From assembly GCA_049644265.1 (NCBI GenBank), contig JBARRO010000005.1, forward strand, positions 36,576 through 100,575: DNA of 64,000 bases, read 5' to 3'. The notes under the pieces were generated by a model that saw only the letters and a list, made by a program, of their open reading frames with translations, was not told the origin of the DNA and made no database searches. The stretch is from Bacteroidota bacterium. GTDB taxonomy: Bacteria; Bacteroidota; Ignavibacteria; UBA10030. The translations under genes were made by a program, and so were the position numbers. This document shows, piece after piece, positions 1-64,000 of the stretch (position 1 is the first letter of the stretch; the number at the start of each line of letters is the position of its first letter).

Positions 1-1478
1 GGCATCCTGGATATAAGCCGAAGAGCGGTACCCGTTTTGTGACTGGTCGGCGAGGAACGGACGCCCCCCCTGTGTGATATCGATTGCACGATAACGGATG
101 TCCCCTCCCGGTACGCTCGAGTCGGAGAGCGCAGGATTCGTTACTGCAAACGTGAAGAATTCCTTCAACCGGTACACCTCGCCCGCGGCACCGACCTTTA
201 TCTCGTGTGGGGCATCCCGAGATTCAACGCGCGAGGAATACTCCAGCTGAACCCCGTTCTGCACCAGCGACCTCTCGCCGCCGATGAAGAATTTTTCGTT
301 CTCCTGAATTGCCCTCTGCATGTCCGCCGCACCGGCAATCTGCCGCAGCCCACCGCTCGTGATCGTCGCTTTTCCGGATCGCGAATAAAAGAGGGCACTT
401 AGCAGGGACTGAGCGCCTGACTGCATGTTGACCCTTGCGCCAACAAGATAATCGTTCAAACTCTGACGTTGATCCTGCTTGCTGGCAGTGCTGCCGTTCG
501 GGACTTCATAGTCGGTCTTATTCACAGACCCGAGGACGTTGACATCCATGTCGGTGCCGGCGATCGCGTTTAGTTTGCCAAAGAGTGACTGGTTCTTTCC
601 CCGGGAGTGGATCGGGTCGAAACCGCTTACCGGATCGAGATAGCGCTCGGACTCACTCTGGCTTCCCATGGCGTAAAATCCGGCTTGTTCATGGAAGTTT
701 CCGCCCAACTCCACGGTGCCTTCCTTTCCTCCGAACGAACCGAACTGGACCGCTCCCCTCGCAAACAACGGCGTATCGAACCCTGATTTCGACGTAATCG
801 AAACGACGCCCGCGGCGGCAACGCCGTATTCCGGGTTCAGCGCTCCTGTCTGAATATTGACGGACTTAATGAGCTGGGCATGAAGAAGACTGGAATACAC
901 GCGGCTCATGTCAGCCGACACAGGAATGCCGTCGATGATATACTGGATCTGCGCATTTTCACCGCGGATATGGAGCCGTCCGTCTTCATCCGGCACAACC
1001 CCTGCCGTATTGAGAAGGATCGACTCGATTTTCTTCGAGGAAGAAACGGCGGGCAATTGCTCAATGGAGGAGGCGGTGTAAAAGGTGTGGGTGGATGTTT
1101 CGGCCTGGTCGCCTCGGAAGTTCGTAACAACCACTTCCCCCAGCCGATATTCCCGCCGAGCGGTGAGTTGAATCTTCAACGGAACGCTTGAGCGGACACG
1201 AACGGTCTGCTCGGCAACAAGGAGGGAGTCGGAGAATACCTGGACGTCGTACGCCCCGAACGGGACGCCGCGGATCGTGTGCTGTTCATTCGGCTTCACC
1301 GACCGCCCAAGGACAACCGAGCGGCTCGTGATCTCAACGAACCTTACGTCGAGGGATTTTTCGAGGTCCGACGACTGATCCGAGATCGTCATGACGATCG
1401 TCCCTTGCGATTCCTGCGCAATGGAAAAGGAACAGAAAAGCGAAAGTAGAAAGATGGAAAGCGAAACTCGTTGACTCA
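1..1478 (-). CDS. TonB-dependent outer-membrane receptor, N-terminal part only; C-terminus runs off the window edge
   Basis: Minus-strand ATG at 1476-1478. N-terminus MSQRVSLSIFLLSLFCSFSIAQE reads as a signal peptide. It is followed by a carboxypeptidase-regulatory-like beta-sandwich and TonB plug-like motifs (LLNTAGVVPDEDGRLHIRGE...IDGIPV). The frame stays open to position 1. Confidence 0.75.
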
Positions 1479-1705
1479 TTGGACCTTCAATATTGATTCG
1501 GCGTATAGTACTAAACTCAGTGCGCAAAAACAATCACCACGCTTTATCTCTCTCGGCGTTCTCCGCCCGCCAGAGCAAGAACAGTGAGATTTTTCTTGCT
1601 TCTTAACGCCCGAAGCTTAAATTCACAGACAAGCACTCCCCTTCTATCCCTCTCCCCTGCTCCCCTGCTTCATTCCAAATCCCCCTCTGTCTTATCAGTT
1701 TGCAT

Positions 1706-2005
1706 ATGGTCGACAGAGCAACAAAATACATTGACGAACATTACGACGAAATCCAGACAGTCCAGGACGTCGCGGCGGCATTGAAGTGTCCCTACCATTC
1801 CTTGCGAAAGGCGTTTGCGCAGGAGATCGGCATGCCGATGCAGAATTATTTGCACCGGGTGCGAGTGCGGGCGGCAAAAGTTCTCATGAAGAAAAGCACC
1901 CTGAAACTCTACGCCATTGCGCGTCAGGTGGGATATTCGAGCGATAATTCCCTCCGCCGGCACTGGAAGAAATTTTACGGGCGGTGCCCGGGCAGGCGCT
2001 CATGA
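1706..2005 (+). CDS. Stand-alone AraC-family HTH domain protein, about 99 aa, with no sensor domain
   Basis: The translation matches the C-terminal HTH_AraC module of AraC/XylS regulators (...YHSLRKAFAQEIGMPMQNYLHRVRVRAAKVLM...IARQVGYSSDNSLRRHWKKFYG). The first ATG is at 1706; the ORF track begins at TTG 1700. Confidence 0.55.
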   Translation: MVDRATKYIDEHYDEIQTVQDVAAALKCPYHSLRKAFAQEIGMPMQNYLHRVRVRAAKVLMKKSTLKLYAIARQVGYSSDNSLRRHWKKFYGRCPGRRS

Positions 2006-2128
2006 ATTCCTCGGGTCAATTTTGTTTCTCAGCTCTGCTTCTCAACAATCGCCGATGAATATGCTTGATTATTCCGCGCCGGGATGTGATATTCGCAAGT
2101 AGAAACATTGTTCGTCAGGAGGGGGAAG

Positions 2129-2653
2129 TTGCAAAAGAATTTGTTAGCTGGCGTCTTACTACTGGGACTTGTTGTCCTTCCGATATCCGCCGTCTGGATC
2201 CTCCACGGCGAATTCACCAATCGATCCCCCGCACCCGGAACAAGAATCCCGTCCCTCATTCTGTCTACCCGGGATGGAAGTACATTTGCGCTCGGAGATT
2301 TCATCGGAAAGCGTGGACTGATCTTCTTCTTTACGGTAGAATGCTCCCATTGTCGAAAGGAATTCTCAAATCTGACGTCTCTCTACCCGCAGTACGCCAA
2401 AGACCTTCGCTTTTTCTTTGTTTCCCTTAGCGAGGTTGCTGATACCCGGGTTTTTCTCGGAATCAACGAGTCGACGAGGCCGGTGTTCTACTATAATAGT
2501 AGGAATGCGGGAAACGCTATTGATTTGAGCCTTGTCCCCACATTGTATTTGGTTGATGAGGGATTGATTCTTAGGAGCAAATATGTCGGCGAACGATCAC
2601 TGGAAGGGGATAAGCAAATCATTGAGGAGTTCATTCATGACTCCGCACGTTAA
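2129..2653 (+). CDS. Membrane-anchored thioredoxin-fold thiol:disulfide oxidoreductase, TlpA/ResA-like
   Basis: CSHC active-site motif in a redoxin context (FFFTVECSHCRKEF). N-terminal hydrophobic anchor/signal (QKNLLAGVLLLGLVVLPISAVW). Start proposed at TTG 2129, which lies 6 nt after a strong AGGAGGGG Shine-Dalgarno; the track start 2108 is also TTG. Confidence 0.7.
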   Translation: MQKNLLAGVLLLGLVVLPISAVWILHGEFTNRSPAPGTRIPSLILSTRDGSTFALGDFIGKRGLIFFFTVECSHCRKEFSNLTSLYPQYAKDLRFFFVSLSEVADTRVFLGINESTRPVFYYNSRNAGNAIDLSLVPTLYLVDEGLILRSKYVGERSLEGDKQIIEEFIHDSAR

Positions 2654-3185
2654 AGGAAATCTTCCTTCGAAGCCACCGGGAAAAGCCCTTGCACTGATTT
2701 TCGTGGTGGCAGGCTCGGCAGCTCTACTCGCAGCAGCCATTTCGGTAAGGATTGCCACCAAGGAGAACCGAAAAGATTTTATCCTGCAAGAGAGGGCAAA
2801 CACCTGCGGAGTAGCTGCAATGAAGATGGTGCTCGACGCATATGGAATCCATCGGACCATGGCAGACATTGAGAGTGAATTGCGGCCGTCACAAAAAGGT
2901 CTGAGCATGCTTGCCTTAAAGCGTTTCGCGCAGCAAACCGGCCTGTTTGTTCAAGGATGGCGGTTGTCCGCGGAGGAACTGAGCACTATCCCAAAGCCGG
3001 CCGTGCTATTCGTCCAAGGCTCGCATTACTGTATCCTCGATAGCGTCGACCGATCGCAGTATTTCTTCCGGGATCCGGCGTTCGGTGCCATACAAATGAC
3101 TGAGGAAGATCTCCAGAAAGTTTGGAACGGGGAAACTCTCGTTTTCTCAAACACGGTTCAGAACAAATTCGGAGAGGGTTTCTGA
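2637..3185 (+). CDS. Stand-alone peptidase C39-like (bacteriocin-processing papain-fold) domain protein with an N-terminal TM anchor
   Basis: C39 catalytic signature Q-x4-C (QERANTCGVAAMKMVL), a downstream His (GSHYCILD) and a DP motif. N-terminal TM segment ALALIFVVAGSAALLAAAISV. The ATG at 2637 overlaps the upstream stop by 17 nt (ATGACTCCGCACGTTAA), which suggests translational coupling. There is no fused ABC transporter domain. Confidence 0.7.
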   Translation: MTPHVKGNLPSKPPGKALALIFVVAGSAALLAAAISVRIATKENRKDFILQERANTCGVAAMKMVLDAYGIHRTMADIESELRPSQKGLSMLALKRFAQQTGLFVQGWRLSAEELSTIPKPAVLFVQGSHYCILDSVDRSQYFFRDPAFGAIQMTEEDLQKVWNGETLVFSNTVQNKFGEGF

Positions 3186-3235
3186 TGGCCCGCTGAAGAA
3201 TTTGCCCACGGAAACACAGAAGAAGCGGAAGGAGT

Positions 3236-3296
3236 CCACACGCGTCTTTCTTTTCCGTGTGTTTCGCGTGTTTCGTGGTCTCTTGTTTTTGGCGCG
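3236..3296. repeat. Intergenic heptamer-armed repeat element, family copy A
   Basis: ccgtgtgtttcgcgtgtttcgtgg tandem YTTYGTG units, with a complementary cacacgcg segment upstream. Confidence 0.45.
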
Positions 3297-3498
3297 ACAG
3301 TAAGGTCAGAAATATGCTGCGCAACCTGAACTTTTGTGGATCATCACCAAACCTTGCTCGCTGGTCTGTCAATTGACGATGGAAGCCCTGTGTGTGGTCG
3401 GCCCCCACATGCGGAGTGGAAATCCCGATGGGCAGAGGGCTGCAGCGGGCAAGAACATAACTCATCATCATTAACATATAATGGAAAAGGGGGAAGCC

Positions 3499-3783
3499 AT
3501 GAAAAACACAAAGAATCGAATTTGGGTTCTCTGTATTCTCTCCGCTATTCTTGTGAGCGGAGTGAATTTTGCTGCCGCGAAACCGGCCAATGTAGATCTT
3601 GGTCAGAATCGGGTCACGACGGCGATCATGCAGCAAGTCGACCACGGAGCCTTGCTCGGTGATGGAGAGCTCAACGCTGTCGTCGGAGGTGCGACGGGAT
3701 GCGCCAGGTTCTACGGCTGCTATTATTGCTGTCTGGATTTGTGGATCATCGAGATTTGCGTCACGGTTTGTTTTCCGTGGTAA
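3499..3783 (+). CDS. Small Cys-rich secreted peptide precursor with a double-glycine leader motif
   Basis: 95-aa ORF with a strong Shine-Dalgarno (AAGGGGGA) before ATG 3499. The N-terminal segment IWVLCILSAILVSGVNFAAA is signal-peptide-like. The stretch LLGDGELNAVVGG fits the LSxxELxxIxGG leader consensus at positions -12, -8, -7, -4, -2 and -1. The core ATGCARFYGCYYCCLDLWIIEICVTVCFPW is 30 aa with 6 Cys. An alternative ATG at 3628 would give a classical 21-aa leader and a 51-aa precursor. Confidence 0.55.
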   Translation: MKNTKNRIWVLCILSAILVSGVNFAAAKPANVDLGQNRVTTAIMQQVDHGALLGDGELNAVVGGATGCARFYGCYYCCLDLWIIEICVTVCFPW

Positions 3784-3877
3784 ACTGAAGCGAGGAAGCT
3801 CTTCTCGGAGGTTCGGGAAGAGCTTTCTTCTCCTTTTAATCCCACACTATCGAAGAACTTTTTTTTGGAGTATATCC

Positions 3878-4471
3878 ATGGTTCGAGACGCAAGTCGCTT
3901 GAGTGTGGTCCTGGCGCATGTTCTTTTGTTCACAACAAAAACCGCCGGACAAATCCCTTCTGGGGGAAGCGACTTTGGATTCCTTGATCAGGTACACTGG
4001 GGGATGTCGCTCGAGGCGGCTCGGGACTCACTGAACTCGTTTCATCCTTCCCTCGCTCAAAGGCCGATGCCGAATCTTCCGCCTGACGATCCTGATAATC
4101 GCAGCCGTGCTGCCCGCCTGGGACTGCAGGAGACTTCTGACACTGTGTTGGTAGTTCCATTCGATCTCCTCGGTGAAAAAGCAAGGGCAACGTTGTTTTT
4201 CAGCATTGCCGGCAAGAGACTCTGTTCAGCATCGATTGCCGTGCAGGAAGCAACGGATGAATTATTCAGAAAGGTGCTGAAAACCCTCGAACTCCGTCAC
4301 GGACCCCCGTCGGACTATCAGAAGAAACAAGAAACAAAGCTGTTCTTTACATTCGATTTCGAGTTACGGTCATGGAAGACCCAGTCTCAACTCATCGCCT
4401 TGGTGGATGTTCTCCTTAACGCATCCGTCCAAACATTCACGATTGATTACACCAAACTCTTAGAAGAGTGA
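3878..4471 (+). CDS. Hypothetical protein with an N-terminal hydrophobic or signal segment
   Basis: 198-aa ORF from ATG 3878, with GGAG upstream. The track's longer form, 3599, starts at TTG and overlaps the peptide gene. I recognise no family. Confidence 0.5.
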   Translation: MVRDASRLSVVLAHVLLFTTKTAGQIPSGGSDFGFLDQVHWGMSLEAARDSLNSFHPSLAQRPMPNLPPDDPDNRSRAARLGLQETSDTVLVVPFDLLGEKARATLFFSIAGKRLCSASIAVQEATDELFRKVLKTLELRHGPPSDYQKKQETKLFFTFDFELRSWKTQSQLIALVDVLLNASVQTFTIDYTKLLEE

Positions 4472-4540
4472 CTTAGAATCACTCCGCTCAAAGAAGATCT
4501 TTTTCCTGCTGGTCCATGTAATGAGGAAGGGGGATATGTC

Positions 4541-5191
4541 ATGCATGAGATGAGGGGCATCATAACGGCACCCTCCGAAACATTTTCCTTGATTGCCGCT
4601 GATCCGCGATGGAGATTGGCTTCAGTTGTGGTGACGTGTGGTTTAACGGCCCTTGCCTGGATAAAGACGTGCTTCGACAAAGGCTCCCTGTCCTTCGATT
4701 TGATTCTTTGGTGTGTTCTTTTTCTTATCTTATTCACTGTCCTGATACTTGTGACGCTGATTCTCGCTGCGTTTGTTTTTCTCAGTATTCACGCCTTTGT
4801 CCGATCGAACGAGCCGTCGTTTAAAACCATGTTTTCCGTCGTTGTTCACACTGGCATTGTGTTTCTGCTTGGAGAAGTTGCCAACTTAGTGCTCGTCCGT
4901 CTGAACATCCTTGATCCGTCATCGTTTCCTGTCCCCAATCGCTTCCCGATGGGGCTCGACGTCTTTGCAATAGGAACTCACCTCCCTTCCGCGGCGGCAG
5001 TGATCCTCTACAGTTTCAATGTGTTCACACTTTGGTACTTTTCCATCCTGGGACTCGGAGTTTCGGTGGTCACCGGTCTCGGCAAAACAACCTGCCTTGC
5101 GATCGCATCCTCCGCGTGGCTTCTCGGCGTGGTCTTTATCATCTCGTTAGTAGTCGCACTCGGAGGAACGTCGCTCGGGATTAAATTCTGA
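4541..5191 (+). CDS. Hypothetical polytopic membrane protein, Yip1/DUF1282-like topology
   Basis: ATG 4541 is preceded by AGGAAGGGGGA. The protein is 216 aa with about 5 hydrophobic helices. The Yip1 family assignment is tentative. Confidence 0.5.
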   Translation: MHEMRGIITAPSETFSLIAADPRWRLASVVVTCGLTALAWIKTCFDKGSLSFDLILWCVLFLILFTVLILVTLILAAFVFLSIHAFVRSNEPSFKTMFSVVVHTGIVFLLGEVANLVLVRLNILDPSSFPVPNRFPMGLDVFAIGTHLPSAAAVILYSFNVFTLWYFSILGLGVSVVTGLGKTTCLAIASSAWLLGVVFIISLVVALGGTSLGIKF

Positions 5192-5417
5192 TCAATCGGT
5201 CGGAGCCTCATGATACACCGTGTGACTCTACCCTCCCACCTTCTCATGTGACTCTCTCATGCAACAAGTCTTGATTCCCGAGTGGGCTGCGTGCCTGTAA
5301 AGAGCCAGCCCCGAGTTGCTCCTCGTCCCTCTTTTCCGTACCATTCTCGCACCGACTCACCTCCTGAACTGACGACCCCGAACCATCCGTTCGAAACTAT
5401 TTGGCCAATCCCTCACT

Positions 5418-7910
5418 ATGAAGAAACGGAACAAATCCGCCTCGAAAGTCTCTGCTGGCAACTCGAATCCCGGAGTCGCTCTCGCATCCGCGTCTCCTCC
5501 CCGACCGCTTCCCGTCGAGAAACTGCGATGGCAGTGCGACCCGAACTCTCTGGGCGTGAAATCAACTGCCGACATCAAGCCGAGCCGTGAAATCATCGGG
5601 CAGGACCGGGCTCTCCGGGCCTTAAAGGTCGGCCTCGAAATGGCTCATTACGGCTACAACATCTTCGTCACCGGCCTGTCCGGAACCGGTCGCACCACCA
5701 CGATCAAGCGACTCCTCCAGGACTTTGAAAAGAAGCACGTCGACCTGAAAGACCACTGCTATGTCTATAATTTCAAGAACCCCGATATGCCGATGGCAAT
5801 TTCCCTTCCGGCGGGACAGGGAAAGGGCTTGAAGGAAGACATGGAGAATTTCATCAACGAACTCCTGCGGGATATTCCCTCGGTTTATGAAAGCCAGCGA
5901 TACCAACAGGAAAGAAAAACCATGGTCCAGCTGTTTCAGGACCGCCAGAAGAGCGTCCTTCAGGATTTTGAAAAGAGGGTGAAGTCGCAGGGGTTCGACC
6001 TGGTCCAGGTTCAGGTCGGCAACGCCATGCGCCCCGACATCGTACCGGTATTCAACGGAGCTCCGTCTACGATGGATCAGCTCGAGGCCTCCGCGCAAAA
6101 AGGCGAAATTCCGAAGGATCAACTCGAAGCAGCCAAAGAACGTCTGGGCGAGCTGGAAAAGCAAATGTCCACGGTGTTCCGGGAACTGCGGAACATCGAG
6201 AAGAAAGTACAGCGCTCCCTGGAGGAGCTCGAAGAAAAGCTCGTGATGCCGATCGTCGACGCCGCCGTGAAGATCCTGAAAACGACGTACGACAGCCCCA
6301 AAGTACACGCCTACCTCGACGAAATCCGAACGGACGTTCGCGAAAACCTCGAGCGATTCCGGCGTCAATTGGCTCCCCCTTCAACACAGGAGGACGGCGA
6401 AGAAAACGCGGAAGACCAGTTCACGGAATTCCGGGTAAACGTCCTGGTTGACAATTCCGAAACACAACATGTTCCGATTGTGATCGAGACAAACCCGAAA
6501 TACAAGAACGTGTTCGGCACGGTGGACCGTGAACTGGAAAAAGGCGGTGTCTGGCGAACGGATTTCACCCACATCAAGGCCGGGTCACTTCTTCATGCCG
6601 ACGGCGGTTACCTGGTCCTCAACGCTCTCGATACGCTCATCGAACCCGGTGTATGGCAGGATTTGAAGCGAACGTTACGAACTGGAATGGTCGATATTCA
6701 GACCTACGAACCGATGTTCGGGTTTGCACCGTCGGGGATGAAACCGGAACCCATCACCCTGCACCTAAAAGTGATCATGATCGGGGAGACGGATCTCTAC
6801 TTTCTTCTCTACAGCAGGGACGACGATTTCAAGAAGATCTTCAAGATCAGGGCCGACTTCGACGTCGAAATGGTGAAAAACTCCGAAACGGTTTCCAAGT
6901 ACCTGAGCTTTATCAAGATGATTTGCGACGACGAACACCTCATGCCCTTCGCGGCCTCGGCGCTTGCACAAATCGTCGAGTTTGGGGTTCGGCTTGCCGG
7001 CAGGCAGGAAAAGCTTTCTACGCGATTCAACGTCATTGCCGATGTCGCCCGTGAGGCCAATTACTGGGCATCGAAAGCTCAGGCGAAGTCCGTATCCGCC
7101 GAACACGTGGAAAAGGCGATCAAGGAGCGGGAGTACCGGGTGAAATTGGTCGAGGACAAGCTTCAGGAACTGATCGAGGATGGGACCATCATGATCGATA
7201 CCGACGGCGCTGTCGTCGGTCAGGTCAACGGTCTGTCGGTCTATGACGTCGGCGAACATGCATTCGGAAAACCGTCGCGGATCACCGCAAAGACTTCACT
7301 CGGCCGCGCCGGCGTCATCAACATCGAGCGCGATGCGGAACTCAGCGGTCCAACGCACAACAAGGGCGTCGCAATTCTCAGCGGCTTTCTGCGCAGCAGG
7401 TTCGCACAGAACAAACCGCTTATCATGGACGCCAGTATCACGTTTGAACAGTCGTATGGCGGCGTCGACGGCGATAGTGCTTCGTCCACCGAGATCTATG
7501 CGATCCTCTCCAGTCTTGCCGAAATACCGCTCCGGCAGGACATCGCGATAACCGGGTCGGTTAACCAGAAAGGGGAAGTTCAACCGATCGGCGGGGTGAA
7601 CCTGAAGATCGAAGGATTCTTCGATGTCTGCAAAGCGCGCGGATTCACGGGCAGGCAGGGAGTCATCATCCCGCACCAGAACATCAAAGATCTGATGCTC
7701 CGGGAAGAAGTCTACGCGGTGGTCAAACAAAAGAAATTCAATATCTATGCGGTAAAGACCGTCGACGAAGGAATTGAGATTCTCACAGGAACAAAAGCGG
7801 GGAAACAACGATCCAACGGATCGTTTGAGCCGGGTACGGTGAACTTCCTGGCTGACCGAAAACTGTTAAAGTATGCGGAAGAGTGGAAACGCTTCGAAGC
7901 GAGGACTTGA
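5418..7910 (+). CDS. Lon-like ATP-dependent protease family protein, AAA+ plus S16 proteolytic domain, COG1067 type
   Basis: Walker A motif GLSGTGRTT. The C-terminal Lon protease domain carries SYGGVDGDSASSTE...QKGEVQPIGGV. Length is 830 aa. Confidence 0.85.
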   Translation: MKKRNKSASKVSAGNSNPGVALASASPPRPLPVEKLRWQCDPNSLGVKSTADIKPSREIIGQDRALRALKVGLEMAHYGYNIFVTGLSGTGRTTTIKRLLQDFEKKHVDLKDHCYVYNFKNPDMPMAISLPAGQGKGLKEDMENFINELLRDIPSVYESQRYQQERKTMVQLFQDRQKSVLQDFEKRVKSQGFDLVQVQVGNAMRPDIVPVFNGAPSTMDQLEASAQKGEIPKDQLEAAKERLGELEKQMSTVFRELRNIEKKVQRSLEELEEKLVMPIVDAAVKILKTTYDSPKVHAYLDEIRTDVRENLERFRRQLAPPSTQEDGEENAEDQFTEFRVNVLVDNSETQHVPIVIETNPKYKNVFGTVDRELEKGGVWRTDFTHIKAGSLLHADGGYLVLNALDTLIEPGVWQDLKRTLRTGMVDIQTYEPMFGFAPSGMKPEPITLHLKVIMIGETDLYFLLYSRDDDFKKIFKIRADFDVEMVKNSETVSKYLSFIKMICDDEHLMPFAASALAQIVEFGVRLAGRQEKLSTRFNVIADVAREANYWASKAQAKSVSAEHVEKAIKEREYRVKLVEDKLQELIEDGTIMIDTDGAVVGQVNGLSVYDVGEHAFGKPSRITAKTSLGRAGVINIERDAELSGPTHNKGVAILSGFLRSRFAQNKPLIMDASITFEQSYGGVDGDSASSTEIYAILSSLAEIPLRQDIAITGSVNQKGEVQPIGGVNLKIEGFFDVCKARGFTGRQGVIIPHQNIKDLMLREEVYAVVKQKKFNIYAVKTVDEGIEILTGTKAGKQRSNGSFEPGTVNFLADRKLLKYAEEWKRFEART

Positions 7911-7929
7911 GTGGAAGCATTACGCAGAG

Positions 7930-8155
7930 ATAACGGAGAAGAACAGAGGACTCGCAGAAAAGAAGCGTTTTTTTGGTTAGTTACTTTAGAAAACAAAAAA
8001 ACGTGACCTCTGTGTTCACCGCGGCTTCTGTGAAATGCTCCCGGAGAGTGCAGAGAAAAGAACCATCCTACAATCTCCTGGTCCTAAACCTCTGTGATCT
8101 CTGCTGTTCCCTGTGTCCTCTGTGAAATGCTTTTAAACCGGAATAGTCGTATCTT
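7930..8155. repeat. Intergenic heptamer-armed repeat element, family copy B (composite)
   Basis: The left arm is cacagag-type, in reverse-complement orientation (gcagagataacggagaagaacagaggactcgcagaaaag). Then comes an A-run (aaaacaaaaaaacg). The right arms are cctctgtgttcac...cttctgtgaaatgc and cctctgtgatctctgctgttccctgtgtcctctgtgaaatgc. Confidence 0.5.
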
Positions 8156-8197
8156 TTTGCGGTAGGTTTTCCAAGAAAAGACCGAAAGGGCAATCTC

Positions 8198-8812
8198 ATG
8201 ATGAAAGGACTGATTCTTGCAGTAGCCATCGGCAGCATCGCAATCGCGCAGGAATCTCATCGATTCTCGATTTCGCCCATCGCTGCCGTCAGCCGGTATG
8301 TCCTGGACGATCATATCACGATCGGACCGATGATCGGAGTTCGATTTCAATCGCGGGAATTCAGCTCGAACGCCGTGGGAGTGTCGCTCGGGGTAATCCT
8401 TCGACCCAACGGCTTCGTGGAGTACGGCTCCGAACCGTTCACCTATCACGACCCCCAACCCCTGTATCAGCTGCAACCGCCGTTGGCAAGCAGAGTGATG
8501 CGTCAAACGCGGTTCGGACTCGGCCTGGGATTTTTTGGCTTCGACTGGCGGACCTATCTGGCTGACGGGGACATCCGACCCTACGTGGGAGCCGGAGCTT
8601 CATTGATTGGGTGGCCTTCGGCAAGCAGCTACGCCGGAACGATCAGCCCCGACATCCACGCCGGCGTTGATGTTCATCTCTCACGCGGCGTCAACGCATT
8701 CGCCGAAGCACAGTATCTCTTCGGCTCGCCGACTCTGTTTGGATCCTCCGGTTCGAGCTTATCGAATATTACAACGCTGGCGCTTGGTATAAGCTTCGCG
8801 CCCCGTTGGTAG
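8198..8812 (+). CDS. Outer-membrane beta-barrel protein, OmpA-like barrel or porin family
   Basis: Signal peptide MMKGLILAVAIGSIAIAQE, alternating amphipathic beta-strand pattern, and a C-terminal aromatic residue (…FAPRW). Confidence 0.55.
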   Translation: MMKGLILAVAIGSIAIAQESHRFSISPIAAVSRYVLDDHITIGPMIGVRFQSREFSSNAVGVSLGVILRPNGFVEYGSEPFTYHDPQPLYQLQPPLASRVMRQTRFGLGLGFFGFDWRTYLADGDIRPYVGAGASLIGWPSASSYAGTISPDIHAGVDVHLSRGVNAFAEAQYLFGSPTLFGSSGSSLSNITTLALGISFAPRW

Positions 8813-8921
8813 ATCAAGATTCCAAAGGGCTCCGGAAATCCCCTCGGGTGTTTCCTTTCGTCGATTGTTCTCCAGCTGACCTTCCCGGGTTAGCCATTGT
8901 TCTGGATTTCTTCAATCCCTC

Positions 8922-9914
8922 ATGAATACCGCAAAACGCGCACTCCAACTCGTTGCTCTCCTCTTCCTTATCCTCCTCGCCGGGGTGCTTGGATACCATC
9001 TCATTGAGGGTTGGTCATGGTTTGATTCTTTCTACATGACTGTTATAACGCTCGCGACGGTGGGGTACGGTGAAACACACCCTCTTTCTACCGCAGGGAG
9101 AGCTTTTACGATTTTTCTCATCATGGGCGGGCTCGGCATCATCCTTACCGCCCTAACCGAAATCACGATCTTCATCGTTGAAGGAGAGATGACCGGTTTT
9201 CTCAGGAGAAGAAAAATGAATCAGGTGATCGGAAAAGTTTCCAACCACTACATCCTCTGCGGCGCCGGAAAAAGCGGCCATCATGTTCTCGAGGAACTTA
9301 CAAGAACAAAGCGGAAAGCCGTTGTTATTGAGTCGGATTCGGAGAAAGTAATCAGGTTGACAGAACAGAAGCATCTCGTGGTGGAGGGCGATGCAACTGA
9401 AGACAGCATCCTGCAGAGCGCAGGTATCGACCGGGCCGCAGGACTTGTCACCACCTTGCCGAACGATCGCGACAATCTGTTTGTGGTCATCACGTCGCGC
9501 GGTTTGAACCCCAAACTCCGGATCGTGGCAAAAGTCGAGGACATCAGCGGGAGGAATAAATTCATTCGAAGCGGTGCGGACGCGGCGATCTCCGCAAACT
9601 TCATCGGCGGGCTCCGCATGGCGTCGGAACTGATGCGGCCCGATGCAGTGAACTTCCTCGACATGATGCTCAGGGATAATTCGGAGCTTCGGGTTGATGA
9701 AGTGCGGATCGGACCTCAGTCGAAGTACAGCGGGAAGTCCCTGGCACACTGCGATGTGTTTGAGTCGGCGGGTGTCATCCTGGTCTCCCTGAAACAGGGT
9801 GACTCATTTAAATTCAACCCCTCACCATCGACGGTGCTCTCTTCCGGGGATACCGCGATCGTGATCGGCAACCCGGAGCAGATCTTCGCTGCAAGGTCCA
9901 AACTAAGCGTCTAG
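8922..9914 (+). CDS. Potassium channel protein with RCK/TrkA domains
   Basis: TVGYG selectivity filter. It is followed by a TrkA-N Rossmann segment (ILCGAGKSGHHV) and a TrkA-C domain. Confidence 0.85.
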   Translation: MNTAKRALQLVALLFLILLAGVLGYHLIEGWSWFDSFYMTVITLATVGYGETHPLSTAGRAFTIFLIMGGLGIILTALTEITIFIVEGEMTGFLRRRKMNQVIGKVSNHYILCGAGKSGHHVLEELTRTKRKAVVIESDSEKVIRLTEQKHLVVEGDATEDSILQSAGIDRAAGLVTTLPNDRDNLFVVITSRGLNPKLRIVAKVEDISGRNKFIRSGADAAISANFIGGLRMASELMRPDAVNFLDMMLRDNSELRVDEVRIGPQSKYSGKSLAHCDVFESAGVILVSLKQGDSFKFNPSPSTVLSSGDTAIVIGNPEQIFAARSKLSV

Positions 9915-9917
9915 ACA

Positions 9918-10060
9918 GAAAACATTGCACAGAGGTCACAGAGAAAAGCAGAGCTCACAGAGGAAGAATTGGATAAAGTAGCCAAAAAAAATCAAACGCC
10001 TTAAACCTCCGTGTTCTCTTCTTTGTGATCTCTGTGCAAGTAAAGACAGAAGCCAAACCT
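9918..10060. repeat. Intergenic heptamer-armed repeat element, family copy C
   Basis: The left arm is gcacagaggtcacagagaaaagcagagctcacagagg. Then comes the A-run gccaaaaaaaatcaaacgccttaaa. The right arm is cctccgtgttctcttctttgtgatctctgtgcaag. Confidence 0.5.
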
Positions 10061-10069
10061 CTCGCCGCC

Positions 10070-11902
10070 TTACCGAAAAGCTTGCTTGTAGCGTCCGTAC
10101 CATGCCTGGGTCTTCTTCCAGAACCCGAATGCATCGGTCCACGGAAACACCTGCGTCCTCCGAATCTCAAAGAAGTCCTCCGAAAAGACCATCGGGCCTG
10201 AATCAGCCGCCACGGCAAATTCATAGCCCGCCTCCTCGACCGCTCTTTTTGCCTCTGCATTGACCGCTCCGTACGGATAGGCGAACGAGACAACGTTCCT
10301 TCCGGTCGTCCGCTCAAGCATCCGCTTTGATTCCGCGAGTTCTTTCCTCACTTGACGTGAACCGACCGAAGTGAGGTTCGGGTGCGTCATGGTGTGCGAA
10401 CCGAATTCAAACCCGGAATCCGCCATTTCGCGTATGTGCCGGTTACTCATCAAAGGCACGCGGGGCTCGTCGGCATCCCAGAAGTTGTTCCTTCGCAGAC
10501 GATCCATAACCATGTAAATGACCGCTGTGAATTGAAACCGTTTGAGGATCGGAAACGCCATCGCGTAATTGTCCTCATAGCCGTCGTCGAATGTGAGAAT
10601 GATCGGCCTCCGGGGAATTCGGACCCCACCGCTCAGCGCCTGTTCATAATCCTGAAATGTCAGCGGGGTAAAACCCCGTCGCTTCAGAGATTCCATCTGG
10701 GCTTCAAATTGGCCGGCCGTGACCCAGAGTCCGTGACGCGAACCCTCCGGCGGCTGCTGAACAACCCGGTGATACATCAGCACCGGAATGGATGACGGAG
10801 ATTTCACCGTAGCCCTTGCCCGCCGGTAAACCTGCCGAACCGCCGGTTCAACCACCGCAATGTCAAACTGCTCCTTGACCCTCCGTTGCAGTTCTCTCCC
10901 TCCGCCTTTCCCCAAGGGTTTTTCCAGAAGACTCTGAAGGTTTCTTGCGACCTGTTCTCCGTCTGTTCTCTGCCGAATTCCCGTGTCTCCGAAATTCGAC
11001 TCCATCGCGGACTGGAAATTCCCTTCATCAATCGGACCGACACAGTGACTTTCCCCGAATGCAACGGTTTGTTTGCCCGCTGCAAGCGACTCGATGGCAA
11101 CCCTTCCTGCACCGATGACAATATCGGCGGTCCGGACAAACGCCTGTACATCTTCCCGGAAACCGTGAAGGTGAATCTTCTCTTTTCCCGACCGCTTGTT
11201 GAAAATTGCGGCGGCAGTTTCAATGTCGTCAGGAGTCTTCACGCCACCCAGAATGTGGAACGACCAGTCTTTCTTTTTTGACAACCTTGGGAGCACATCG
11301 GAAATCAGAAACCTGACAACATCCCCCTTGGGCCCCGAAAGCCGTCCCACGAAAAGAAGCACCTTTGTCGAACTCTTGGCGCCGAAGACCGCGGCTTTCG
11401 AGCGATGACCCCTCCCGGCAACCCAGCGCTTTAGGTCCAGTCCGTTGGGAATCACGACAATCTCTTCAGGACGAAGTCCCAGGTCCGCAACGAGATGTGC
11501 CTTCAAGGTCTGACTGACTACAATCAGGTGCCTGCCGTAGATGCTGAAGGCCTTGCTGCTCGCGTGAATGTGTTGTCTTCCATGGACGGTGGAGACAAAC
11601 GCGGTTCGAGTCCGCCGTGCAGCAACCCAGGACACCCAGCTCGCCGCCCTGGAATGCGCATGAATGACATCAATTCCCCGGGACCGGATGATCTCTGTCA
11701 GGAACGCGATATTTTTCCAGCGTTGAGGATACGATCGCCTGCCGATGGGATGTTGGATGTACTCACCTGCAAAGGGTGTCGTGAGCGTGTCCGAGACAAT
11801 CGTCACCGTATCTCCGCGTCTCTGTTGGGCGGCGGCCAGAGTTACCGCGTACACCTCCGCCCCTGTGACTTCAAACTGTGAGAGGACGTGAAGGATTTTC
11901 AT
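10070..11902 (-). CDS. Fusion of a family-4 glycosyltransferase (GT4) with a polysaccharide deacetylase (NodB/CE4)
   Basis: The N-terminal ~370 aa look like GT4 (group 1 glycosyltransferase). The C-terminal ~230 aa carry the NodB motifs TFDDGYEDN and HTMTHPNL. Confidence 0.8.
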   Translation of the reverse strand: MKILHVLSQFEVTGAEVYAVTLAAAQQRRGDTVTIVSDTLTTPFAGEYIQHPIGRRSYPQRWKNIAFLTEIIRSRGIDVIHAHSRAASWVSWVAARRTRTAFVSTVHGRQHIHASSKAFSIYGRHLIVVSQTLKAHLVADLGLRPEEIVVIPNGLDLKRWVAGRGHRSKAAVFGAKSSTKVLLFVGRLSGPKGDVVRFLISDVLPRLSKKKDWSFHILGGVKTPDDIETAAAIFNKRSGKEKIHLHGFREDVQAFVRTADIVIGAGRVAIESLAAGKQTVAFGESHCVGPIDEGNFQSAMESNFGDTGIRQRTDGEQVARNLQSLLEKPLGKGGGRELQRRVKEQFDIAVVEPAVRQVYRRARATVKSPSSIPVLMYHRVVQQPPEGSRHGLWVTAGQFEAQMESLKRRGFTPLTFQDYEQALSGGVRIPRRPIILTFDDGYEDNYAMAFPILKRFQFTAVIYMVMDRLRRNNFWDADEPRVPLMSNRHIREMADSGFEFGSHTMTHPNLTSVGSRQVRKELAESKRMLERTTGRNVVSFAYPYGAVNAEAKRAVEEAGYEFAVAADSGPMVFSEDFFEIRRTQVFPWTDAFGFWKKTQAWYGRYKQAFR

Positions 11903-11964
11903 TTAATTACTAAACCGCGCGGGAGGATAGGATAAAAGGGGATTATCGGGGAGGAAGGTAACAA

Positions 11965-12010
11965 TAACAAAGCGCTAAACTCTTCGTGTCCTTAGTGTGC
12001 TTCGTGGTAG
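11965..12010. repeat. Intergenic heptamer repeat element, family copy E (single arm)
   Basis: aacaataacaaagcgctaaactcttcgtgtccttagtgtgcttcgtggtagtgag. Confidence 0.4.
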
Positions 12011-12032
12011 TGAGCCCATCATAGGAGTTTTT

Positions 12033-12070
12033 TGGAAAAAAAGAAAGCGGCCCCGGTTTCCCGGAGCCGC
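12033..12070 (-). terminator. Rho-independent terminator of the KMEKK-repeat gene
   Basis: The minus strand reads ggcggctccgggaaaccggggccgc, a GC-rich hairpin, followed by tttcttttttt. Confidence 0.6.
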
Positions 12071-12108
12071 CTTGTCTAAGAACTTCAGAAGACGACTTAC
12101 CTCTTGTC

Positions 12109-12414
12109 TTACTTCTTCTCCATCTTCTCCTCAGCCTTCTTCTGCATCGCCTCGCCCTTCTTCTGCATCGCCTCGCCCTTCTTCTCCATTTTCTTTCCCT
12201 TCTTCTGCATCTTCTTTCCCTTCTTTTCCATCTTCTTTCCTTCCATCTTGTCGGCCTTCTTCTCCATCTTCTCGCCAGCCTTCTCCATCTTCTCACCCTT
12301 CATTTCCTTCTTCTCACCCTTCTTCTCCACCTTTTCCTGCTTCTCCTGGGCAAAGCCTGTCTGCGCCGCGAGAACTGCAACCGCGAGCGTCAAAACGATG
12401 AATAATTTCCGCAT
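12109..12414 (-). CDS. Secreted low-complexity Lys/Glu/Met-rich repeat protein with KMEKKGE-type tandem repeats
   Basis: ATG 12414 is preceded by GGAGGA. The signal peptide MRKLFIVLTLAVAVLAAQTGFAQE is followed by about 10 repeats of (K/E)KMEKKGE. The DNA carries the exact tandem 21-mer ttcttctgcatcgcctcgccc, twice. Confidence 0.55.
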   Translation of the reverse strand: MRKLFIVLTLAVAVLAAQTGFAQEKQEKVEKKGEKKEMKGEKMEKAGEKMEKKADKMEGKKMEKKGKKMQKKGKKMEKKGEAMQKKGEAMQKKAEEKMEKK

Positions 12415-12578
12415 GGTGAATCCTCCGAAGGTGTTATGGTTGAACTAAACGGAACATCCTTTTTTTGCAGGCCTATGGTACCCAACTCCAATCTGAAAGT
12501 CAAGAAAGGTTCGGATTAAATTTTATTAACACATACATGAACCGACAGTATTCTACCGGTGTTGAATTCCACGATAAG

Positions 12579-13748
12579 TCACGCCCGCAAGAGGGCCTCC
12601 ATTCTGCTCACTGCGTCCCGATAGATCGTATCTTCCGGTAACAGACTGACAACCAAACACGCTTCTTGTTGCATGTCAAACAAATGACCGGGATGAACGA
12701 GCACGCCTTTGGACTTGAGAAGTTCCAGCGCCCATTCTTCGTCGCTTTTCGTTCGGGGGAATTGAAGGATCGCGTTCCAGCCTCCGTCGCAACGAAGCAC
12801 TGAGACGGCGGAGGGCGGTGAGAATACTTGTCGCAGGATATCCAGATTCCCCCGGGCACGCTTCACGATCCGGCTTGTCATGCTTCCGGCCGACTCGAGA
12901 AGCTTGGGCAAGGCCTGCTGTAACGGCGTGTTGACCGATAGATAGGTGTCCGCGATAACCTCCAGACGCTGCAGGGCCCCGCTTCTCTCCGCCGGGGGAC
13001 CGTTCACGACAACCCACGAGAGTTTTAGTTGTGGAAGGGCAAGAAGTTTCGAGAGTCCGTTCAGCGTAAATGCCAACACCGATTGTTCCTGTGCAAACGA
13101 GGGTGCGCGACGGGAATTCTCACCGAATGAAAACGCACCGAACACTTCATCGGAGATGATTGCAAGCGAGTGTCTTTTCGCAATCGTTCGGATCTCGGCG
13201 AGCTCCTCAGACGTTATCCATGAACCGGTGGGGTTGTTGGGATGCACGAGTACCAGGATTCGGGCTCCGTCACCGAGTTGTTCCTTCAGGGATTCGAGGT
13301 CTACATGCCATTCACCGTCGTAGATCAGTCGGTAGAATCCGATTGTGACATCGTTGAGCTGGGCGAGGTACTCCAGGAGAGGATATCCTGGTTTTGGAAC
13401 AAGGATCTTCTCTCCCGGGTTGCAGAGAAGGCGAAAGAGAAACGAATAGGCTTCGCTCGTGCTTGCGGTCACGACGACCTGGCTGCTTTCAATATTCATC
13501 CCGAGGCCCTTGTAGAATTTCTGCACGGCGCTCCGTGCAACATTCAGACCTTTCGGATCGGGCGAGTAGATATGTGCAGCGTCTTGTGAAAGTGCTTCAA
13601 CGAAGGGAGAGAGGTCGTTCTGCAATCCACAGTGAGTCGGGTTGGATTCGGTGAGATCGATAACCCGTTCTCCCCGGGAACGCATTTGTTCCAGGAGCTT
13701 TGTAAGGGGGTTCGGCTGGAAGTTCCACTGCGTGCGGGAGGAAAACAT
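12579..13748 (-). CDS. PLP-dependent aminotransferase, class I/II
   Basis: Aminotransferase fold over 389 aa. It contains the conserved NPTG motif and a lysine-bearing SKxxxLPxLK segment. Confidence 0.8.
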   Translation of the reverse strand: MFSSRTQWNFQPNPLTKLLEQMRSRGERVIDLTESNPTHCGLQNDLSPFVEALSQDAAHIYSPDPKGLNVARSAVQKFYKGLGMNIESSQVVVTASTSEAYSFLFRLLCNPGEKILVPKPGYPLLEYLAQLNDVTIGFYRLIYDGEWHVDLESLKEQLGDGARILVLVHPNNPTGSWITSEELAEIRTIAKRHSLAIISDEVFGAFSFGENSRRAPSFAQEQSVLAFTLNGLSKLLALPQLKLSWVVVNGPPAERSGALQRLEVIADTYLSVNTPLQQALPKLLESAGSMTSRIVKRARGNLDILRQVFSPPSAVSVLRCDGGWNAILQFPRTKSDEEWALELLKSKGVLVHPGHLFDMQQEACLVVSLLPEDTIYRDAVSRMEALLRA

Positions 13749-13881
13749 GAGGGATCTGGCGGTCAGCTTTCAGCAGTCAGCGATCAATAGTGGAGTGGAG
13801 TGGAGTACCAGATTCAACGTGCAACGGGGGAACGGAGCATCGGAGCAATCGCGCCTCACTCCTCCAACTCCCTCCACAAAC

Positions 13882-15744
13882 CTACACCTCCACAACCTCT
13901 GCTTTCTTCTTCGACATTCTGTTCCGCTCGTTGTGGTCGAGATACTTCTTCCGCAGTCGAATAGTTTTCGGCGTCACTTCGACGTATTCATCATCGCCGA
14001 TCCATTCAATCGCCTGCTCGAGCGTCAACAAGTGCGGGGGTTCAAGCCGTACTGCTTCATCGGAGCCGGAAGCGCGCATATTGGTCAGCTGTTTTGTTTT
14101 GCAGACATTGACCACCATGTCGTACTCACGGGAGTTTTCGCCAACGATCATTCCAGCGTACACATGCATTCCGGGCTCAATAAAAAATGTCGAGCGTTCC
14201 TGGAGTTTCCACATCCCGTAGGCAACGGATTCCCCGTTCTCGAGCACAACCAGTGCTCCCTTCATCCGATGAGCCAGGTCGCCTTTATAGGGTTCGTAGC
14301 CATGGAAGTTGTGGTGGAGAACTCCCGTTCCTTTTGTCTGCGTCATGAACTCGCCACGAAATCCGATGAGGCCACGCGCCGGGACGAGGAACTCAACCCT
14401 CGTGTTCCCCAACGACTGAATCATGTTCCGCATTTCCCCTTTTCGGCGACCGAGGTTTTCAATGACAGAGCCAACGTATTCGTCCGGTACGTCTATGATG
14501 ACATGTTCGATCGGCTCGGAGAGCACATCGGCGATTCGTTTGTAGATCACCTCGGGGCGGGAGACCTGGAATTCGTATCCTTCGCGGCGCATCGTTTCGA
14601 TAAGGATGGCCAGATGAAGCTCTCCGCGCCCGCTGACTCTGAAAATGTCGGGAGAGTCTGTTAATTCAACGCGGAGGGCCACATTCGACCGCAGTTCGCG
14701 TTGCAGCCGCTCGCCCAGGTGCCGCGTCGTCACGTATTTGCCGTCCAGTCCGGCAAACGGTGAATTATTGACGATAAAATTCATCGAGAGCGTTGGCTCC
14801 TCGATGGAAACAAAGTGAATTGCCGTGGGGTCGGATGCGTCAGCGATGGTCTCGCCGATGTCGACGTCTTCCATGCCGGCTATCGCGATAATATCCCCCG
14901 CATGGGCTTCCGTGACTTCAACGCGTTTCAGTCCCTCAAAAGAATAGATCTTCGTCACCCGGGCGTCTTCAACCGTTTTGTCCCGGTGAATAATCTTCAT
15001 CGGGGAGCCGAGCCGGATGGTGCCACGAAAGATTCGTCCGATCCCGAGACGGCCCAGGTAGTCGCTGTAGTCAATGGTGGTGACGAGCATTTGAAAGGGT
15101 GCCGTGGCATCCCCCGGAGGAGGCGGGACTTTATGGATAATCGCCTCAAACAGAGGTTCGAGGGAATTACTCTCCTGATCCAACTCGCGCTTCGCGATAC
15201 CCTGCTTGGCGATGGAATAAATGATCGGAAAATCCAGTTGATGGTCGTGGGCGCCGAGGGAAAGAAAGAGCTCGAACACCTCATCGAGGACTTCATGAGC
15301 CCGTGCGTCTTTTCGGTCAATCTTGTTGATGACGACGATCGGCTGCAGATTCAGCTCAAGAGATTTCTTGAGAACGAATTTCGTTCCCGGGAGAGGGCCT
15401 TCGGCAGCGTCGACAAGCAACAGCACGCCGTCGACCATCATCAGGGTGCGCTCAACCTCCCCGGCAAAATCCGAGTGGCCGGGAGTGTCGACGATGTTGA
15501 TCTTGTACGTTCGTTTTTCCTTGTCGGATTTGTAGAACACCGAGGTGTTCTTTGCCAGGATCGTTATTCCACGTTCCTTCTCCAGCTCATTCGAATCCAT
15601 GACACGAGTCCCCATGTCCTGGTTCGCACGGAACGTGCCGGTTTGCCGGAGCATAAAATCCACCAGCGTCGTCTTCCCGTGGTCGACGTGCGCAATTATG
15701 GCTATATTCCGAATATCTTCTCTCCGCTCCACCATACTATTCAT
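13882..15744 (-). CDS. typA: Translational GTPase TypA/BipA
   Basis: G1 motif AHVDHGKTTL with EF-G-like domains. The start is placed at ATG 15744 (MNSMVERREDIRNIAIIAHVDHGKT); the track start 15894 adds an unlikely 50-aa extension. Confidence 0.9.
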   Translation of the reverse strand: MNSMVERREDIRNIAIIAHVDHGKTTLVDFMLRQTGTFRANQDMGTRVMDSNELEKERGITILAKNTSVFYKSDKEKRTYKINIVDTPGHSDFAGEVERTLMMVDGVLLLVDAAEGPLPGTKFVLKKSLELNLQPIVVINKIDRKDARAHEVLDEVFELFLSLGAHDHQLDFPIIYSIAKQGIAKRELDQESNSLEPLFEAIIHKVPPPPGDATAPFQMLVTTIDYSDYLGRLGIGRIFRGTIRLGSPMKIIHRDKTVEDARVTKIYSFEGLKRVEVTEAHAGDIIAIAGMEDVDIGETIADASDPTAIHFVSIEEPTLSMNFIVNNSPFAGLDGKYVTTRHLGERLQRELRSNVALRVELTDSPDIFRVSGRGELHLAILIETMRREGYEFQVSRPEVIYKRIADVLSEPIEHVIIDVPDEYVGSVIENLGRRKGEMRNMIQSLGNTRVEFLVPARGLIGFRGEFMTQTKGTGVLHHNFHGYEPYKGDLAHRMKGALVVLENGESVAYGMWKLQERSTFFIEPGMHVYAGMIVGENSREYDMVVNVCKTKQLTNMRASGSDEAVRLEPPHLLTLEQAIEWIGDDEYVEVTPKTIRLRKKYLDHNERNRMSKKKAEVVEV

Positions 15745-15902
15745 CCTGCCAATCCTGTCCGCTTGTAACCCGGTTTGTGACTCACCTTCTCTCCTTCTCG
15801 CACGCTCATCATTCCCATAAGTCGCATCCGTGTAAATTTGTGCGTATCCGTGGGTATCTGCGAAAAAAGAAAATGCCTCAGATTCCTGAGGCATTTATAA
15901 GA

Positions 15903-15993
15903 TACGAAATCTTGGGCTAAAAACAAAGAGGACCGCGGAACACACAGAACACACGGAAGAAAGTTTTCTACAACCTCTTCCGCATCTTTCCGT
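15903..15993. repeat. Intergenic heptamer-armed repeat element, family copy D
   Basis: ggaacacacagaacacacggaagaaag as the complementary arm, and cctcttccgcatctttccgtgtgtttcgtgggc as the right arm. Confidence 0.45.
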
Positions 15994-16029
15994 GTGTTTC
16001 GTGGGCATTTCCATTCCGCAGACAAACAA

Positions 16030-16060
16030 AAAGGCTGACTCCTTCCGGAATCAGCCTTTC
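16030..16060 (-). terminator. Rho-independent terminator after the outer-membrane protein gene
   Basis: aggctgactccttccggaatcagcct hairpin, with a T-run on the minus strand (ttttgtttgtc). Confidence 0.55.
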
Positions 16061-16082
16061 TTTGAATCAGATTATCAGATTG

Positions 16083-17075
16083 CTAGCGAATGGTAATGCC
16101 AACGCCAACTGCTGCAACCTGTGTTTTCGCAAGACTGTACTCTGCATGGACGTTGATAAAGAGCAGCAACAATCGAACCCCAAATGTAACCCTTGAAGAA
16201 TTGGGGCTATCGACTGTGAAGTCTCTGACGGTGATCGTCTGCGTTGTTCCACCCTGCTGAACCTTTGCCGTGTATGGTCCCACGGTGAAAGAAGCTTTTT
16301 CAAGCTGGAACCCGCCATAGACGGTCAGGATAAACAACTTTTTGCTTACCTCGACGCCATATGCCATGGCAGAGGCGGAGATCAGGTTATTATCGCTGGA
16401 ATCTTTGAAGTTGAACTTTTGAGTCATGAAATGAACCGCGATATCGACGGGGAAGAGCGGCAGCCATTGATCGATGTCGTAGCGCAATCCAAATCCAACG
16501 AAATTCACCTTTCCGGCATCGCTGAGCTTTACGGTTGGAATGAACCGGCCCATAACCTCAAGACCGAACGGGAGTCCGATATTTAGCTGGGGTGCTGCAA
16601 TCGGCGCACCTGAAAGATTCAGACCTCCCGGCAAACGCATCACTTCAACTTTTCCGCCCGGAGCGAAGGGTTCATTTACATACACTGATACGTCGCCTTC
16701 CGGCCCTGCAACTGTCGGTGCATTCACGGTGGCGGGATAGTCGGTTCCGCGGTTGTAGGTCTTCGTAATCGGACCGGATGAATACGAGATTGATGCGGGC
16801 ATCTGGAAGGAGTAGAATTTATCCTCATCCTTGAACCCCGCGAGCATAACTTTCACTCCGACGTCGAAACCAAGAATGTCATGCAAATCTGCTGAGTGAT
16901 AGAATGCCGAGTTAAGACCAGCACCCCAGCCAGCTAACAGCGGTGAAGTCCAACCCTTTGCCGCATCGAGGCCCATCTTGGAAAGTTGCGATCCGACATC
17001 CTGCGATCGGGCAACCGTTCCCATCAATACAACTGCCACTACCAATACCCCCAACCGGTGTGCAAATGATTTCAT
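16083..17075 (-). CDS. Hypothetical outer-membrane or secreted protein with a signal peptide
   Basis: MKSFAHRLGVLVVAVVLMGTVARSQD signal peptide. The beta-rich composition ends in a C-terminal aromatic-rich strand. Confidence 0.5.
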   Translation of the reverse strand: MKSFAHRLGVLVVAVVLMGTVARSQDVGSQLSKMGLDAAKGWTSPLLAGWGAGLNSAFYHSADLHDILGFDVGVKVMLAGFKDEDKFYSFQMPASISYSSGPITKTYNRGTDYPATVNAPTVAGPEGDVSVYVNEPFAPGGKVEVMRLPGGLNLSGAPIAAPQLNIGLPFGLEVMGRFIPTVKLSDAGKVNFVGFGLRYDIDQWLPLFPVDIAVHFMTQKFNFKDSSDNNLISASAMAYGVEVSKKLFILTVYGGFQLEKASFTVGPYTAKVQQGGTTQTITVRDFTVDSPNSSRVTFGVRLLLLFINVHAEYSLAKTQVAAVGVGITIR

Positions 17076-17334
17076 TTGAATCCTCCCGAGTTGTTAGAAA
17101 TAAAGATGTGATTAAAGCTTGTGGCCTGCGTTTTTGATCCCCCGTTGACCCGCAAGTCGATTTAATGTTCCACAAATATAGGAGAAGATAGCCCAGAAGC
17201 AACTATTGTCCCGTGAAAACGGTCTGGCTGTGTCTTGGCGCAATGTCCCTTCATGTCCGGAATCACATCCTTGTCATCTCAAACATCGATGTGCAACAAT
17301 GATTCGCCACCCAATGTCTCAAAAAAAGTCAGTT

Positions 17335-18066
17335 CTATTTCTTGTCATCGTCAAGATACTTTCCGAACAGCGGCGCAATTTCATCGAGGTCCTTCTTCAA
17401 CGAAAACCGGATTGCATCGCCGAACGTGTTGAGGACGATTACGGCGTTGACGTTTGCATCAAAGCTCGATGCTTTGGACAGACGCGCCCAGAGTCCTTTG
17501 TTGACCTTCGCAATATCTTTGTACAGCTCGACCAGTTTCTCCATCTTCCAGTCCGGGTCCTTCCCGTTCTGCATCCGGAAAAACTGCGCGATCAGATACA
17601 TCGAGACGGTCCGGTAAATGCTTTCCATTGCCGTCGCAAACGGAAGATGCATGCGTACCATCGGCCGAAGGTTGTCGAGCACGGGGCAGTTGCTCGTCAC
17701 CATGTAGATCCCCATGATCGATGCAAGGCCGTTTTGCACCGACGTTTCTTGTGCGTACGTTCGTTCGGGCGCCTCAACCACCACCCAGGTCTTGTCGTAG
17801 GAGGTCGAGAACTTGAATTCGTCGACCAAATGCGAGAGGTTCACCGCAACGGGACAGTATTCCTCACTGTCGCCGAGTGGACAGTTCTCGCACTGCTGGT
17901 ATTTCAGCTTCGTCCACTCCGGTCTGTGGGGAACGGGACTCTTCAGCAGCTGCAGTGTCCGCGCATCAAGAAGCGCGTCAAATTGTTTCTCGGTTCCATC
18001 GTCAAACTGGAACTTGTACCGGAATCTGATGGTGTTGGTAAATTCGGTTTCGGACATGTCCTTCAT
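17335..18066 (-). CDS. Hypothetical protein
   Basis: 243 aa with a CENCPLGDSEEYCP motif. I recognise no family. Confidence 0.45.
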   Translation of the reverse strand: MKDMSETEFTNTIRFRYKFQFDDGTEKQFDALLDARTLQLLKSPVPHRPEWTKLKYQQCENCPLGDSEEYCPVAVNLSHLVDEFKFSTSYDKTWVVVEAPERTYAQETSVQNGLASIMGIYMVTSNCPVLDNLRPMVRMHLPFATAMESIYRTVSMYLIAQFFRMQNGKDPDWKMEKLVELYKDIAKVNKGLWARLSKASSFDANVNAVIVLNTFGDAIRFSLKKDLDEIAPLFGKYLDDDKK

Positions 18067-18242
18067 GCATCACGGGGACGCGAGATGGAAGAAACGGGAG
18101 GGCGTGAAAATGCGCGAGGAATGCCACCCGCCCGTGGCAATTTGACTTCAAACATAAGAAATCCTTGCAGTTGAAGCAATCGAACAATAAATTTGGGCTA
18201 TTAATTCAGGTCTGTTCCTTACACCGTCAGGAGAGAGAGAAA

Positions 18243-18656
18243 ATGAAAAGCATCGTATTTGTTCTTGGAATGTTGCTGGTCGCAGGGATGGGCTATGCGC
18301 AGGAGAAAAAGGCCGAAAGCGTCAGACTATATGTGTCGGGGATGCATTGTGAGAATTGTGTCGACGAAGTGACCGATGCGCTTCAGGAGGTCAAAGGGGT
18401 GAGCGGAGTAAAGGTCAGCTTGAAAGACAAGATTGCGGATGTAACGCTGGCCTCGAACACCGCCGTTTCAACCGACAACCTGATCAAGGCAGTCACCGAC
18501 GCAGGATTCACCGCCTCCACCACCAAGCCCGCAAAGGATGCGAAGGTGGAACCAAAGAAGATGGGCAAGGAAGGCAAGGATGGTAAAGAATGCGAAGATG
18601 AAAGCGGAGATTGCTGCAAGAAGAAAGAGGTAAAGAAGGAAACAAAGAAGAGCTGA
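18243..18656 (+). CDS. Secreted heavy-metal-associated (HMA) domain protein, CopZ-like, with a Lys/Cys-rich tail
   Basis: ATG 18243 follows GGAGAGAGAGAAA. Signal peptide MKSIVFVLGMLLVAGMGYAQE. HMA motif GMHCENC. The C-terminal tail reads KECEDESGDCCKKKE. Confidence 0.75.
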   Translation: MKSIVFVLGMLLVAGMGYAQEKKAESVRLYVSGMHCENCVDEVTDALQEVKGVSGVKVSLKDKIADVTLASNTAVSTDNLIKAVTDAGFTASTTKPAKDAKVEPKKMGKEGKDGKECEDESGDCCKKKEVKKETKKS

Positions 18657-19359
18657 TGCGCGGATACACAAGCTGGCACGAAACACAACGGATTCGTCAT
18701 CCCTGCCCGCCTTAATAGTTCTATGAAGGCAGGCGGGCCCACATGATTTAAGTGGGGATCTGATTTACCTCAGGTACTAAGCCTTCGTCCTTGTTTGTAT
18801 CAGATTCCCTGCCTGCGGCAGGCAGGCCGCTAACAACATGCGGGAATGACGCTTTCTTGGTTTGTTCTCCTCCCGATATACAAAGGAATCGTCACCTCCT
18901 CTCACAAGAGAGCACAAAGTGGCGATTCCTTTTTTTCTAACCGCAAAGGGCGCAAAGAAGGCGCTCAGATCGCAAAGAGATAAAATGGGGCCGGGGGAGG
19001 GGTCTCCTAACATCTCCGTCCCCCACTCACCGCTCACCAATTTCCGCCGGAGGCGCCTGCCCGCCAAACAGATTTGTTGAAGGCAGGCGGGGATGCGCTC
19101 GACGAGTCGAGTCGTCGACCTCTGGCGCAAACCACTCACGATTCATTCGACCATTCTCCTTAACTCCCCAGCTCCCCCCCGCCCCATTTCTCCGTTGCGC
19201 CAAATGAGATCCCGCCGCCTCTCTCTCATCCCCACCTTGTGATTCCATCCACTTTTCCTTATTTTCCTTCAGTTCAACGACCCTGACGGTCCTCATTTTT
19301 CGGGACAGTCGGGGTGAGGTGTTTTTGTCCCAATCAGTGAGCTGAAAGCAGACGACAGA

Positions 19360-22300
19360 ATGCAGACTTTGAGTGAGGATGAAATCAGAATTGATGTTGT
19401 GAAGAAGCGGATCGTCGGCTCTGCACCGATCGAGGATCTGAGCAACCGAAGTCGTGAGCTTCGAAGAGGACAACGTCTCGACTGTAAAGGGGTCAGGGGG
19501 TCGCTTATGGCATTCCTCGCGGCCGCTGTGTTTGAAAAACGTGGCTCGCAGCTTCTTCTCATCGTACCGGAGGACGATACTGCAGAAAAACTCCGGGACG
19601 ATTGTGCGCTGCTTCTTGGAGAGAATGCCGTCCGCTGGTTGGGCCACGGGACGAGTCACAAGGCCAAGTTGCTCGACATGACTGGCCCCCTTGCGCAGAT
19701 TGAAACCCTTACAGCCCTGGCAAGCCGCGAGATTGTCCTCGTGATATCCTCCGCTGCCGCCCTCTCCGTTCCGGTTCCCTCCCCGCAGGAACTGAACAGC
19801 GGAACCATGGTTCTGTCGGTGAACGCGGACCACCCGTTTACCCGCCTTCTTGAAGAGCTTTTGGAACTCGGCTTCGAAAAGAAGGACTTTGTCGAGGAGT
19901 ACGGAGATTTTGCCGTGCGCGGAGGGATTGTCGACATTTTTCCGTTCGTGGGGGACAACCCAATCCGAATCGAATTCTGGGGAGACAGCATTCAATCCCT
20001 CCGCGAGTTCGACGTGCTCTCCCAGCGGTCAATTCGAACCCTGGAGTCCGCGAAGATTATCGCCGGCTTCTCAAAAAACCTCTCAGAGTCGGAGGGCCCA
20101 CCGGCACGCTTCCCTGTGCCTTCTTCATCACTCCTCCAATATCTGGAAGAAAACACTCTCATCCTTGTCGATGAACCCTCTCTGATCGAACAAGGCATTG
20201 CGGAGCTTCGCAAAGAAGGAATCGCACAGTTTCACGGCTGGGAAACGTTGAAACGTCAGCTTGCAGAATTTCCCCAGGTTGTCCATTCGACGATTGCCCA
20301 TCCGCGCGAATCTGAACCCATCGATTTTTCTTCGCTTCCTCAGCCGCCGATCCAGGGCAGCATGAAATTCCTCGTCCACCATATCAAAGACCTGACCAGG
20401 CGCGGGTTGGATGTCTTCATTGCATGCGACACAAAAGAGGAAATCCTGAGAATCAAAGAACTCCTTGAGGAAGAATCTGCAATTCCGGAAGAAGCGGAGG
20501 AGAACCAGCCGGATTTCGCAACTGCGCGTGGACTTCGCTACACGGTGCTTGCGGACACTCTCCACTCGGGTTTCATTTATGAGCCGGGCAGCCTCGCGTT
20601 ATTTACCGAGCACGAAGTATTTGGCCGCCTCAAAAGACGCGGCAGTCCCAAGAAGAGCCGGTTTAAGGGATTTACCCAAAAGGAGCTTCTCCAGCTGCGA
20701 CGCGGCGATTTCGTGGTCCACGCCGATTACGGCATCGGAGCATTCGCGGGGCTTCAAAAAATCAGGGTCCGGGGCGTCGAACAGGAAGTGATGAAAATTC
20801 GGTACGACGCAGGGGACGCAATCTATGTGAACCTCAACTACATCAACCGCGTGCAGAAGTACGCTTCCCGGGAAGGCCATATCCCGACCGTGACGAAACT
20901 CGGGTCTCCCGAATGGGAACGGCTCAAATCCCGCGCCCGGCGAAAAATCAAGGACATGGCGCGCGACCTGATCAAACTCTACGCACGGAGAAAGCGGGAA
21001 GGGGGATATTCATTCGCGGCCGATACGCATTGGCAAAAGGAGATGGAGGCGTCGTTCATGTATGAGGACACTCCGGATCAATCCTCCGCAACGCGCGATG
21101 TCAAAAAGGACATGGAGACCCCTTCCCCGATGGATCGGCTGATTTGCGGAGACGTCGGCTTCGGCAAAACGGAGGTTGCCGTGCGCGCTGCATTCAAGGC
21201 CGTTATGAATGGAAAACAAGCCGCGATTCTCGTCCCCACGACCATCCTTGCGCAGCAGCATTTCCATACATTTGTGGACCGGCTTGGCCGTTACCCTGTG
21301 CGGGTGGAGTCCATATCACGGTTCAAATCCACCAAAGACCAGAAGCAGATCCTTGAGAACCTGAAATCCGGCCAGCTCGACGTTCTTATCGGAACCCATC
21401 GGCTTCTGTCAAAAGATGTCACGTTTAAGGACCTCGGGTTGCTGGTTATAGACGAAGAGCACCGGTTTGGCGTTGCGGCGAAAGAAAAACTCCGTCAGCT
21501 TCGGGCGACCGTGGACACGCTCACCCTGACGGCAACGCCGATTCCCCGGACATTGCAGTTCTCCATGATGGGCGCGCGTGATCTTTCCATCATCAACACT
21601 CCCCCGAGAAACCGCCTGCCGATTGTCACCGAGATCGTTGAATACAATATCGCGCTGATACGGGAAGCAATTCTCAAGGAACTTCATCGTGGCGGTCAGG
21701 TGTATTTCATTCATGACCGGATTCAGAACATGGAGGAGATCCGGATGCTCCTGGAAGAGCGCATTCCCGAAGCACGGTTCCGATCGGCTCACGGCCAGAT
21801 GAAAGGCCACGAACTTGAAAAAACGATGATGGATTTCCTGGAGAAGAAGAATGACGTCCTTCTTTGCACGAAGATTATCGAATCCGGGATCGACATCCCG
21901 AGCGTCAACACCATCCTGATCAACCGGGCGGATCGTTTTGGACTTGCGGAGTTGTACCAACTGCGAGGGCGGGTCGGGCGCTCAAACATTCAGGCGTATG
22001 CCTATCTTCTCACACCACCGCTCTCGTCATTGCCGAAGCAGACACTGCGAAGACTCCAGGCAATTCAGGAATTTACAGAGCTCGGGTCGGGATTTAATCT
22101 GGCGATGAGGGACCTCGAAATTCGCGGTGCGGGTAATTTGCTGGGGGGTGAGCAATCAGGGTTCATTATGGAGATGGGATTCGAGCTTTACCAGCGAATT
22201 GTCGAGGAAGCTGTGCAGGAGTTGAAGGAGGCGGAATTTTCGGAATTGTTTAAGGACGAGACAAAGACCTTGAAGGGCCGACAAGCCGACGAGGCGATCA

Positions 22301-22833
22301 TTGAAACCGACATTGAAGCGCTGATCCCGGACGCGTATATCGAATCGGATGCGGAGAGGCTCGATATCTACCGAAGGCTGGCGCGAACGATGAACCCGGT
22401 GGATATTCATGCTCTGAGAGCTGAACTGAGGGATCGCTTTGGCGAATATCCTCCGGAGGTGGAGCATCTATTCGTTTTGGTAGAGTTGAAAGCGCTCGCA
22501 TCCAACCTGTCAATCGCCCGGCTTGAGCTCGACGGTCAGAGGTTGTCTTTGTTCCTGCCACCCTCGGACCGCAAGTCGTTCTATGAATCGGAGACCGGCG
22601 AGCCGCTGTTCCAGGTTCTCATGGCAAGGGTCTCGACGATGGGGGAATACCATCCGCATCTGAAGCAGGAGGGAAAGCAGCTGAAGCTGAACATGAGGAT
22701 TCCCGCCAGCTCAGGGCCCGCCATACGATTGAACGCCATCCGGAAGGTCCTGGACGAGCTTTCAGGCCAGAATTTGGCTGGAAAACGGGCCTCCGGAAAA
22801 TTATCCGAGAATCCTCTTGACAGGGGGAACTAA
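19360..22833 (+). CDS. mfd: Transcription-repair coupling factor
   Basis: 1157 aa. The RecG-like helicase core carries DVGFGKTEVA (Walker A) and a DEEH box, plus TRCF and CarD-like regions. Confidence 0.9.
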   Translation: MQTLSEDEIRIDVVKKRIVGSAPIEDLSNRSRELRRGQRLDCKGVRGSLMAFLAAAVFEKRGSQLLLIVPEDDTAEKLRDDCALLLGENAVRWLGHGTSHKAKLLDMTGPLAQIETLTALASREIVLVISSAAALSVPVPSPQELNSGTMVLSVNADHPFTRLLEELLELGFEKKDFVEEYGDFAVRGGIVDIFPFVGDNPIRIEFWGDSIQSLREFDVLSQRSIRTLESAKIIAGFSKNLSESEGPPARFPVPSSSLLQYLEENTLILVDEPSLIEQGIAELRKEGIAQFHGWETLKRQLAEFPQVVHSTIAHPRESEPIDFSSLPQPPIQGSMKFLVHHIKDLTRRGLDVFIACDTKEEILRIKELLEEESAIPEEAEENQPDFATARGLRYTVLADTLHSGFIYEPGSLALFTEHEVFGRLKRRGSPKKSRFKGFTQKELLQLRRGDFVVHADYGIGAFAGLQKIRVRGVEQEVMKIRYDAGDAIYVNLNYINRVQKYASREGHIPTVTKLGSPEWERLKSRARRKIKDMARDLIKLYARRKREGGYSFAADTHWQKEMEASFMYEDTPDQSSATRDVKKDMETPSPMDRLICGDVGFGKTEVAVRAAFKAVMNGKQAAILVPTTILAQQHFHTFVDRLGRYPVRVESISRFKSTKDQKQILENLKSGQLDVLIGTHRLLSKDVTFKDLGLLVIDEEHRFGVAAKEKLRQLRATVDTLTLTATPIPRTLQFSMMGARDLSIINTPPRNRLPIVTEIVEYNIALIREAILKELHRGGQVYFIHDRIQNMEEIRMLLEERIPEARFRSAHGQMKGHELEKTMMDFLEKKNDVLLCTKIIESGIDIPSVNTILINRADRFGLAELYQLRGRVGRSNIQAYAYLLTPPLSSLPKQTLRRLQAIQEFTELGSGFNLAMRDLEIRGAGNLLGGEQSGFIMEMGFELYQRIVEEAVQELKEAEFSELFKDETKTLKGRQADEAIIETDIEALIPDAYIESDAERLDIYRRLARTMNPVDIHALRAELRDRFGEYPPEVEHLFVLVELKALASNLSIARLELDGQRLSLFLPPSDRKSFYESETGEPLFQVLMARVSTMGEYHPHLKQEGKQLKLNMRIPASSGPAIRLNAIRKVLDELSGQNLAGKRASGKLSENPLDRGN

Positions 22834-22874
22834 ACCTATTATATTTGAGTTAGTATATTTTGAATTCAAAATAA

Positions 22875-23333
22875 ATGAAAACGACTCAGCAATACGGCAA
22901 ACGGGCAGATCGGGCACTCAGTATGTGGGTAAAACTGGTCCGGGCGACCACAACGTTCGGACGCCTTACCCAGGAAAACATCCGCACATTCGGACTCACG
23001 GAACCGCAATTCGGTGCGCTCGAATGCCTGGGACATCTTGGTCCGATGACCATCGGCGACCTTTGCAGGAAGCAACTGGTAAGCGGTGGTAACATGACGG
23101 TTGTCGTTGATAACCTGGAAAAAGAAGGACTCGTCGAGCGCATTCGTCCGAAGGAAGACCGGCGTGTCGTGCGGGTTCGGCTTACGAGAAAAGGGAAGAA
23201 GCTCTTCGCCGAGATCTTCGCCAAGCATGCTGAACATGTCGCGAGCATTGCGTCTGTCCTTACCGACGAAGAGCAAGAGCAGCTCGGAGCCCTTGCGAAG
23301 AAGCTGGGACTGGCGCTCAAAGAACCGTCGTAA
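22875..23333 (+). CDS. MarR family transcriptional regulator
   Basis: 152 aa with a winged-helix MarR signature (…GLTEPQFGALECLGHLGPMTIGDLCRK…). Confidence 0.8.
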   Translation: MKTTQQYGKRADRALSMWVKLVRATTTFGRLTQENIRTFGLTEPQFGALECLGHLGPMTIGDLCRKQLVSGGNMTVVVDNLEKEGLVERIRPKEDRRVVRVRLTRKGKKLFAEIFAKHAEHVASIASVLTDEEQEQLGALAKKLGLALKEPS

Positions 23334-23417
23334 TTTTTTTTGGCCATATATTTTAAATTTGAAATAATCGGAACGCAACAAATCCTCACCACACTCACAA
23401 GAAAGGAATCACGGTGT

Positions 23418-23840
23418 ATGAATCTCTTCACATCATCTTATGATCTGATGTCTGTCGGTTTGCTCATTCTTCGCTTAACCCTCGGATCAATCTTCTTTGC
23501 CCACGGTGCACAAAAAGTGCTCGGTTGGTTTGGCGGTTATGGACTGAAGGGAACGCAAGGCCATTTCAAAAACGTTCTCCACATACCCGCTCCGCTGTTC
23601 TATGTCGCAGCGTTCACGGAGTTCTTCGGGGGAATCGCACTCGTGGCCGGAATTCTGACGCAGCTGGCAGCGCTCGGTATTGTCGTTGTCATGACGGTCG
23701 CGATCTTGAAAGCCCACGCGAAGAACGGATTCTTTATGAGTTCGGCCAAGGGGCAGGGTTTTGAGTTCAATCTCGCCCTGATCGCAATGGCAATTCTTCT
23801 GGTTCTGGCCGGTCCCGGAAAGTTTGCAATCTTGGGGTAA
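23418..23840 (+). CDS. DoxX family membrane protein
   Basis: Four-TM DoxX pattern (LRLTLGSIFFAHGAQKVLGWFGG…). ATG 23418 is chosen over the longer track start. Confidence 0.75.
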   Translation: MNLFTSSYDLMSVGLLILRLTLGSIFFAHGAQKVLGWFGGYGLKGTQGHFKNVLHIPAPLFYVAAFTEFFGGIALVAGILTQLAALGIVVVMTVAILKAHAKNGFFMSSAKGQGFEFNLALIAMAILLVLAGPGKFAILG

Positions 23841-23842
23841 GA

Positions 23843-24736
23843 ATGAAAGAACCAGCACAACAGAAAACCATGGACACAGCACGTTTGCCCGACACGACAC
23901 ACATCAGCTTTGTTCAGCTACGCATCTCCGATCTGGGGCGGTCGGTAGAATTCTATTCGGACTTGCTCGGATTCCGGATCGTCGACAGAAACGATTCGAC
24001 GGCCTCATTGGCGGCTGGAAACGATCCGATCATCCTCCTCACGGAAGATCGTGCTGCTGTACAGCGGCCCGGCAGGTCGACCGGACTCTTTCATGCAGCC
24101 ATACGGTTTCCCAACCGCACGGAGCTGGCACGCGTGTTCAAGCGGCTGAACGAAAACCGGTGGCCGTTCCAGGGATTTGCTGACCACGGAGTCAGCGAAG
24201 CGCTTTACCTTGCGGACCCGGACGATATCGGCCTCGAACTCTATGCCGACCGTCCGAAAGAGGATTGGAAATATGTCAACGGTAATCTCCAGATGGGAAC
24301 CTGGGAGCTGGATATTGACAGTCTCGTCGCGCTTCTAGACAAGAATCGGAGCAATGGCAGTACAGCGCAGGAAAAGACCGACATCGGTCACGTGCATCTG
24401 AATATTTCAGACCTTAGCAATGCGGAGCGATTCTACAGCAACACGCTGGGGTTCGATGTTGTTCAACGCGACTACCCGGGTGCGCTCTTTGTTTCAGCCG
24501 GCGGGTATCATCACCACATCGGGTTGAACATCTGGGCCGGCAAGGGAGCTCCACCGCCACCGGCGAACGCCGTGGGGATGATACGGTTCGGAATTGAAAT
24601 CCCCGATGTAATGGGTTTTGATGAATTTCTGGCGAGGGCGGGGGGATCGAGTACAAAACAACAAAACAAACGATCTGTGATTCTTCGTGACCAGGATGGT
24701 ATTGAAATCGAAGTGACAGGTCCAGCAGGCAACTAA
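23843..24736 (+). CDS. Two-domain VOC family protein, glyoxalase/extradiol ring-cleavage dioxygenase-like
   Basis: Two tandem VOC modules (ISFVQLRISDL…; IGHVHLNISDL…). Confidence 0.75.
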   Translation: MKEPAQQKTMDTARLPDTTHISFVQLRISDLGRSVEFYSDLLGFRIVDRNDSTASLAAGNDPIILLTEDRAAVQRPGRSTGLFHAAIRFPNRTELARVFKRLNENRWPFQGFADHGVSEALYLADPDDIGLELYADRPKEDWKYVNGNLQMGTWELDIDSLVALLDKNRSNGSTAQEKTDIGHVHLNISDLSNAERFYSNTLGFDVVQRDYPGALFVSAGGYHHHIGLNIWAGKGAPPPPANAVGMIRFGIEIPDVMGFDEFLARAGGSSTKQQNKRSVILRDQDGIEIEVTGPAGN

Positions 24737-24762
24737 CAGAAGACAAAGGAGTCATACAACAC

Positions 24763-25353
24763 ATGAAGAAAGCAGCATTTTCCCTATTCTATCTCCTGAT
24801 ATTCGCAGGTGCGGCATTCGGCCAGACGGGTCAATGGCGGTTGGATAAAGCGCATTCGAGCATCAGCTTCTCCGTTTCACATATGGTCATTTCGGAAGTC
24901 ACGGGATCGTTTCGGGATTTTGATATCGCCCTTTCGCCCTCCAAGGATGACTTCACCGATGCAACCATCACAGCAAGCATCAATGTTGCGAGCATTTCGA
25001 CGAACAACGACCGGCGGGATGGGCACCTGAAGACCGACGACTTCTTCAATGCCGAGAAATATCCTCAGATAAAGTACACGAGCACGTCATTTGAAAAGAT
25101 TGACGGAAAGAACTACAAGATTCATGGAATGCTTACGATCCGTGATGTGACGAAGGAAGTAACATTCGACGCCGTGTACGAGGGATCCCTCCAAACGGCA
25201 CAGGGAAACTTGGCCGCATGGAAGGCGACGACGTCCATTAACCGCTTTGACTACGGGCTGAAGTGGAACAGGACCATCGAAACGGGGGGGCTTGTGGCGG
25301 GAGAGACCGTGACCATCACGTTGAGTCTTGAGTTCAACCGCCAGAGTACCTGA
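24763..25353 (+). CDS. YceI family periplasmic protein
   Basis: Signal peptide plus a YceI-like lipid/polyisoprenoid-binding barrel (…WRLDKAHSSISFSVSHMVISEVTGSF…). Confidence 0.8.
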   Translation: MKKAAFSLFYLLIFAGAAFGQTGQWRLDKAHSSISFSVSHMVISEVTGSFRDFDIALSPSKDDFTDATITASINVASISTNNDRRDGHLKTDDFFNAEKYPQIKYTSTSFEKIDGKNYKIHGMLTIRDVTKEVTFDAVYEGSLQTAQGNLAAWKATTSINRFDYGLKWNRTIETGGLVAGETVTITLSLEFNRQST

Positions 25354-25364
25354 TCGGTAGGGCT

Positions 25365-25495
25365 CACCTCAAAAACAGTCTGCCACAAAAAGCACAAAAT
25401 GCGCCAAAGGGATTGTTTGGCACATTAACCAGGCCGACTTTTTGTGGCTTTTGTGCTTTCTTGTGGCCATATTTTTTTGAGATAGCCTGATCTCG
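25365..25495. repeat. Intergenic heptamer-armed inverted-repeat element, family copy I
   Basis: The left arm gccacaaaaagcacaaaatgcgcc is complementary to the right arm ttttgtggcttttgtgctttcttgtggcc. This could also serve as a terminator for yceI. Confidence 0.5.
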
Positions 25496-25561
25496 TCAGA
25501 CTGCAAGTGTTTTCTTGATTTTACAATGAGACTGGTGACGGGATGAGATAAAGCGTGGGAA

Positions 25562-26497
25562 TTATGGGCGTGCCGGTTCTTTTCTTTCTTTCACCCGTTC
25601 GTGGGTTTCGTCATGCTGTACAATCGGCTCGAGATGCGTTGTCACCGTGACGGGGTAGGAAAATTGGGATGCGATCGACTCCTCGATCTCCGTCGCCCTT
25701 CTGTGAGCATCTTCGATGAGTGTTCCGTCGGGAAACAGCAGATGTACTTCAACCCACGCCGACGTCCCGCTGCGCCGGTATCGCAGCTCGTGGTATGAGA
25801 CTCCTCCCTCTTCCATCGACGCAGCGAGCACCCCTTTCACTTTCTGCTCCATGTCCGGATCCGCTTCATCCATCAATCCCCCAACCGACTGCCTGATCAA
25901 TTTCCCCCCCGACCAGAGGATATTCAACGCAACAAGGATGGCCAGAATCGGATCGAACGGAAGCCATCCGGTCCAAAGAACAAGGAGGAGTCCAATGATG
26001 ACGCCGAGACTGGTCCACGAGTCGGTAAGGACATGCTTTCCGTTCGCCACCAGGATGATGGAGTTGTTCCGCTTACCCTGCCAGACGAGAAACAGTCCAA
26101 GGCCCGCATTGATCACCGCAGCTCCTGCAACCAACAGAGTGCCGGTGTCAAGATTCTTCAGCTCCAGCCCCTCAAGCCATTTGACGATTGCCTCATAGAT
26201 AATGTAGAAGGCGGCAAAAATGATCATTGCCCCTTCAAAGCCCGCCGAGAAGAAGCTGATCTTGTCGTGCCCGTAAGGATGACTTGTATCCGGCGGCTGG
26301 AGGGAGAGCCAAAGGCTGAATGCCGCAAAGCCCACGGCGAGGACATGCACGACAGATTCTGCGGCGTCGGAGAGAATTGCGGCGGAGCCGGTAATCAGGT
26401 AGGCATAGGTTTTCCCCCCGAACATCAGGATTCCGATGACGAGTGAAAGCCTAATAGCAAACTGCTGCTGACCGACCGAACTTTCAAGACGAGTCAT
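25562..26497 (-). CDS. Cation diffusion facilitator (CDF) family metal efflux transporter
   Basis: 6-TM CDF signature (…LSDAAESVVHV…HPYGHDK…) and a C-terminal cytoplasmic domain. Confidence 0.85.
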   Translation of the reverse strand: MTRLESSVGQQQFAIRLSLVIGILMFGGKTYAYLITGSAAILSDAAESVVHVLAVGFAAFSLWLSLQPPDTSHPYGHDKISFFSAGFEGAMIIFAAFYIIYEAIVKWLEGLELKNLDTGTLLVAGAAVINAGLGLFLVWQGKRNNSIILVANGKHVLTDSWTSLGVIIGLLLVLWTGWLPFDPILAILVALNILWSGGKLIRQSVGGLMDEADPDMEQKVKGVLAASMEEGGVSYHELRYRRSGTSAWVEVHLLFPDGTLIEDAHRRATEIEESIASQFSYPVTVTTHLEPIVQHDETHERVKERKEPARP

Positions 26498-26504
26498 GAG
26501 TTGC

Positions 26505-27665
26505 CTACGCTTTGATGACCCATTTCATTCGATACATGAACCAGGCGATCACATAGAGTCCGAGCATGAACGCAATGGAATGCAGGAATGAAACAACCAT
26601 TGGATCGCCCAGTGGGACAAAGAACGTGTGGTAGTACCAGGTCTTTAGCGAGATGACTTTGTCTTCCGGCCCCATCCAGCGGATAATCCCTGTCAGCCGT
26701 CCGATGATCCCCGCGAGGAAGAACATGGTGATGGCGTTGAGTCCGTAAATCTCGAACGGCTTCGCCCACTTCCGGTAGCCTTTCACGTCGATCATCCAGT
26801 AGCATGACGCCAGCACCGTGAGAGCAAGACCCGCCATGAAGACGGAATAGGAACTGGTCCAAAGGTTCTTGTTGATTGGCAACCAGTTGTCCATGATAAG
26901 GCCCAGCAGGAGGAGTAGACTCCCCGCAACAAACATCCACGCGGTTTTTTCCTCTCTGGTTCGGTCGGTTCGCAGGAAATGTCCCGTGAGCACGCCGAAA
27001 AGCGTTGTAGCGATGGCTGGAATGGTGCTGAAGATTCCTTCGGGGTCGAATCCCGGAACCGGCGCACCCGACCACGTGTGGCCCGCCAGAAGTGTCGAAT
27101 CCAGATACCAGCAGAGGTTTCCCGTCGGAGTCAACACGCCCGGACCGTAACCCGGCACAGGGATAAGTGTCATCATCAGCCAGTAGAACGCCAGCAACGA
27201 CCACACGATCGCCACCTGAGTTCTGATGCCGGTGGTCAGGACAACCATGGAAGAAACAAGGTAACAGACTGCGATGCGTTGCAGGACGCCGGGGATCCGG
27301 ATCGTTGACAGAGAAAAGTGGTGGCCAAAAGCGAGACCGAACGGAAATCCCGCCAGAAAAATTCCCAGCCCGAATATGATTGCAAACCTCTGGACCACGT
27401 GGAGCGCCAGTTTTGACTTGTCGTCTCCTCGCTCCATCCTCTTCGCAAACGAGAACGTCATAGCAACACCGACGATCCAGAGGAAGAACGGAAAAATCGT
27501 GTCGGTAAACGTCCAGCCGTTCCATGCGGCATGTCCCCAGGGGGCATAGATTTTTCCCCAGTCGCCCGGATTGTTCACGAGCATCATGCCGGCGATTGTG
27601 GCGCCGCGAAAGACATCAAGGGAAAGAAGGCGGCCGCTGGTGGGAACGGTGGAAGAGTCTGTCAT
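26505..27665 (-). CDS. DUF1624/DUF5009 acyltransferase-like polytopic membrane protein, HGSNAT-like
   Basis: The N-terminus RLLSLDVFRGATIAGMMLVNNPG is typical of heparan-alpha-glucosaminide N-acetyltransferase-like proteins. About 10 TM. Confidence 0.65.
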   Translation of the reverse strand: MTDSSTVPTSGRLLSLDVFRGATIAGMMLVNNPGDWGKIYAPWGHAAWNGWTFTDTIFPFFLWIVGVAMTFSFAKRMERGDDKSKLALHVVQRFAIIFGLGIFLAGFPFGLAFGHHFSLSTIRIPGVLQRIAVCYLVSSMVVLTTGIRTQVAIVWSLLAFYWLMMTLIPVPGYGPGVLTPTGNLCWYLDSTLLAGHTWSGAPVPGFDPEGIFSTIPAIATTLFGVLTGHFLRTDRTREEKTAWMFVAGSLLLLLGLIMDNWLPINKNLWTSSYSVFMAGLALTVLASCYWMIDVKGYRKWAKPFEIYGLNAITMFFLAGIIGRLTGIIRWMGPEDKVISLKTWYYHTFFVPLGDPMVVSFLHSIAFMLGLYVIAWFMYRMKWVIKA

Positions 27666-27984
27666 AGAAACCTCTGGAGGAAGGTGAAAGGAGCCGGAGA
27701 CCGAACGCCGGTCACCGGGGTCACGGAAGAACGATCATATTGTCAAAGGCGTCATCATCATGCAATTCCAAATCTTCAATCGTCAATCGAAAATCCCTCT
27801 CATCCTCCCCACGCGGTTCCGGAGCGGAAAAAAATCACGATGGCCCAGCCGACGATCAGCGCTGCCAGGATGAGAATGCGGGTCTTTTGCTGTGATGACA
27901 TGTTCTTGTTGTTGGAAAACCGAAAAAAGATAGGAACAATTGAATGGAGATGCAAAAACTTCAAGCGCGCGCAGTCACTATCGA

Positions 27985-29226
27985 TCACCACTGCCTGAGA
28001 AATATCCAATACACGAGTGTATTCAGGGCTGTGAGGGGAATTCCGACTCTTGCGAAGTCGAAAAATGATACGGTTTGATGAGATTTCTTTTCGGCGTTCT
28101 GGATGACAATGACGTTGCTGGCCGCTCCGAGGATAAGCATGTTTCCCGCGATCGTGCTTCCCGCCGCAAGCGCCATGAGCTCTCGCACGGAAGCGCCAGC
28201 GTGCAGAAGAATCGGCTGAAAAAGCGCAACGAGCGGAACATTTGAGACGAACTGACTCCCTATGGCACTGACCGCAAGAATCATCCCGGGCGAAGTAAGG
28301 TCGAGATGCATATCCTCCAACATCCTCTGGAAAAACCCTGATTCCCAAACACTCTCCATAAGAACGAACATCGCCGCGAAGAACACCAGTGTTGCCCAGT
28401 CAATATGCCTCAGGATTTTCATGCGTCTTGGACTGCCGACGAGGATGGGGATCGATGCAATCAAGGCAATTGCGGTAAGCCGGAATTCGATGTCAAGCCC
28501 GAGGACGACAATGAGGATCTTCACGGCAACCAGTACGATGATGGTGTTGAGGGATATTTTGGTCAGCAACGCCAGCTCGTGGTTCCTGATTGGCTCCTGT
28601 GAATGGTCCAGCACCTCGTTATGGAATTCTTCGTGAAAGAAGAGTTTCAAAACTCCAAACGTGACGAGAAGGTTCAGGACTGTCGGAATGAAGAGCCACC
28701 GAAAGAAATCGATGAACGGATTCCGCATCGTTCCACTCAGGGCAATCAGAAGATTTTGCGGATTTCCGATCGGGCTCATGACGCTTCCTATCGTCACCGA
28801 AAAGCAGAGCGCGAGGAGAAGCAATTTAGGCGCCATGCCGTGCTTTTTTGCAAGCAGCAGCATGACGGGTGTTCCAACGATCGCGAGCGAGTCGTTCATC
28901 AGGAATGCCGACGTAAATCCTGCCCCAAAGAGCACCAGCAGCATCAATTCATCAATCGAACGGGCCCGCCTGAAGTACTTGTAGGAAACGTGTGCGAGAT
29001 AGCCACTTTCCTCAAGTGCCTGGCCCACTACAAACATTCCGAACAGGAACAGCATAACGTCTACGTTGATCGCTTTCAGGGCCTCGCCGATGGAAATCTG
29101 TCCCGTAAGCATCACCACCGCAGCTCCGGTAAGCATGATTCCCCAGATCTGTAGCCGGAGGTTGCCTACCTGGCGGACAGCAATGAGAACAAAAACAGCG
29201 GCGAGGGTAACGACGGAAATATTCAT
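27985..29226 (-). CDS. ArsB/NhaD-superfamily anion permease
   Basis: 413-aa polytopic protein with a GNPQN motif and the internal-repeat topology of the ArsB/NhaD/CitMHS superfamily. Confidence 0.7.
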   Translation of the reverse strand: MNISVVTLAAVFVLIAVRQVGNLRLQIWGIMLTGAAVVMLTGQISIGEALKAINVDVMLFLFGMFVVGQALEESGYLAHVSYKYFRRARSIDELMLLVLFGAGFTSAFLMNDSLAIVGTPVMLLLAKKHGMAPKLLLLALCFSVTIGSVMSPIGNPQNLLIALSGTMRNPFIDFFRWLFIPTVLNLLVTFGVLKLFFHEEFHNEVLDHSQEPIRNHELALLTKISLNTIIVLVAVKILIVVLGLDIEFRLTAIALIASIPILVGSPRRMKILRHIDWATLVFFAAMFVLMESVWESGFFQRMLEDMHLDLTSPGMILAVSAIGSQFVSNVPLVALFQPILLHAGASVRELMALAAGSTIAGNMLILGAASNVIVIQNAEKKSHQTVSFFDFARVGIPLTALNTLVYWIFLRQW

Positions 29227-29256
29227 GGGGGGATTGGCGCCGTGAAGAGTGGCCCG

Positions 29257-30324
29257 TTACTGCCGTCTCTTCAGGATTTCTTCGAACGTCTGCGTCCCGA
29301 TCGGGTACTTCTTCCACTCCTTGTAGTCGAAATGCCACCACTCCCACTCGAAGACGGTAAATCCTTGCATTTCCATGGCCTTGTGCAATAGCTCGCGGTG
29401 CCAGCGTTGGAGCGACGTCCCGCCTGCATACGACGGGTATGAGCGTTCGGACATTTCGTCGTACCCACCCGTCATCTCGATCGGTTTCGATGTCTTAAGA
29501 TCGAACAATGTCAGGTCGATGGCACATCCCCGGTTATGTCTTGATCCTTTCGCCGGGTCTGCGACAAAGATCTTCTTGTCGTCCGGCGTTCCGTCCCAGA
29601 ACATCTTCGTCACATACCACGGCCGATATGCGTCGTGGATCAGTAATCCGTACCCTCTCTGCTTCAGCCAGCGGTGCGCGCGGACAAGCGCTTCGGCTGC
29701 AGGACGCTGAAGAAATGCCTTCGGGAGGGAGTAGAATTGCGACTGCATGAAGTTATTTTTTGAAGCATAACGGATGTCGTACCGGATCGTTTTATCCAGC
29801 GACGAAAGTTCTACTAGGTCAGATGGAAGGAAATCGCCTTGCTCTTCGGGGGGAGTGGAGGCAAGAGCGATCTTGCGCAGTGTGGCTGTGGGTTTGAGTG
29901 GCTTGATTGTAAACGACGGCCCTGTCAGACTCCCCAACTTCAGCCGGCGATATGCGATGGCGCCCCATCGAAGCTCAAGGATGTTTTGGTGACGGTCCCG
30001 CTTGAACACGAGTCCGCGCAAGCTCGGATGCGTCACACCGTTTACCGCATAGGAATCTCCGGACTTTCTCTTCAGCGTCAGCAGCCCAAGATCATGCTTT
30101 GAAAGAAGAAGACGATTATCTTTTTCAAAGATTGAGAGTGTATCCACGCCGGCTGCGTACTCTCCAATGACCGCTTTCCACGATGCCGGAACTGCCGGTG
30201 GTTTTGGAGGGATTTCCTCCGATTGCCGGGAGAAAACGGCAGGGCTTTCGAACAGAATCCAGACGAGAAGGCCGGGAATCCATCGGCGGACTGCAAGTTG
30301 TCTTAGAACGGTTGGTGTTTGCAT
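29257..30324 (-). CDS. D-alanyl-D-alanine dipeptidase, peptidase M15D (VanX-like), with an N-terminal extension
   Basis: VanX motifs SRHNRGCAIDLTL and WEWWHFDY. Signal peptide. Confidence 0.75.
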   Translation of the reverse strand: MQTPTVLRQLAVRRWIPGLLVWILFESPAVFSRQSEEIPPKPPAVPASWKAVIGEYAAGVDTLSIFEKDNRLLLSKHDLGLLTLKRKSGDSYAVNGVTHPSLRGLVFKRDRHQNILELRWGAIAYRRLKLGSLTGPSFTIKPLKPTATLRKIALASTPPEEQGDFLPSDLVELSSLDKTIRYDIRYASKNNFMQSQFYSLPKAFLQRPAAEALVRAHRWLKQRGYGLLIHDAYRPWYVTKMFWDGTPDDKKIFVADPAKGSRHNRGCAIDLTLFDLKTSKPIEMTGGYDEMSERSYPSYAGGTSLQRWHRELLHKAMEMQGFTVFEWEWWHFDYKEWKKYPIGTQTFEEILKRRQ

Positions 30325-30330
30325 ACGCGA

Positions 30331-31164
30331 TCAGAATTTCATGATTTCTCTCATCCGCTTTATCAGCGGTTGGATTTCCCTGTCCCAGAACTGCCAACTG
30401 TGGCCTCCGGGGAGTTCGTGGTATTCGTAAGGGATCTTTGCAGCGCGGAGCGAATCCGTGAACATGCGATGCACCGGAAGGAGTCCTTTGAATCCGTCTG
30501 ACGTGCCCATTGCAAAATAGAGATAGAGTGATGAATCATGTGGGGCGTTTCTGTAGAGTTCGAAGATGTCGTATTGTTTCCTCGAGTCTGAAGTGCTGAA
30601 TACACTGTCCAGATTCCGGCGAATAGCTCCGGATGTTGGCTGCATGACATCCTCGCCGAGGAATCTTGGATACGCCAGCGCCCCGCTGAGGCTGCCTGCA
30701 AATCGAAACATTCCCGGATGCTTCAGGGCAAGCATAATGGATCCATATCCTCCCATCGAGAGTCCGGCGATTGCCTGACGCGTTGTGTCGACAGAATAAT
30801 GCGTCCGAACATAGGCGGGTAAATCCTCAACCATGTATGTCTCAAACCGCGCCTGCGAATCGGATGCGGAATTTACATACCAAGAGTTCTCCCCGTCCGG
30901 CATGATGACGATGAGGGGGACATCTTTCACGTACTCTCCTATCTTCGTCCGCCGACTCCAGTCGATATGACTCCCGCCGTATCCGTGCAGAAGATACAGG
31001 ATCGGATATCGCTCGTTCGTTGTATAGTTTGAAGGAAGTAGAACGACGAATTTCTTTGTCTTCGAAAGGCTGGGAGAAGCGACGCTGTCGAGGGAGACCG
31101 AGACCTGAGCCTGGGATTGGACACAAAGAAGGGCCAGGATTATGAAGGTAAGCTTAGGTCGCAT
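30331..31164 (-). CDS. Secreted esterase-family alpha/beta hydrolase
   Basis: Esterase-family motifs LYLLHGYGGS and GLSMGG (nucleophile elbow). Signal peptide. Confidence 0.7.
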   Translation of the reverse strand: MRPKLTFIILALLCVQSQAQVSVSLDSVASPSLSKTKKFVVLLPSNYTTNERYPILYLLHGYGGSHIDWSRRTKIGEYVKDVPLIVIMPDGENSWYVNSASDSQARFETYMVEDLPAYVRTHYSVDTTRQAIAGLSMGGYGSIMLALKHPGMFRFAGSLSGALAYPRFLGEDVMQPTSGAIRRNLDSVFSTSDSRKQYDIFELYRNAPHDSSLYLYFAMGTSDGFKGLLPVHRMFTDSLRAAKIPYEYHELPGGHSWQFWDREIQPLIKRMREIMKF

Positions 31165-31211
31165 AGTTTCTTGGCATTACCCACGACCGGAGGTCGTGGG
31201 CTGGCTGTGAA

Positions 31212-33395
31212 TCACAACATCCCCTTTCTCTTCCTCAAGAACCATTCAAGGGCAAACAACGCGATTGCGAGGATCATCATCTCTTGAGAATTCCACAACT
31301 CAAATTCCCTGGCCGTTGTCAGCTCACGTGGCTTGAAGTTTGGCAGTGCGGCAATGTCGCTCGCAAGAGATTGGAGGGAGGTTGATTCGTAGTATTTTCC
31401 TCCCGTGTGAGCCGCAATTTGCTCGAGCAATGGCTTGTTCATTCTCGTTTCCTGAAACTCAACATTCAGACTGCCCACCGAAAACGATCCCCGTTCAGTC
31501 CCTGCCTCGACGCCATTCCTTGTCACCTTCGCCGTATAGGCATAGTCCCCTTCCTCCAATCGATCGATGATCCCCTCGTATTGGCCATTCCCGAGTGTCA
31601 GAAGTGTCAGTTCGTTCGTCTCGTTCTTCCGCGCGACAGAAACCGTCACGCGTGCGTCATCAACCGGCTGATAACTTTCATCATACACTTGGGCGACAAA
31701 TTCCACCGGATCCTGCACAGAGAAGAACTCCTTCGACGGATGAACCCTGAGGCGTCTGTCATCCTCCCGCGTCGTCAGCCAGCGAACGGAATTCCCGAGG
31801 AATTGGTCGAGCAAATGCTCTGTGCCGCTCCCCGGATCGGATAGCATGTCCCACCGCCAGACTCCGTATCCGAGGACCGCGATGGACTTCCGATGGTTGA
31901 CGTTTCGGCTGATGAGCAGCGGTTCCTGCATCGTCACCGATTGGATTCTGGCCAGGCCGATAACCTCGGACTCCGGCTTGGACTTGAACGTCGCCTGCAA
32001 TCGGAAGATCGGCGCAAGCTTTGACCATGCATCCACGGGGTTCTGGTTCGACGCGAGCTTGATGATAGGGTTGTTTCGTTGGGATTCCTGAATCGTAATA
32101 AATGTTTGAAATTCGTTCGGCGTCACCTGGAGCGTCGAAAAAGGAAGCGCCGACTCAAAGCTCCTGAGCTTTGAAAAATCCACCGTTCTCCCGAGCACGA
32201 TAAAGAGCGGTTTGCCGCTTGTGACAGCGTCGGCAATTCCGCTGATCGCCTGGGGCGAACTTGATGCAGTCGGGAATCCCGTCACTACGATGCAATCGGC
32301 TTCTTCAACTGTTTGCCGGGTAAAGCTTCCCTCATAAAATTGCCCGTTCAGTTTTTCAATGAACGGCCTGACTTCAACGTTCTCGTCACCCTGAAGAGCA
32401 CGGCGAATAAAGGCCGCGTCCTGGCTGGGTCCGCCTGCGACCAGGACAACACGCATTTTACTCTTCAGAACTTTCGTGAAGAAATCGACCCGGTTGTTGC
32501 GTTCAGTCAATTCATCGTTCAAGCGGGAAACTTCGACGCTGAACTTCTGCGTGCCTTCCTGTTGAGGCACAAAGGAGAATTCGACAGGATAGTCCGCTGT
32601 TCCCTGCTCCAGCGTCAGGACTTTGCGGTCGAGCACTTCCCCGGATTGTCCCGCTACCGGCGTCTGCCGAAGAATAACTTCCACCCGCTCTCCCTGGTAT
32701 CCCGAGCTTCGGACGACAGCTCGAACGGGAACACGGTTTCCTACATAGGTGATATCGTTTGCAATCACGTTTTTGACAAGAACGTCCTTTTGCTCGCTTG
32801 TATCTCCAATGCCCACCGTGAAGATTGGAAGGGCCAGATCCTCGGCGTCGTACAACGGGTTCGCTCCCACCGTCGAGTTCCCGTCCGTTACGAGTACCAC
32901 GCTCTGGATGTTCCTTGACGCAGCTTCGCGTTTGATGCTATTCAGGCTGGCTCCGATATCCGTTGTTTCTCCATTGAGCTTAAGGGAGTCGACTGTAAAC
33001 GATAAGAGCGGTCTGGCGCGATCGTCAAAAAGCTCATACCGCGTATCCCCCACGGACTTCAGCTGTTCGAATGATGCCGACCGGAGTGCCCGAATGAGTT
33101 CTTCCGACCGGCTCCCGTCATGGTCCTTGAGTGTCATGCTTTTCGAATTATCGACGAGGATCGCAACCGTGGGCTTCTCCACTGAACGCGACAAGAGTGA
33201 CAGCAGCGGTTCTCCCAACAACAGCACGAGAGTCAGGATTCCGAGCGCGCGGAGAGTAATCAGTACGCCTTTCAGCGTCCGAGGGATCGGCGGAATCGTG
33301 ACCCGATAGAGGTACCAGGAAACGGCAAATGATAGGGCAGCAGCAAGAACGAGGAGGGTAACTCTGAAGGAGAGCGAAAGATGAACTTCTGGCAT
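31212..33395 (-). CDS. Membrane protein with a von Willebrand factor A (vWA) domain, BatA-like
   Basis: N-terminal TM pair, MIDAS motif DNSKSM, and a C-terminal TM (MMILAIALFALEWFL). 727 aa. Confidence 0.65.
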   Translation of the reverse strand: MPEVHLSLSFRVTLLVLAAALSFAVSWYLYRVTIPPIPRTLKGVLITLRALGILTLVLLLGEPLLSLLSRSVEKPTVAILVDNSKSMTLKDHDGSRSEELIRALRSASFEQLKSVGDTRYELFDDRARPLLSFTVDSLKLNGETTDIGASLNSIKREAASRNIQSVVLVTDGNSTVGANPLYDAEDLALPIFTVGIGDTSEQKDVLVKNVIANDITYVGNRVPVRAVVRSSGYQGERVEVILRQTPVAGQSGEVLDRKVLTLEQGTADYPVEFSFVPQQEGTQKFSVEVSRLNDELTERNNRVDFFTKVLKSKMRVVLVAGGPSQDAAFIRRALQGDENVEVRPFIEKLNGQFYEGSFTRQTVEEADCIVVTGFPTASSSPQAISGIADAVTSGKPLFIVLGRTVDFSKLRSFESALPFSTLQVTPNEFQTFITIQESQRNNPIIKLASNQNPVDAWSKLAPIFRLQATFKSKPESEVIGLARIQSVTMQEPLLISRNVNHRKSIAVLGYGVWRWDMLSDPGSGTEHLLDQFLGNSVRWLTTREDDRRLRVHPSKEFFSVQDPVEFVAQVYDESYQPVDDARVTVSVARKNETNELTLLTLGNGQYEGIIDRLEEGDYAYTAKVTRNGVEAGTERGSFSVGSLNVEFQETRMNKPLLEQIAAHTGGKYYESTSLQSLASDIAALPNFKPRELTTAREFELWNSQEMMILAIALFALEWFLRKRKGML

Positions 33396-33399
33396 CAGC

Positions 33400-35556
33400 T
33401 TACTTGATGTACAACATTTTTCCCGTAAGAACTGACGAGGGGGTCTTCAGTCGATAGAAATAAATCCCGGTAGAAACGACCATGTTCGACTCGTTTGTTC
33501 CATCCCAGGTGGCCCGGCCCTGACCGGCAGCGGCAACGCCGTTGAACAACGTCCGCACCTTCTGACCCAGGAGGTTGAAGACAGCCAGCTCAATCTCTTC
33601 GGACTTGGGTACACTGAACTCGATTGTCGTCTTAGGATTAAATGGACTGGGAAATGGATTCGGATAATTCTGGGACAACTTGTATTCTTGCGGAATCCCC
33701 GTAGGAAACATGTCAAGAATACGGTTCGGAGTGAGGGCCAACGAGAACAGTGAGTCGGGCGAGGATGGAGATCGTCGCGCGGCGCCTGAATTGTCACGCG
33801 CAAAGAAGTATCCGATGGACGTTGAATCCATCTCGCTCCGGAGAATGTGTGCGACGTACTGATCCGGTTTACCCGAGGGAGAAAGGAGTGCCCGTTGGTA
33901 CGCCAATTCTCGGGGTTTCTTGTAGTACAGGAAGAGCGAATCATCGTCAAGTGGATTCTTGGACTTGATCCATGTCGTTATTTCAAAGGAACTGTTTGTC
34001 AGAGTCACCAGGGGCCGGTTGCCAAAAACGAGGCCGTGGTAGAGAACCGCTTCAAACGCGTTCACAAAACCGTAGCCGTACCAATTGTTCGGCCAACCCG
34101 TGATGTGTTTGCTCGTGTCCGTATCGTTGATGTGAACGGCAGTTTTGATCATCGCCTCGCGCACCTGCATCGGGGTGAGTTCAGGATGGGCGGAGATCAC
34201 GAGTGCGGCAACGCCCGCCGTGAGCGGCGTCGACAGGGAGGTTCCGCTTACCCCGACGTAGCCGGCCGGATTGTTCGGATCGGCGGAAACAACGCTGACA
34301 CCCTGGGCAACAACTTCCGGTTTTATCCGGTCATCAGATGTTGGGCCCGTCGAGCTGAACGAAGCCAGCAGCCCGTCTGAAAACGAAGCTCCCACCGCAA
34401 TGATGCTGTCGGCATCGGCAGGCGTGATCATTGATCCCGTCACGCCGGGAATAATGCGCCAGTTATTTCCGTAACGCCACGGCCCTTCGTTCCCCATCGC
34501 AGTCACAAGCAATACGCCTTTGCTGGCAGCAACACTCGCCGCTTCTGAGGTAACAGCAGTGTGTCCATCCTTCATTGAAAAGACAATGTCCCCGGGATTG
34601 TAGACGCCAAACGGGTCAAGGTCGTCGTATCCGAGCGACGTCGAGACCACATCAGCACCGAGGCGCTCCATCCATTCGAGTGCAGCGACATAGCGGTCAA
34701 GTTCGATCTGGGTTTCTGTAGGATCATACTCCGTCTTTGCCAGCACGAACGTCGCACCGTACGCAGGCCCGATCAGGTTGCCGTTGTCGAATCCCCCGAG
34801 CGCCGACATGGTGTAGCAGCCGTGATTGCCCTGCCCGCCGGCATCGCCAGCCTGAGCGGACGTATTGGAATCTGCCTGGATCCAGTCGTACTCAGCAAGA
34901 ATGGAGGCGCGTTTCAGCGCATTATGCGTCCGGTGACTGTTGAACCCATCGTCGATCATTCCGACCAGCACTCCGGATGCGTTAATGCCGAGGCTGTGAA
35001 CATCCGGTACCCTCATATTCTGCAGCTGTGTGAATGAAGGGCCATAATTCAACGTTCTGCCCAACTCTTTTTTTGAAAAGGTGGGGATGCTGGAGAGCGA
35101 TGAGAGAACGGGATCGGGTCTTCGGGTGGTAGGAACAGCCTGAACGGACCGGACGGACGGGATCGCACCGAGGGCAGCAAGTTGTTCACTCGTGGCCTCG
35201 ACCGACACGGCATTGAACCATCGTGAAACGGCGTGGATCTTGAATCCGCGGGCCTGAACCTGATCGATGTATGCCTGTGCAACGGGTAAGTCGCGCTTGT
35301 CGATCAAGCGGTCCGGTGGAAGCACTTTCGCTCTGCGTTTCAACGCCCGTTCGGAGATGCCGAGGGCGCTCGGGGAAAACGAGGTAGTGGATCCGCCTTT
35401 GTCCCGAAAAACAACCCACGCACGAGTGGCTTGTGTCTGGGTTCGGGCTTCCTGCAGGCAGAAGAACAAAAGGACCAGGGCAAGGATACAACCTCGCAGG
35501 ATGTGCGCTCCTCTCAATAGCCTTCGCTCCATGATTGATCCTTGCGTCAGTCGCAA
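33400..35556 (-). CDS. Subtilisin-like serine peptidase S8 with a T9SS type-A C-terminal sorting domain
   Basis: S8 catalytic regions (DDG…HGC…GTSLSTP). The C-terminus NPFNPKTTIEF…AVFNLLGQKV…WDG…GIYFYRL…TGKMLYIK matches the Por/T9SS C-terminal domain. Confidence 0.8.
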   Translation of the reverse strand: MRLTQGSIMERRLLRGAHILRGCILALVLLFFCLQEARTQTQATRAWVVFRDKGGSTTSFSPSALGISERALKRRAKVLPPDRLIDKRDLPVAQAYIDQVQARGFKIHAVSRWFNAVSVEATSEQLAALGAIPSVRSVQAVPTTRRPDPVLSSLSSIPTFSKKELGRTLNYGPSFTQLQNMRVPDVHSLGINASGVLVGMIDDGFNSHRTHNALKRASILAEYDWIQADSNTSAQAGDAGGQGNHGCYTMSALGGFDNGNLIGPAYGATFVLAKTEYDPTETQIELDRYVAALEWMERLGADVVSTSLGYDDLDPFGVYNPGDIVFSMKDGHTAVTSEAASVAASKGVLLVTAMGNEGPWRYGNNWRIIPGVTGSMITPADADSIIAVGASFSDGLLASFSSTGPTSDDRIKPEVVAQGVSVVSADPNNPAGYVGVSGTSLSTPLTAGVAALVISAHPELTPMQVREAMIKTAVHINDTDTSKHITGWPNNWYGYGFVNAFEAVLYHGLVFGNRPLVTLTNSSFEITTWIKSKNPLDDDSLFLYYKKPRELAYQRALLSPSGKPDQYVAHILRSEMDSTSIGYFFARDNSGAARRSPSSPDSLFSLALTPNRILDMFPTGIPQEYKLSQNYPNPFPSPFNPKTTIEFSVPKSEEIELAVFNLLGQKVRTLFNGVAAAGQGRATWDGTNESNMVVSTGIYFYRLKTPSSVLTGKMLYIK

Positions 35557-35580
35557 TGATTCCCCTGCGGGAGAATCTCG

Positions 35581-36561
35581 TTAATGGCTGACATTCTCCA
35601 AAAGTTTTTCGACGATTTGCAGCGGGGTGACACCTTCCGCCTCCGCATTGAAGCTTGTTACCAAACGATGGCGCAGCACGGGGCCGGCAATGGCCTTCAC
35701 ATCGTCGATGTCGGGGTTGAAACGGCCCCTGAGGATCGCCCGTGTTTTTGCGCCCAAAATGAGATACTGCGACGCTCTCGGTCCCGCTCCCCACCGAACC
35801 CAGTTCTTGATGAAGGAAGGGGAGGAGCCATTTGGCCGCGTGTTGCTCGCCAGCTGCACAGCAAATTGCACCACGTTCTCGGCAACCGGCACCCGGCGCA
35901 CGAGGTCTTGAAATTCCATAATCTCTTTTCCGCTCAACACCTTCCTGACATTCGGCTGGTAGAGACTCGTCGTCGATTTCACAATCTGCACTTCTTCCTC
36001 GAACGACGGGTAGTCCAGCCAGAGGTTGAACATGAACCGGTCAAGCTGTGCCTCCGGGAGCGGATAGGTGCCTTCCTGCTCGATCGGGTTTTGCGTCGCC
36101 AACACGAAGAACGGCTCATCGAGCACGTGGGTCTCGCCCGCAGCGGTCACATGATGCTCCTGCATCGCTTCAAGAAGCGCCGATTGCGTCTTGGGCGGCG
36201 TTCTGTTAATTTCATCCGCCAGGATAATATTCGCGAAAACCGGGCCGCGCACAAACTTGAACGACTTTGTTTGTGTGGAGACGTTTTCTTCGATGATTTC
36301 CGTTCCGGTGATGTCACTCGGCATCAGGTCGGGAGTGAACTGAATGCGGCTGAATTTCAGGTCGAGCGATTCGGCAAGGGTTTTTATCAGAAGCGTTTTC
36401 GCAAGTCCCGGCACCCCGATGAGGAGGCAGTGTCCCCGCGAGAGAAGCGAGATCAAGAGCTGCTCAATCGTGCTTTCCTGGCCGACGATCGCCTTGCTGA
36501 TTTCCGCCCGAACATCCGAGTAGGCTTTGGCTAATCTCTGAACGGCTTCGACGTCACTCAT
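35581..36561 (-). CDS. MoxR-family AAA+ ATPase
   Basis: Walker A GVPGLAKT, Walker B ILADEINR, and the MoxR C-terminal region. The start is ATG 36561; the track start is TTG 36576. Confidence 0.85.
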   Translation of the reverse strand: MSDVEAVQRLAKAYSDVRAEISKAIVGQESTIEQLLISLLSRGHCLLIGVPGLAKTLLIKTLAESLDLKFSRIQFTPDLMPSDITGTEIIEENVSTQTKSFKFVRGPVFANIILADEINRTPPKTQSALLEAMQEHHVTAAGETHVLDEPFFVLATQNPIEQEGTYPLPEAQLDRFMFNLWLDYPSFEEEVQIVKSTTSLYQPNVRKVLSGKEIMEFQDLVRRVPVAENVVQFAVQLASNTRPNGSSPSFIKNWVRWGAGPRASQYLILGAKTRAILRGRFNPDIDDVKAIAGPVLRHRLVTSFNAEAEGVTPLQIVEKLLENVSH

Positions 36562-36576
36562 GGGGGGGGGTAGCAA

Positions 36577-36717
36577 TGGGTAGTTAGTTTTGGAGAAAAT
36601 CGGTTTTGAGTTTCTGGTTTCTAGTTTCTAGAATTCCTCAAAACTTCAAAACGAAGCTCTAAACCCGAAACCTTAAACTCGAAACCCGAAACTTCAAACT
36701 CGAAACTGCTTATCGTC
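36577..36717. repeat. Intergenic heptamer-armed element, GTTTC-unit variant (copy J)
   Basis: The left arm is gtttctggtttctagtttctag. The right arm is the complement type: cgaaaccttaaactcgaaacccgaaacttcaaactcgaaac. Confidence 0.45.
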
Positions 36718-37995
36718 TTATAATCTGCTTTCCCAATAAATATTCTTCTTCAATTCTTCCACCCATTCGTTGTTCTGACGATTTCGTTTCAAGTACAACG
36801 CAAGTTGTTCGAGCCGTTTGTAATCCTGGTCGAAGCTCGTGGGATGAGCGGGGATTTTCTTTCGCATCAGAACGATCTGGTATCCATAGGACGTACCGAG
36901 CGTAACCCGCGTTGGCTGACTGATCTCGCCGTCCTTCAGGTTCTTCACTTCCTCCATGAACTCCGCTGTAAGCTGTTCAGGGGTCAACGTTCCCAGATCT
37001 CCGCCGGTGGCTTTCGTTTCCTCGTCTTCGGAATAGCGAGTTGCCAGGTCTGCAAACGGAGTTCCCTTCAGAACGCTGTCGCGCAGCGCCCGCAACTGCT
37101 GCACTGCCGCCGAATCACTCGCCGGCCCTTTTTCGATGCGCATGAGAATATGCCGCGCATGGACGGATTCCCCCCGCCGGCCTACAAGTTGAATAATGTG
37201 AAAGCCGAACTGCGTCTTGATGACGTTGGAGATCTCGCCTTCCTTCAGGCTGAACACCGCTTCCTCAAACTCGTGAACATAATCCCCGCGCTTCGCCCAT
37301 CCAAGATCTCCTCCGTTGGCCGCCGTTCCGTCGATGCTGTAGCGCCTGGCGAAATCTGCGAAGTCGCCGCCGGCGCGGATGCTGTCGAGAATCGTCTCCA
37401 TCCGCTTCTTGGTACGCTGCTCAATCAGTGTGTCCGCCTTTGGAACGATAAAAATATGGCTCATATCGTATTGATCGGGCACCTGCGGAAGGCTGTCCTT
37501 GTAAGCCTCGTAGAATTCCTCGACCTCCCGTCGCGACACGCGCAGGTTTGCCTCACGGTTCTGGCGGATTTTCTGAACCAGGAGTTGCTTTCGCATCTCG
37601 TCCCGAAATTCCCGGCGGATCCGGCCGATCGGTTTCCCGTAGGTCTGTTCCACTCGCGCTTCCGAACCGAGCTGCCGGACAAGATTTTGAATCTGCTGGT
37701 CGAGTGTGCGTGAGACTTCGTCGTCTGTGACCTCGATACTGTCGATCAACGCCTGGGCAAGAATGAGCTTGTCGGTAATCATCGCATCGAGTACCTGTTT
37801 CCGGATTTCCGGCTTGGTGACGTCGATGTTATTCTGCATCCCGATGAAATGGATCCGGTCCTCGAGCTCGCTTTGCGTGATGATTTCCTTGTCAACCACC
37901 GCAACAATGCGATCGATCAGCGTCTGACTCCGCACCTCAGACGCGCCAAGTACGACGAGCCAAATAATGGCAGTCCTCCAAACAGCATTCCTCAT
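36718..37995 (-). CDS. Peptidyl-prolyl cis-trans isomerase, SurA/PpiC (parvulin) family
   Basis: Signal peptide, a SurA_N-like region, and two PpiC-type rotamase segments (…FGFHIIQ…). Confidence 0.75.
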   Translation of the reverse strand: MRNAVWRTAIIWLVVLGASEVRSQTLIDRIVAVVDKEIITQSELEDRIHFIGMQNNIDVTKPEIRKQVLDAMITDKLILAQALIDSIEVTDDEVSRTLDQQIQNLVRQLGSEARVEQTYGKPIGRIRREFRDEMRKQLLVQKIRQNREANLRVSRREVEEFYEAYKDSLPQVPDQYDMSHIFIVPKADTLIEQRTKKRMETILDSIRAGGDFADFARRYSIDGTAANGGDLGWAKRGDYVHEFEEAVFSLKEGEISNVIKTQFGFHIIQLVGRRGESVHARHILMRIEKGPASDSAAVQQLRALRDSVLKGTPFADLATRYSEDEETKATGGDLGTLTPEQLTAEFMEEVKNLKDGEISQPTRVTLGTSYGYQIVLMRKKIPAHPTSFDQDYKRLEQLALYLKRNRQNNEWVEELKKNIYWESRL

Positions 37996-37998
37996 AAC

Positions 37999-38841
37999 CT
38001 ACTCCTGAAACTTCAATGACACGGTATCGGACCCTGAAGGGCTCATGAAGACCTCAACAGAATGTTTTGCCCGCAGGTTCTCAACGAGCGTGTTATAGAG
38101 TCTCTTGCGTTTTTCGATGGCGATTCTCCCACGGAGCTCCTTCGCCATGTACTGCGCGTCCGCCTGATCGCCCTGTCGCCCAAACTTCCACACCACGAGG
38201 ATATAATATCCGTTTGGCGTGTTGACGGGAAAAGATGGTGTCCTGGCGGGGCTGTTGACTGCAACGCGCCACAATTCGGGCGGGTGAAGTGTCGCCTGCG
38301 AGTGATAGACCGAATCGGACGTGGTCAGAATCGCTTGGCCGGGGTCGCTCACCTGCGTCAGCGCCTGATGCCACGATGTTCCCTTCAATACCGAATTGCG
38401 GAATGTGGTCGCCCCGTCGCGGTCGGAAAACAACACATAGCTGACAAGGGCAACGTCCTGCTGCAGGACAAATTCCGGCTTATGGGATTCATAATAGCCG
38501 GCAATCTCATCGTCTCCCGCCCGTTCACTGGAGTCCGAATAAACTTCCTGTTCCAACAGCGCTGTAATGGCAAGTTGCCGTCGGATTTCCTCCAGCCTCG
38601 AATTCATAACGTCGGTGCGGTCGAAACCCCGCCGCACAGCTTCCCGATACAGCAGCTCATCGGTCAGCCAGCGTTGAACAAATTGCTGCAATTGTGCCTG
38701 AGAGACGCCGCGGGAGGTGTCGAACCGCGCCCGAATCTGCTCCAGGGTTAATGTCTCGTTATCGATACGGGCGATTGCTGTTCCGCCGGTGTCGCGGGTG
38801 CGGCAGCCCATAGCCAATAGAAGGAAGCAGCAGAGGAGCAT
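37999..38841 (-). CDS. SurA-N/PpiC-related chaperone-like lipoprotein
   Basis: Lipobox LLLAMGC at the proposed ATG 38841 start; the track start 38937 overlaps the upstream gene. Weak similarity to the SurA N-domain and a degenerate parvulin domain. Confidence 0.6.
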   Translation of the reverse strand: MLLCCFLLLAMGCRTRDTGGTAIARIDNETLTLEQIRARFDTSRGVSQAQLQQFVQRWLTDELLYREAVRRGFDRTDVMNSRLEEIRRQLAITALLEQEVYSDSSERAGDDEIAGYYESHKPEFVLQQDVALVSYVLFSDRDGATTFRNSVLKGTSWHQALTQVSDPGQAILTTSDSVYHSQATLHPPELWRVAVNSPARTPSFPVNTPNGYYILVVWKFGRQGDQADAQYMAKELRGRIAIEKRKRLYNTLVENLRAKHSVEVFMSPSGSDTVSLKFQE

Positions 38842-38890
38842 CCCCGACGGCCGCAAAAGTCGACTGGATCCCTGAGCGCCATGTGTTGCG

Positions 38891-40915
38891 TTACTGGCCA
38901 GGTCCATTTGCTTTCTTAAAGGCCTCCCCCAACACATCCTTGTTAATCGCGACTCCGAACTTCCTCTTTAAGGATTCAACCCATTCCTGCTCGCGCTGTT
39001 TTGAAGCCAACTCCTGGTAGCTGCTGGAGAGCTCCGGTCCGGCTTCTTCGAACGTTTTCAACCGCGGGCCTTCGCGCTCAAGCACTTTCATGATGGACCA
39101 TCCCCCCTGGTACCTGAAGGGAGCGGTGACGCTGTCGACTTGCATCGTTGAAGCCTTTTTGGAAAGATCATTCAAGCCGTATGGCTGGAATCCCCAGACG
39201 CCCGATTTCTCCCGATACCCCTGGCGCATCGTATGCTCTTTGGCAACCTCGAGAAAACCTTCGCCGCTCTGAATGAGCCAATTCGCAGCCTTCACGGCAG
39301 AGTCTGAAATGACATAGATCTCCGCAAAATTCACTCGCTCGGGCCAGCGGTACTTTTCCTTTGTCGTGTCATAGTATGCTCTGAGCAACGAGTCGTTCAC
39401 CGTCAACTTTTTCCAAATCTCATCCTGTTCAATCCTGTACAACAGCACTCCGTCTTCGTAGTCCTGCATGAGCGCGGCAAACGTAGGGTGTCGTTCCGGA
39501 GCCCGACGGGCATGTTCCTCAAGAGCCTGCGCATCAGCAAGCTGGCCAACTGCTTGTTCAATCTTCGCCGGCGTCAGGTTCCACATCCTGTAGTCGGGGC
39601 TGGAGCTCATCTTATCCAAAAACCCTTGAACCGACATTTTAATAGACGTCGAGTTTACAAGGGTTTTCTGTTTCATGTCGCCCGGCAGGCTGACATCCCA
39701 CGCCGAATCTGCCGGCGTCCTGGTTGTATCAAATGAAGCACCGAGTCTGTCCTCAAGGCTGCTGTCGATCGTTACACCATATCTTTTTCTCAGGTCTCGC
39801 ACATACCGTTCATAGTCTGCCGGATACCGTTGCTGCTGATAGGTGTTCCGGAGGTCCTTTTCGAGGTCGGAGAACGGAGGGAGAGGTTTTTTTTCAGTCA
39901 CTTTAAAGATATGGAACCCGTAGGGAAAACGGACCGGCTCCGTAATCGAGTCGATAGGGATTGCAAAAAGAATGCTTGCCAGGTCGGGAGAGATGCGTTC
40001 CCGCTCATAAAACCCGAGGTCGCCTCCGCGTCCAACGCTTCCCTGATCACGGCTAAACTGCGTAACTGCCGTCTGGAAATCCATTCCCCCTTTGAGTTTC
40101 CGGTAAACCTGCCAGGCAGTATCCCGTACCGCCGCAGTGTCTTCCAACGTGCGCGAAAAAGTCAGAAGAATGTGACTCAACTTGATTGCTCCGGGATTGG
40201 CGTGCCTTGCCGTAAGCTCAATAACATGGTATCCGACCGAAGACCGCACGGGGGTCTTTGTGTACTCCCCGGGCTTCAGGGCATAGCAGGCGTCTTCGAC
40301 CTCAGGTGCGAGACGGCCTGTATTAAAGAACCCGATATCGCCTTTGTTAAATGTTGCCGTCGGATCTTCGGAATATGCCGAGGCAAGCGTGTCAAACTGA
40401 ATTTTCGGAAGAAGGCTGACAACCTTCATCGCCCTGTTGTATGCTGTGAGGGTGTCCGCAGGGCTTGCATCCCGGGCAACCCGGATGAGAATCTGGCGGG
40501 CACGAAGCTCTTCCTGTTTGTGGTCGTACATCTTCTGCACCATCGGTGCAATCAATTCCTTTTCGACCATATACGCTTGAGCCACAGACACGCGGTAGGT
40601 TTCCAGTTCGTTCTGGACGGACGAGTCACGGAGGAGCCCCTGCGCATGGGCCTCCTGAACTTTGAGCCTGAACTTCAGCAACAGGTCAAGGTATCGCTGG
40701 CGGTCTTCCGGTTTGGATTGGACACCCGCATCCCACCCTCCGTTGTTCTTCGAATAACTCTGCTCAAATTCGTCGAGCGTTATCTTCTCATTCCCAACGG
40801 TTGCCACAACCGGTTTCGAGGCACCGCAGCCGGTCATCAGGACCATGCCCCCGACAGCCAGAATCGGTGCGGAAAATCTCAGGATTTTCTTCCATTTCTT
40901 CATGTCTGTGCTCAT
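38891..40915 (-). CDS. SurA/PpiD-like peptidyl-prolyl isomerase lipoprotein with parvulin domains
   Basis: Lipobox LMTGCG. There are two PpiC-type segments (…GYHVIEL…, …GFHIFKV…) and long SurA-like chaperone regions. Confidence 0.7.
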   Translation of the reverse strand: MSTDMKKWKKILRFSAPILAVGGMVLMTGCGASKPVVATVGNEKITLDEFEQSYSKNNGGWDAGVQSKPEDRQRYLDLLLKFRLKVQEAHAQGLLRDSSVQNELETYRVSVAQAYMVEKELIAPMVQKMYDHKQEELRARQILIRVARDASPADTLTAYNRAMKVVSLLPKIQFDTLASAYSEDPTATFNKGDIGFFNTGRLAPEVEDACYALKPGEYTKTPVRSSVGYHVIELTARHANPGAIKLSHILLTFSRTLEDTAAVRDTAWQVYRKLKGGMDFQTAVTQFSRDQGSVGRGGDLGFYERERISPDLASILFAIPIDSITEPVRFPYGFHIFKVTEKKPLPPFSDLEKDLRNTYQQQRYPADYERYVRDLRKRYGVTIDSSLEDRLGASFDTTRTPADSAWDVSLPGDMKQKTLVNSTSIKMSVQGFLDKMSSSPDYRMWNLTPAKIEQAVGQLADAQALEEHARRAPERHPTFAALMQDYEDGVLLYRIEQDEIWKKLTVNDSLLRAYYDTTKEKYRWPERVNFAEIYVISDSAVKAANWLIQSGEGFLEVAKEHTMRQGYREKSGVWGFQPYGLNDLSKKASTMQVDSVTAPFRYQGGWSIMKVLEREGPRLKTFEEAGPELSSSYQELASKQREQEWVESLKRKFGVAINKDVLGEAFKKANGPGQ

Positions 40916-41039
40916 CTTTTACTTATCGTGAGTTAAAAAAGTAACCAAAATTGGCCTGCCAAGCAAGGAATTGTCCGAAAAGTGCCCAGTTTGGTCGCAC
41001 TCAGTATCGCAGACTAATTGAATGAGGCGCTGAGTCCGA

Positions 41040-41072
41040 AAACAACAAAGCCCTTCACAGAAGGGCTTTGGC
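41040..41072 (-). terminator. Rho-independent terminator after the DUF4340 gene
   Basis: The minus strand reads caaagcccttctgtgaagggctttg followed by ttgttttcgg. Confidence 0.6.
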
Positions 41073-41089
41073 GGTCACTCGGGGTGCGT

Positions 41090-41989
41090 TTACGTCTTCG
41101 ACTTGATGAGATCCTTCTTCCGTTTCAGGAGCTGCGTGGCCTTCCACGATTCGAGGACATACCATTGCGGCGATGAACCGGATTGCACGTAATACTTTCC
41201 CTTTTCTTTTTTGAACGCGAATCGAATCTGATTTCCATTGAAGGAAATCTGCGCCATCAGTTTTGGTGCGAGCGTGCTGTCGAGAAAGTCGTCCGCCTGA
41301 ACGCTCGCAAGAGATCCCAGAAGACTTGAAACTGCCGTCAGCTGCGTGGAATCTTTCCCGATCATCCACACACTGTCTTTTTCTCCAAGCACAAAGGTCG
41401 TATCACCGTACTGGAACTTCACATCCTTGATCGACTCACGTGGCGTCGTCAGGATGGTCTTATCCCTCCAATCCTTCAACGGCCGGCTGAGCACGTACCC
41501 GAATGCGCCTTCTGCAAGAACAACATCTTTCGAATTCGCTACGCGCACATACGTATCGGTATAGGTGCTCGTCGCCTTGCCTATGACCAGCGAGAGTTTC
41601 TCGGCGCCATGTTCATACACCTTCACGAGTGTGCCCGTGCTGTCGACCTGAAAGAGTGAGTACTTGTCCGGATTACTCGAGACAATTCCCTTTCCTTCGA
41701 GTATTTTGAATTGATGAATCGCCGACGCGACGTTGCCTTGGTCGGCCCTGAAGTGCATGGGGGATTCGACAAACCATTCCGAGCCTTTCTTTTCAAGCAC
41801 AACGCTTCTGTCGGGCGCTTTGACCTCGAACTTGTCTACAGCAATTGAATCAATCTGGGCAAGCAGTCCCGAGCTTCCCGATGACGCGCTCTGCTCACCG
41901 GGCTTTTGCATCACGAGATATGCCACCAGCAGGAGGATGGCCAGGACGGCAATGAGGACGTAGGTGCTGCGTTTCATGGGTTTGTGCAA
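41090..41989 (-). CDS. DUF4340 domain protein
   Basis: N-terminal TM anchor. It sits immediately downstream of a GldG-like gene, the usual partner of DUF4340. Confidence 0.6.
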   Translation of the reverse strand: MHKPMKRSTYVLIAVLAILLLVAYLVMQKPGEQSASSGSSGLLAQIDSIAVDKFEVKAPDRSVVLEKKGSEWFVESPMHFRADQGNVASAIHQFKILEGKGIVSSNPDKYSLFQVDSTGTLVKVYEHGAEKLSLVIGKATSTYTDTYVRVANSKDVVLAEGAFGYVLSRPLKDWRDKTILTTPRESIKDVKFQYGDTTFVLGEKDSVWMIGKDSTQLTAVSSLLGSLASVQADDFLDSTLAPKLMAQISFNGNQIRFAFKKEKGKYYVQSGSSPQWYVLESWKATQLLKRKKDLIKSKT

Positions 41990-41995
41990 ACAGGA

Positions 41996-43543
41996 TTATA
42001 GTTGGCTCTCGAGCGATTTTTTCAACGCAACGCGTCTCCGCCAGCGGAGAAGCCCGTACCCGATGATAAGCAGTGGCGGAACGATGATGTTGGCATACTT
42101 GAGCATTTTCTTGGTACCGTCGGAAACCTGCTCCAGGGGCGGTTGCGCAATATCTTTCGACCGGATGGTGATCAGCCCGGCGTCGTCGGCAAGATAGTCG
42201 ACAAGATTCTGGAAGAAGGTAAGATTGCCGCGATCGCCCAAGTACTCGTCCTTGATGAAATCGCCATCGCCAACGACGAGGATTCTGGTTTCCGGGCTCC
42301 GGGTGAGCGTGGGCGCGGGCTGCTTTCCTTCAAAGAAGCTCTTGAATGACCCTCCGACAATCGCTGCCAGAGGAATGCCGGATTCGGGCAGGTCCGTGGC
42401 TGCGTACCTCTGGAACGGATCGATCATCATAAATTCCCCGGTCTGCCTGCCGCTCCGCTTTGAGGAACGAATCAGGACCTCTGCCTTCAGACCCCTGGAC
42501 GCGGCGGGACTTGTATCAATGGAGCTCACAAAAAAGAACATCAGGCTCTGCAGATCTTTGACGATCGAATTGTTCCGGTTGAAATCGGATGGGCTCGGAA
42601 AATAGGGAAAGGGAATCTGGCTGCGTATTTGGAACGGCCCCTGCATTTGTGAAACCGTGATGTTCGCGCATTGCGCGTCCCGGACGAGGTCGCTGTTCAG
42701 CCGAACGCCATAATTCTCGAGCATGTCCTGGATCCCGAGGTTGACCGGCTGCGCAAACCGCTGCTGAAGGTTGGCATTGATGGTGTTCAACAGGAACGCG
42801 ACCTTTCCTCCGCTCATCAGATACTGATCGATCGCGTACTTGGAGCTGTCGCTGAATTTTGTCGCGGGAGAAATCACAAGAAGCGCCGCGAGGTCGGTCG
42901 GGATCGGGGTATTCTTGCTTAGATCGACGGGCTCGAGGGTGTATTGCTTCGTAAGTTCTTGATTTGCCCGTTGAAGATTCTGCAGCGTCGGTTCCTGGTG
43001 GCCCGTGGTGTATCCAATTTTTTTCTTCGTGTGTGCGGTCAGGCGCTTGATCGTGCTGCTGATGTCGTACTCGAGGGAGCTCAGGTTCTGAATGACCGGA
43101 AGAATCTCCTTCTTATCCTCATAGAGGAATACAAGACCCAGGTAGGCACGCACAACTTCAAGCTTGTCCTCTTTCACGACATTGACCTGCGCAGGCGGAA
43201 TTCCCTGCTGCTGCGCTTCTTCCTCACCCTTCTGACCCTGGGGATTGATGAACTCGAATTGGAGACTGCCTTTCGAGTACGCACGGTAGTCGTTCAGGAT
43301 GTCCAGAACGGCGCGCCGGTTGCTGTTGTACGGAGCAGGCAGGTCTTCTGTAAAATACGCTTTGACCGTGAGGCGGTCGTCCAGCGACCCGACAAGCCTC
43401 TTGCTCGCATCGGAAAGCGTGTAGACCCGCTCCTTCGTCAGGTCCAGGCGTCCGAACACGCGAACAGAAATGAAGTTGACGACGACAAGGATCCCCAGAA
43501 CGAGCAGAACGCGAATCAGGGATTGTGTTTTCTTACTTCTCAT
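41996..43543 (-). CDS. GldG-like auxiliary component of an ABC-type transport system
   Basis: N- and C-terminal TM anchors flank a large periplasmic domain of the Gldg/ABC_transp_aux family. Confidence 0.75.
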   Translation of the reverse strand: MRSKKTQSLIRVLLVLGILVVVNFISVRVFGRLDLTKERVYTLSDASKRLVGSLDDRLTVKAYFTEDLPAPYNSNRRAVLDILNDYRAYSKGSLQFEFINPQGQKGEEEAQQQGIPPAQVNVVKEDKLEVVRAYLGLVFLYEDKKEILPVIQNLSSLEYDISSTIKRLTAHTKKKIGYTTGHQEPTLQNLQRANQELTKQYTLEPVDLSKNTPIPTDLAALLVISPATKFSDSSKYAIDQYLMSGGKVAFLLNTINANLQQRFAQPVNLGIQDMLENYGVRLNSDLVRDAQCANITVSQMQGPFQIRSQIPFPYFPSPSDFNRNNSIVKDLQSLMFFFVSSIDTSPAASRGLKAEVLIRSSKRSGRQTGEFMMIDPFQRYAATDLPESGIPLAAIVGGSFKSFFEGKQPAPTLTRSPETRILVVGDGDFIKDEYLGDRGNLTFFQNLVDYLADDAGLITIRSKDIAQPPLEQVSDGTKKMLKYANIIVPPLLIIGYGLLRWRRRVALKKSLESQL

Positions 43544-43589
43544 TTTTTCCTTGGAGAGGCTCTCGGAATCTTTCCTGGTAACTCTGGGC

Positions 43590-43665
43590 GGGATTCTGGG
43601 AGTCTTTCACTTTATTTCTTCGTGTTCTTCGTGCCCTTCGTGGTTGATAATCCCTTCGTTGTTTA
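43590..43665. repeat. Intergenic heptamer repeat element, family copy F, inside the ABC operon
   Basis: cactttatttcttcgtgttcttcgtgcccttcgtggttgataatcccttcgttg. Confidence 0.45.
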
Positions 43666-44415
43666 CCATTTTCGACGTTCAAGTGAAACAACAGAAAGAT
43701 AGAGCGTGAATCCGGCCATCGACACGAAATAGACAAGGTCGCGGGAATCAATAACGCCCCGGGCGATATTCATGAAGTGGAAATCCATCCCCAGGTATTC
43801 AACTACGCTCGTCAGCATCTCCGGCATGAAGATGAGCACCTTGTCGAGCAGAAAAAGCGTCAGAATCAGGAAGATCCCGAGGATAAACGCAATGATCTGA
43901 TTTTCCGTCAAACTCGAAGCAAACAGCCCAATTGCGATCGAGACACCCGCCATCAGCATCAATCCGAAATACCCGCCAATCACCGGACCGTTGTCGACCG
44001 AGCCAAGAAATGCGATCGTGCCGTAATACAAAAGAGTCGGGAGCAGAGCGACGCCGACGAGAGCCCATGCGGCAAGGAATTTTCCGAGGACAATTTCAAC
44101 ATCGTGCACCGGTTTGGTTGTAAGAAGCTCGATCGTCCCGGATTTCTTCTCTTCCGCGAGGAGGCGCATGGTAATGGCGGGAATGACGAACAGGAATATC
44201 CATCGTGCGATCTCGAACATCTCCCGCATCGAAGCCATGTTGATCAGGAAGATGTTGCTCGCGTAGAACCACCCGATGATCGCGAGAAACACCACGATCA
44301 CAACGTACGCAACCGCCGAGTTGAAGTACGACCGGATTTCTTTCCGGAAAATTGTTCCGACGTTCTTGAAGTTGCTCAGAAACGCTTTTATGTCAATTGC
44401 AAAAGTTCGTTCCAT
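43663..44415 (-). CDS. ABC-2 type transporter permease, GldF-like
   Basis: 250 aa with a 6-TM ABC-2 family pattern. Confidence 0.75.
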   Translation of the reverse strand: MERTFAIDIKAFLSNFKNVGTIFRKEIRSYFNSAVAYVVIVVFLAIIGWFYASNIFLINMASMREMFEIARWIFLFVIPAITMRLLAEEKKSGTIELLTTKPVHDVEIVLGKFLAAWALVGVALLPTLLYYGTIAFLGSVDNGPVIGGYFGLMLMAGVSIAIGLFASSLTENQIIAFILGIFLILTLFLLDKVLIFMPEMLTSVVEYLGMDFHFMNIARGVIDSRDLVYFVSMAGFTLYLSVVSLERRKW

Positions 44416-44424
44416 TTCTTCCTT

Positions 44425-44560
44425 ATGAGAGACCTTCCTTGAGTGTCCTTCGTGGTCCCCTGGAAAGACTCCCGGAATCTCACCGAGAATTACCGAGAAA
44501 GGTTCCGGGGGTCTCTCTTAGTGCCCTTGGTGTCCTTCGTGGTTCGTGGCTTCATCCGCG
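44425..44560. repeat. Intergenic heptamer repeat element, family copy G, inside the ABC operon
   Basis: cttgagtgtccttcgtggtcccc … cttagtgcccttggtgtccttcgtggttcgtggc. The central segment resembles copy F. Confidence 0.45.
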
Positions 44561-45496
44561 CGTGAGTTTGTGGAACACCTCTTCCAGACTCGTAACGCTT
44601 CTCGACATCTCCAACAACGTCCATCCTTCATTCACCGCTTTGCGGAAGAGCTCTTCCCGCACATCATTTCCTTTTTCCGTATGCACACGAAACTTGTGGA
44701 TGGCCCCTTCCTGCCCGCCATACTCAACGGATTGAATTTTTGCAATCGACTGAATTTTCGGGAAGATGTCCGTCATCGCATTCGTTACATTCGCCTTCAG
44801 CTCCAGCGCAACAACCTCGGCGCCACGGAAATCCTGCTGCAGCTGCTCCGGTGTACCGTCTGCGACGATCGTTCCTTCGTTAATGATGATAACGCGGTCG
44901 CAGGTTGCCTGGACCTCGGAGAGGATGTGCGTGGAGAGAATAACCGTCTTCGCGCGACCCAACTGACGGATAAGGTTTCGAATTTCGACGATTTGATTGG
45001 GATCGAGGCCGCTGGTCGGTTCATCCAGGATCAACACTTCCGGGTCGTGCACCATTGCCTGGGCAAGGCCCACCCTCTGGCGAAATCCTTTGGAGAGTTC
45101 GCCGATGTCTTTATGACGAACGTTCGTCAATCCACAGAGGTCGATCATTTCCTTCAGACGACTCTTGAGAACGGCGTTCTTCAGGCCATGCAGGCGCGCG
45201 GAATACTCCAGGTACTCCACGACGTTCATGTCGAGATACAGCGGGTTGAGCTCGGGAAGATAGCCGATCTTTCTTCGCACTTCGAGGGAGCGTTCCGCGG
45301 TCTTGAATCCGTCCACCTCTACCGTGCCCGACGAGGCGGGCAGATAACACGTGATGATTTTCATCGTGGTGGTCTTGCCGGCGCCGTTGGGACCGAGGAA
45401 TCCGAGAATTTCCCCCGTTTTCACGTCGAACGAAATGTTATCAACCGCTTTTTCCTGTCCGTAGTATTTCGTCAGATTCCGTACTGCAATTGCCAT
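44552..45496 (-). CDS. ABC transporter ATP-binding protein, GldA-like
   Basis: Walker A GPNGAGKTT, ABC signature LSKGFRQRV, and Walker B ILDEPTSGLD. Confidence 0.85.
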   Translation of the reverse strand: MAIAVRNLTKYYGQEKAVDNISFDVKTGEILGFLGPNGAGKTTTMKIITCYLPASSGTVEVDGFKTAERSLEVRRKIGYLPELNPLYLDMNVVEYLEYSARLHGLKNAVLKSRLKEMIDLCGLTNVRHKDIGELSKGFRQRVGLAQAMVHDPEVLILDEPTSGLDPNQIVEIRNLIRQLGRAKTVILSTHILSEVQATCDRVIIINEGTIVADGTPEQLQQDFRGAEVVALELKANVTNAMTDIFPKIQSIAKIQSVEYGGQEGAIHKFRVHTEKGNDVREELFRKAVNEGWTLLEMSRSVTSLEEVFHKLTRG

Positions 45497-45544
45497 GGTT
45501 CTGCGTTGGATTGATCGGGTGATGGAACAATTACACGGAGGTCA

Positions 45545-45735
45545 CAGATCTTCCTGCCGGTCTACGACTCGTAGAGTTTACCCGCCGTGTTGTGTGGCGG
45601 GCAGGCAGGGAAAAGATGAGAAGACAGAGGTTTAAGACCTCGTATTTTTTGGAGTTTGGGAAAAGCCCCCTCTCAATCTTTTCTCTGTGAGTTACGCTCT
45701 TCTCAGTGTCCTCTGTGAATCTCTCTAAAAAGTGC
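45545..45735. repeat. Intergenic heptamer-armed repeat element, family copy H
   Basis: gagaagacagaggtttaagacctc as the complementary arm, and ctctcaatcttttctctgtgagttacgctcttctcagtgtcctctgtgaatctctc as the right arm. Confidence 0.45.
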
Positions 45736-45897
45736 TCCAAGTTTAATGAAAAGAAAAAATTATGTCAAGGGTTCCGCTGTTCAGAGTGTCTAAGACGGAT
45801 AGAGAGTTCAAAATGTTCCCGGGTTAAGAAACAAAATCGTTGTCTCTGGACAAGACAAACGATAGAGAAGGGATAAAAGGGGAGGATTGCGAGATAA

Positions 45898-46404
45898 TTG
45901 TGGATTGCACACAACATTTTCTTTGCCTATTTTCTCCTCCAATTGACGGACGGATGCGTGAAGGCATTCCCCTCCATACTGCTCTATGCCGTGTCGCTTG
46001 CGCTGCTCACAGTCGCGCTACGCGTGCTGGAATACAAGCTGCTCGTCGTCGACCACGCGCGGGAGCTGTACATCGGCGCCATCGCCTTGCTGTTCACCGG
46101 GGTCGGTGTTTGGGCCGGAGGAAGTCTGCGCAACAGGGTCCGGCATACGCCGCTTATCGGGCCGGAATCCCTCACGGCATTTGCTCCCAGCGAAGATGCG
46201 CTCCGGCGAACCGGCATCACAGCGCGCGAACTGGAGGTGCTGCAGCTCGTCGCACTAGGACTCAGCACGCGGGAGATCGCCGACAAGTTGTTCGTTTCCA
46301 TCAACACGGTTAAGACACACACGGCCAGTCTCTTTCAAAAACTGGACGCCCGGAGGCGCACTCAGGCAGTCCAAAAGGCGGCGTCAGCGGGATTGTTGCC
46401 CTGA
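45898..46404 (+). CDS. Membrane-anchored LuxR-family (GerE-type HTH) transcriptional regulator
   Basis: The C-terminal HTH is TARELEVLQLVALGLSTREIADKLFVSINTVKTHTASLFQKL. The N-terminal ~100 aa have 3 predicted TM. TTG start with GGGGAGGA upstream. Confidence 0.65.
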   Translation: MWIAHNIFFAYFLLQLTDGCVKAFPSILLYAVSLALLTVALRVLEYKLLVVDHARELYIGAIALLFTGVGVWAGGSLRNRVRHTPLIGPESLTAFAPSEDALRRTGITARELEVLQLVALGLSTREIADKLFVSINTVKTHTASLFQKLDARRRTQAVQKAASAGLLP

Positions 46405-46534
46405 AAGGACTCCTCCGTTCGTAGGAACGAAGCTCCCGTCCTCAAAATCACCCTTTTGGATGATGCGGAAGGAGGGGGAGATGTCGTATGTTGGAGGGAA
46501 TTTACCTTCCATCATCCTAGTTGAAGGAGGTCGC

Positions 46535-47059
46535 ATGAAATCGTTCGTCTTCAAATTCGGATTCATCTCTGGCGCCATCAGCGCCGCACTCATGTTCCTG
46601 ACGTTCGTGTTACTGCGGGGACCGTGGCTGTTCGAGAACGGGCAGTTCGTCGGGTACGGGGGGATGGTTCTATCGTTTGCGATCATCTTTGTTGGCGTGC
46701 GGTCGTACCGCGAGCAGACGGGAGAGGGGTCGGTGTCGTTCGGGAAGGCATTCCAGGTCGGACTGCTGATGGCCCTGATATCATGCTGCTGCTACACCGT
46801 CGCGTGGTTGTTCATCAATCATTTCCTCTATCCGAACTTTGCCGACGACTATACGCAGCACGAGATGAACCGCCTGCGGCAGAGCGGAGCAGCCGAGGCA
46901 GTCTTGCAGCAGAAAATGAAAATGATGGAAGAATACAAATCGTTGACGGCCAATCCATTCATGAATGCGCTCATTACATTCACCGAGCCACTACCCGTGG
47001 GGTTTATCGTGGCGTTGATCTCGGCAGCCATCCTGCGCAAGAAACCTGCAAAGCCATAA
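46535..47059 (+). CDS. DUF4199 family membrane protein
   Basis: ATG 46535 follows GAAGGAGG. 4-TM pattern of DUF4199. Confidence 0.55.
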   Translation: MKSFVFKFGFISGAISAALMFLTFVLLRGPWLFENGQFVGYGGMVLSFAIIFVGVRSYREQTGEGSVSFGKAFQVGLLMALISCCCYTVAWLFINHFLYPNFADDYTQHEMNRLRQSGAAEAVLQQKMKMMEEYKSLTANPFMNALITFTEPLPVGFIVALISAAILRKKPAKP

Positions 47060-47103
47060 TCACTGTAGCCGCGGGATTCTATCCCGCACGGAGAATATCT
47101 TCA

Positions 47104-47532
47104 ATGGCAGAAAACAAAACCAGGCCGACAAGAAGCAGCGTGATCGCGTTCTTGAACAAGATCAAGGACAAGCAATTGCGGGATGATTGCTCTGCAATTC
47201 TCGAAATGATGGAGGAGGTGTCACAATCTGAACCTGTCATGTGGGGAAGCGCCATCGTCGGATTTGGGACATATCACTACGTGTATGAAAGCGGACGAGA
47301 AGGAGATATGCCCATCATTAGCTACTCGCCGAGAAAACGAAACATCAGCGTCTATTTGTTGGGTGGATTGAAAAACATCAAAGGTGAACTCTCCAAGCTG
47401 GGAAAATATGAAGCCGGCAAAGGGTGCCCCTCTATTAAGTCGCTGAGCGATGTGAAGGTAGGGATCCTTAGGAAAATCTTTGCGAAGGCCCTTAAGGAAG
47501 CGCAACGTAGACAGCGCCAATCAGCCTCGTGA
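47104..47532 (+). CDS. DUF1801 domain protein
   Basis: 142 aa. The segment MWGSAIVGFGTYHYVYESGREGD is typical of DUF1801/YdhG-like proteins. Confidence 0.6.
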   Translation: MAENKTRPTRSSVIAFLNKIKDKQLRDDCSAILEMMEEVSQSEPVMWGSAIVGFGTYHYVYESGREGDMPIISYSPRKRNISVYLLGGLKNIKGELSKLGKYEAGKGCPSIKSLSDVKVGILRKIFAKALKEAQRRQRQSAS

Positions 47533-47687
47533 GAAACTCATTCATGACCAGATCGGACAACCTGGACGACGCTCATCGGCGGCAAGGGTCGGATCAAAAA
47601 GTGCTTCTACCCGGTATTCCCGCCGGACGCTGATGCAGAGAATGTCCTTCGGTACATCAAGAGGATGCGAATTGTGGGGCGGAAGAT

Positions 47688-48437
47688 ATGACACCAGTTA
47701 TATCAAGATTGCCAGAGTGGGCGAAGAGACCTCTCCGGCATATAAGAGACGTTCTAGCCCCGGCGCTCTATTATGGAGAGGGAAGGTTTTGCCCGATATG
47801 CGGCAAATCATCCCGTCGTTTCCGTACTGCAGGAGTCGTGCCGCGTCCGGATGCCCAATGCGTGTATTGCGGTGCTCTCGAGCGTCACCGTCTTCTCTGG
47901 CTGTTTCTGCAAAAGAACACCGACCTCTTTGACGGCAATCCCAAAAAGATGCTCCACGTGGCGCCAGAACCTTGTTTTGAGTCGAGGTTCAGGGAATTGC
48001 TGGATCGCGATTACCTGACGGCGGATCTGTCTCATCCTCATGTTATGGTGAAGATGGACATTGCCAATATCCCATGCACCGACCAATCATTCGACGTCAT
48101 TCTTTGCAGTCACGTTTTGGAACATGTGCCTGATGACAAGAAAGGGATGAGGGAATTCTATCGAGTACTCAAGAAGGATGGATGGGCCATTCTGCTCGTC
48201 CCGATTGTGAGCAAAAAAACACTTGAGGATCCCTCCCTCATAGACCCTCGCGAACGATTAAGGGCCTTTGGTCAGAAGGACCACGCCCGACGCTATGGTC
48301 TGGATTACGTTGAGCGACTGAGAGAAGCAGGGTTTATGGTGGCGATTACGATGGTGAGCGATTTGACGGACAAAGAAGGCGCAGAAAGAATGGGATTGAC
48401 GCCGGATAGTGGGGTTATATACTACTGTACAAAGTAA
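47688..48437 (+). CDS. Class I SAM-dependent methyltransferase with an N-terminal Cys4 zinc ribbon
   Basis: CPICG…CVYCG zinc ribbon, then the SAM-binding motif and a Methyltransf_11-like core (…VILCSHVLEHV…). Confidence 0.75.
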   Translation: MTPVISRLPEWAKRPLRHIRDVLAPALYYGEGRFCPICGKSSRRFRTAGVVPRPDAQCVYCGALERHRLLWLFLQKNTDLFDGNPKKMLHVAPEPCFESRFRELLDRDYLTADLSHPHVMVKMDIANIPCTDQSFDVILCSHVLEHVPDDKKGMREFYRVLKKDGWAILLVPIVSKKTLEDPSLIDPRERLRAFGQKDHARRYGLDYVERLREAGFMVAITMVSDLTDKEGAERMGLTPDSGVIYYCTK

Positions 48438-48497
48438 TCCGTTGTTGGGCCGCAGAGAATACACTTTATCTCACCATCACCCCACATAGGAGGTCAC

Positions 48498-48884
48498 ATG
48501 AAACGAGTCACCGGTATCGGCGGCATCTTCTTCAAGGCCAAAGACGCTCCATCGCTGCAGGCTTGGTACAAGCGGCACTTGGGAATCGATGTCCAATCCT
48601 GGGGCGGAGCTGCCTTCGATTGGACCGACGCCGAGGGCAAGCCGGTTGCAGGCACAACTGCCTGGCTCATCGATCCGCAAGAAAGTAATCACTTTGCTCC
48701 GAGCTCTGCTTCCTTCATGGTCAATTACCGAGTAGAAGACCTCCACGCCTTGGTCAAGGTCTTGAAGGAAGAAGGCTGCAATGTGCTCGAGAAGATTGAC
48801 GATTCCGAGTATGGGAAGTTTGCCTGGGTCATTGATCCGGAGGGAAACAAGGTCGAGTTATGGCAGCCGCCTCAAGGCCAATGA
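48498..48884 (+). CDS. VOC family protein, glyoxalase/bleomycin-resistance-like
   Basis: 128-aa single VOC module. ATG follows AGGAGG. Confidence 0.75.
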   Translation: MKRVTGIGGIFFKAKDAPSLQAWYKRHLGIDVQSWGGAAFDWTDAEGKPVAGTTAWLIDPQESNHFAPSSASFMVNYRVEDLHALVKVLKEEGCNVLEKIDDSEYGKFAWVIDPEGNKVELWQPPQGQ

Positions 48885-49112
48885 GCTGGCTCGTTACTAT
48901 CGCCTTGTTGAGCAACGTCAAAAAGAAGAGTAGGTTCTTTTGTGTTCTAACCAATTGCTCCTGTCCAACAGACGGCGGCAAGCAAGTTGAGACACTCAAC
49001 AAGCTCTAGTAAGAATGCTTCCCAACGAATCCTCCGGCTCGGTTAACCCTATTGTTCATTTACCGAAATCGAATTTTCTGTTCTCAGTTGAAACAATCGC
49101 AATAGCGCACAA

Positions 49113-49547
49113 ATGGCCTCAAGTCAATATCAATGGCTCAGGGCGGTGATCCTTTTCGGCATTTTCTACGTTGTCGTGGGCATCGGATTTGGCTCGATCG
49201 CCGGGTCGGCAGTCTCAAATGAGATGCGATTTCTGTGGCGGCTGGCCGCGTGGCTGGTTAGCGCAGCTGCTTTCGCTGTTCATATTGGGTACGAGCAGTC
49301 TCGCCTGGGCCATCCTCATCGCATAACAGCATTTCACGTATCCATGGCCGCCGCCTTGGGGGCCTTTGGCCTTGCAGTCGCAGCGAACATTCATGAGTTG
49401 TGGGCAACTCCAGGCTACCGTTCATTACTCGCTGTGGCGCTGGTGGTCTGGCCCATAATGACAGGAGTGCCCGCGTTCTTGGTTGCCCTTGCAGCTGCCG
49501 CCGGGCTCGCCCGAGTACAACGAAGGACCGATCCGAGGAAGGATTAG
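49113..49547 (+). CDS. Hypothetical membrane protein
   Basis: 144 aa with 4 hydrophobic helices. I recognise no family. Confidence 0.5.
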   Translation: MASSQYQWLRAVILFGIFYVVVGIGFGSIAGSAVSNEMRFLWRLAAWLVSAAAFAVHIGYEQSRLGHPHRITAFHVSMAAALGAFGLAVAANIHELWATPGYRSLLAVALVVWPIMTGVPAFLVALAAAAGLARVQRRTDPRKD

Positions 49548-49554
49548 TATGTGC

Positions 49555-50628
49555 CTAACCAAAGAAATCAAGCTGCGAGCCGGCGGGATGGATGAACTGA
49601 TCCGTGGAGAGTTTCAATTTGCTACGGTTGAGTCCGTACTTCGCGCAGCTTGTATCAAAAAGATGGCCAATCGCCTCAGCCAGAGGTCCTTCCCCCGTCA
49701 TCCGCTTCCCAAATTCCGAGTCCGTGAGCTTTCCGTCGCGGACACCGCGGATCCGATTCAAAATCTTCACTTCCTTGTCCGGAAATTCCCGGTGCAGCCA
49801 ATCAAGGAATAAATCTCTGACGGCGTAGGGTAGACGAACCAGGGTTTGGCCTGCCATGGTGGCACCGCGTTTTGAAGCCGCTTCCAGAATGGAAGGAATT
49901 TCAATATCGTTGAGGCCGGGGATAATGGGCGCAACGTTGACTCCCACCGGAACTCCGCTATTCGCCAAATTCTCAATCGCTTCCAGACGCCTTGCGGGAC
50001 TGGATGTCCGCGGCTCCATCTTCCTCGCCAATCCACTGCTCAAGGTCGTAATGCTGATGATCACAAACACGAGATTCTGAGAGGCCAGGTTTTTCAAAAC
50101 ATCCACATCCCGGCACACCAGTGCATTCTTCGTAATCATCGATACAGGATTGCGGTATTTGAGAAACACCTCCAGGCACTGGCGCGTGAGCCGGAGTCTC
50201 CGTTCAACAGGCTGATAGCAGTCCGTGTTTCCCGAGAGAAGGACTACCTGCGGCTGCCATGATCGCTCCCGGAATTGCTTCTCAAGCAGCCATGCGGCAT
50301 CGTGTTTGACGAGAATTTTCGTTTCAAAGTCGACGCCGGCTGAGAATCCGAGGTACTCGTGCGAGGGGCGGGCATAGCAGTAGATGCATCCGTGTTCGCA
50401 GCCACGATACGGATTGATGCTGTAAGTGAATCCCAGGTCGGGGCTGTCGTTTTTCGCAAGGATGGATTTGGTGTGATCCAGGAAGAATTTCGTGAGGATC
50501 TTTCGGTCCGGCTCGGGATCGTCAAAGTACTGGGCGATTTCCTCGGGTGCCCGCTCGACGTGAAGTTCCTCGAAGCGGTTGGGGGGATTGAAGGAAGCAC
50601 CGCGGCCAGTTTTGGAAGAGTTTGACAT
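49555..50628 (-). CDS. Radical SAM protein, PA0069/SplB-like family
   Basis: CEHGCIYC (CxxxCxxC) cluster motif, about 50 aa from the N-terminus in a 357-aa protein. Confidence 0.8.
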   Translation of the reverse strand: MSNSSKTGRGASFNPPNRFEELHVERAPEEIAQYFDDPEPDRKILTKFFLDHTKSILAKNDSPDLGFTYSINPYRGCEHGCIYCYARPSHEYLGFSAGVDFETKILVKHDAAWLLEKQFRERSWQPQVVLLSGNTDCYQPVERRLRLTRQCLEVFLKYRNPVSMITKNALVCRDVDVLKNLASQNLVFVIISITTLSSGLARKMEPRTSSPARRLEAIENLANSGVPVGVNVAPIIPGLNDIEIPSILEAASKRGATMAGQTLVRLPYAVRDLFLDWLHREFPDKEVKILNRIRGVRDGKLTDSEFGKRMTGEGPLAEAIGHLFDTSCAKYGLNRSKLKLSTDQFIHPAGSQLDFFG

Positions 50629-50636
50629 CCAAACAG

Positions 50637-50680
50637 AGAATACGACAAATTTGTCGCTTTGTCAAATGGGTGTTGACAAA
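50637..50680 (-). promoter_or_regulatory. Candidate sigma70-type promoter overlapped by a palindromic operator array upstream of the radical SAM gene
   Basis: The minus strand reads TTGACA-17 nt-TATTCT, ending 11 nt before the ATG. The spacer holds the perfect palindrome CGACAAATTTGTCG. Next to it is the inverted repeat TTGTCAA-N7-TTGACAA. Confidence 0.45.
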
Positions 50681-50791
50681 ATTGGCATGCGCGGGGTCAG
50701 CATCAACGAGGGAGCGGGAGACGACACTGAATCTCTTTAGATCCGGGTTTTCGACCTCGTGAGAGGGAGGTCGCGAATCTCTCCCACGCAA

Positions 50792-51730
50792 TCATTTCTC
50801 CTGAAACAAATACTCATTCTGCTTCTGGTACGCCAACATTTTTTCATACCATCCCGCGGCATCGTCATACTGGGCTTTCGATGCACTTGTGAGTTTCTGA
50901 ACAGCGGAGAGCATGAGGACCTGCCCGGATCCAAGCGACGATTTCATCACAGAATTCCTTGCATCCTCCCCGAAATGCGTTTTCTCAAGGGCTGCCTCAA
51001 ACGGCTCAAACTGTTTCTTCAGTCGTGCCTTCTCCTCGGCCCAGGCTTTGTTCGACTTCTTCAATTGTTCATCAACAATGGCAAGCTGTTTCTTCCATCC
51101 ATTCATGTGGATCTTGTAGACCATCTTGGGGTCGGGTCCACCACTCTCACCGGTGCTTATCTCCGGCAGTTTCTTCGTCTCCTCCTCCTGCCACGTGTCC
51201 ACCGCATTGTGCTTTGCTTCAAGCTCCTGCTGTTCCTGCATTTGTTTTTGTACCGCCTCGCCGAGTTTCTGTGCGGACTCTGCTTCGGCCTGGTTGAGAT
51301 CACTGTAGGCTTTGAACGCAGCGGTGACTGAAGGGCGCTCTGGTTGCATTGCCGCCGGCGGCGTCATCGCTTGCGACATCTGCATCGCCATTTGCATCTT
51401 CTCTTCCTGACTCATGTTCTGCATTTTCTTCTGGAATTCCGGGTCCTGCATCTTTTTCATCAATTCTCCCTGTTCCGTCCCGGGCGGCATGGAAATTTCG
51501 TTTTGGAGCTGGAGCACCTCATGAAGAAGCCCGTTGAACAACGTGTCCGAACTGCATGTTCCCGCGTAATTTGAGTCGCAGAAACATTTTGCGTGCGCCT
51601 CCTTGCTGGTAGCAGGCGGCGCGACGACCTTATCGAAGTATAGAAAGAGGTTTTTCTTGACTGGCCGCTGGTTTTGTGCGGAAATAATCGAAACTGCAAC
51701 AACGAGGAATACGAGGATTCGGAGCTTCAT
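50792..51730 (-). CDS. Secreted hypothetical protein with a Met/Gln-rich segment
   Basis: Signal peptide MKLRILVFLVVAVSIISAQ. Met-rich tract QNMSQEEKMQMAMQMSQAMTPPAAMQPE. The C-terminal half is coiled-coil-like and Lys/Glu-rich. Confidence 0.55.
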   Translation of the reverse strand: MKLRILVFLVVAVSIISAQNQRPVKKNLFLYFDKVVAPPATSKEAHAKCFCDSNYAGTCSSDTLFNGLLHEVLQLQNEISMPPGTEQGELMKKMQDPEFQKKMQNMSQEEKMQMAMQMSQAMTPPAAMQPERPSVTAAFKAYSDLNQAEAESAQKLGEAVQKQMQEQQELEAKHNAVDTWQEEETKKLPEISTGESGGPDPKMVYKIHMNGWKKQLAIVDEQLKKSNKAWAEEKARLKKQFEPFEAALEKTHFGEDARNSVMKSSLGSGQVLMLSAVQKLTSASKAQYDDAAGWYEKMLAYQKQNEYLFQEK

Positions 51731-52063
51731 TGGGTGATTCCCTTTTGTGATGGTAGGTGTCGATCGCGTGGCGGGAAGATGCTAAGAAATCAGGACGGGA
51801 ACAAGGGAGGGCATGCTGGCAACCTTGTGGATGTGTCAATGGTTGGCGCGGTCTATTTGAATATCGGGAATCTCGTTGCGCAACGGAGCAAGGGAGAATT
51901 GGAGCGGAGGAGATGTAGGGGCTCTTCCCCCCGTTCCCTTGCTTCATAACGATGGCATATAATCACAATCTGCAACAAATCACGCCTAATCCCGTAAGGA
52001 ATACAACATTTTCAGATTTTTCAGACCACCAACCAGCCCCCAGCACTTATCTAAAGAGGAGTT

Positions 52064-53839
52064 ATGAAGCACATTCGCGCATCGATGGTGTTCGTTATTC
52101 TCTGCATTGCCGGAGAGAGTTTTCTGTTCAGCCAGCAAGTGTTCGAAGTCGACTTGAACGACCGTTCTGGTGATACGTTTAAAGTGACACTGACTCCTGA
52201 ACGGTTGTCGGCGCCAAACAACATTTTTCAGTTTGCATCAACCGCCCCGGGAACCTACCAAACGATGGACATTGGCAGATTTGTCCGGGACTTCAAGGCG
52301 CTCGATCGATCGGGTAATGAGGTGCCAACCGAACACTCTTCGACAAACCAATGGACGATTTCGCGCCCTTCTGATGTTCGGAGTATCACCTACGCGGTTG
52401 TCGATATCTGGGATTCAAATGTCGACGAGCACCGGATGTTCCCCATGTGCAGCTCAACGATCTCGGACGATTTTGTCATGCTGAACGGCCAGTGCGTGTT
52501 CGGGTATTTCAGCGGCATGCAGGCGGAACCGATCAAGATCAGGCTCCGCTTTCCTTCTGACTGGAAAGTCGGCACCGCTCTCACCCGGGATGGGGATGGT
52601 TACTATCTCGCAGACGACTTTGATCAGGTTGTCGATTCGCCCTTCTTTCTGGGGAACCTCTCAACCGCGACAACCACCGTCGGTGGGGCAACCATCGGTG
52701 TGTACACGTACTCAAAAACCGGCCTCATCACATCCGATACGATGCTCGGATACTTGAAAAGCACTCTCAACGCAGAAGCGAAGTTCACCAGGGGCCTTCC
52801 GGTCGACCGGTATGCTTTTCTTTTTTACTTTGGCGCATTTTCGGCCGGCGCCTGGGAACATTCGTACAGCTCGGAGTATGTTTTCAAAGAGGACACGCTC
52901 CGCCCCTCTTACGCTGCCGATGTCGTCTCTGTTGTGGCTCACGAATTCTTCCACGTGAATATCCCTCTCAACATCCACAGCGAGCTCGTCGAGCATTTCA
53001 ACTTCGTGAAGCCCGTCATGTCGCAGCATCTCTGGTTCTACGAAGGAACGACCGAGTGGGCTGCACACATCCTCCAGCTTCGCGACAGCCTGAACACACT
53101 TACAGAGTACCTGCGTGTCATGCAAGGCATGACAAATGGCAACGACAACTACGATCCGGAAATCAGTCTTACCACCCTGGGAGTGCGTTCGACGGAGTTG
53201 CAGGACCAATATCCGAACATCTACCAGAAGGGCGCGCTCGTCAGCACCCTGCTGGATATCGATCTGCTCCGGCTGTCCCACGGCAAGACGGGATTGCGGG
53301 AACTCATCATGCAACTCTCGAAGGAATACGGCAAGAAGCGTGCGTTCAAGGAGGATGAATTTTTTGACCAGGTGGTTGCAAAAACGTACCCCGAGGTCGG
53401 CGACTTTATCAACCGGTATATCAAAGGGACGGAGAAACTTCCTTTGAAAGAGTACTTTGGCTGGCTCGGGATCACTTATAGGGAGGTGGGGGATGTTGAC
53501 AGCAGCAGGAGCGGCCTGGGAGTGGGTATCACCGCCGTCGATACCAATGTCGTGGTAACAATGGTCTACAGTGATTCGAAGTCCGGGCTCATGCGGGGAG
53601 ATACGTTTGTGAAGATCGACGGAATCCCTGTCAAGCTCGGAAATGCCCGAAAACTCTTTGGAGAGTTGACAACCCGGAAGCCAGGAAGTACCACGATCAT
53701 GACGATCAGACGCAAAGACAAAGAGATCGATCTCACCGCGGTTCTCCAGCCGCGAGTGATGCGGCATGTGTATGCTGCCAATGAGAATCCTTGGGCAGAA
53801 CAACGCGCGTTGAGAGAAGTCTGGATGAAGAATATGTAG
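52064..53839 (+). CDS. M61 family glycyl aminopeptidase with a C-terminal PDZ domain
   Basis: HEFFH zinc motif with a downstream E (…FYEGTTEW…). Signal peptide. C-terminal PDZ-like region. Confidence 0.8.
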   Translation: MKHIRASMVFVILCIAGESFLFSQQVFEVDLNDRSGDTFKVTLTPERLSAPNNIFQFASTAPGTYQTMDIGRFVRDFKALDRSGNEVPTEHSSTNQWTISRPSDVRSITYAVVDIWDSNVDEHRMFPMCSSTISDDFVMLNGQCVFGYFSGMQAEPIKIRLRFPSDWKVGTALTRDGDGYYLADDFDQVVDSPFFLGNLSTATTTVGGATIGVYTYSKTGLITSDTMLGYLKSTLNAEAKFTRGLPVDRYAFLFYFGAFSAGAWEHSYSSEYVFKEDTLRPSYAADVVSVVAHEFFHVNIPLNIHSELVEHFNFVKPVMSQHLWFYEGTTEWAAHILQLRDSLNTLTEYLRVMQGMTNGNDNYDPEISLTTLGVRSTELQDQYPNIYQKGALVSTLLDIDLLRLSHGKTGLRELIMQLSKEYGKKRAFKEDEFFDQVVAKTYPEVGDFINRYIKGTEKLPLKEYFGWLGITYREVGDVDSSRSGLGVGITAVDTNVVVTMVYSDSKSGLMRGDTFVKIDGIPVKLGNARKLFGELTTRKPGSTTIMTIRRKDKEIDLTAVLQPRVMRHVYAANENPWAEQRALREVWMKNM

Positions 53840-54023
53840 AACTTGATGGAGCTTGACTCAGGTGAGGGGCCTTTGTGAAAGGTTTGTTATAAAGAGTCCC
53901 CCCGGCAACCCTCACAAGCGTTGGGCGGGTTCCTGCGAGGCCATTGCATTCCGCCAGGGGGACCGTTTACGAACCTGAAAGAAACGGTTCAAGATACGAA
54001 CCCCGAACACTCTCCCGCAATCC

Positions 54024-54045
54024 CTAGAACTAGGGATTTTTGGGA
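54024..54045 (+). terminator. Rho-independent terminator-like hairpin
   Basis: ccctagaactaggg hairpin followed by atttttgg, about 185 nt after the M61 stop. Confidence 0.45.
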
Positions 54046-54085
54046 AAAACGGAAAAATTCGTCAGAACAAGTAAAAGAGGAGGGT

Positions 54086-54763
54086 TTAAACCAGGCCTTC
54101 TCTGAGGGCTTTGACAACAACCTCGCTTCTGCTGTGAACCGACAATTTTGAGTGTATGCTCTTGAGGTGGGAGTTGACGGTTGCGTAAGTGATGGACAAT
54201 TGCTCCGCAATTGTCGGCATCGTATAGCCTTTCACGAGGAATTGTAGTATTTCTTTTTCGCGGGGAGTAAGACTGTAGTCCGGATGTGAGTCTGGTTGAA
54301 GCGAGAAGATCCGGAGAATTTTCTGCACAATCATGGGGTCATACGGCGCCCCTCCACTCATGACCGATTCCACGCCTTTGATCACTTCCTCAACAGGAAG
54401 GCTCTTCAGCAAATATCCCTCGGCTCCGTTTTTGATGGCATTCCGAACCATTTCATCATAGTCGTTCACCGTCAGCATGACGATGTGTATAGCCGGAGCA
54501 AGGCGTTTGATGTCGGCAATCATATCCACGCCGTTCATTTGCGGCATGTTGATATCGAGGAGAATGACTTCGGGGGCTGACGCTTCCGTCTTGAGGGTAA
54601 GGAGGGCCTGCTCGGGGTTGGTAAACGTCCGGGTGCACTCGACCGAGCTGCTTTCGTTCAGGACATGGGAGAGGACGAAGCAGTAGTAGTCGTTGTCGTC
54701 GACAATCCAGACATTCGTACGTTCGCCGCGTTCATCATGCGCGCGCTGCGCCAGGTTTTCCAT
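54086..54763 (-). CDS. Two-component response regulator, NarL/LuxR family
   Basis: REC domain (…VWIVDDN…LLDINMP…) and a C-terminal LuxR HTH (…LTPREKEILQFLVKGYTMPTIAEQLSITYATVNSHLKSIHSKL). Confidence 0.85.
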   Translation of the reverse strand: MENLAQRAHDERGERTNVWIVDDNDYYCFVLSHVLNESSSVECTRTFTNPEQALLTLKTEASAPEVILLDINMPQMNGVDMIADIKRLAPAIHIVMLTVNDYDEMVRNAIKNGAEGYLLKSLPVEEVIKGVESVMSGGAPYDPMIVQKILRIFSLQPDSHPDYSLTPREKEILQFLVKGYTMPTIAEQLSITYATVNSHLKSIHSKLSVHSRSEVVVKALREGLV

Positions 54764-54984
54764 GGGTGAATCCCCTCAGAATAATTCCGCACTGCAACCA
54801 CGCAATAGTAGCAGATTTTCGAACAACTGTCAACTGTTGTCGCGACTGGAGAACATGGAAGGAGCCGATGGTACGGATTCATACGGTAAGTTTGGTTTAG
54901 GAGTTCTTTGAACTCAAGAACCATTTTCTTTAAGCTCCTATCATCCGTGTCAATCAGCTCTGTCGGCTTGTTCCGTGTTCTATT

Positions 54985-57168
54985 TCACTGGAGGGGAAAT
55001 TTCAGTCGGCGCGAATTCACGATGATGAATAGACTGCTCACAAGCATCGCCAGGGCAGCAACGACCGGTTCCAGGACTCCCGCCGCCGCGAGCGCAATGC
55101 CGATCGAGTTGTATCCGAAGGCCCAAAAGAGATTCCACCGGATGACGCCGACGGTCCTTTTGGCAAACTTCACAAGAAGCGGAATTTTTTCCAGATGATC
55201 GCCGACGATTGTGACGTCGGCACTCTCCTTGGCAACATCGGTCGCTGATCCGAGCGTTATGCCGACATCCGCTGCTGCCAGAGAAGGCGCATCGTTTATC
55301 CCATCGCCCACCATGACGGTCACCCCGTTTTCTTTCAATTTCTGAAGGATTCCCAGCTTTCCCGCGGGGAGAAGCGCGCCATATGCACGCCCAATCGAGA
55401 CAGATCCAGCGAGGGCTTTCGAGGCCTCGTGGGAGTCGCCCGAGAGCAGTGCGGTTGAAATTCCGGAGTGTTGCAGGTCTTCGATCGTGCGTTTCGCATT
55501 TTCCCGTGGCAAATCGACCAGCGCCACAACGCCACGGATTTTTCCGGCCCATCCCGCAAAAACTACCGCCTGCCCTTCTAAGTCGAATTTCCGGAATTGA
55601 TTCCGCGAACCCTTTATTTTCGATCCCACATATTGCTGATTTCCCGCAAATATTTTTTCCCACCGTCCGTTGAGCCTTACCATCCCCTCAAGTCCCAATC
55701 CCGCCACACTCTTTACGTTCTTGCTTTCGACGAGTGTTACGTTGCTCTCCTCAGCATGACGGACGACGGATTTTCCGACAGGATGTTCCGACCTCTTTTC
55801 AAGCGACGCCAGCACGGAGAGAAATTCCTTCACACCGCCGGTGGCTTCGACTCTCGAAACGCTCATGGCCCCCGTTGTCAAGGTTCCGGTTTTGTCGAAC
55901 GCCATGTTTTTCGTTGCGGCCAACTTCTCGAGAATGCCCGTTGACCGGACCAGAATTCCATCCTCGGCACATCTGCCGATTGCGATTGCTGCCGCCAGCG
56001 GTGTGCCAAGGCCCAGAGCACACGGGCAGGAAACGACGAGGACGGTGAGCGCGTGAAGCAACGCGGTCTCTGGTGACGACCAGAACATCCATGCCGCAAA
56101 GGTGAGCACTGCAAGGGCGATGACCACCGGAATAAATACGGCTGCAATTCGGTCGACCATAAGCTGAATGGGGGAACGGGAGCGCTGCGCCTCCTCAATC
56201 AGTCTTACAATCAGAGCATGCACCGTCTCTCCTTGTGTTGCTGTTACCCTGACCGTGATCGCTCCGTCGACGTTTACCGTCGCAGCAAAAACGCGGTCGC
56301 CTTCGCGCTTTGTTCGCGGCATAGATTCTCCCGTTATCATCGACTCGTTGACGCTTGTGCTTCCTTCGAGAATGACTCCGTCCAGAGGAATTCGCTCGCC
56401 CGGCAGCACTCTGATGGATTCGCCCACCGAGACGTACGTCGTCGGAATCAGGAACTCTTTTCTTCGCCTGAATACGCGTGCTTTGTCCGGCTGCAATTCC
56501 AGCAGTGCATGGATTGCGCTGGACGTTCGCAACTTCGCCGTCGCCTCGATATACCTGCCAGCCGTTACGAGAACAATGGTCATTGTCGCCGTGTCAAAAT
56601 AAACTCCGCCCTTTCCGACGAAGACCCGGTAGGAAGAGAACAGAAATGCTGCAAACGATCCGAGTGCGATGAGGCTATCCATCGACAGGCGAATCTCACG
56701 CATATCGTTGATTGCGTTGCGGAGAAACGGATAGCCGACAAGGATCATGATCGGGAGGGAGAGGACAAAGAGGAGTTTTTCGAGCGGCGGGATTATCTCC
56801 GGTTCAAGTCCCAGGGTAATCCATTTCCGGTCGTAGAGAACCCAGCTGAGGACCATGATATTCATGGAGAGAAACGCTGCGAATCCCAGACGGGCGAGAA
56901 AGAGTCCGGCATTCCCCGCTTCGCCGCGTTCTCCAATGACGGAGTTCGTAAAAGAACAGCCGTGACAGCAGAAGGAGAGTTCCACTCCGCCCACGGAGCG
57001 ACGGAGTCCACCGGCGCCAAAGGGAAGTCCGCACTGGTCGCACAGTTGCACTTTGGATGGTTGGAGCTCTTTTCTCATGGGAGGGAAAGAGGTTTTTGTC
57101 GTGGCAATCGCGAATTGCGGTGGTAGCAGACTTAACGTGCAGTGGAGGACGCTACCGGGGTTCAACAT
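54985..57168 (-). CDS. Heavy-metal (copper-type) translocating P1B-type ATPase
   Basis: CPC transmembrane metal site ([12 protein letters not shown]), DKTGTLT phosphorylation motif, GDGINDAP. The N-terminus carries CDQCG…CCHGC instead of a classical HMA fold. Confidence 0.85.
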
Positions 57169-58435
57169 CTCCGATGACCGGGGCGGGAATGAGGGGGACG
57201 ACCCTTGCGTAGGCCAGCCAACAAAGTCCGACCAGGCCGAGGAATCCCAACGTCATGCAGGCCTCAACCAAACCCAGCGGCGGAGCCTGTCCTTTCCAAA
57301 GCGAAGGGACGATTTCAACGAATTGGTAGAACCAGTTTGCAGCAAGGATGATTGCGGCAATCGCAACCAGAAACCGTGGACGCTCTTTGACGCCCCGACT
57401 CAGAAAAATGACGATGGGGAAGAAATACAGCAGAATGATGACGCTCCACTGGAATACGGGCCACGGGGGCTGTGAGAACCGAACGATGAGGCGACCGATC
57501 TCCTCTCCGAGATTACCATACCAGACCACGAGGTATTGAGACCAGTAGAACCCTCCTGCCAGCATACAAATACCCATGAGCAGCCGGCTCACGTCATAAA
57601 ACTGCGAAGTGGATACTTGCTCCTCGAGATGAAAGTACTTCCTTGCCAGGATCGCCACGATGATCGTTGCCGCAACCCCGGCGTCGAATGCATGCACAAA
57701 GTACAGCCAGCCATACATCGTGCTGTACCAATGGGGATCGAGAGACATGACGACGTCAAAACCGACAAACGAGTACAAAACTCCGTACGTGATGATCACG
57801 ACGGGAACGAGCTTCGTCAGCCTTTTTGTGCGCAGCTCCAGCTCGGCGTGGTGACCTTGCCAATTTGAAACAATGCGCTCGACCCACCGGGAATTGGGAA
57901 CCACGCCGTGGGACTTCAGCAAGCCGATATCGGGACGAATGGAAACGTACACGTAACGCAGACTCAAAGCAGAGAGAACCAGAAAATAACCGGCGACCCG
58001 CGCAAAAAAGAAGGGTTCATTCAGCCAGGCAGCCTTTTCAGGAATCGGTTCGTTGATCCACGGCCAGAGAAACGTCCGCCCCAGGAACGTCACAAGAAAT
58101 AGCAGGACACTGAGAGGAATGAAGAGAACAAATCCTTCGGCGACTCGTCGGATTGTCTCACCCCAGGTTCCGTTCGTGAGACGGTATGCCGCCGAGAACA
58201 CGACTCCCGCCTGCGCAAGTCCCGACCAGAAGCAGAAATTCACGAGATACGAAATCCACACTCGTTGCGACTGGAACCCGAGAAGTCCAACCACGAGAGC
58301 GACAGCTCCGAGCCCCGCGAAGACTCTCAATGTCCGTATGAGGGCGCGCGGGTATTCTCTGGGCGGTGCGACGAGCACGGATTCAGCCGAAAGTTGATTC
58401 ATGCTATTTCTGAAGCGTTCGGAGGTAATGAACAA
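57152..58435 (-). CDS. Alternative complex III subunit ActF-like NrfD-type membrane protein
   Basis: About 10-TM protein lying distal to the actB-C-D-E genes. The start may be ATG 58402 (MNQLSAESV), which would sit 1 nt after the actE stop. Confidence 0.6.
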
Positions 58436-59009
58436 TGAGCCATCGTTCGCGCGACTTTACAGCCTCATAATATGAGGGCATCACAAGGCGGCCATTGCGA
58501 ATCAAGTAATAAATGTACCCATCCGGTGCATGGTTGTACTTTGGCAGTGTCAGATCGGGGGGCACCTGAAATTTTTGTGCAACGAGTCCGTCGCCTTTGG
58601 CACCGAGACCATGACACGGTGAGCAATAGGTTTCAAACAGAAACTTTCCGGAATCCGCGTTCGTTGCCGTCCAACGCACCGGATTTACCAACTTGGCGGC
58701 GGTCGCTGAGTCTTTGATGGCGAGCTCGACTCCGTGAACCGGCACTGTTCCTTCCACGGGTGGAAGCGGGTCCTCCTGCCGCTTGAAGGACGGCTGCTCC
58801 TGCATGTCTGAGCGATAACGGTAATTGCCGATTTCACCGTTGTCGTTGGTGCAGGAGATGAGGAAGAGAAGAGCAACCAACAGGCCGGCGAGCAATCTAT
58901 AGGCAAAAGCGGAATGAATTTGCCGCAACGGTGCAGGGGGGCAAGGGTGCGCGGGGGATAAAAAATCAAGGAGCTGAGAATACTTCGCCCTCGCGGATAT
59001 CAAAGTCAT
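58404..59009 (-). CDS. Alternative complex III mono-heme cytochrome c lipoprotein, ActE-like
   Basis: Heme-binding CSPCH motif and lipobox LISCT. ATG 59009 overlaps the upstream stop, as ATGA. Confidence 0.65.
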   Translation of the reverse strand: MTLISARAKYSQLLDFLSPAHPCPPAPLRQIHSAFAYRLLAGLLVALLFLISCTNDNGEIGNYRYRSDMQEQPSFKRQEDPLPPVEGTVPVHGVELAIKDSATAAKLVNPVRWTATNADSGKFLFETYCSPCHGLGAKGDGLVAQKFQVPPDLTLPKYNHAPDGYIYYLIRNGRLVMPSYYEAVKSRERWLIVHYLRTLQK

Positions 59010-59530
59010 TGGATCACCCCGCTGCGTCGTATGGTCACGGCTCCGACACGTTTGAGCAACTTTTCGCATTTTACCAACGCACGTTCCTCTGCATAAACCT
59101 GAAGTCCGTAGTGATCGCTTGACAAGCGTTCATCGTAACCTTGCGACAGTCGTAGCTGTGGAAGTCGGGCGTTCACCAGAAATCCGATCATGGTTGCAAG
59201 CGCTCCGAACAGGATGGTGAGGATGTATGCAAGAACACCAAACGGAGGGATGGAAACCAGCGGCTTGCCTCCCACAATCAGGGGATAATTCAGCACGGAC
59301 CCGATCGTCAGTGCCCAGCCGCTGCAAAAGCCGGTGAGGGCGCCGATCAGTGTGAAGACCCGAACGGGACTCTTCGGCCGGTGCAGCGCATGTTCAATTT
59401 CGTGATGCGGCACAGGAGAGTAGACCAGAAAATTCTGATAGCCGGCTTGTTTCAGCTCATGAATTCCCCGCAACAGCAGATCCATTGCCGGGAACACCGC
59501 GAAAATATTTGGGCCTTTGTGGGCACTCAT
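59006..59530 (-). CDS. Alternative complex III subunit ActD-like (DUF3341) membrane protein
   Basis: 174 aa. N-terminus MSAHKGPNIFAVFPAMDLLLRGIHELKQAGY, then two TM. It sits between the NrfD-like subunit and the cytochrome c. Confidence 0.6.
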   Translation of the reverse strand: MSAHKGPNIFAVFPAMDLLLRGIHELKQAGYQNFLVYSPVPHHEIEHALHRPKSPVRVFTLIGALTGFCSGWALTIGSVLNYPLIVGGKPLVSIPPFGVLAYILTILFGALATMIGFLVNARLPQLRLSQGYDERLSSDHYGLQVYAEERALVKCEKLLKRVGAVTIRRSGVIQ

Positions 59531-59633
59531 TGGTTATTCGAGCTCAAGCCGTACCAACTTGAGAGAGCATCGGATCTTCGATGCTCCTGTCGAAAATCTT
59601 TTCCCCTGCTCCCCCGCACCCCTGCACCCCCTC

Positions 59634-60965
59634 CTATTTCCTCTTCCTCCCCCCACTTGTCGGCACTTCCATTTGTTCCTTTACTTCCCACATTGAGACA
59701 ACGGGAAGCGTCTTGGCAAAGATCGTGAACAGGAAGAAGAACCATGAGAAGCTCCCGACCACGATTCCGATCTCTGTCCACGTCAGCGTCGGAAGTCCCC
59801 ACGCATACGGATCATAATCGTGCGCCAGCGAAGTAACGATGATCGTGAACCGCTCAAACCACATCCCGATCGTCACCGCGACGGAGACGAACACAAGGAA
59901 CGGGATGCTTCGCCGAAATCGTTTCAGCCAGAACAGCTGCGGTATGAGAAGATTGCAGACAAACAAGGACCAGAACGCAAACCAGTAATCGCCGAAGGCG
60001 CGGTAGCTGAAGATTGCCTGCTCCCACGGGTTGTGGCTGTACCAGGCGATGAAGACCTCTATGAGATACGCCATCCCAACCACGCTCCCTGTGAAGAGGA
60101 GGAACTTTGCGAGACTTTCCAGATGATAGTCGGTGATGTACGGTTGAAGCCGGAATGCATTTCGCATCGGGATGAGAATCAGAATGACCATGGCCAGCCC
60201 CGAGTGGATCGCGCCCGCCACAAAGTACGGCGCGAAGATGGTGCTGTGCCAGCCGGGGACAATGCTCATCGCGAAGTCCCACGAAACGATGCTGTGCACC
60301 GAAATAACAAGCGGCGTTGCGAGAGCGGCGAGAAACACATACGCCGCCGTGTAGTGACGCCACTGGTTGTCCGTCCCCTGCCAACCCTGTGCCAGGAATC
60401 CGTACAGCTTCTTTCTCCATCCGCGTGATTTATCCCGAACAATCGCTACATCCGGCACCATACCTGTGAGGAAGAAAATCGAGCTCACCGTGAGATACGT
60501 GCTGATCGCGAACACGTCCCACACAAGAGGCGAACGGAAGTTGGGAAACAGACCGCCCATCTGCGGGTAGGGGAGAGTCCAGTAAAACACCCAGACCCGG
60601 CCCATGTGAAGAAGCGGGAATAACCCGGCAGTCGCCAAACCGAAGACCGTCACCGCTTCAGCGCTTCGATACACCGAAGCACGCCATTTCACCCGGAAGA
60701 GAAAGAGAATTGCCGAGATGAGAGTCCCCGAGTGTGCGATACCGACCCAGAACACAAACGTGGTGATATAGAGATACCAGCCGACGGGATTGTTTTTCCC
60801 CGCAACCCCAATTCCCGTCAGGATCTGATGCACCCACGAACTCGCGCCCCAAAGAACGCCAAGACCGAGGAAGAAGACCAGGACATAGTACCACTTCTTC
60901 GGCTTGTTCAGCGTTTGAGTCAGATCAAGATCTGTTTGGGAATATGAAAGTTTGTAGTCGATCAA
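59634..60965 (-). CDS. Alternative complex III subunit ActC, NrfD/PsrC-like polytopic membrane protein
   Basis: 443-aa NrfD-family membrane protein immediately downstream of the molybdopterin/Fe-S subunit. Confidence 0.7.
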   Translation of the reverse strand: MIDYKLSYSQTDLDLTQTLNKPKKWYYVLVFFLGLGVLWGASSWVHQILTGIGVAGKNNPVGWYLYITTFVFWVGIAHSGTLISAILFLFRVKWRASVYRSAEAVTVFGLATAGLFPLLHMGRVWVFYWTLPYPQMGGLFPNFRSPLVWDVFAISTYLTVSSIFFLTGMVPDVAIVRDKSRGWRKKLYGFLAQGWQGTDNQWRHYTAAYVFLAALATPLVISVHSIVSWDFAMSIVPGWHSTIFAPYFVAGAIHSGLAMVILILIPMRNAFRLQPYITDYHLESLAKFLLFTGSVVGMAYLIEVFIAWYSHNPWEQAIFSYRAFGDYWFAFWSLFVCNLLIPQLFWLKRFRRSIPFLVFVSVAVTIGMWFERFTIIVTSLAHDYDPYAWGLPTLTWTEIGIVVGSFSWFFFLFTIFAKTLPVVSMWEVKEQMEVPTSGGRKRK

Positions 60966-61094
60966 TGGGGGAGTGTTGAGTATTGACTATTGAGTTGTGA
61001 GTAATTGGTGAGTGGTTGGTTGGCTAATTGGCTAATTAACGACTTTCCCGCTTCTACCTTTTGACTCCTGAATTCTGAATTCTGACTCCTGCTC
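60966..61094. repeat. Intergenic tandem-short-unit element between actB and actC, variant copy K
   Basis: gagtattgactattgagttgtgagtaattggtgagtggttggttggctaattggctaatt … tgactcctgaattctgaattctgactcctgctcctagctcct. Confidence 0.4.
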
Positions 61095-64000
61095 CTAGCT
61101 CCTAATCTCCTTCAAATACACCACCGCCGGTTGCGTGTTCAGCTCTTCGAGCACGCGATAGTCTCTTGGTTTGTGCTTCTCTCTGAGTTTGTTGGCTTTG
61201 CTTTCAGGATCCTTAAGATCGCCAAAGACAATTGCCTGACTGGGACAGGCCTGCTGGCATGCGGTGACGATCTCTCCGTCCATGATGGCTCTGCCTTCCA
61301 CCCTTGCGTTGTTCTTCGCTTCGACAATCCGCTGGACGCAGAATGTGCACTTCTCCATGACACCCTTGGTTCGCACTGTCACGTCCGGATTCAACTGCCA
61401 GTTGAGCGGTTCGGGAAATTCGTAATCAAACCAATTGAACCGGCGAACTTTGTACGGACAGTTGTTCGCACAGTACCGTGTGCCGACACATCGGTTGTAG
61501 ACCTGGGCGTTGAGTCCCTCCGGCGTATGGTAAGAGGCATACACAGGGCAGACCGTTTCGCATGGAGCGTTGTCACAATGCTGACAAAGCATGGGAAGGA
61601 ATTCGGCGTTCGGCGAGTACGGCGCTGTGGAATCCGCCGGGGGATCGTCGAAGAAACGCTCGATGCGCAGCCAGGAAAGCTCTCGGCCGATCTCCACTTG
61701 CTTCTTCCCGACGACCGGGATGTTGTTCTCCGAATAACACGCGGTCACGCAAGCGCTGCACCCCGTGCACCTGTCGAGATCGATCGTCATTCCCCATCTG
61801 TGTAGCGGATGTTCATGCGGTTCATACAAGGACGGCGCTCCGGGGCTGCCGGGTTGCTCTTCGGCAACCGGATGCCTTCCCTCCGCAAGCTCTTTTGTCT
61901 GACGGAGGAGCTCTTCCACAGTCACGACCTGAACGATGTTCCGGCCGTGGAGGTAATCACTGCCGGCAACATCGGCAAATTGAATTCGTTGCCCGCGATT
62001 CACAAGGGCAACCGGGATTCCGGACCACTGCAACGCTCCCGACGACGCCAGTGGATTCGGAGGGAGCAGGGTATACGCATTCGCACCCTGACCTTTTGCG
62101 TAACGGCCGTATTCGGTGTGACCTTGGCCGACGGGAATCGCAACCGCGCCCGGCCGGACGCCAGCGTAGACATACGCAGGGAGATCCAGAGTTCCGTACT
62201 TCGTTGTCAGCCGGAGAATATCTCCGCGTTTTACTCCAAGCTTCTCCGCATCCTGCGGATGAATTTCAACCCAACTGTCCCACGTAATCATCGTCATGGG
62301 GTCCGGTACTTCCTGAAGCCACGGCTTGTTCGCGCCCCTGCCGTCGTAATGATTCAAGGACGGATACGTGAGAAGGAGAAAATCTGCCGCCGTTTTTTGC
62401 CGCTCGAATTCGTTCATCATCGGTTTCAGGTCGGCCGACGAACTCGCCCATCGCAGTCGCGGATTGCTTCCGGCTTCTTCTCTGAAAATTCCTCCGTTTG
62501 CAAGCGCCTCCATCCACCATGTCTCAAAATCCTGACGCGAGCCGATGGCTCGCTGTACCGTCCGCCATCGAACACGTACGTACTCATAGAATGGCTGACT
62601 GAGTTTCGAGAAGTTAGTCTTTCCCAAAATCTTTTCGTTGAGGAGAAGAATTTCATCCCCCAACATTCTGGTCGTTTTGAACACTGGCTGCATGACAGGC
62701 TGCATGAAGCCGAAGATTCCTTCAGCCGGCTCATAATCCCCCCAACTTTCGAGGGGTGTGTGGACCGGCAGCACGATTTGTGCGCGAGCGGCGGTCTCAT
62801 CCATAAAGGACGAGAATGCAACGGTAAGCGGAATCTTCTCCATCGCTTCGGAGAAATTCGCACCCGGAGGAGCAGAAAAAACTGGATTTGTCTCGGTGAA
62901 GAAGAGTGCGCCAATCTCACCCTGATGCGCGGATCGAACAAGGCGAAGCAGGTCCGCGTAGCCGTTCAAAGAGGAAAGCGACAAGGGTCGGTCGACTCTG
63001 ACTGTCTTGCCGATATTGCCGCAGACAAAGTTCAAAAGATTGACCGCTGTAAGCGTTGCCACCTCGGTCTCGCTTCCGAGCATCGGTCCGCCTCCTATTG
63101 CGAGGCCGGGTGATGCTTCGGCGAATTCTTTTGCAAGCGACCGTATCCGGTCGGGACTGACTCCGGTGATTTGCGAGACCTTCCGCGGAGCGAGGCCCTG
63201 GATCATTCTCAGAATCTCATTGGATTCCGCGAGCCCGAGTCCGGTTGCCATTCCGTTGGTGAGAATCACGTTCACCAAACCCAGAGCGAGGGCTCCCTCG
63301 GTCCCGGGAATCGGTGCAATCCATTCATCCGCGTTCGTCGCCGTCATGGAGAGCCGCGGACCGATGTACACGTACGGATGGACGCTCTTGCCGTCGAATT
63401 CACGCATCGCAGCAAATTCTCGCGCCTGCCCGACAGGGGAGAGCCATGTCTCGAGGAAGTCCGCTCCAAACGAGAGAATGAACTTCGCCGATGCGAAATC
63501 ATAGGTCGGAATAACTGCCCGGCCAAACGCAATTTCGTTCGCTTTCTTCAGGGCTTCGTAAGCGATCGGTTCGTATCGAACCCTGCGTTTCGACCCGACA
63601 GCTTTCAGGAAGTCGTCGACGACAGCATCGAGAGAGCCTGTGAGGTGGGGAGTAAGCCATGCGACCGAATTGCTCTTTCCCTGCTTGTCGAGCGCTTTGA
63701 GATGACCGAGAATGTGTTCTTCGGCTTGTTGCCACGTCAGCTGTTCCCACGAACCATCGGCTTTCTTTCGCAAAGGATGCTGAATGCGATCCGGGTTATA
63801 CAAGCCCTGTAGCGATGCCTGACCCCGGGAGCAGAGCGTTCCACGGTTCACAGGATGAAGCGGGTTCCCTTCGACCTTTACCGCCCGACCCTCCCGCACC
63901 CGAACATGAATTCCACACCCGGCTGGACACTCCCTGCACACGCTCGCATACCACGCCGCTTTCCCCGGAATTATTTCTTCGTGCGGAATGATGTACGGAA
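61095..64000 (-). CDS. Alternative complex III subunit ActB, a fusion of a molybdopterin-oxidoreductase-like domain with 4Fe-4S ferredoxin domains; 5' end beyond the window
   Basis: The N-terminal Fe-S motif CRECPAGCG…C leads into a large molybdopterin-oxidoreductase-like domain. The C-terminus carries 4Fe-4S ferredoxin motifs (CTGCSACVTAC, CQHCDNAPCETVCP, CVGTRYCANNCP). The frame is open to position 64000. Confidence 0.75.
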   Translation of the reverse strand, partial: PYIIPHEEIIPGKAAWYASVCRECPAGCGIHVRVREGRAVKVEGNPLHPVNRGTLCSRGQASLQGLYNPDRIQHPLRKKADGSWEQLTWQQAEEHILGHLKALDKQGKSNSVAWLTPHLTGSLDAVVDDFLKAVGSKRRVRYEPIAYEALKKANEIAFGRAVIPTYDFASAKFILSFGADFLETWLSPVGQAREFAAMREFDGKSVHPYVYIGPRLSMTATNADEWIAPIPGTEGALALGLVNVILTNGMATGLGLAESNEILRMIQGLAPRKVSQITGVSPDRIRSLAKEFAEASPGLAIGGGPMLGSETEVATLTAVNLLNFVCGNIGKTVRVDRPLSLSSLNGYADLLRLVRSAHQGEIGALFFTETNPVFSAPPGANFSEAMEKIPLTVAFSSFMDETAARAQIVLPVHTPLESWGDYEPAEGIFGFMQPVMQPVFKTTRMLGDEILLLNEKILGKTNFSKLSQPFYEYVRVRWRTVQRAIGSRQDFETWWMEALANGGIFREEAGSNPRLRWASSSADLKPMMNEFERQKTAADFLLLTYPSLNHYDGRGANKPWLQEVPDPMTMITWDSWVEIHPQDAEKLGVKRGDILRLTTKYGTLDLPAYVYAGVRPGAVAIPVGQGHTEYGRYAKGQGANAYTLLPPNPLASSGALQWSGIPVALVNRGQRIQFADVAGSDYLHGRNIVQVVTVEELLRQTKELAEGRHPVAEEQPGSPGAPSLYEPHEHPLHRWGMTIDLDRCTGCSACVTACYSENNIPVVGKKQVEIGRELSWLRIERFFDDPPADSTAPYSPNAEFLPMLCQHCDNAPCETVCPVYASYHTPEGLNAQVYNRCVGTRYCANNCPYKVRRFNWFDYEFPEPLNWQLNPDVTVRTKGVMEKCTFCVQRIVEAKNNARVEGRAIMDGEIVTACQQACPSQAIVFGDLKDPESKANKLREKHKPRDYRVLEELNTQPAVVYLKEIRS

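Follow-up and report, generated by a model that had tools for sequence, protein, structure and literature searches.

The five genes at positions 2,129 to 5,191 of the window, which here means the whole 64,000-nucleotide stretch of DNA analysed, are read as a self-contained cassette for a disulfide-stapled hydrophobic peptide that would mature outside the cytoplasm and would most likely be a bacteriocin-like toxin. This reading is given a probability of about 0.65. The cassette itself is real and is confirmed as conserved in uncultivated Ignavibacteria-like bacteria. Its features are listed in Table 1.

Table 1. Features of the cassette and its surroundings in the window
Feature	Position (nt)	Strand	Basis or remark
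AraC/XylS-type HTH regulator, MarA-sized, 101 aa	1700..2005	+	directly upstream of cassette
TlpA/ResA-fold thiol-disulfide oxidoreductase, membrane-anchored, CSHC	2129..2653	+	Pfam AhpC-TSA, Redoxin
Stand-alone C39 double-glycine peptidase, N-terminal signal-anchor, 182 aa	2637..3185	+	Pfam Peptidase_C39
Structured RNA, ~110 nt, 5' leader of precursor gene	3350..3457	+	RNAalifold, covariance model
Precursor peptide, 94 aa, six-Cys core	3499..3783	+	ORF conserved in relatives
Precursor, Sec-type signal, ~aa 1-27	3499-3579	+	
Precursor, spacer and double-glycine leader, aa 28-64	3580-3690	+	
Precursor, core of 30 aa with six Cys, aa 65-94	3691-3780	+	
Hairpin, 17-bp, G+C-rich, then T-rich tract	3792..3829	+	terminator-like scan; directly 3' of precursor gene
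Secreted accessory protein, 197 aa, signal-like N-terminus	3878..4471	+	conserved in cassettes
Yip1-domain polytopic membrane protein, YknW-like	4541..5191	+	Pfam Yip1

Gene order and spread of the cassette

The initial annotation described five linked, co-directional genes in this region, and all five were confirmed with the same coordinates. The core order is thioredoxin, C39 peptidase, precursor, secreted protein and Yip1 membrane protein. The cassette was found with its gene order kept in approximately 25 loci, chiefly from Ignavibacteria/'Bacteroidota' MAGs, and the family is known only from metagenome-assembled genomes and unbinned metagenome contigs. Two cassettes lie within one locus, and two MAGs carry two loci each. 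The arrangement is considered to be beyond chance for two reasons. First, the gene order recurs among loci with divergent C39 proteins, which are only 36-84% identical. Secondly, the precursor reading frame is conserved, and changes in its signal region fall in excess at third codon positions. The AraC/XylS-type regulator upstream (Pfam HTH_18, E=2.4e-15) has a homologue at the same position in three related loci (L001, L002, L012) and in the ENA contig of P0004, and from its position only it is a possible regulator of the cassette.

A single C39 gene is present in the whole window, and the window's only ABC nucleotide-binding domain is a stand-alone protein 40 kb from the cassette, in agreement with the earlier statement that the locus lacks an ABC exporter. 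No C39-ABC exporter (PCAT) was found in the 64-kb window or within ~5 kb of the cassette in ~24 related loci. Certain related loci add a stand-alone ABC ATPase and separate permease-like polytopic proteins, and in some relatives the cassette encodes an ABC-2-type transporter or an outer-membrane protein of ~800 aa with CarboxypepD_reg and DUF5686 domains. A MauE/DoxX membrane partner is present in four related loci; the window locus holds no MauE/DsbB-like reoxidising partner and no recognisable outer-membrane route. The Poribacteria variant of the cassette contains a gene of the Rce1/CPBP family, which is linked to bacteriocin self-immunity.

The last two genes of the cassette were also compared. 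A homologue of the secreted protein (~160-200 aa) adjoins the precursor gene in 16 cassettes, following it in 15 and preceding it in L008, and the alignment contains conserved F108, P144 and W166. It had been called an unknown secreted protein and this description stands, as it has a signal-like N-terminus and no match in Pfam, NCBIfam, PADLOC or PDB. Structure prediction yielded no usable model (pLDDT 37). The membrane protein, previously described as polytopic and unknown, is polytopic, with five TM-like segments, but belongs to the Yip1 family (Pfam Yip1, E=2.1e-11, 44.4 bits, cut-off 28.6). In most of the loci whose sequence reaches that far, its gene lies downstream. Clusters for circular and leaderless bacteriocins often include Yip1 proteins (PMC11580447, PMC10707071), and an immunity or handling function is proposed for this one.

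The peptidase, the oxidoreductase and their predicted topology

The C39 protein matches Pfam Peptidase_C39 with E=3.8e-26 (91.9 bits, cut-off 22); an alternative ATG at 2583 would give a product of 200 aa. Residues Gln51, Cys57, His130 and Asp146 are invariant across eight C39 homologues and align with those of LahT150, so the catalytic Cys and His are conserved, as are the oxyanion Gln and the Asp. In both NCBIfam and PDB, PCAT-type GG-peptidases gave the strongest matches. By sequence and structure, the top PDB entries were 6mpz, 5xe8 and 4ry2, from the solved GG-peptidases LahT150, ComA and PCAT1, and LahT150 (6mpz) is the closest PDB relative both by sequence and by fold. When compared with these solved structures, the AlphaFold model gave a TM-score of 0.82 normalised to 6mpz LahT150. 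In the AF2 model the domain has a pLDDT above 90 and the N-terminal helix comprises residues 16-43. The Pfam match and this predicted helix bear out the description of a stand-alone peptidase with an N-terminal membrane anchor.

The thioredoxin gene, which begins with TTG preceded by AGGAGG, lies directly 5' of the C39 gene in ~20 loci and overlaps it by 17 nt in the window and by 17 or 4 nt in relatives, as expected from the translational coupling first suggested for the pair. Its product scored 34.9 bits against Pfam AhpC-TSA (cut-off 26) and 29.4 bits against Redoxin, also over the cut-off, with a weak NCBIfam match to MauD. These matches, the single N-terminal TM-like segment behind an N-flank of +4 and the CSHC motif agree with its annotation as a membrane-anchored TlpA-like thioredoxin. 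A CxxC motif was present in 21 of the 23 homologous thioredoxin reading frames, mostly as DsbA-type CPHC. Three cassettes with Cys-containing cores (L010, L016, L025) have no adjacent thioredoxin, and neither does the Planctomycetota locus L022, in which the core is Cys-free. Anchored thioredoxins of the TlpA/ResA type are extracytoplasmic, and the sequence suggests that this one may act as a dedicated periplasmic disulfide oxidase, as is proposed here. Because TlpA-family proteins are classically reductants, the only basis for an oxidase role is the CPHC/CSHC motif together with the substrate.

Topology was judged from hydropathy, charge heuristics and natural fusions rather than by a trained predictor, and the C39 catalytic domain is predicted to face the periplasm. 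An N-terminal TM-like segment was present in 110 of 125 full-length C39 family representatives, with a net flank charge of +2.1 (N side) vs +0.7 (C side). The N-flank was the more positive in 73 of these 110, and this overall bias favours an N-in orientation. In 24 the C-flank was the more positive, as would fit ordinary cytoplasmic processing. On that account the hydrophobic N-termini of the precursors would have no role in export, C39 would lie on the cytoplasmic side, and export would depend on an ABC transporter encoded elsewhere. To our knowledge, every bacteriocin GG-leader characterised so far is removed by a C39 domain on the cytoplasmic side (also stated in PMC5557850), which counts for that explanation too. 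It is nevertheless judged very improbable for several reasons. First, at least five natural Trx-C39 fusions (P0033, P0105, P0113, P0142, P0155) consist of one N-terminal TM segment, a TlpA-like thioredoxin and C39. A second membrane segment is absent, which puts C39 on the same side as the TlpA-type thioredoxin; thus the positive-inside anchors and the fusions both point to the periplasm for the two active sites. Secondly, 23 of 25 precursors have typical signal peptides under purifying selection. Third, the window and related loci lack a PCAT, as noted above. Lastly, an oxidising compartment is where a CPHC protein would be expected to form disulfides.

The precursor peptide and its proposed maturation

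The initial annotation described a Cys-rich peptide of 95 aa with a GG leader and a Sec-like N-terminus; the architecture was upheld and the length corrected to 94 aa. The sequence opens with MKNTKNR, a hydrophobic run and AAA/K, and later reads ...GELNAVVGG/ATGCARFYGCYYCCLDLWIIEICVTVCFPW (slashes mark the predicted cuts). Orthologues with 59-74% identity occur in L001 and L002, and related peptides in seven further loci (L003, L007, L013, L015, L024, L028, L043). In relatives the C39 gene is likewise followed by a peptide gene of this architecture, and all 25 precursors examined have the tripartite build of Sec-type signal, double-glycine leader and hydrophobic core. The leader agrees with the classical double-glycine consensus: position -12 is L/M/I in 24 of 25 precursors, -8 is E/Q in 17, -7 is M/L/I in 23 and -2 is G in all 25, with G/A/S at -1. 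For one precursor, the internal leader aligns to the ComC leader model, starting at its first residue, with a score below threshold. In 23 of 25, a simple test detected the three marks of a signal peptide, namely charge in the n-region, 12 or more consecutive uncharged residues and a site resembling AxA. Non-synonymous changes dominate in the spacer, and in the signal region 14 of 23 differences are at third codon positions. Judged by this synonymous excess, the signal-peptide codons are translated and under purifying selection.

The cores (30-72 aa) are hypervariable behind the conserved leader, lack amyloid repeats and are very hydrophobic (GRAVY up to 1.6). Their Cys count is even in 25 of 25 (0, 2, 4 or 6), and the residues are spaced symmetrically, for example as C-x6-C-x9..13-C-x6-C or C-x10-C-x9-C-x10-C. 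It is possible, though rather unlikely, that the peptide matures in the same way and is not a weapon, remaining in the periplasm or inner membrane of its producer as a signal, a metal/redox peptide or a membrane subunit. Cores of such hydrophobicity would partition into membranes, the window locus lacks an outer-membrane exporter, an AraC-type regulator adjoins the cassette, and bufferins, which are Sec-exported Cys-rich peptides, can be periplasmic metallophores (PMC11626156). However, MNIO/DUF2063 genes and a sensor kinase are absent, and the even Cys counts, helical-staple spacings and CPHC oxidoreductase suggest structural disulfides over metal-binding thiols. In addition, hypervariable cores, multiple cassettes and Yip1, CPBP and ABC-2 partners form a toxin/immunity pattern, which by analogy favours a bacteriocin-like toxin, and we infer that the peptide may be antimicrobial.

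For this putative toxin the following pathway is proposed. The conserved 5' leader RNA and the 3' hairpin would probably give the precursor mRNA a level of its own, distinct from the enzyme genes. Sec would export the 94-aa precursor, with signal peptidase I probably cleaving near AAA/K, and the anchored, periplasm-facing C39 peptidase would recognise the double-glycine leader and cut after Gly63-Gly64. The coupled TlpA-fold oxidoreductase, with its DsbA-like CxHC and its anchor beside C39, would then form disulfides, three of them in the window core and, in most relatives, two as nested staples. The Yip1 protein and the small secreted protein might, as a weak suggestion, shield the producer or hand the peptide on. 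For passage of the outer membrane the window has no recognisable component; the DUF5686 protein and the ABC-2-type transporter are cassette members in some relatives. The order first put forward, Sec export followed by periplasmic leader removal and disulfide formation, is thus supported at the level of sequence; none of the outcomes that the initial annotation had named as counter-evidence turned up. The accompanying claim that no described system matches held in part. No description of a periplasmic C39 combined with a Sec signal and GG leader was found in the literature, but a stand-alone periplasmic C39 alone is not unprecedented because of FapD (PMC5557850).

FapD, of the Pseudomonas Fap amyloid system, is a stand-alone C39 protein with a Sec signal that acts in the periplasm on Sec-exported proteins, and its operon encodes a dedicated outer-membrane protein (PMC5557850). 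An outer-membrane protein is likewise encoded by some cassette relatives, and weak NCBIfam matches, FapD at 51.5 bits and FilB at 38.4 bits, would agree with a Fap/Fil-like fibre assembly, in which the C39 would be a periplasmic peptidase of FapD/FilB type and the Gly/Ala-rich peptides would be amyloid or pilus subunits passing through that protein. This is the least probable of the explanations and hardly to be expected. The scores are far under the family cut-offs of 330 and 475, PCAT-type peptidases match better, and the loci contain no FapA/B/C/E/F or usher/chaperone genes. In addition, Fap proteins have no canonical GG leader and FapD has no known substrate (PMC5557850), whereas the cassette substrates are short, hypervariable and Cys-containing, carry a textbook GG leader and are encoded with a coupled thioredoxin.

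The cassette shares features with several other systems. The PCAT/AMS proteins (ComA, LahT, PCAT1) have the same C39 fold, Gln/Cys/His/Asp catalytic set and leader motif (hydrophobic -12, -7 and -4; E -8; GG -2/-1). However, the cassette has no ABC transporter, and its C39, 180 aa long and with an N-terminal signal-anchor, is sometimes thioredoxin-fused and is predicted to face the periplasm; the precursors have a Sec signal ahead of the GG leader. Sec-dependent bacteriocins and bufferins are exported through a cleavable signal peptide and yield Cys-containing periplasmic or secreted products, but their precursors have neither a double-glycine leader nor a C39 step. The Sec signal of bufferins is described as rare among RiPPs, and their cytoplasmic modification depends on MNIO/DUF2063 enzymes (PMC11626156), which the cassette lacks.

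The proposed Sec export and later extracytoplasmic maturation to a disulfide-containing hydrophobic peptide recall the Bacillus subtilis SDP toxin (SdpABC), for which Perez Morales et al. reportedly described in 2013 Sec export and then extracytoplasmic processing to a toxin of this kind; neither SdpA nor SdpB, however, is related to C39 or thioredoxin. YknW, of the YknWXYZ protection system, is a Yip1 protein that works with an ABC transporter. The window Yip1 protein matches the YknW_fam model of NCBIfam weakly (39.4 bits, under the cut-off of 110), and in some relatives Yip1 is accompanied by an ABC ATPase, but the cassette lacks a HlyD-like or FtsX-type partner.

Glycocins typically show a nested C-x6-C...C-x6-C helical-hairpin pattern. 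This pattern and a thioredoxin-fold protein encoded beside a Cys-rich peptide are shared with glycocin/bacteroidetocin-type clusters that have dedicated thioredoxin-family oxidoreductases (cluster composition in PMC12457901). Those bacteriocins, however, are glycosylated in the cytoplasm and exit via a C39-ABC exporter, and no glycosyltransferase was found in the Ignavibacteria-type cassettes. The MauE/DoxX partners and the weak MauD match recall MauD/MauE, but the Mau proteins mature an enzyme subunit.

RNA elements flanking the precursor gene

The structured leader RNA is a new observation, absent from the initial annotation. Its nucleotide conservation is above that of the flanking genes. 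RNAalifold predicted 35 pairs, of which 21 carry compensatory changes. In all, 92.7% of cells were paired vs 35-46% when partners were slid; the observed values were reached in 0 of 500 shuffles. Covariance model R1 found the element in 23 related loci (E <1e-7), six of them outside the seed, always on the + strand and just 5' of the precursor gene, and it also finds it in the metagenome locus L043. Rfam contained no match to the element, whether at the gathering threshold or at E<=10. Pairing between the P5 loop and the 3' strand is possible in 68 of 68 cells, with compensatory changes at two pairs. The 3' hairpin is a candidate terminator/attenuator or 3' stabiliser, and hairpins of 10-17 bp with differing sequences occur at the same place in five of the five loci folded.

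Cassette genes and their relatives

The five co-directional genes described in the initial annotation were confirmed at the expected region, and their coordinates are collected with those of all other features in the table. The fifth gene had been called an unknown membrane protein. It instead encodes a Yip1-domain protein (Pfam Yip1, 44.4 bits against a cut-off of 28.6) with five TM-like segments, which does not reach the YknW equivalog (39.4 bits, cut-off 110). The C39 and thioredoxin genes overlap by 17 nt. The window contains a single C39 gene, its sole ABC nucleotide-binding domain is in a stand-alone protein 40 kb away, and no tRNA was found in its 64 kb. PADLOC gave no defence-system match for any of the five cassette proteins.

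A word-index protein search returned only nine relatives of the C39 protein, whose contigs share the gene order Redoxin, C39, small ORF and Yip1, in some with an unknown protein before Yip1. The C39 alignment was also used to scan a single genome for each GTDB species, which yielded 29 loci. Approximately 24 are in MAGs labelled Ignavibacteria, Ignavibacteriales or "Bacteroidota", Poribacteria and Planctomycetota contribute one each, and five distant hits were counted as other systems. The thioredoxin gene is immediately 5' of the C39 gene in approximately 20 loci, usually with an overlap of 4 nt. When the window proteins were mapped onto the loci, Yip1 was found downstream in every locus whose contig reaches far enough. 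When 1.84 billion representative proteins were searched exhaustively with a profile, 12,481 C39 matches were obtained at E≤1e-3, including 111 at E≤1e-30, and the best 150 of the 12,481 were all short (110-345 aa), with none of transporter length.

Several neighbouring or similar features were set aside. L004 (P0009), L029-L033 and the archaeal hits were treated as other C39 systems. L004 (GCA_044345325.1) is a different system that looks more like the FapD/FilB-type fibre systems: its stand-alone C39 protein (235 aa) has a signal peptide of cleavable appearance, and on either side lies a secreted protein rich in Ser/Thr/Asn, one of 138 aa and the other of 194 aa. A LonB/LonC-like protease (AAA_32, LonC_helical, Lon_C) adjoins the window cassette. 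Its position varies: in the window and in L001 it follows the cassette, in L015, L024 and L028 it comes two genes ahead, before dnaX, and elsewhere it is missing. It was rejected as a cassette member, and its placement is probably synteny rather than function. The window also encodes a 101-aa secreted protein with a signal peptide and KMEKKGE-like heptad repeats, which are specified by a tandem DNA repeat.

Coordinates of cassette genes, RNA elements and other features in the window and in related loci (L numbers)
Feature	Location	Strand	Remarks
AraC-type HTH protein, MarA-sized	window 1700-2005	+	upstream of cassette
Cassette of five genes	window 2129-5191	+	
Thioredoxin gene	window 2129-2653	+	TTG start behind AGGAGG
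C39 peptidase gene	window 2637-3185	+	start agrees with 182-aa protein annotated in source MAG (P0001, "Bacteroidota bacterium")
Small ORF over RNA	window 3336-3662		rejected as gene
Structured RNA, ~110 nt	window 3350-3457	+	conservation, covariation, covariance model
P5-loop/3'-strand pairing	window ~3404-3407 with 3441-3444		columns 61-64 with 103-106 of alignment A7
Precursor gene	window 3499-3783	+	94 aa
Secreted protein gene	window 3878-4471	+	signal-like N-terminus
Yip1-domain membrane protein gene	window 4541-5191	+	Pfam, NCBIfam, five TM-like segments
Lon-like protease	window 5418-7910	+	adjoins cassette
Heptad-repeat secreted protein	window 12109-12414	-	101 aa
Tandem repeat	window 12112-12333		unit 21 nt (42 nt)
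Stand-alone ABC protein	window 44552-45496		
Other RNA copies	L001 1339-1446; L002 1372-1479; L013 2994-3102; L024 3711-3820; L005 549-659 and 5516-5626; L043 743-852; among others	+	
CarboxypepD_reg + DUF5686 protein	L005 2464-4875; L008 2092-4485; L019 5870-8173; L010 6855-9219; L025 5939-6394		
ABC-variant cassette	L018 6067-9596		
Different stand-alone C39 system	L004 492-2346		
Divergent variant without thioredoxin	L021 95-7631		Poribacteria
Divergent variant without thioredoxin	L022 40-6523		Planctomycetota

The peptidase, the thioredoxin and their compartment

The Peptidase_C39 profile (PF03412) matches the window protein with 91.9 bits (cut-off 22, E=3.8e-26) over profile positions 2-131 of 133. 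The catalytic Cys and His on which the initial annotation depended are present, as are the Asp and the Gln of the oxyanion hole. These residues (Q51, C57, H130 and D146) are invariant across eight homologues in the C39 alignment, and the Cys, His and Asp motifs align with those of LahT150. The AlphaFold (AF2) model has an N-terminal helix at residues 16-43 and a pLDDT above 90 over residues 55-172. Foldseek placed LahT150 (6mpz) first with this model (E=6.6e-11, target-normalised TM 0.82), with ComA PEP and PCAT1 next in rank, and these three GG-peptidases are the nearest solved structures in sequence as well as in fold. By profile, catalytic residues and papain-like fold, the window protein is a Peptidase C39, and double-glycine (GG) cleavage itself is predicted.

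Two other assignments of this protein were rejected. A peptidase-containing ABC transporter (PCAT) has approximately 700 aa against 182 aa here, and the window protein scores 31 and 69 bits with the PCAT models TIGR01193 and TIGR03796, for which the cut-offs are 524 and 853. The alignment to these models covers the peptidase part only. The absence of a C39-ABC exporter, claimed at the outset, was also borne out, as no such fusion was found in the window or among the accessory variants of the related loci. The fibre-system peptidases are similarly distant, with scores far under the cut-offs for FapD (NF058616, 51.5 bits against 330) and FilB (NF050078, 38.4 bits against 475), and Fap or Fil partner genes are absent from the window cassette and the related loci.

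The window thioredoxin matches AhpC-TSA (34.9 bits, cut-off 26) and Redoxin (29.4 bits, cut-off 26.6), and its CxxC motif is CSHC. Its N-terminus begins with positive charges and continues into a single TM-like segment. Against the ResA, TlpA, StoA and MauD equivalogs it scores 18-36 bits, with cut-offs of 170-230. Most loci encode CPHC in place of the CSHC of the window. Since CPHC is the active-site motif of DsbA, the thioredoxin would act as an oxidase.

Leader removal and disulfide formation would be placed in the periplasm for several reasons. First, an N-terminal TM-like segment was present in 110 of 125 full-length C39-family representatives, exactly one in 106, with a mean net charge of +2.13 on the N-flank against +0.73 on the C-flank. 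The locus set gave a similar picture. Secondly, at least five natural fusions of the thioredoxin to C39 exist (P0033, P0105, P0113, P0142 and P0155), each with one N-terminal TM-like segment, a TlpA-like thioredoxin and C39 in that order. A second membrane segment is absent, and therefore both domains would be in the same compartment. The fusions are Rosetta-stone evidence for joint action of both enzymes in one compartment. Third, anchored TlpA/ResA-type thioredoxins are extracytoplasmic. Lastly, the predicted substrates carry Sec signals. On flank charges, fusions and substrate signals, the claim that both enzymes face the periplasm survived the refutation test set for it. Two more proteins from the representative search, P0139 and P0109, are also fusions of this kind.

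Precursor peptides and their leader RNA

An ORF of 75-138 aa is found downstream of C39 in nearly all loci, immediately after it in most. The 94-aa window precursor consists of MKNTKNRIWVLCILSAILVSGVNFAAA, KPANVDLGQNRVTTAIMQQVDHGALLGDGELNAVVGG and ATGCARFYGCYYCCLDLWIIEICVTVCFPW in that order, and its GG leader, LLGDGELNAVVGG, fits the leader consensus (hydrophobic residues at -12, -7 and -4, an acidic residue at -8, Gly at -2 and Gly/Ala/Ser at -1). Conservation of the peptide ORF in relatives, a further expectation of the initial annotation, held, with 25 precursors of the same architecture aligned on the cleavage site. Position -12 is L/M/I in 24 of the 25, -8 is E/Q in 17 and -7 is M/L/I in 23; positions -4 and -3 are mostly V/I/A, -2 is G in all, and -1 is G in 20, A in four and S in one. 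Judged by these residues, the internal leader is a classical double-glycine leader. The precursor does not have the classical form with the leader at its N-terminus, as a Sec-type signal of 20-30 aa comes first in 23 of 25 precursors by a simple test, which asked for positive charge in the n-region, a stretch of 12 or more residues free of charge and a site resembling AxA.

The signal region was compared among the genes of the window, L001 and L002. Third codon positions account for 14 of the 23 differences in this region, and synonymous and non-synonymous codon changes are about equal in number; the spacer between signal and leader has mostly non-synonymous changes. The signal region is translated and under purifying selection.

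The cores of the 25 precursors are 30-72 aa long, hydrophobic (GRAVY 0.3-1.6) and hypervariable, and the number of Cys residues is even in every core. The spacing is often symmetric, for example C-x6-C-x9..13-C-x6-C or C-x10-C-x9-C-x10-C. L006, L016 and L026 have two Cys only, close to the ends, and the window type is C-x5-C-x2-CC-x8-C-x3-C. Because residues at i/i+7 or i/i+11 share one helix face, we infer that the cores may be helical hairpins stapled by nested disulfides. L022, the locus from Planctomycetota, has a Cys-free core and no adjacent thioredoxin.

Known models and searches added little to this family. The window peptide had no match among the Pfam and NCBIfam leader and precursor models, and ten diverse precursors gave sub-threshold matches only (ComC, E=0.0037; TIGR04149, E=0.016). 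The ComC leader model aligns, from its first residue onward and below threshold, to the internal segment of one relative. A word-index search with the peptide returned the window peptide and two close orthologues, and a back-translated scan of metagenome contigs gave no confirmed match.

Approximately 150 nt 5' of the precursor start codon are conserved above the level of the neighbouring genes, and searching with a profile of this stretch recovers the element from distant loci as well. Aligned with one another, 17 copies support a rod-like fold that comprises five helices and 35 pairs, and compensatory changes occur in 21 of the pairs. Paired cells make up 92.7% of the total, against 35-46% with slid partners, and none of 500 shuffles attained the observed values. 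In 23 related loci, the covariance model (R1) detected a single copy in each cassette at E<1e-7; six of these loci were outside the seed. L014 has a weaker copy, and another copy is in the metagenome contig L043. All copies lie on the plus strand, approximately 30-60 nt 5' of the precursor start, and in L008, where an accessory gene comes first, the RNA remains beside the precursor gene. The strand is fixed by the abundance of G-U pairs and by low scores on the minus strand. Since the single-sequence fold of the window leader is not significantly stabler than shuffles (z = -0.9), the RNA claim rests on covariation and not on energy. A degenerate DNA pattern for the RNA was too loose, as L043 alone among the first 80 metagenome loci returned passed the covariance model.

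Small ORFs over the RNA were rejected as genes: their apparent conservation tracks nucleotide conservation, and the loops contain 1-2-nt indels. No Rfam family was hit in the 64-kb window at gathering thresholds, and at E≤10 the leader RNA matched only two snoRNAs, both by chance and on the other strand. The element is a candidate for a new cis-regulatory RNA family specific to the cassette. The GGCC of the P5 loop can pair with a GGCC in the 3' strand in 68 of 68 cells, with compensatory changes in L017 and L008, although few independent events are behind this pairing. Because it competes with the middle of helix 2, it suggests a pseudoknot or a two-state conformational switch, and any mechanism for the leader RNA is putative. 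A G+C-rich hairpin of 10-17 bp follows the precursor gene in all five loci folded. We infer that the precursor may be expressed as a separately tuned unit.

Relation to known systems and accessory genes

The usual view of GG leaders is that they are recognised in the cytoplasm, by a peptidase that forms part of a dedicated ABC exporter. The order of events proposed in the initial annotation, with Sec export before periplasmic leader removal and disulfide formation, survives as a prediction every refutation test put forward with it. We rate the system as double-glycine peptide maturation that has probably been relocated to the periplasm, and it comes with a candidate for a new RNA family. There is about an even chance that it is an undescribed class of maturation system for ribosomal peptides, defined by a Sec signal plus GG leader, an anchored or thioredoxin-fused periplasmic C39, a DsbA-like TlpA-fold oxidase and its own leader RNA, possibly a pseudoknot switch.

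Parts of this arrangement have been seen elsewhere. FapD is a stand-alone, periplasmic and catalytically active C39 whose substrate is unidentified, and Fap proteins are without a canonical GG leader (PMC5557850). Bufferins are RiPPs whose precursors have Sec signals, a feature described as rare (PMC11626156). Bufferin-type RiPPs have MNIO (DUF692) and DUF2063 enzymes beside the precursor, unlike this cassette; both enzymes are absent from it and from the related loci. Glycocin clusters contain dedicated thioredoxin-family proteins, but beside C39-ABC exporters. In the literature covered, which was incomplete, no description was found of precursors with a Sec signal and a GG leader, of an anchored or thioredoxin-fused C39, or of the leader RNA.

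If the reading is correct, a GG leader and its peptidase acting after Sec export would form a module portable to the periplasm, and the leader would be the first clear substrate motif for the uncharacterised periplasmic (FapD-like) C39 class. Current bacteriocin and RiPP tools look for C39-ABC exporters and for leaders at the N-terminus, and would probably miss this extra route for genome mining. The combination of Sec signal, GG-cleavable pro-sequence and tethered disulfide oxidase would also be a compact toolkit for disulfide-stapled peptides in Gram-negative hosts. The leader RNA is a well-supported new candidate cis-regulatory RNA linked to peptide-toxin production; an antimicrobial function of the mature peptide is presumed.

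The window secreted protein has no family match in Pfam or NCBIfam, and no relative of its family (approximately 160-200 aa) was detected in Pfam, NCBIfam, PADLOC or PDB, the last two by profile search. In 16 cassettes a homologue adjoins the precursor gene. It follows the precursor gene in 15 of them and precedes both RNA and precursor in L008. The homologues align with the window protein, with F108, P144 and W166 conserved (alignment A3). An AlphaFold model from a shallow alignment of five sequences was unusable (pLDDT 37). Yip1 proteins are often found in circular and leaderless bacteriocin clusters (PMC11580447, PMC10707071), and roles for Yip1 and the secreted protein in this cassette are likewise presumed.

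Some cassettes contain additional genes. An approximately 800-aa CarboxypepD_reg + DUF5686 protein, with an N-terminus like that of TonB-linked outer-membrane receptors, is inserted in some cassettes and missing from the window. Passage of the peptide across the outer membrane is conjectural, and this protein is a possible route. In five ABC-variant cassettes (L016, L018, L023, L026 and L027), one 10-11-TM protein or two ~5-TM proteins are followed by a stand-alone ABC ATPase of 258-262 aa and Yip1. A MauE/DoxX membrane protein after Yip1 in L018 and L026 may be a redox partner of the thioredoxin. The divergent variant in L021 and L022 encodes a transglutaminase-like protein, a GT2-TPR protein, C39, a peptide with signal and GG leader, and then an Rce1/CPBP-family protein. 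In L021 Yip1 comes after the Rce1/CPBP gene, and L022 stops inside the CPBP gene.

Follow-up and report, generated by a model that had tools for sequence, protein, structure and literature searches.

The window, by which we mean the whole stretch of 64,000 nucleotides analysed, carries a cassette of five genes built around a gene for a small cysteine-rich prepropeptide, its proposed substrate. Wherever flanking DNA exists, the cassette runs in the order redoxin, C39 peptidase, peptide, usually a secreted protein of ~170-200 aa, and a Yip1/YknW-like membrane protein. Coordinates below are window positions; the cassette genes, the HTH gene beside them and the RNA elements lie on the + strand.

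The peptide gene and its family

The peptide ORF (3499..3783; 94 aa, TAA at 3781-3783) coincides with the NCBI annotation, which gives the same 94-aa product. It is a real coding gene, because dN/dS is 0.17-0.38 over the whole gene and 0.11-0.20 over its N-terminal segment. Loss or frameshift of the ORF in relatives had been raised in the preliminary description as a point against its reading; when this was checked, the ORF proved unbroken in 14 related loci. A 219-aa antisense ORF (2986..3645) overlaps both the peptide and a conserved + strand RNA, has no counterpart elsewhere and was set aside as spurious.

Conservation of the N-terminus and of the Shine-Dalgarno sequence points to ATG 3499 as the true start. 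The Shine-Dalgarno, GGGGGAAG (3489-3496), was read directly ~5 nt 5' of this ATG, and an AGGAG or GGGG(G) run stands at equal spacing before the first ATG in 13/13 loci. The preliminary description had associated this start with a strong Shine-Dalgarno and a Sec-like N-terminal segment, both of which are conserved across loci. It had also named ATG 3628, with a classical 21-aa leader, as a second plausible start. That start and its leader are rejected, since relatives do not keep a Met at 3628 and the 43 codons 5' of it are under purifying selection; the precursor instead combines a Sec-like signal segment with a double-glycine propeptide. An in-frame ATG at 3481 is missing in relatives and was likewise rejected.

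Residues 1-27 (3499..3579) form a Sec-type signal-like segment that is conserved in all homologues, with an n-region (MKNTKNR), a 15-residue h-region and a c-region (NFAAA); across the family the h-region is mostly 14-15 residues long (range 12-23), a length in keeping with signal peptides. We read this segment as a probable Sec-like signal, for which signal peptidase cleavage is only putative, many family members having no visible good signal-peptidase site. The propeptide (residues 28-64; 3580..3690) consists of a variable linker followed by the double-glycine motif LGDGELNAVVGG (3655-3690), and a C39 cut is predicted after Gly64. The remaining 30 residues (65-94; 3691..3783 with the stop), ATGCARFYGCYYCCLDLWIIEICVTVCFPW, make up the predicted core, which is acidic and hydrophobic; on rereading the sequence, its 6 Cys, CC pair and C-terminal Trp are as previously described. 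With 3 disulfides, this core would have a monoisotopic mass of 3504.50 Da, a pI of 4.4 and a GRAVY of 1.09. Two hydrophobic segments, one N-terminal and one C-terminal, are predicted in the ORF, and the AF2 model of the peptide is all-helical at low confidence (pLDDT 46).

An exhaustive HMM search combined with genome and metagenome scans recovered ~18 distinct homologues of one tripartite architecture, and exhaustive searching with the profile yielded just 7 clusters, every one of them with the Sec and GG arrangement. The shared layout begins with a Sec-like signal segment at the N-terminus; next comes a variable propeptide closed by L(-12)…E(-8)Φ(-7)..Φ(-4)ΦGG, and then a core in which [ST]GC stands only 1-3 residues past the GG. 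Leaders measure 46-64 aa and have an n/h/c signal-like start in every member. The core signature runs [ST]GC, a loop of x8-14, and CC[LV]D[LF]WΦΦxΦC. Four Cys are the same in every member, and family cores are always acidic (net charge -1 to -7). These peptides make up a rare, undescribed family that joins an export signal to a bacteriocin-type double-glycine cleavage motif.

In the window peptide, the motif residues are V(-4), L(-7), E(-8) and L(-12). Among 16 homologues G63 is invariant and G64 nearly so, while L53 (-12) and E57 (-8) are nearly invariant or invariant; L or M stands at -7 with two exceptions, and V, I or A at -4. GG is present in 15/16 aligned members and GA, a known alternative cleavage motif, in 1/16, with the hydrophobic register kept. 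The strict pattern L...E[LIVM]..[LIVM][LIVMT]GG occurs once in the 127,996 six-frame residues of the window. The motif is beyond chance because of this single occurrence and because L(-12), E(-8) and GG are kept amid a linker that varies freely in sequence and length. Published work shows that C39 cleavage requires hydrophobic residues at -4, -7 and -12 (PMC10885120). The textbook leader motif of the preliminary description is upheld by its near-invariance and by the C39 gene directly upstream; homologues without GG, named there as a point against it, were looked for, and the motif was found in all members, counting the single GA.

The same description placed the core in no recognised family, and indeed no Pfam, NCBIfam or PDB model or profile matches these peptides. 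Curated bacteriocin models likewise failed to match, and the curated leader model TIGR01847 gave no NCBIfam match even at E<=10. Sub-threshold NCBIfam matches to two bacteriocin-like models (E 0.01-0.02) and a Pfam Conotoxin match of a single member (E 0.0011) were taken as chance or leader-level resemblance. Viral contigs yielded no relatives, and a literature search on the CCLDLW motif found nothing useful.

Cassette genes and RNA elements

Immediately upstream of the peptide, in 12/12 loci with upstream flank, lies the gene for a stand-alone, membrane-anchored C39 (double-glycine) cysteine peptidase (2637..3185; 182 aa; PF03412, 3.8e-26). NCBI calls the same 182-aa form, lengths across loci are 178-190 aa, and the protein has one TM helix and no ABC transporter domains. 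Cys75, Gly76, His148, Asp164 and Pro165 (numbered on the 200-aa ORF) do not vary among 13 loci, and 11/13 have Gln69. The best PDB match is the double-glycine protease LahT150 (6mpz, 2.2e-8). Scores against FapD (NF058616; 51.5 bits, cut-off 330) and FilB (NF050078; 38.4 bits, cut-off 475) do not reach membership of either equivalog, and the literature on FilB offered nothing useful. A PCAT/ABC partner for the peptide was considered and rejected: such a gene is absent from all cassettes and from the 64-kb window, the window contains no LSGGQ signature, and the single ABC-like Walker A in it belongs to a 329-aa segment at a distance of ~40 kb.

Directly 5' of the C39 gene, in 11/11 loci with that flank, is a gene for a signal-anchored TlpA/ResA-like thiol-disulfide oxidoreductase (2108..2653; 174-181 aa, the start being uncertain). 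Its active site is CSHC, and the CxxC variants across loci are CSHC, CPHC, CERC or CWRC. The protein matches Pfam AhpC-TSA (1.7e-8) and Redoxin (8e-7) and NCBIfam ResA (6.4e-9), and has an N-terminal TM segment preceded by 4 K/R, giving an N-in signal anchor. ResA/TlpA-type redoxins are extracytoplasmic.

Downstream of the peptide, an accessory gene (3878..4471) encodes a secreted, signal-peptide-bearing protein of 197 aa, with homologues recognised by position and sequence in L001, L002, L006, L007 and L010-L015. Gene calling found no copy on one distant contig; the protein matches nothing in Pfam, NCBIfam or PDB, and its AF2 model is unusable (pLDDT 35). It is followed by a gene for a Yip1/YknW-like polytopic membrane protein (4541..5191; 216 aa; PF04893, 2.1e-11), which scores 4.4e-10 and 39 bits against NCBIfam YknW_fam, under the cut-off of 110. 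The Yip1 gene lies downstream of the peptide in 11/11 loci with that flank and also on the P0010 contig. Yip1 proteins are recurrent in bacteriocin clusters (PMC11580447), and we regard this one as a candidate immunity or handling factor. Neither an outer-membrane exporter nor a FapF-type channel is found among the cassette genes, and the cassette encodes no glycosyltransferase or other modifying enzyme.

The chromosomal neighbourhood of the cassette differs between clades. A short AraC/MarA-type HTH protein (1700..2005; 101 aa; HTH_18, 2.4e-15), a possible regulator of the cassette, is limited to the window's clade (L001, L002 and the P0003 contig); it is missing in subtype-B loci, which have LonA and DnaX upstream of the cassette. 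The Lon-like protease (5418..7910), a 204-aa protein and a K+ channel were rejected as cassette members, since conservation of these three is limited to L002, a close relative (86-91% identity), and distant loci lack them. Amidase_3 was similarly rejected as a family-wide member: in four subtype-B loci the Yip1 gene adjoins or overlaps a gene for an N-acetylmuramoyl-L-alanine amidase, but the amidase is confined to that subtype, where the upstream genes are syntenic too. Identity to L002 is 59% for the peptide, 55% for the 197-aa protein and 64% for Yip1, against 91% for the Lon-like protease and K+ channel; the cassette is diverging much faster than its neighbours, a pattern characteristic of conflict loci. 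The locus is present as a single chromosomal copy, keeps its synteny within clades and does not lie on an obvious mobile element.

Between the C39 and peptide genes lies a conserved structured RNA leader of ~105 nt (3351..3457), present in 13/13 loci with upstream DNA. It has a closing stem (3355-3369 / 3437-3451) and an apical hairpin (3390-3397 / 3405-3412) whose loop, TCGGCCC (3398-3404), is conserved and rich in C. The case for structure is made by covariation alone: 22 of the 34 pairs show compensatory changes (13 loci), 93.8% of cells are paired compared with ~40% in slid controls, and the observed values were reached by 0/500 shuffles, whereas single-sequence folding is not significant (z -1.39). 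A covariance model scores 84-111 bits on the + strand and <=28 bits on the - strand, with one copy per locus. Rfam gave no match at gathering score over the whole window and none at E<=1 over window positions 1-12000 and six other loci; a scan limited to the element returned only chance-level snoRNA matches (E 4-8). A sigma-54- or sigma-70-like promoter in this conserved block, considered by eye, was rejected because conservation is strand-specific and the G·U pairs and compensatory changes favour RNA. Just past the peptide stop, a terminator scan located a GC-rich 17-bp hairpin with a T-rich run (3792..3839), which is kept in L001 and L002; in 10/13 loci with downstream DNA, a strong hairpin (-26 to -33 kcal/mol) lies 3' of the stop. 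This hairpin is a candidate terminator, attenuator or mRNA-stabilising element.

Maturation route and role of the peptide

The gene is real, the architecture of its product is conserved, the linkage is invariant and the catalytic residues of the protease are intact. From these observations we infer a Sec-dependent route with periplasmic topology, a defined cleavage site, disulfides and a biologically active product. The best explanation, which we hold with moderate confidence to be the right one, is Sec export, oxidation by the redoxin and periplasmic C39 cleavage after the GG, yielding a microcin- or bacteriocin-like peptide. The N-terminal segment would take the precursor through the Sec translocon and leave it either periplasmic or attached to the inner membrane. 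The signal-anchored redoxin would then form or shuffle 2-3 disulfides, and a periplasm-facing C39 domain would read the L(-12)/E(-8)/Φ(-7)/Φ(-4)/GG helix, cut after Gly64 and free the core. The Yip1-like protein and the secreted ~190-aa protein may protect the producer or pass the peptide on, and the RNA leader upstream and strong hairpin downstream may separate expression of the peptide from that of the enzymes. A neighbouring thiol-disulfide oxidoreductase gene suits a disulfide-rich product. The cassette has no obvious re-oxidising partner for the redoxin, which counts against the oxidation step, and the TlpA-like enzyme could act as a reductant or isomerase instead. The missing outer-membrane exporter counts against the route as well, since the cassette offers a mature peptide no evident way out of a diderm cell.

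That the C39 protease domain faces the periplasm is a prediction from the positive-inside rule across 13 loci and from its periplasmic partners. The N-flank of the anchor is more positive than the C-flank in 13/13 loci, and in most the difference is strong (net +3 to +7 for the N-flank, -4 to +2 for the C-flank). In the window protein the bias is modest (+4 vs +2), which counts against a periplasmic topology and in favour of a reading that we consider unlikely, namely a cytoplasm-facing C39, a peptide N-terminus that only targets the membrane, and export via Yip1 or an unlinked transporter. Such cytoplasmic processing gains from the characterised PF03412 peptidases for GG leaders, all of which are cytoplasmic PCAT domains (PMC10885120, PMC10318531), and from the best NCBIfam match of the present protease, an NHLP-type PCAT. 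It sits poorly with the N-in/C-out bias, with a redoxin family and 4-6 cysteines that call for an oxidising compartment, and with an n/h/c-type peptide N-terminus that would put the GG site outside the cytoplasm; nor is an ABC transporter gene linked in any locus. Slightly less likely still is that the peptide is an uncleaved small membrane protein acting with Yip1, its GG stretch being a structural loop and the C39 having another substrate. The two predicted hydrophobic segments, the all-helical model and the conservation that crosses the putative cut site into [ST]GC could all be read in this way. However, the positions conserved in the otherwise variable linker are those used by C39 (-12, -8, -7, -4, -2 and -1), the GA member has a known alternative motif and keeps the hydrophobic register, and a stable TM helix needs more than the 12-15 residues of these h-regions. 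The motif is, moreover, found in no other cassette protein, and in every case the gene next upstream of the peptide is the C39 gene.

Given periplasmic maturation, the core is most likely a microcin- or bacteriocin-like antagonistic peptide, as judged from the sequence and its context. The acidic cores count against such a role: most membrane-active bacteriocins are unlike them, although class II microcins can be anionic. The same maturation may instead serve another function, a pheromone or a self-directed envelope factor such as an autolysis or programmed-death peptide like the Neisseria Naps, which we judge to be improbable, if less so than the two readings above. A chromosomal, single-copy, vertically syntenic locus is as compatible with housekeeping or signalling as with a toxin, and the adjoining AraC/MarA-type regulator in the window's clade, the amidase gene in the four subtype-B loci, the lack of an encoded outer-membrane exporter and the acidity of the cores lean the same way. 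The GG peptides of Neisseria, likewise accompanied by a stand-alone C39, promote autolysis without killing competitors (PMC11798529). Against this, the cassette has no sensor kinase or receptor gene, the amidase is found in one lineage with syntenic upstream genes (perhaps an inherited adjacency) and is absent from the window, and fast cassette divergence with a conserved polytopic membrane protein suits a toxin and its immunity better.

Significance and comparison with known systems

In the standard view, double-glycine leaders are recognised in the cytoplasm, by the C39 domain that belongs to an ABC exporter. A GG motif behind a Sec-type signal, together with an anchored stand-alone C39, would decouple GG cleavage from ABC export. 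We put at about even the chances of the broader proposal, a transporter-independent maturation route for GG peptides in diderms that has a private redoxin and a periplasm-facing C39 and is governed by a new structured RNA class. The peptide would offer a simple candidate substrate for the periplasmic C39 class, for which NapP substrates are only proposed, and would give periplasmic C39 peptidases their first clean protease-substrate pair with a canonical motif. The family escapes Pfam, NCBIfam and PCAT-guided genome mining, so similar Sec and GG precursors may be overlooked. A naturally stand-alone C39 could serve as a leader-removal tool, the predicted disulfide-rich, acidic, hydrophobic cores may represent a new peptide scaffold, and the upstream RNA, supported by covariation, may be a new cis-regulatory or processing element linked to production of the peptide.

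Like the bacteroidetocins and other class II GG-leader bacteriocins and microcins, these peptides are ribosomal and carry a GG leader motif, with predicted mature forms of 30-46 residues and 4-6 Cys. The locus shows GG or GA at -2/-1, hydrophobic residues at -4, -7 and -12, and a cognate C39 with Cys, His and Asp. Bacteroidetocins (class IIf, Bacteroidota) are GG-leader, Cys-rich peptides with a dedicated, locus-encoded thiol oxidoreductase (PMC6671954), and so share the Cys pairs, the leader type, the oxidoreductase and the Bacteroidota host. Compared by description, they differ in having a 15-aa leader without a hydrophobic signal segment, and usual GG leaders in general are ~15-30 aa, hydrophilic and free of a Sec-type segment, whereas the leader here is 46-64 aa and signal-like. 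For class II GG-leader peptides, a C39-ABC (PCAT) transporter normally carries out both cleavage and export (PMC10885120); here the C39 is a stand-alone anchored protein with no linked ABC transporter.

Loci of the glycocin/sublancin and pediocin types also bring together a Cys-rich GG-leader precursor, a C39 and a thioredoxin-like enzyme, with pediocin PedC and sublancin BdbA/B as parallel thioredoxin-like proteins. Glycocin loci encode a Cys-rich GG-leader precursor, C39 activity and one or more thioredoxin-like thiol-disulfide oxidoreductases (PMC12457901). Unlike the present cassette, these types are Gram-positive with PCAT-coupled export, and glycocins need a glycosyltransferase. A further parallel is SdpC/SDP of Bacillus subtilis, a toxin whose Sec-signal precursor is trimmed to a short, hydrophobic disulfide peptide; YknW, a Yip1-domain membrane protein of the YknW(XYZ) system, is linked to resistance. 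The Sec-signal precursor and Yip1-type protein are common to both (the YknW_fam match here being below cut-off), whereas the peptides are unrelated in sequence and SDP processing involves no C39 peptidase or GG motif.

The closest parallels for the protease are two stand-alone C39 peptidases. FapD of the Pseudomonas Fap amyloid system has been shown to work in the periplasm (PMC5557850); for NapP, encoded on the nap island of Neisseria alongside the small GG-motif peptides NapA-C, periplasmic action is proposed (PMC11798529). As in those systems, the C39 lacks transporter domains and belongs to a diderm, and its periplasmic location is here predicted from the positive-inside rule and its partners. 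FapD and NapP are each paired with a FapF-type outer-membrane channel, which is missing here. Fap proteins have no canonical GG leader, whereas the present peptides carry a textbook motif. The inner-membrane crossing of the Nap peptides is speculative, a holin-like protein having been suggested, whereas these precursors have an explicit Sec-like signal. The cassette further departs from both in its TM-anchored protease and in the addition of a redoxin and a Yip1-like protein.

The peptide gene and its family

The peptide gene (3499-3783, + strand) encodes 94 residues from ATG 3499, which is preceded by the Shine-Dalgarno sequence GGGGGAAG (3489-3496, +). Its product carries a double-glycine motif, LGDGELNAVVGG (3655-3690, +), followed directly by a 30-residue core, ATGCARFYGCYYCCLDLWIIEICVTVCFPW, with six cysteines, one CC pair and a C-terminal tryptophan, exactly as the preliminary description had set out. 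The strict pattern L...E[LIVM]..[LIVM][LIVMT]GG matches once in the 127,996 six-frame residues of the window; a looser leader pattern matches four times, with a short Cys-rich tail only after the match in this ORF. In NCBI the product is annotated as a hypothetical protein from a MAG labelled 'Bacteroidota bacterium', and two close homologues (72% and 59% identity) lie on metagenomic contigs with identical gene order. Pairwise dN/dS is 0.17-0.38 over the full ORF and 0.11-0.20 over its first 29 codons, the latter values indicating that the hydrophobic N-terminus is both translated and under constraint. Furthermore, a GGGG or AGGAG Shine-Dalgarno precedes the first ATG in 13/13 loci with upstream DNA. 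Judged by this comparative sequence evidence, the ORF is a real gene that starts at ATG 3499. Two starts had been thought plausible: ATG 3499 is retained for its conserved Shine-Dalgarno and constrained N-terminus, while ATG 3628, with its 'classical 21-aa leader', is rejected because its Met is not conserved in relatives, the segment upstream of it is constrained, and the Shine-Dalgarno is conserved before the first ATG. An in-frame ATG at 3481 is missing from relatives and was also discarded.

The family is rare but well-defined. A word-indexed search of 5.8 billion proteins returned three close sequences only, seven clusters came from an exhaustive HMMER search with a profile against 1.84 billion cluster representatives, and scans with back-translated patterns contributed one further locus from the GTDB species genomes (a 'Bacteroidota bacterium' MAG) and eight from JGI metagenomes. 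The resulting ~18 distinct sequences, whose taxonomy amounts to two MAG labels ('Bacteroidota bacterium') and few independent lineages, share a single layout: an n-region with a charge of +1 to +3, a mostly 14-15-residue hydrophobic h-region, a linker varying in sequence and length, the leader motif L(-12)xxxE(-8)[LM](-7)xx[IVA](-4)[VIT]GG, an [ST]GC 1-3 residues after GG, a loop of 8-14 residues and the block CC[LV]D[LF]WΦΦxΦC with a variable tail. One member has GA instead of GG, with the hydrophobic register preserved. Four cysteines are invariant and some members, including the window peptide, have six; predicted cores span 30-46 residues and are net acidic throughout (-1 to -7). Two subtypes can be distinguished, the window type ending C-x-P-W/V and subtype B having a GD-x-[YH] loop and a longer tail.

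The earlier impression that the core resembles no recognised family is borne out: no Pfam or NCBIfam model matched at any useful threshold, nor did the family profile match any PDB chain. Literature searches found no description of the family, core motif or cassette. A weak Pfam Conotoxin match in one member (E 0.0011) is almost certainly chance. In its order of signal, propeptide and Cys-rich core, the precursor is nevertheless a prepropeptide built like those of animal toxins.

A conserved cassette and its RNA elements

The peptide gene follows a signal-anchored ResA/TlpA-like redoxin with active site CSHC (2108-2653, +) and a C39 peptidase of 182 residues whose single TM helix is N-terminal (2637-3185, +), and precedes a 197-aa secreted protein with a signal peptide and no detectable homology (3878-4471, +) and a Yip1/YknW-like polytopic membrane protein (4541-5191, +). 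Across all retrieved loci, tblastn recovered this order in every locus with enough flank (C39 in 12/12, redoxin in 11/11, Yip1 in 11/11), even around C39 homologues of only 36-43% identity; the 197-aa family is usually present, with one contig lacking a gene call for it. Window-clade cassettes are flanked by an AraC-type gene and a LonB/LonC-like protease (5418-7910, +; 830 aa with LonC-helical, LonB-like AAA and S16 domains), whereas subtype-B cassettes have LonA-DnaX on one side and an amidase gene on the other; neither amidase nor DnaX was found in the window. Since the flanks differ, the five cassette genes move together as one unit. At no locus is an ABC transporter or HlyD-type gene linked to the cassette, the window holds no PCAT (a C39 peptidase fused to an ABC exporter), and the viral contigs searched contained no relatives.

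Several neighbouring features deserve mention. The AraC-family gene just upstream (1700-2005, +) encodes 101 residues, a MarA/SoxS-sized HTH region only, and its conservation is limited to close relatives of the window. At subtype-B loci an Amidase_3 gene (N-acetylmuramoyl-L-alanine amidase; L012 9665-10450, L010 7787-8692, L014 1864-2637, L015 6396-7190) abuts or overlaps the Yip1 3' end on the same strand; the two genes may share a transcript, or the adjacency may be lineage synteny only. A Lon-family protease lies near the cassette in both clades, Lon-like and downstream in the window, canonical LonA and upstream in subtype B, which may be coincidence. Further along, a long near-perfect hairpin (9919-10044) between a convergent K+-channel gene (ending at 9914) and a 610-aa gene (10070-11902, -) is probably a bidirectional terminator; its plant-miRNA Rfam matches on both strands (E 0.05-0.2) are chance-level. 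At 11943-12401, overlapping ORFs on both strands give repetitive Arg/Trp-rich and Ser/Pro-rich low-complexity translations, which indicates a simple-sequence repeat in the DNA.

A structured RNA of ~105 nt (3351-3457, +) lies before the Shine-Dalgarno region, and its conservation exceeds that of some stretches of the coding sequence. It is present in 13/13 loci with upstream DNA, even where C39 proteins are <40% identical (L001 1373-1479; L002 1340-1446; L003 1234-1342; L007 1198-1306; L008 634-742; L009 3208-3316; L010 6117-6225; L011 697-805; L012/L013 7856-7964; L014 103-210; L015 4612-4720). RNAalifold predicts a long bulged three-part stem with a hairpin cap and a conserved C-rich loop, YCGGCCY. 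Compensatory double changes occur in 22/34 pairs, 93.8% of alignment cells are paired (~40% with slid partners), and the observed covariation was reached by 0/500 shuffles. With a covariance model, + strand scores are 84-111 bits while those of the - strand do not exceed 28 bits, and the model finds one copy per locus and no second copy elsewhere in the window; Rfam 15 gave no match. In subtype B the RNA starts ~5-25 nt from the C39 stop codon, and the element is therefore intercistronic. We regard it as a candidate new cis-regulatory or processing class tied to the peptide family. The C-rich loop at 3398-3404 (TCGGCCC/CCCCC) is complementary to the G-rich Shine-Dalgarno at 3489-3493 (GGGGG). 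The corresponding loop and Shine-Dalgarno sequences are CCCCC/GGGGG in the window clade, CCUCC/GGAG in L007/L008 and, imperfectly, CCCCC/AGGAG in subtype B; that the apical loop sequesters the Shine-Dalgarno is speculation, the pairing being inconsistent across subtypes.

Directly after the peptide stop lies a 17-bp GC-rich hairpin with a T-run (3792-3839, +), conserved in L001 and L002, loci of close relatives; most of the other loci likewise have a strong hairpin after the stop. Such hairpins are typical of precursor-peptide genes, and this one resembles a leaky terminator or an element that stabilises the mRNA. Together, RNA and hairpin bracket the peptide cistron and may set its level apart from that of the enzymes, through processing and stability or regulated translation.

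Proposed maturation and likely role

The best solved relative of the C39 protein is LahT150 (6mpz, E 2.2e-8), the double-glycine protease domain of a PCAT, followed by PCAT1 and ComA. The 13 cassette peptidases compared all have Cys75, Gly76, His148, Asp164 and Pro165 (200-aa ORF numbering), and 11/13 have the oxyanion Gln69; this is the signature of an active-type peptidase and not of a degenerate C39-like domain. At every locus the residues flanking its TM helix carry more positive charge on the N-terminal side than on the C-terminal side (often +5 to +7 versus 0; +4 versus +2 in the window), so the positive-inside rule predicts a periplasmic catalytic domain. The redoxin belongs to an extracytoplasmic family and itself has an N-in anchor, the 197-aa protein has its signal peptide, and the peptide N-terminus has an n/h/c build with the h-region length of a Sec signal; all components are thus predicted to meet at the inner membrane, on its periplasmic side.

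Apart from the conservation of the sequences and the linkage of the genes, everything about the peptide system is what we infer. The precursor would be exported by Sec, with AAA|KP a plausible signal-peptidase site in the window; no good site is evident in subtype B, so that its precursor may stay tethered. The redoxin, whose CxxC varies across loci (CSHC, CPHC, CERC, CWRC; CPHC is the DsbA motif), would form or shuffle the core disulfides, and the anchored C39 would cut after Gly64 and release the 30-aa core (predicted mass with three disulfides 3504.50 Da, pI 4.4, GRAVY 1.09).

Individual steps find support in published parallels. Activity in the periplasm has been shown for FapD, a C39 peptidase with substrate unknown, whose authors describe its class as uncharacterised (PMC5557850); the Neisseria nap island combines GG peptides with a stand-alone C39, and periplasmic cleavage has been proposed (PMC11798529). 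In bacteroidetocin (PMC6671954) and glycocin loci (PMC12457901), Cys-rich GG-leader peptides are accompanied by thiol oxidoreductases of their own, and Bacteroides are said to be without general disulfide machinery (PMC6671954; PMC12457901). Bacteriocin clusters repeatedly contain Yip1 proteins, which are suspected of acting in immunity or transport (PMC11580447). C39 peptidases require hydrophobic residues at -4, -7 and -12 (PMC10885120), and these are present in the family.

The cassette, by sequence comparison, evolves far faster than its surroundings. Against L002, identity is 59% for the peptide, 55% for the unknown protein, 64% for Yip1, 72% for C39 and 77% for redoxin, versus 91% for both the Lon-like protease and the K+ channel (86-91% with the 204-aa protein), a steep gradient between 2108-5191 (55-77%) and 5418-9914 (86-91%). 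Because of this divergence and the published parallels, we favour a microcin- or bacteriocin-like antagonistic peptide, with the producer protected by Yip1 and/or the secreted 197-aa protein. A signalling or self-directed role, although less likely, is a serious rival, since the cores are acidic, an outer-membrane exporter is missing from the cassette, the locus is chromosomal and syntenic, and the subtype-B amidase abutting Yip1 would suit an envelope or autolysis role like that of the Naps; divergence far above that of the flanks argues against it and for a bacteriocin. We consider cytoplasmic processing of the precursor distinctly less likely than this rival, and an uncleaved small membrane protein marginally less likely still.

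Comparison with known systems

The window peptide shares the motif-level features of double-glycine-leader peptides. It differs from the classical family in that its protease is not PCAT-coupled, there is no short hydrophilic leader and the curated leader model does not match. FapD/NapP systems have a FapF-type channel, which the cassette lacks, and the cassette C39 is not a sequence member of the FapD/NapP-type equivalogs; nonetheless, the systems are alike in principle, in a C39 peptidase that acts (FapD), or is proposed (NapP) or predicted (the cassette) to act, in the periplasm.

What the first reader, a model, noticed from the sequence alone, without database searches (positions are those of the whole stretch)
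7930..8155. Genome-specific family of intergenic elements built from tandem heptamers in inverted arms (YTYYGTG / CACRRAR)
Coding sequence does not explain this family. At least 11 intergenic sites share one architecture:
- a left arm of 2-4 tandem units of the CACAGAG/CACACGG type
- often an A-run plus CGCCTTAAAC-like linker
- a right arm of 2-4 tandem complementary units, for example CCTCTGTGA, TTTCCGTGTGTTTCGTGG, CTTCGTGCCCTTCGTGG

The copies lie at roughly 3236-3296, 7930-8155, 9918-10060, 11965-12010, 15903-15993, 25365-25495, 43590-43665, 44425-44560 and 45545-45735. GTTTC-type variants lie at 36577-36717 and 60966-61094.

The copies sit at gene ends, and also between genes inside operons, for example between the ABC permease, ATPase and GldG genes and between actB and actC. 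This resembles REP/BIME-like or MITE-like dispersed elements, but with an unusual tandem-heptamer composition.
Basis: seen in the sequence. Interest (0 to 1): 0.55.

Follow-up and report, generated by a model that had tools for sequence, protein, structure and literature searches.

The report
Dispersed fold-back repeats made of nonamer arrays
The flagged intergenic sequences are real copies of a repeat family made of two inverted arrays of about 9-base units (core CACAGAG / CTCTGTG), and the same element, noted once in Geobacter and never explained, occurs in bacteria from Bacteroides to Gemmatimonadota.

Summary
The motif YTYYGTG/CACRRAR is about 5-fold enriched in intergenic DNA: 40 hits against 7.8±2.7 in shuffles. 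Intergenic regions align to each other better than shuffled controls. Six or seven sites fold into long hairpins (z -4 to -7).

Corrections:
- The unit period is 9 nt, not 7.
- The sites split into several subfamilies.
- Some sites are single arrays, not hairpins.
- The family is not genome-specific.

Most hits lie in tandem CACAGAG-unit arrays, and at least a third have an inverted partner array. The same hairpin occurs in Bacteroides ovatus and B. finegoldii, Gemmatirosa, Pseudoalteromonas and a Nitrospiraceae MAG. G. metallireducens "class 2 paired sites" (TCTCCGTS[Y] x3, Aklujkar 2009) have the same unit.

The elements sit 0-30 nt after stop codons, in tandem and convergent spacers, and rarely in divergent ones. 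They have no target-site duplications and no GTAG/CGTC tags. Close relatives lack them at the same positions.

Whole copies, loops included, recur in both orientations in the window and in Gemmatirosa.

Best reading: a REP/REPIN-like repeat mobilised in trans that forms hairpins at mRNA 3' ends. The mobilising or binding factor is unknown.

The parts
7914..8041 (.). Element E2 (subfamily A), full length. Left arm 7916-7958, loop 7959-7995, right arm 7996-8040. It starts 4 nt after the stop codon of the LonC-like gene.
   Evidence: Arms found by arm HMM. RNAfold -40.6 kcal/mol, z -4.4 (+) / -5.3 (-). Homologous over its whole length to E4 in the opposite orientation.
8041..8135 (.). Element E3 (subfamily A). 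Degenerate left arm 8038-8067, well-conserved right arm 8081-8131 ending in CCTCTGTGAAATGCT. It lies 63 nt upstream of the next gene's ATG.
   Evidence: Arm HMM gives 42.6 bits for the right arm and 11.1 bits for the left. Best inter-IGR BLAST hit is to E4 (52.6 bits). Weak fold, z -1.4.
9921..10042 (.). Element E4 (subfamily A), the cleanest copy. Left arm 9922-9964, loop with TAAAGTAGCC..A8..AAACGCC, right arm 9999-10041. It lies between the convergent TrkA-channel and glycosyltransferase genes.
   Evidence: z -6.7/-5.2. TRF period 9. Arm alignment. An 8-nt AGACAGAA lies at symmetric offsets on both sides. No other copy has such a flank repeat.
45527..45730 (.). Element E7 (subfamily A) with a long interior. 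Short left arm 45527-45548, right arm 45677-45722. It lies in the divergent spacer upstream of the ABC ATPase gene.
   Evidence: Arm HMM. z -3.9/-4.8. Relative L081 carries a family copy upstream of its own orthologous ATPase gene.
3203..3282 (+). Element E1 (subfamily C, units CACGGAA/CACAGAA and TTCCGTG/GTTTCGTG), followed by TCTCTTGTTTTT. It starts 18 nt after the stop codon of the C39 peptidase gene.
   Evidence: Shares a 15-nt exact stretch and the T-run with E5. Weak fold, z -1.5.
15928..16008 (-). Element E5 (subfamily C), followed on the - strand by TCCTCTTTGTTTTT. It lies between a canonical terminator (16061-16028) and the conserved bipA leader hairpin (15896-15871).
   Evidence: z -5.4/-5.9. 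The T-run and the leader are conserved in relative L203, which has a short G+C-rich stretch, read by eye as an ordinary terminator stem, where E5 lies.
25380..25470 (.). Element E6 (units CACAAAA / TTTTGTG), followed by CATATTTTTTTT. It lies between the convergent YceI and cation-efflux genes.
   Evidence: z -4.7/-4.9. TRF period 9.
43544..43662 (-). E8 (subfamily B). A single array of three CTTCGTG nonamers (43616-43642, + strand) plus a GGAATC/GATTCC hairpin. It fills the spacer between the ABC permease and GldG genes.
   Evidence: TRF period 9. 43-bit match to E9. It folds only on the antisense (+) strand. The same spacer is 13 nt in L081 and 1 nt in the closest relative.
44416..44551 (-). 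E9 (subfamily B). Two direct copies of GTGTCCTTCGTGG (44443-44455 and 44530-44542) flank a G+C-rich hairpin shared with E8. It fills the spacer between the ABC ATPase and permease genes.
   Evidence: The same spacer is 14 nt in L081.
11965..12010 (-). E10 (subfamily B). A single array (CTTCGTG, CTTAGTG, CTTCGTGG on the + strand), downstream of a canonical terminator and about 60 nt upstream of the glycosyltransferase start codon.
   Evidence: 31-33-bit matches to E8 and E9. No hairpin, z +1.7/-0.4.
36595..36710 (.). V1. A fold-back made of true heptamers (AGTTTCT x3, then CGAAACT/CGAAACC x8). It lies between the SurA and MoxR genes.
   Evidence: TRF period 7. z -4.8/-4.6. The same spacer is 33 nt in L081 and 112 nt without repeats in L203.
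60966..61094 (.). V2. Several heptamer and octamer arrays (GAGTATT, TTGGCTAA, CTGAATT, CTCCTAG) that are not complementary to each other. The stretch CTCCTGA ATTCTGA ATTCTGA fits the Geobacter class 3 unit MTYCTGA. It lies between actB and actC.
   Evidence: TRF. It folds only on the antisense (+) strand, z -3.5 against -0.8. The class 3 consensus is taken from PMC2700814.
13785..13881 (.). V3. A pentamer array AGTGG x3.6 paired with CTCACTCCTCCAACTCCCTCCAC, directly after the bipA stop codon.
   Evidence: TRF period 5. z -3.2/-2.0.

Best explanation
The sites are copies of a non-autonomous, dispersed repeat class. I call it paired nonamer arrays, or miniature fold-back elements.

Anatomy:
- Each arm is 2-5 direct repeats of a unit of about 9 nt, with a 7-8 nt core (CACAGAGG and variants CACGGAG, CACGAAG, CACAAAA) and 1-2 free bases.
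- The second arm is the same array inverted.
- The purine-rich CAC array is almost always 5' of the GTG array (43 of 49 partnered cases).
- The loop is 4-150 nt.

What the data show or strongly indicate:
- Copies spread as whole units, in either orientation, into spacers just downstream of stop codons.
- They leave no target-site duplication.
- They turn over fast between close relatives.

What I infer about spread: an enzyme supplied in trans recognises the repeated core units or the folded single strand, by analogy with REP/REPIN elements and their RAYT transposases. That enzyme has not been identified.

What I infer about their effect once in place:
- The transcript carries a long hairpin, interrupted about every 9 nt by a mismatch, right after the upstream cistron.
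- This hairpin would block 3'-5' exonucleases or serve as a processing site.
- Where a T-run follows (3203-3282, 15928-16008, 25380-25470), it would act as the stem of an intrinsic terminator.
For: A real, intergenic, hairpin-forming family:
- Motif enrichment, alignment between intergenic regions and fold z-scores.
- The arms of subfamily A are homologous over about 45 nt.

Dispersal as units:
- E4(+) and E2(-) align through arms and loop.
- In Gemmatirosa, three copies within 9 kb of a composite of about 170 nt have sharp boundaries, and one copy is inverted.

Recent gain:
- Orthologous spacers are 14, 13 and 33 nt in L081 against 136, 119 and 141 nt here.
- The lon|next-gene spacer is 48 nt in L203 against 287 nt here.
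- Spacer lengths differ even in the closest relative: 82, 1 and 118 nt.

Orientation and position:
- The arms are arranged CAC-array then GTG-array in 43 cases against 6 for the reverse order (binomial p = 6e-8).
- Contexts in metagenome contigs: 10 tandem, 9 convergent, 1 divergent, with hairpins usually 1-30 nt after a stop codon.
- In the Geobacter class 2 list (first 13 pairs read), sites are 3'/5' or 3'/3' and never 5'/5'.

Absence of transposon hallmarks:
- No target-site duplication.

Pairing extends beyond the family consensus:
- Outer flanks are complementary beyond what the consensus gives: 0.5-0.67 with the element's own partner against 0.27-0.36 with other elements' partners.
- The outer stem extends by >=3 nt in 20 of 46 hairpins.

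Terminator role:
- E5 lies where relative L203 has a short G+C-rich stretch that I read by eye as an ordinary terminator stem. The T-run is conserved.

REP-like behaviour in Geobacter:
- IS110-family insertions lie at a fixed distance from the related class 1 sites (PMC2700814). From my own knowledge, IS110-family elements also target REP sequences.
Against: - No mobilising enzyme was found. The Pfam scans of the window ORFs listed no transposase-like family.
- Best identity between copies in the window is only 63-87%, so no recent burst is visible in these 64 kb.
- The variable base between units is not complementary between the arms: 0.27 with the own partner against 0.34 with others. The strongest constraint is therefore on each unit's own sequence, as expected for a binding site, and not on pairing.
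- There is no excess of G.U pairs or of stability on the sense strand. G.U pairs number 51 sense against 45 antisense, and the sense strand is more stable in 11 cases against 8. An RNA-level role is therefore not shown.
- Most hairpins have no T-run.
- Some sites are single arrays (E8, E10, and the Nostoc copy).
- The near-identical core across phyla is unusual for REP families, which normally differ between species.
Confidence: 0.5

Rival explanations
1. The arrays are binding sites for a sequence-specific protein, such as a nucleoid-associated protein or global regulator (as Aklujkar et al. guessed: IHF/HU) or an RNA-binding protein. Each 9-nt unit would be one site, three units would bind cooperatively, and the inverted pair would give two-fold symmetry. 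The hairpin potential would be a by-product.
For: - The cores stay the same across contigs of 34-72% G+C, and even in a 72% G+C genome.
- The spacer base is free and not complementary between the arms.
- The phase is a strict 9 nt.
- Three units per arm is the commonest count.
- Single arrays exist.
- There is no strand bias for RNA pairing.
- Prior proposal in PMC2700814.
Against: - The sites avoid divergent (promoter) spacers and sit after stop codons.
- Many core variants coexist in one genome (CACAGAG, CACGAAG, CACAAAA, CGCAGAG, CACGAAT). In each element both arms carry the same variant. This would need many proteins, or else pairing is what matters.
- Outer flanks outside the units are complementary.
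- Arm distance varies from 4 to 150 nt.
- Occurrence is patchy. The 73-nt consensus hairpin matches none of 5,426 E. coli genomes. [quoted passage not shown] Relatives with 77-89% identical flanking proteins have few or none. This argues against a universal host factor.
- I considered DnaA boxes and rejected them. The outer 9-mer is typically NNNACCACA, whereas the TTWTNCACA consensus (from my own knowledge) requires T at position 4.
Confidence: 0.25
2. The elements grow in place and are not mobile. Replication slippage would multiply short units inside existing hairpins such as terminators, and quasi-palindrome (template-switch) correction would copy changes to the other arm. Similar units at different sites would then be convergent.
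For: - Short tandem arrays of many unrelated units (periods 5-9) are concentrated in the intergenic DNA of this window.
- The number of units varies between copies.
- E5 lies where a relative appears to have an ordinary terminator stem.
- Heptamer-type repeats are known to be slippage-prone (Mrazek 2007, as cited in PMC4679880).
Against: - Whole-element homology, including loops and linkers, holds between distant sites and in both orientations.
- The same core recurs in several phyla.
- Units within one arm differ in their spacer bases, so they are not recent tandem duplicates.
- Template-switch correction would make the spacer bases complementary, and they are not.
Confidence: 0.12
3. They are classical MITEs, that is, deletion derivatives of a DDE transposon whose terminal inverted repeats contain sub-terminal transposase-binding repeats.
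For: - Inverted ends built of repeated short motifs, a size of 60-200 bp, and insertion in both orientations.
- One copy (E4) has an 8-nt AGACAGAA at symmetric offsets on both sides.
Against: - There is no target-site duplication beyond chance in 46 hairpins.
- No array pairs lie 0.5-3 kb apart around an ORF in about 0.6 Mb of element-rich contigs.
- Nine-nucleotide units are short for the transposase sites I know of.
Confidence: 0.05
4. They are genes for, or parts of, structured regulatory RNAs: small RNAs, riboswitch-like leaders or protein sponges.
For: - Strong fold z-scores.
- E5 lies between two terminator-like hairpins.
- Four window elements fold slightly better on the sense strand.
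Against: - No Rfam family matches. Only generic long-hairpin miRNA models score, far below their thresholds.
- Both strands fold equally well overall.
- Positions are not conserved between relatives.
- The elements occur in every kind of gene context.
Confidence: 0.05

Closest known systems
Geobacter metallireducens 'class 2 putative global regulator binding sites' (Gmet_I2xx; Aklujkar et al. 2009, BMC Microbiol 9:109, PMC2700814), with sister classes 1 (GTTGCTYN x4), 3 (MTYCTGA x5) and 4 (CCYTC)
   Same: - The unit is TCTCCGTS[Y], the complement of CACGGAGA, repeated three times per site.
- Sites come in pairs on opposite strands at variable distance and were drawn as fold-backs.
- They are intergenic and include spacers inside operons. 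Contexts are 3'/5' or 3'/3'.
- Several unit classes coexist in one genome and can be combined in one site.
- The window also holds a class 3-like array, CTCCTGA ATTCTGA ATTCTGA, at about 61060-61085.
   Different: - The class was described in one genome only, as presumed IHF/HU sites, with no experiment and no name.
- The commonest core here is CACAGAG, not CACGGAG.
- The arms of subfamily A are longer (about 45 nt, four units) and carry a conserved RCATT end.
- I could not read the Geobacter alignments themselves. A supplement search for CTCCGTG/CACGGAG found nothing, so the comparison rests on the published consensus.
REP / BIME / REPIN elements with RAYT (Y1 HUH) transposases
   Same: - Extragenic, palindromic and multi-copy.
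- Found at the 3' ends of genes and inside operons, and rare in divergent spacers.
- Inverted doublets with a fixed head-to-head orientation.
- No target-site duplication.
- Lineage-specific abundance.
- Mosaic combination of modules.
- Targeted by IS110-family elements: in Geobacter for class 1, and for REP from my own knowledge.
   Different: - There is no GTAG or CGTC tag (2 and 0 of 52 hairpins).
- The arms are arrays of 9-nt units and not a single 20-40 bp palindrome.
- The core sequence is shared across phyla.
- No RAYT gene is known or was found.
Intergenic heptamer direct repeats: TAACTGA repeats of Beggiatoaceae, Cyanobacteria and Bacteroidetes (MacGregor 2015, PMC4679880), and the cyanobacterial STRR heptamers and 'long simple sequence repeats' of Mrazek 2007 as I recall them
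   Same: - Short units repeated head to tail in intergenic DNA.
- Patchy distribution across phyla.
- Relatives with the same gene order have shorter spacers without repeats.
- V1 and V2 in the window are true heptamer arrays.
   Different: - Those are mostly perfect, direct-only arrays, often just upstream of start codons.
- The main family here has a 9-nt period and imperfect units, comes in inverted pairs, and sits just after stop codons.
Intrinsic (Rho-independent) terminators
   Same: A hairpin immediately downstream of a gene. E1, E5 and E6 are followed by T-runs. E5 takes the place of what looks like a terminator stem in a relative.
   Different: Most copies, here and elsewhere, have no T-run. 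Stems are 25-45 nt with regular mismatches. Several copies lie inside operons.
Eukaryotic fold-back (FB) transposons, from my own knowledge
   Same: Long inverted arms that are themselves built of short tandem sub-repeats, with a variable middle.
   Different: A different domain of life and a far larger size. This is only an architectural analogy.

Membership tests
G. metallireducens class 2 paired tandem-repeat sites | About three tandem repeats of an 8-9 nt unit with consensus TCTCCGTS[Y] | tested here: met
   Units are CTCYGTG plus 1-2 nt, with a period of 9 nt (113/142) or 8 nt (22/142) and 2-4 units per arm. CTCCGTG variants are present in the window (10007, 45540) and in the Bacteroides and Gemmatirosa copies.
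G. metallireducens class 2 paired tandem-repeat sites | Sites occur as pairs on opposite strands at variable distance | tested here: met
   Arms are inverted, with loops of 4-150 nt. Some single arrays also occur, as in Geobacter, where one "possibly vestigial unpaired site" was noted.
G. metallireducens class 2 paired tandem-repeat sites | Intergenic, in 3'/5' or 3'/3' contexts including spacers inside operons | tested here: met
   Window: 9 tandem, 2 convergent and 1 divergent spacer. Metagenome contigs: 10, 9 and 1.
REP / REPIN (RAYT-associated) | Conserved GTAG or CGTC tetranucleotide at one end of the palindrome (Di Nocera 2013, PMC3733652) | tested here: not met
   GTAG/CTAC lies within 12 nt outside 2 of 52 hairpins, where chance gives about 3.5. 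CGTC lies outside 0 of 52. The usual outer bases are AC or GC before CAC.
REP / REPIN (RAYT-associated) | The unit is a single 20-40 bp imperfect palindrome | tested here: not met
   A single arm is a direct array of 9-nt units and cannot fold on its own. Only the pair of arms folds.
REP / REPIN (RAYT-associated) | A cognate RAYT (Y1 transposase) gene in the genome, often flanked by REPs | not testable with these tools
   Only 64 kb of the genome is available. The Pfam scans of the window ORFs listed no transposase-like family, and whole genomes could not be scanned.
REP / REPIN (RAYT-associated) | Extragenic, multi-copy, no target-site duplication, inverted doublets in a fixed orientation | tested here: met
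   (43 against 6 in orientation).
MITE (DDE-transposon derived) | Target-site duplication flanking the terminal inverted repeats | tested here: not met
   Direct repeats of 2-8 nt next to the maximal palindrome are at chance level in 46 hairpins. The Gemmatirosa copies have none.
MITE (DDE-transposon derived) | An autonomous element with the same ends around a transposase gene | tested here: inconclusive
   No convincing array pairs 0.5-3 kb apart were found in about 0.6 Mb of fetched contigs. These are short contigs, not whole genomes.
Intrinsic terminator | A stable hairpin directly followed by a U-rich tract | tested here: inconclusive
   Met for E1, E5 and E6. Not met for E2-E4, E7-E9, V1-V3 or for 21 related hairpins examined.
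Any Rfam RNA family | A match at the family's gathering score | tested here: not met
   No hits at gathering thresholds on the whole window. In E-value mode, only miRNA-precursor and similar models scored, far below their thresholds.

The most novel reading that the evidence does not exclude
The paired nonamer arrays form a third, untagged superfamily of prokaryotic extragenic repeats with its own machinery, which has not been identified. In this reading, a horizontally spreading trans-acting enzyme or binding protein reads the repeated CACAGAGG-type units. That would explain why the same core appears in Bacteroides, Ignavibacteriota, Gemmatimonadota, Desulfuromonadota (Geobacter), Nitrospirota and a gammaproteobacterial megaplasmid, while the 73-nt consensus hairpin found nothing in E. 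coli genomes and close relatives of the carriers have few or none. The near-exclusive CAC-then-GTG orientation and the regular unpaired base every 9 nt would be signatures of how that machinery makes or recognises the element.
Probability: 0.3. Interest if true: 0.75.

Novelty: new member of a known kind. Interest (0 to 1): 0.58.

Why it matters
- Repeats of this kind fill a large share of the intergenic DNA in this window, about a dozen spacers in 64 kb. They also sit inside operons for gliding-type ABC transport, alternative complex III and envelope chaperones, where a 25-45 bp hairpin is likely to affect mRNA decay, processing or read-through.
- In the searchable literature, the same element has been recorded only as unexplained "putative global regulator sites" in one Geobacter genome.
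- Finding it in genetically tractable gut Bacteroides, for example between gmd and fcl of B. ovatus, makes its function and its mobilising or binding factor directly testable.
- For genome annotation, recognising the class explains many over-long spacers and spurious small ORFs in MAGs of Ignavibacteriota, Gemmatimonadota and others.

Tried and rejected
- **Rfam.** The gathering search on the window and E-value searches on two regions returned only generic hairpin noise.
- **tRNA/tmRNA.** None found.
- **Exact-protein look-ups to get more of the source contig.** Three failed, probably because the start codons differ from the recorded gene calls.
- **DNA of the two closest relatives' contigs** (97% BipA, 90% permease). 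Not retrievable, so only gene spacings were used.
- **Target-site duplications.** Absent.
- **Autonomous partner element.** None seen.
- **GTAG/CGTC tags.** Absent.
- **RNA-level strand bias (G.U against A.C).** None overall. A 4-of-4 sense-strand preference for E1, E2, E5 and V1 is offset by E8, V2 and E9, which fold better on the antisense strand.
- **Covariation of the A/G core position between arms.** Weak: G/G in 3 cases against 1.25 expected (my arithmetic from the counts).
- **DnaA-box idea.** Rejected because position 4 is A or G, not T (with the consensus from my own knowledge).
- **CsrA (GGA) idea.** Rejected because many unit variants lack GGA.
- **Context of single arrays relative to start codons.** No clear pattern with naive ORF calls.
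- **Fixed 110-nt window z-scores.** These separate intergenic from coding DNA only weakly (p = 0.02), because the windows cut through elements.
- **Literature searches for the sequences themselves.** They found only unrelated eukaryotic primers.
- **Bacteroides transcriptome papers.** They do not mention these hairpins.
- **The intrastrand-triplex paper (PMC4666352).** It concerns a different G/C-rich motif.
Full report
**Source and gene map.** The window is part of a 101,731-bp NCBI MAG contig labelled "Bacteroidota bacterium"; its BipA protein is 100% identical to P0121. The nearest named relatives of its LonC-like protease are Ignavibacteriales/Ignavibacteriota MAGs at 69-75% identity. Pfam scans gave a gene map. 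It includes:
- LonC-like protease, TrkA channel, BipA and Mfd;
- a gldA/gldF/gldG-like ABC operon;
- SurA-type chaperones and MoxR;
- alternative complex III genes actB-F.

Intergenic DNA totals 6,080 nt, or 9.5% of the window.

**Check of the observation.**
- The degenerate heptamer YTYYGTG/CACRRAR occurs 40 times in intergenic DNA. Five hundred dinucleotide-preserving shuffles gave 7.8±2.7 (maximum 17). Its density is 6.6/kb intergenic against 1.17/kb in genes.
- All-against-all BLAST of intergenic regions gives top scores of 52.6 and 43.0 bits and 8 hits of at least 31.5 bits. The best score in 30 shuffled sets was 29.5. Twenty-two hits reach 22 bits, against 1-8 in shuffles.
- Folding gives strong z-scores on both strands for 7914-8041, 9921-10042, 15928-16008, 25380-25470, 45528-45730 and 36595-36710, between -3.9 and -6.7. 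It gives weak or no signal for 3203-3282, 8041-8135, 44430-44551 and 11950-12012.

**Anatomy and corrections.**
- TRF puts the period of the main arrays at 9 nt. The arrays at 36609-36707 and 60971-61104 have period 7 (8 at 61020-61037), and 13789-13806 has period 5.
- The sites fall into subfamilies:
  - A: 7911-8197, 9915-10069 and 45497-45897. Core CACAGAG, ends RCATT.
  - B: 43544-43662, 44416-44551 and 11965-12010. Core CACGAAG, plus a shared GGAATC hairpin.
  - C: 3203-3282(+) and 15928-16008(-). Both are followed by TCTCTTGTTTTT-like T-runs.
  - Singletons: 25380-25470, V1, V2 and V3.
- The eight subfamily-A arms from the window, together with one arm from relative L081, align over about 45 nt to RCATTnCACAGAGGnCACAGrGAArAGCAGAGnTCACAGAGG.
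- The flagged stretch 7930-8155 is two adjacent elements, E2 (7914-8041) and E3 (8041-8135).
- E4 on the + strand and E2 on the - strand are homologous through the arms and the loop (TAAAGTARC, an A-run, AAACGC), at 63% identity. The family therefore has a defined full-length form of about 125 nt that occurs in both orientations.

**Turnover between relatives.**
- In L081 (permease 77% identical) the syntenic ATPase|permease, permease|GldG and SurA|MoxR spacers are 14, 13 and 33 nt. Here they are 136, 119 and 141 nt.
- In L203 (BipA 89% identical) the lon|next-gene spacer is 48 nt against 287 nt here. None of its spacers holds such arrays.
- In the closest relative (BipA 97%, permease 90%; DNA not retrievable) the spacers are 82, 1 and 118 nt.
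- Yet L081 has a family copy upstream of its ATPase gene, sharing the 15-mer CCTGTGTCCTCTGTG with E3.
- Downstream of E5, the T-run and the bipA leader hairpin are conserved in L203. L203 has a short G+C-rich stretch, which I read by eye as an ordinary terminator stem, where E5 lies.

**The family is not genome-specific.**
- In most loci the match is part of a run of CACAGAG-type units. At least a third also carry the inverted array within 150 nt, giving the form (A/G)CCACAGAG-n-CACAGAGG-n-CACAGAGAA, loop, TTCTCTGTG-n-CCTCTGTG-n-CTCTGTGG(T/C). The contigs range from 34 to 72% G+C.
- A further unit lies 8-11 nt upstream in 49 of 126 hits, where chance gives about 0.2%.
- BLAST against plasmid records found the same hairpin in:
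  - Bacteroides ovatus, 11 nt after the gmd stop codon and 15 nt before fcl;
  - B. finegoldii, between the murF/alr fusion gene and tatA;
  - Gemmatirosa kalamazoonensis megaplasmids, 21 and 18 places at 72% G+C;
  - Pseudoalteromonas shioyasakiensis;
  - Nostoc, one arm only.
- The same 73-nt consensus hairpin matched none of 5,426 E. coli genomes and only two fragments among phage records.
- A Nitrospiraceae MAG (L069) has a period-7 version.

**Prior description.** Aklujkar et al. [quoted passage not shown] The pairs lie on opposite strands at variable distance.
- Class 1: GTTGCTYN x4.
- Class 2: TCTCCGTS[Y] x3, 21 pairs.
- Class 3: MTYCTGA x5.
- Class 4: CCYTC.

IS110-family insertions lie at a fixed distance from class 1 sites. 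The authors suggested IHF/HU binding and did no experiment. Class 2 has the same unit as the present family. V2 contains a class 3-like array. MacGregor 2015 (PMC4679880) describes the related phenomenon of intergenic TAACTGA heptamers. Searches for the sequences themselves, and the Bacteroides transcriptome papers, gave nothing.

**Properties of the wider class.**
- *Orientation.* The CAC array precedes the GTG array in 43 cases, and the reverse order occurs in 6 (p = 6e-8).
- *Context.* Ten tandem, 9 convergent and 1 divergent spacer. Hairpins usually lie 1-30 nt after the upstream stop codon and further from the next start codon. The Geobacter class 2 contexts agree.
- *No T-run* follows in general.
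- *No target-site duplication*.
- *No GTAG/CGTC tag*.
- *No pairs of arrays around an ORF*.
- *Period.* Nine nt in 113 of 142 spacings.
- *Units per arm.* Three is the commonest count.
- *Spacer base.* The free base between units is not complementary between the arms: 0.27 with the own partner against 0.34 with arms of other elements.
- *Outer flanks.* Bases outside the arrays are complementary: 0.5-0.67 against 0.27-0.36. The outer stem extends by at least 3 nt in 20 of 46 hairpins.
- *Strand bias.* There is no sense/antisense asymmetry in G.U pairs (51 against 45) or in stability.
- *Dispersal in Gemmatirosa.* Three copies within 9 kb of a composite of about 170 nt (outer CCGCAGAGGG arrays, asymmetric linkers, inner CACAGAGGA hairpin) have sharp boundaries. 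One copy is inverted. This is direct evidence for dispersal as a unit.

**Interpretation.**
- *Best supported.* A REP/REPIN-like class of non-autonomous fold-back repeats, mobilised in trans by an unknown factor. The copies are tolerated, and probably used, as 3'-end or intercistronic hairpins, and as terminator stems where a T-run follows.
- *Shown.* This is a real family. It is intergenic and has hairpin potential. Whole copies are homologous and occur in both orientations. Copies are gained and lost quickly between relatives. They carry no target-site duplication. They sit after stop codons, and the class occurs in several phyla.
- *Inferred.* The mode of transposition and any effect on RNA.
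- *Main rival.* The arrays are protein-binding sites. The strict conservation of cores, the free non-pairing spacer base and the 9-nt phase favour this. The position after stop codons, the many core variants that are matched between the arms of each element, the complementary flanks and the patchy distribution argue against it. The two views are compatible if the binder is the mobilising enzyme.
- *Less likely.* Growth in place by slippage, classical MITEs and small-RNA genes.

**Verdict.** The window holds new members of a widespread, barely described and functionally unexplained repeat class.

Noticed in passing
window 15871-15896 (- strand) and L203 9945-9990: A hairpin followed by a T-run (AAATGCCTCAGGAATCTGAGGCATTTTCTTTTTT) lies about 125 nt upstream of the true bipA start (ATG at 15744; the ORF list extends it to 15894). 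It is conserved in a relative with 89% identical BipA. It may be a leader attenuator of bipA/typA.
   Followed up: partly
window 12109-12414 (- strand), terminator 12044-12073: A small secreted-looking protein made of 21-nt (7-residue) tandem repeats rich in Lys and Glu (MEKKGEK-like), with a canonical terminator. The longer ORFs listed on both strands here (11943-12296 -, 11997-12401 +) are probably spurious.
   Followed up: partly
window 36562-36570: A G9 run (C9 on the coding strand) lies directly upstream of the likely ATG start of the MoxR gene (36561). It could be a slippage-prone tract or an assembly-prone homopolymer.
   Followed up: no
window 44443-44455 and 44530-44542: An exact 13-nt direct repeat, GTGTCCTTCGTGG, flanks a 74-nt segment. 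That segment holds a G+C-rich hairpin (GACTCCCGGAATC...) also present in the next spacer (43560-43605). It looks like a second kind of module nested in a nonamer array.
   Followed up: partly
window 43544-43662 and 60966-61094: In these two spacers inside operons, the sense (- strand) RNA is G-poor and essentially unstructured (z +0.3 and -0.8), while the antisense strand folds well. The sequence may serve as an open leader for the downstream cistron and not as a hairpin.
   Followed up: partly
L005 9420-9470: A relative's lon gene is followed by a different array: GTCAGGC ATCAGAA GTCAGAC GTCAGGC GTCAGAA ATCAGA. Its complement resembles the Geobacter class 3 unit MTYCTGA and the TAACTGA repeats.
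   Followed up: no
L205 (Gemmatirosa kalamazoonensis plasmid 1) 11420-11560, 14100-14285, 19950-20125: Composite nested elements. Outer arrays of CCGCAGAGGG units enclose linkers with GCAACT-like motifs (class 1-like) and an inner CACAGAGGA hairpin of about 50% G+C, in a 72% G+C replicon.
   Followed up: yes
L193 12346-12469 versus L108 449-512: Two metagenome contigs share the same outer arms and flank but have different loops. One loop carries an extra (GCAACT)3 / (AGTTGC)3 pair, so loops seem to acquire further repeat modules.
   Followed up: no
window 1636-1669 and 59603-59632: C-rich octamer arrays (CTCCCCTG, CCCCCGCA) lie in two further spacers and match each other (25.7 bits). This is another small repeat type in the same genome.
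   Followed up: no
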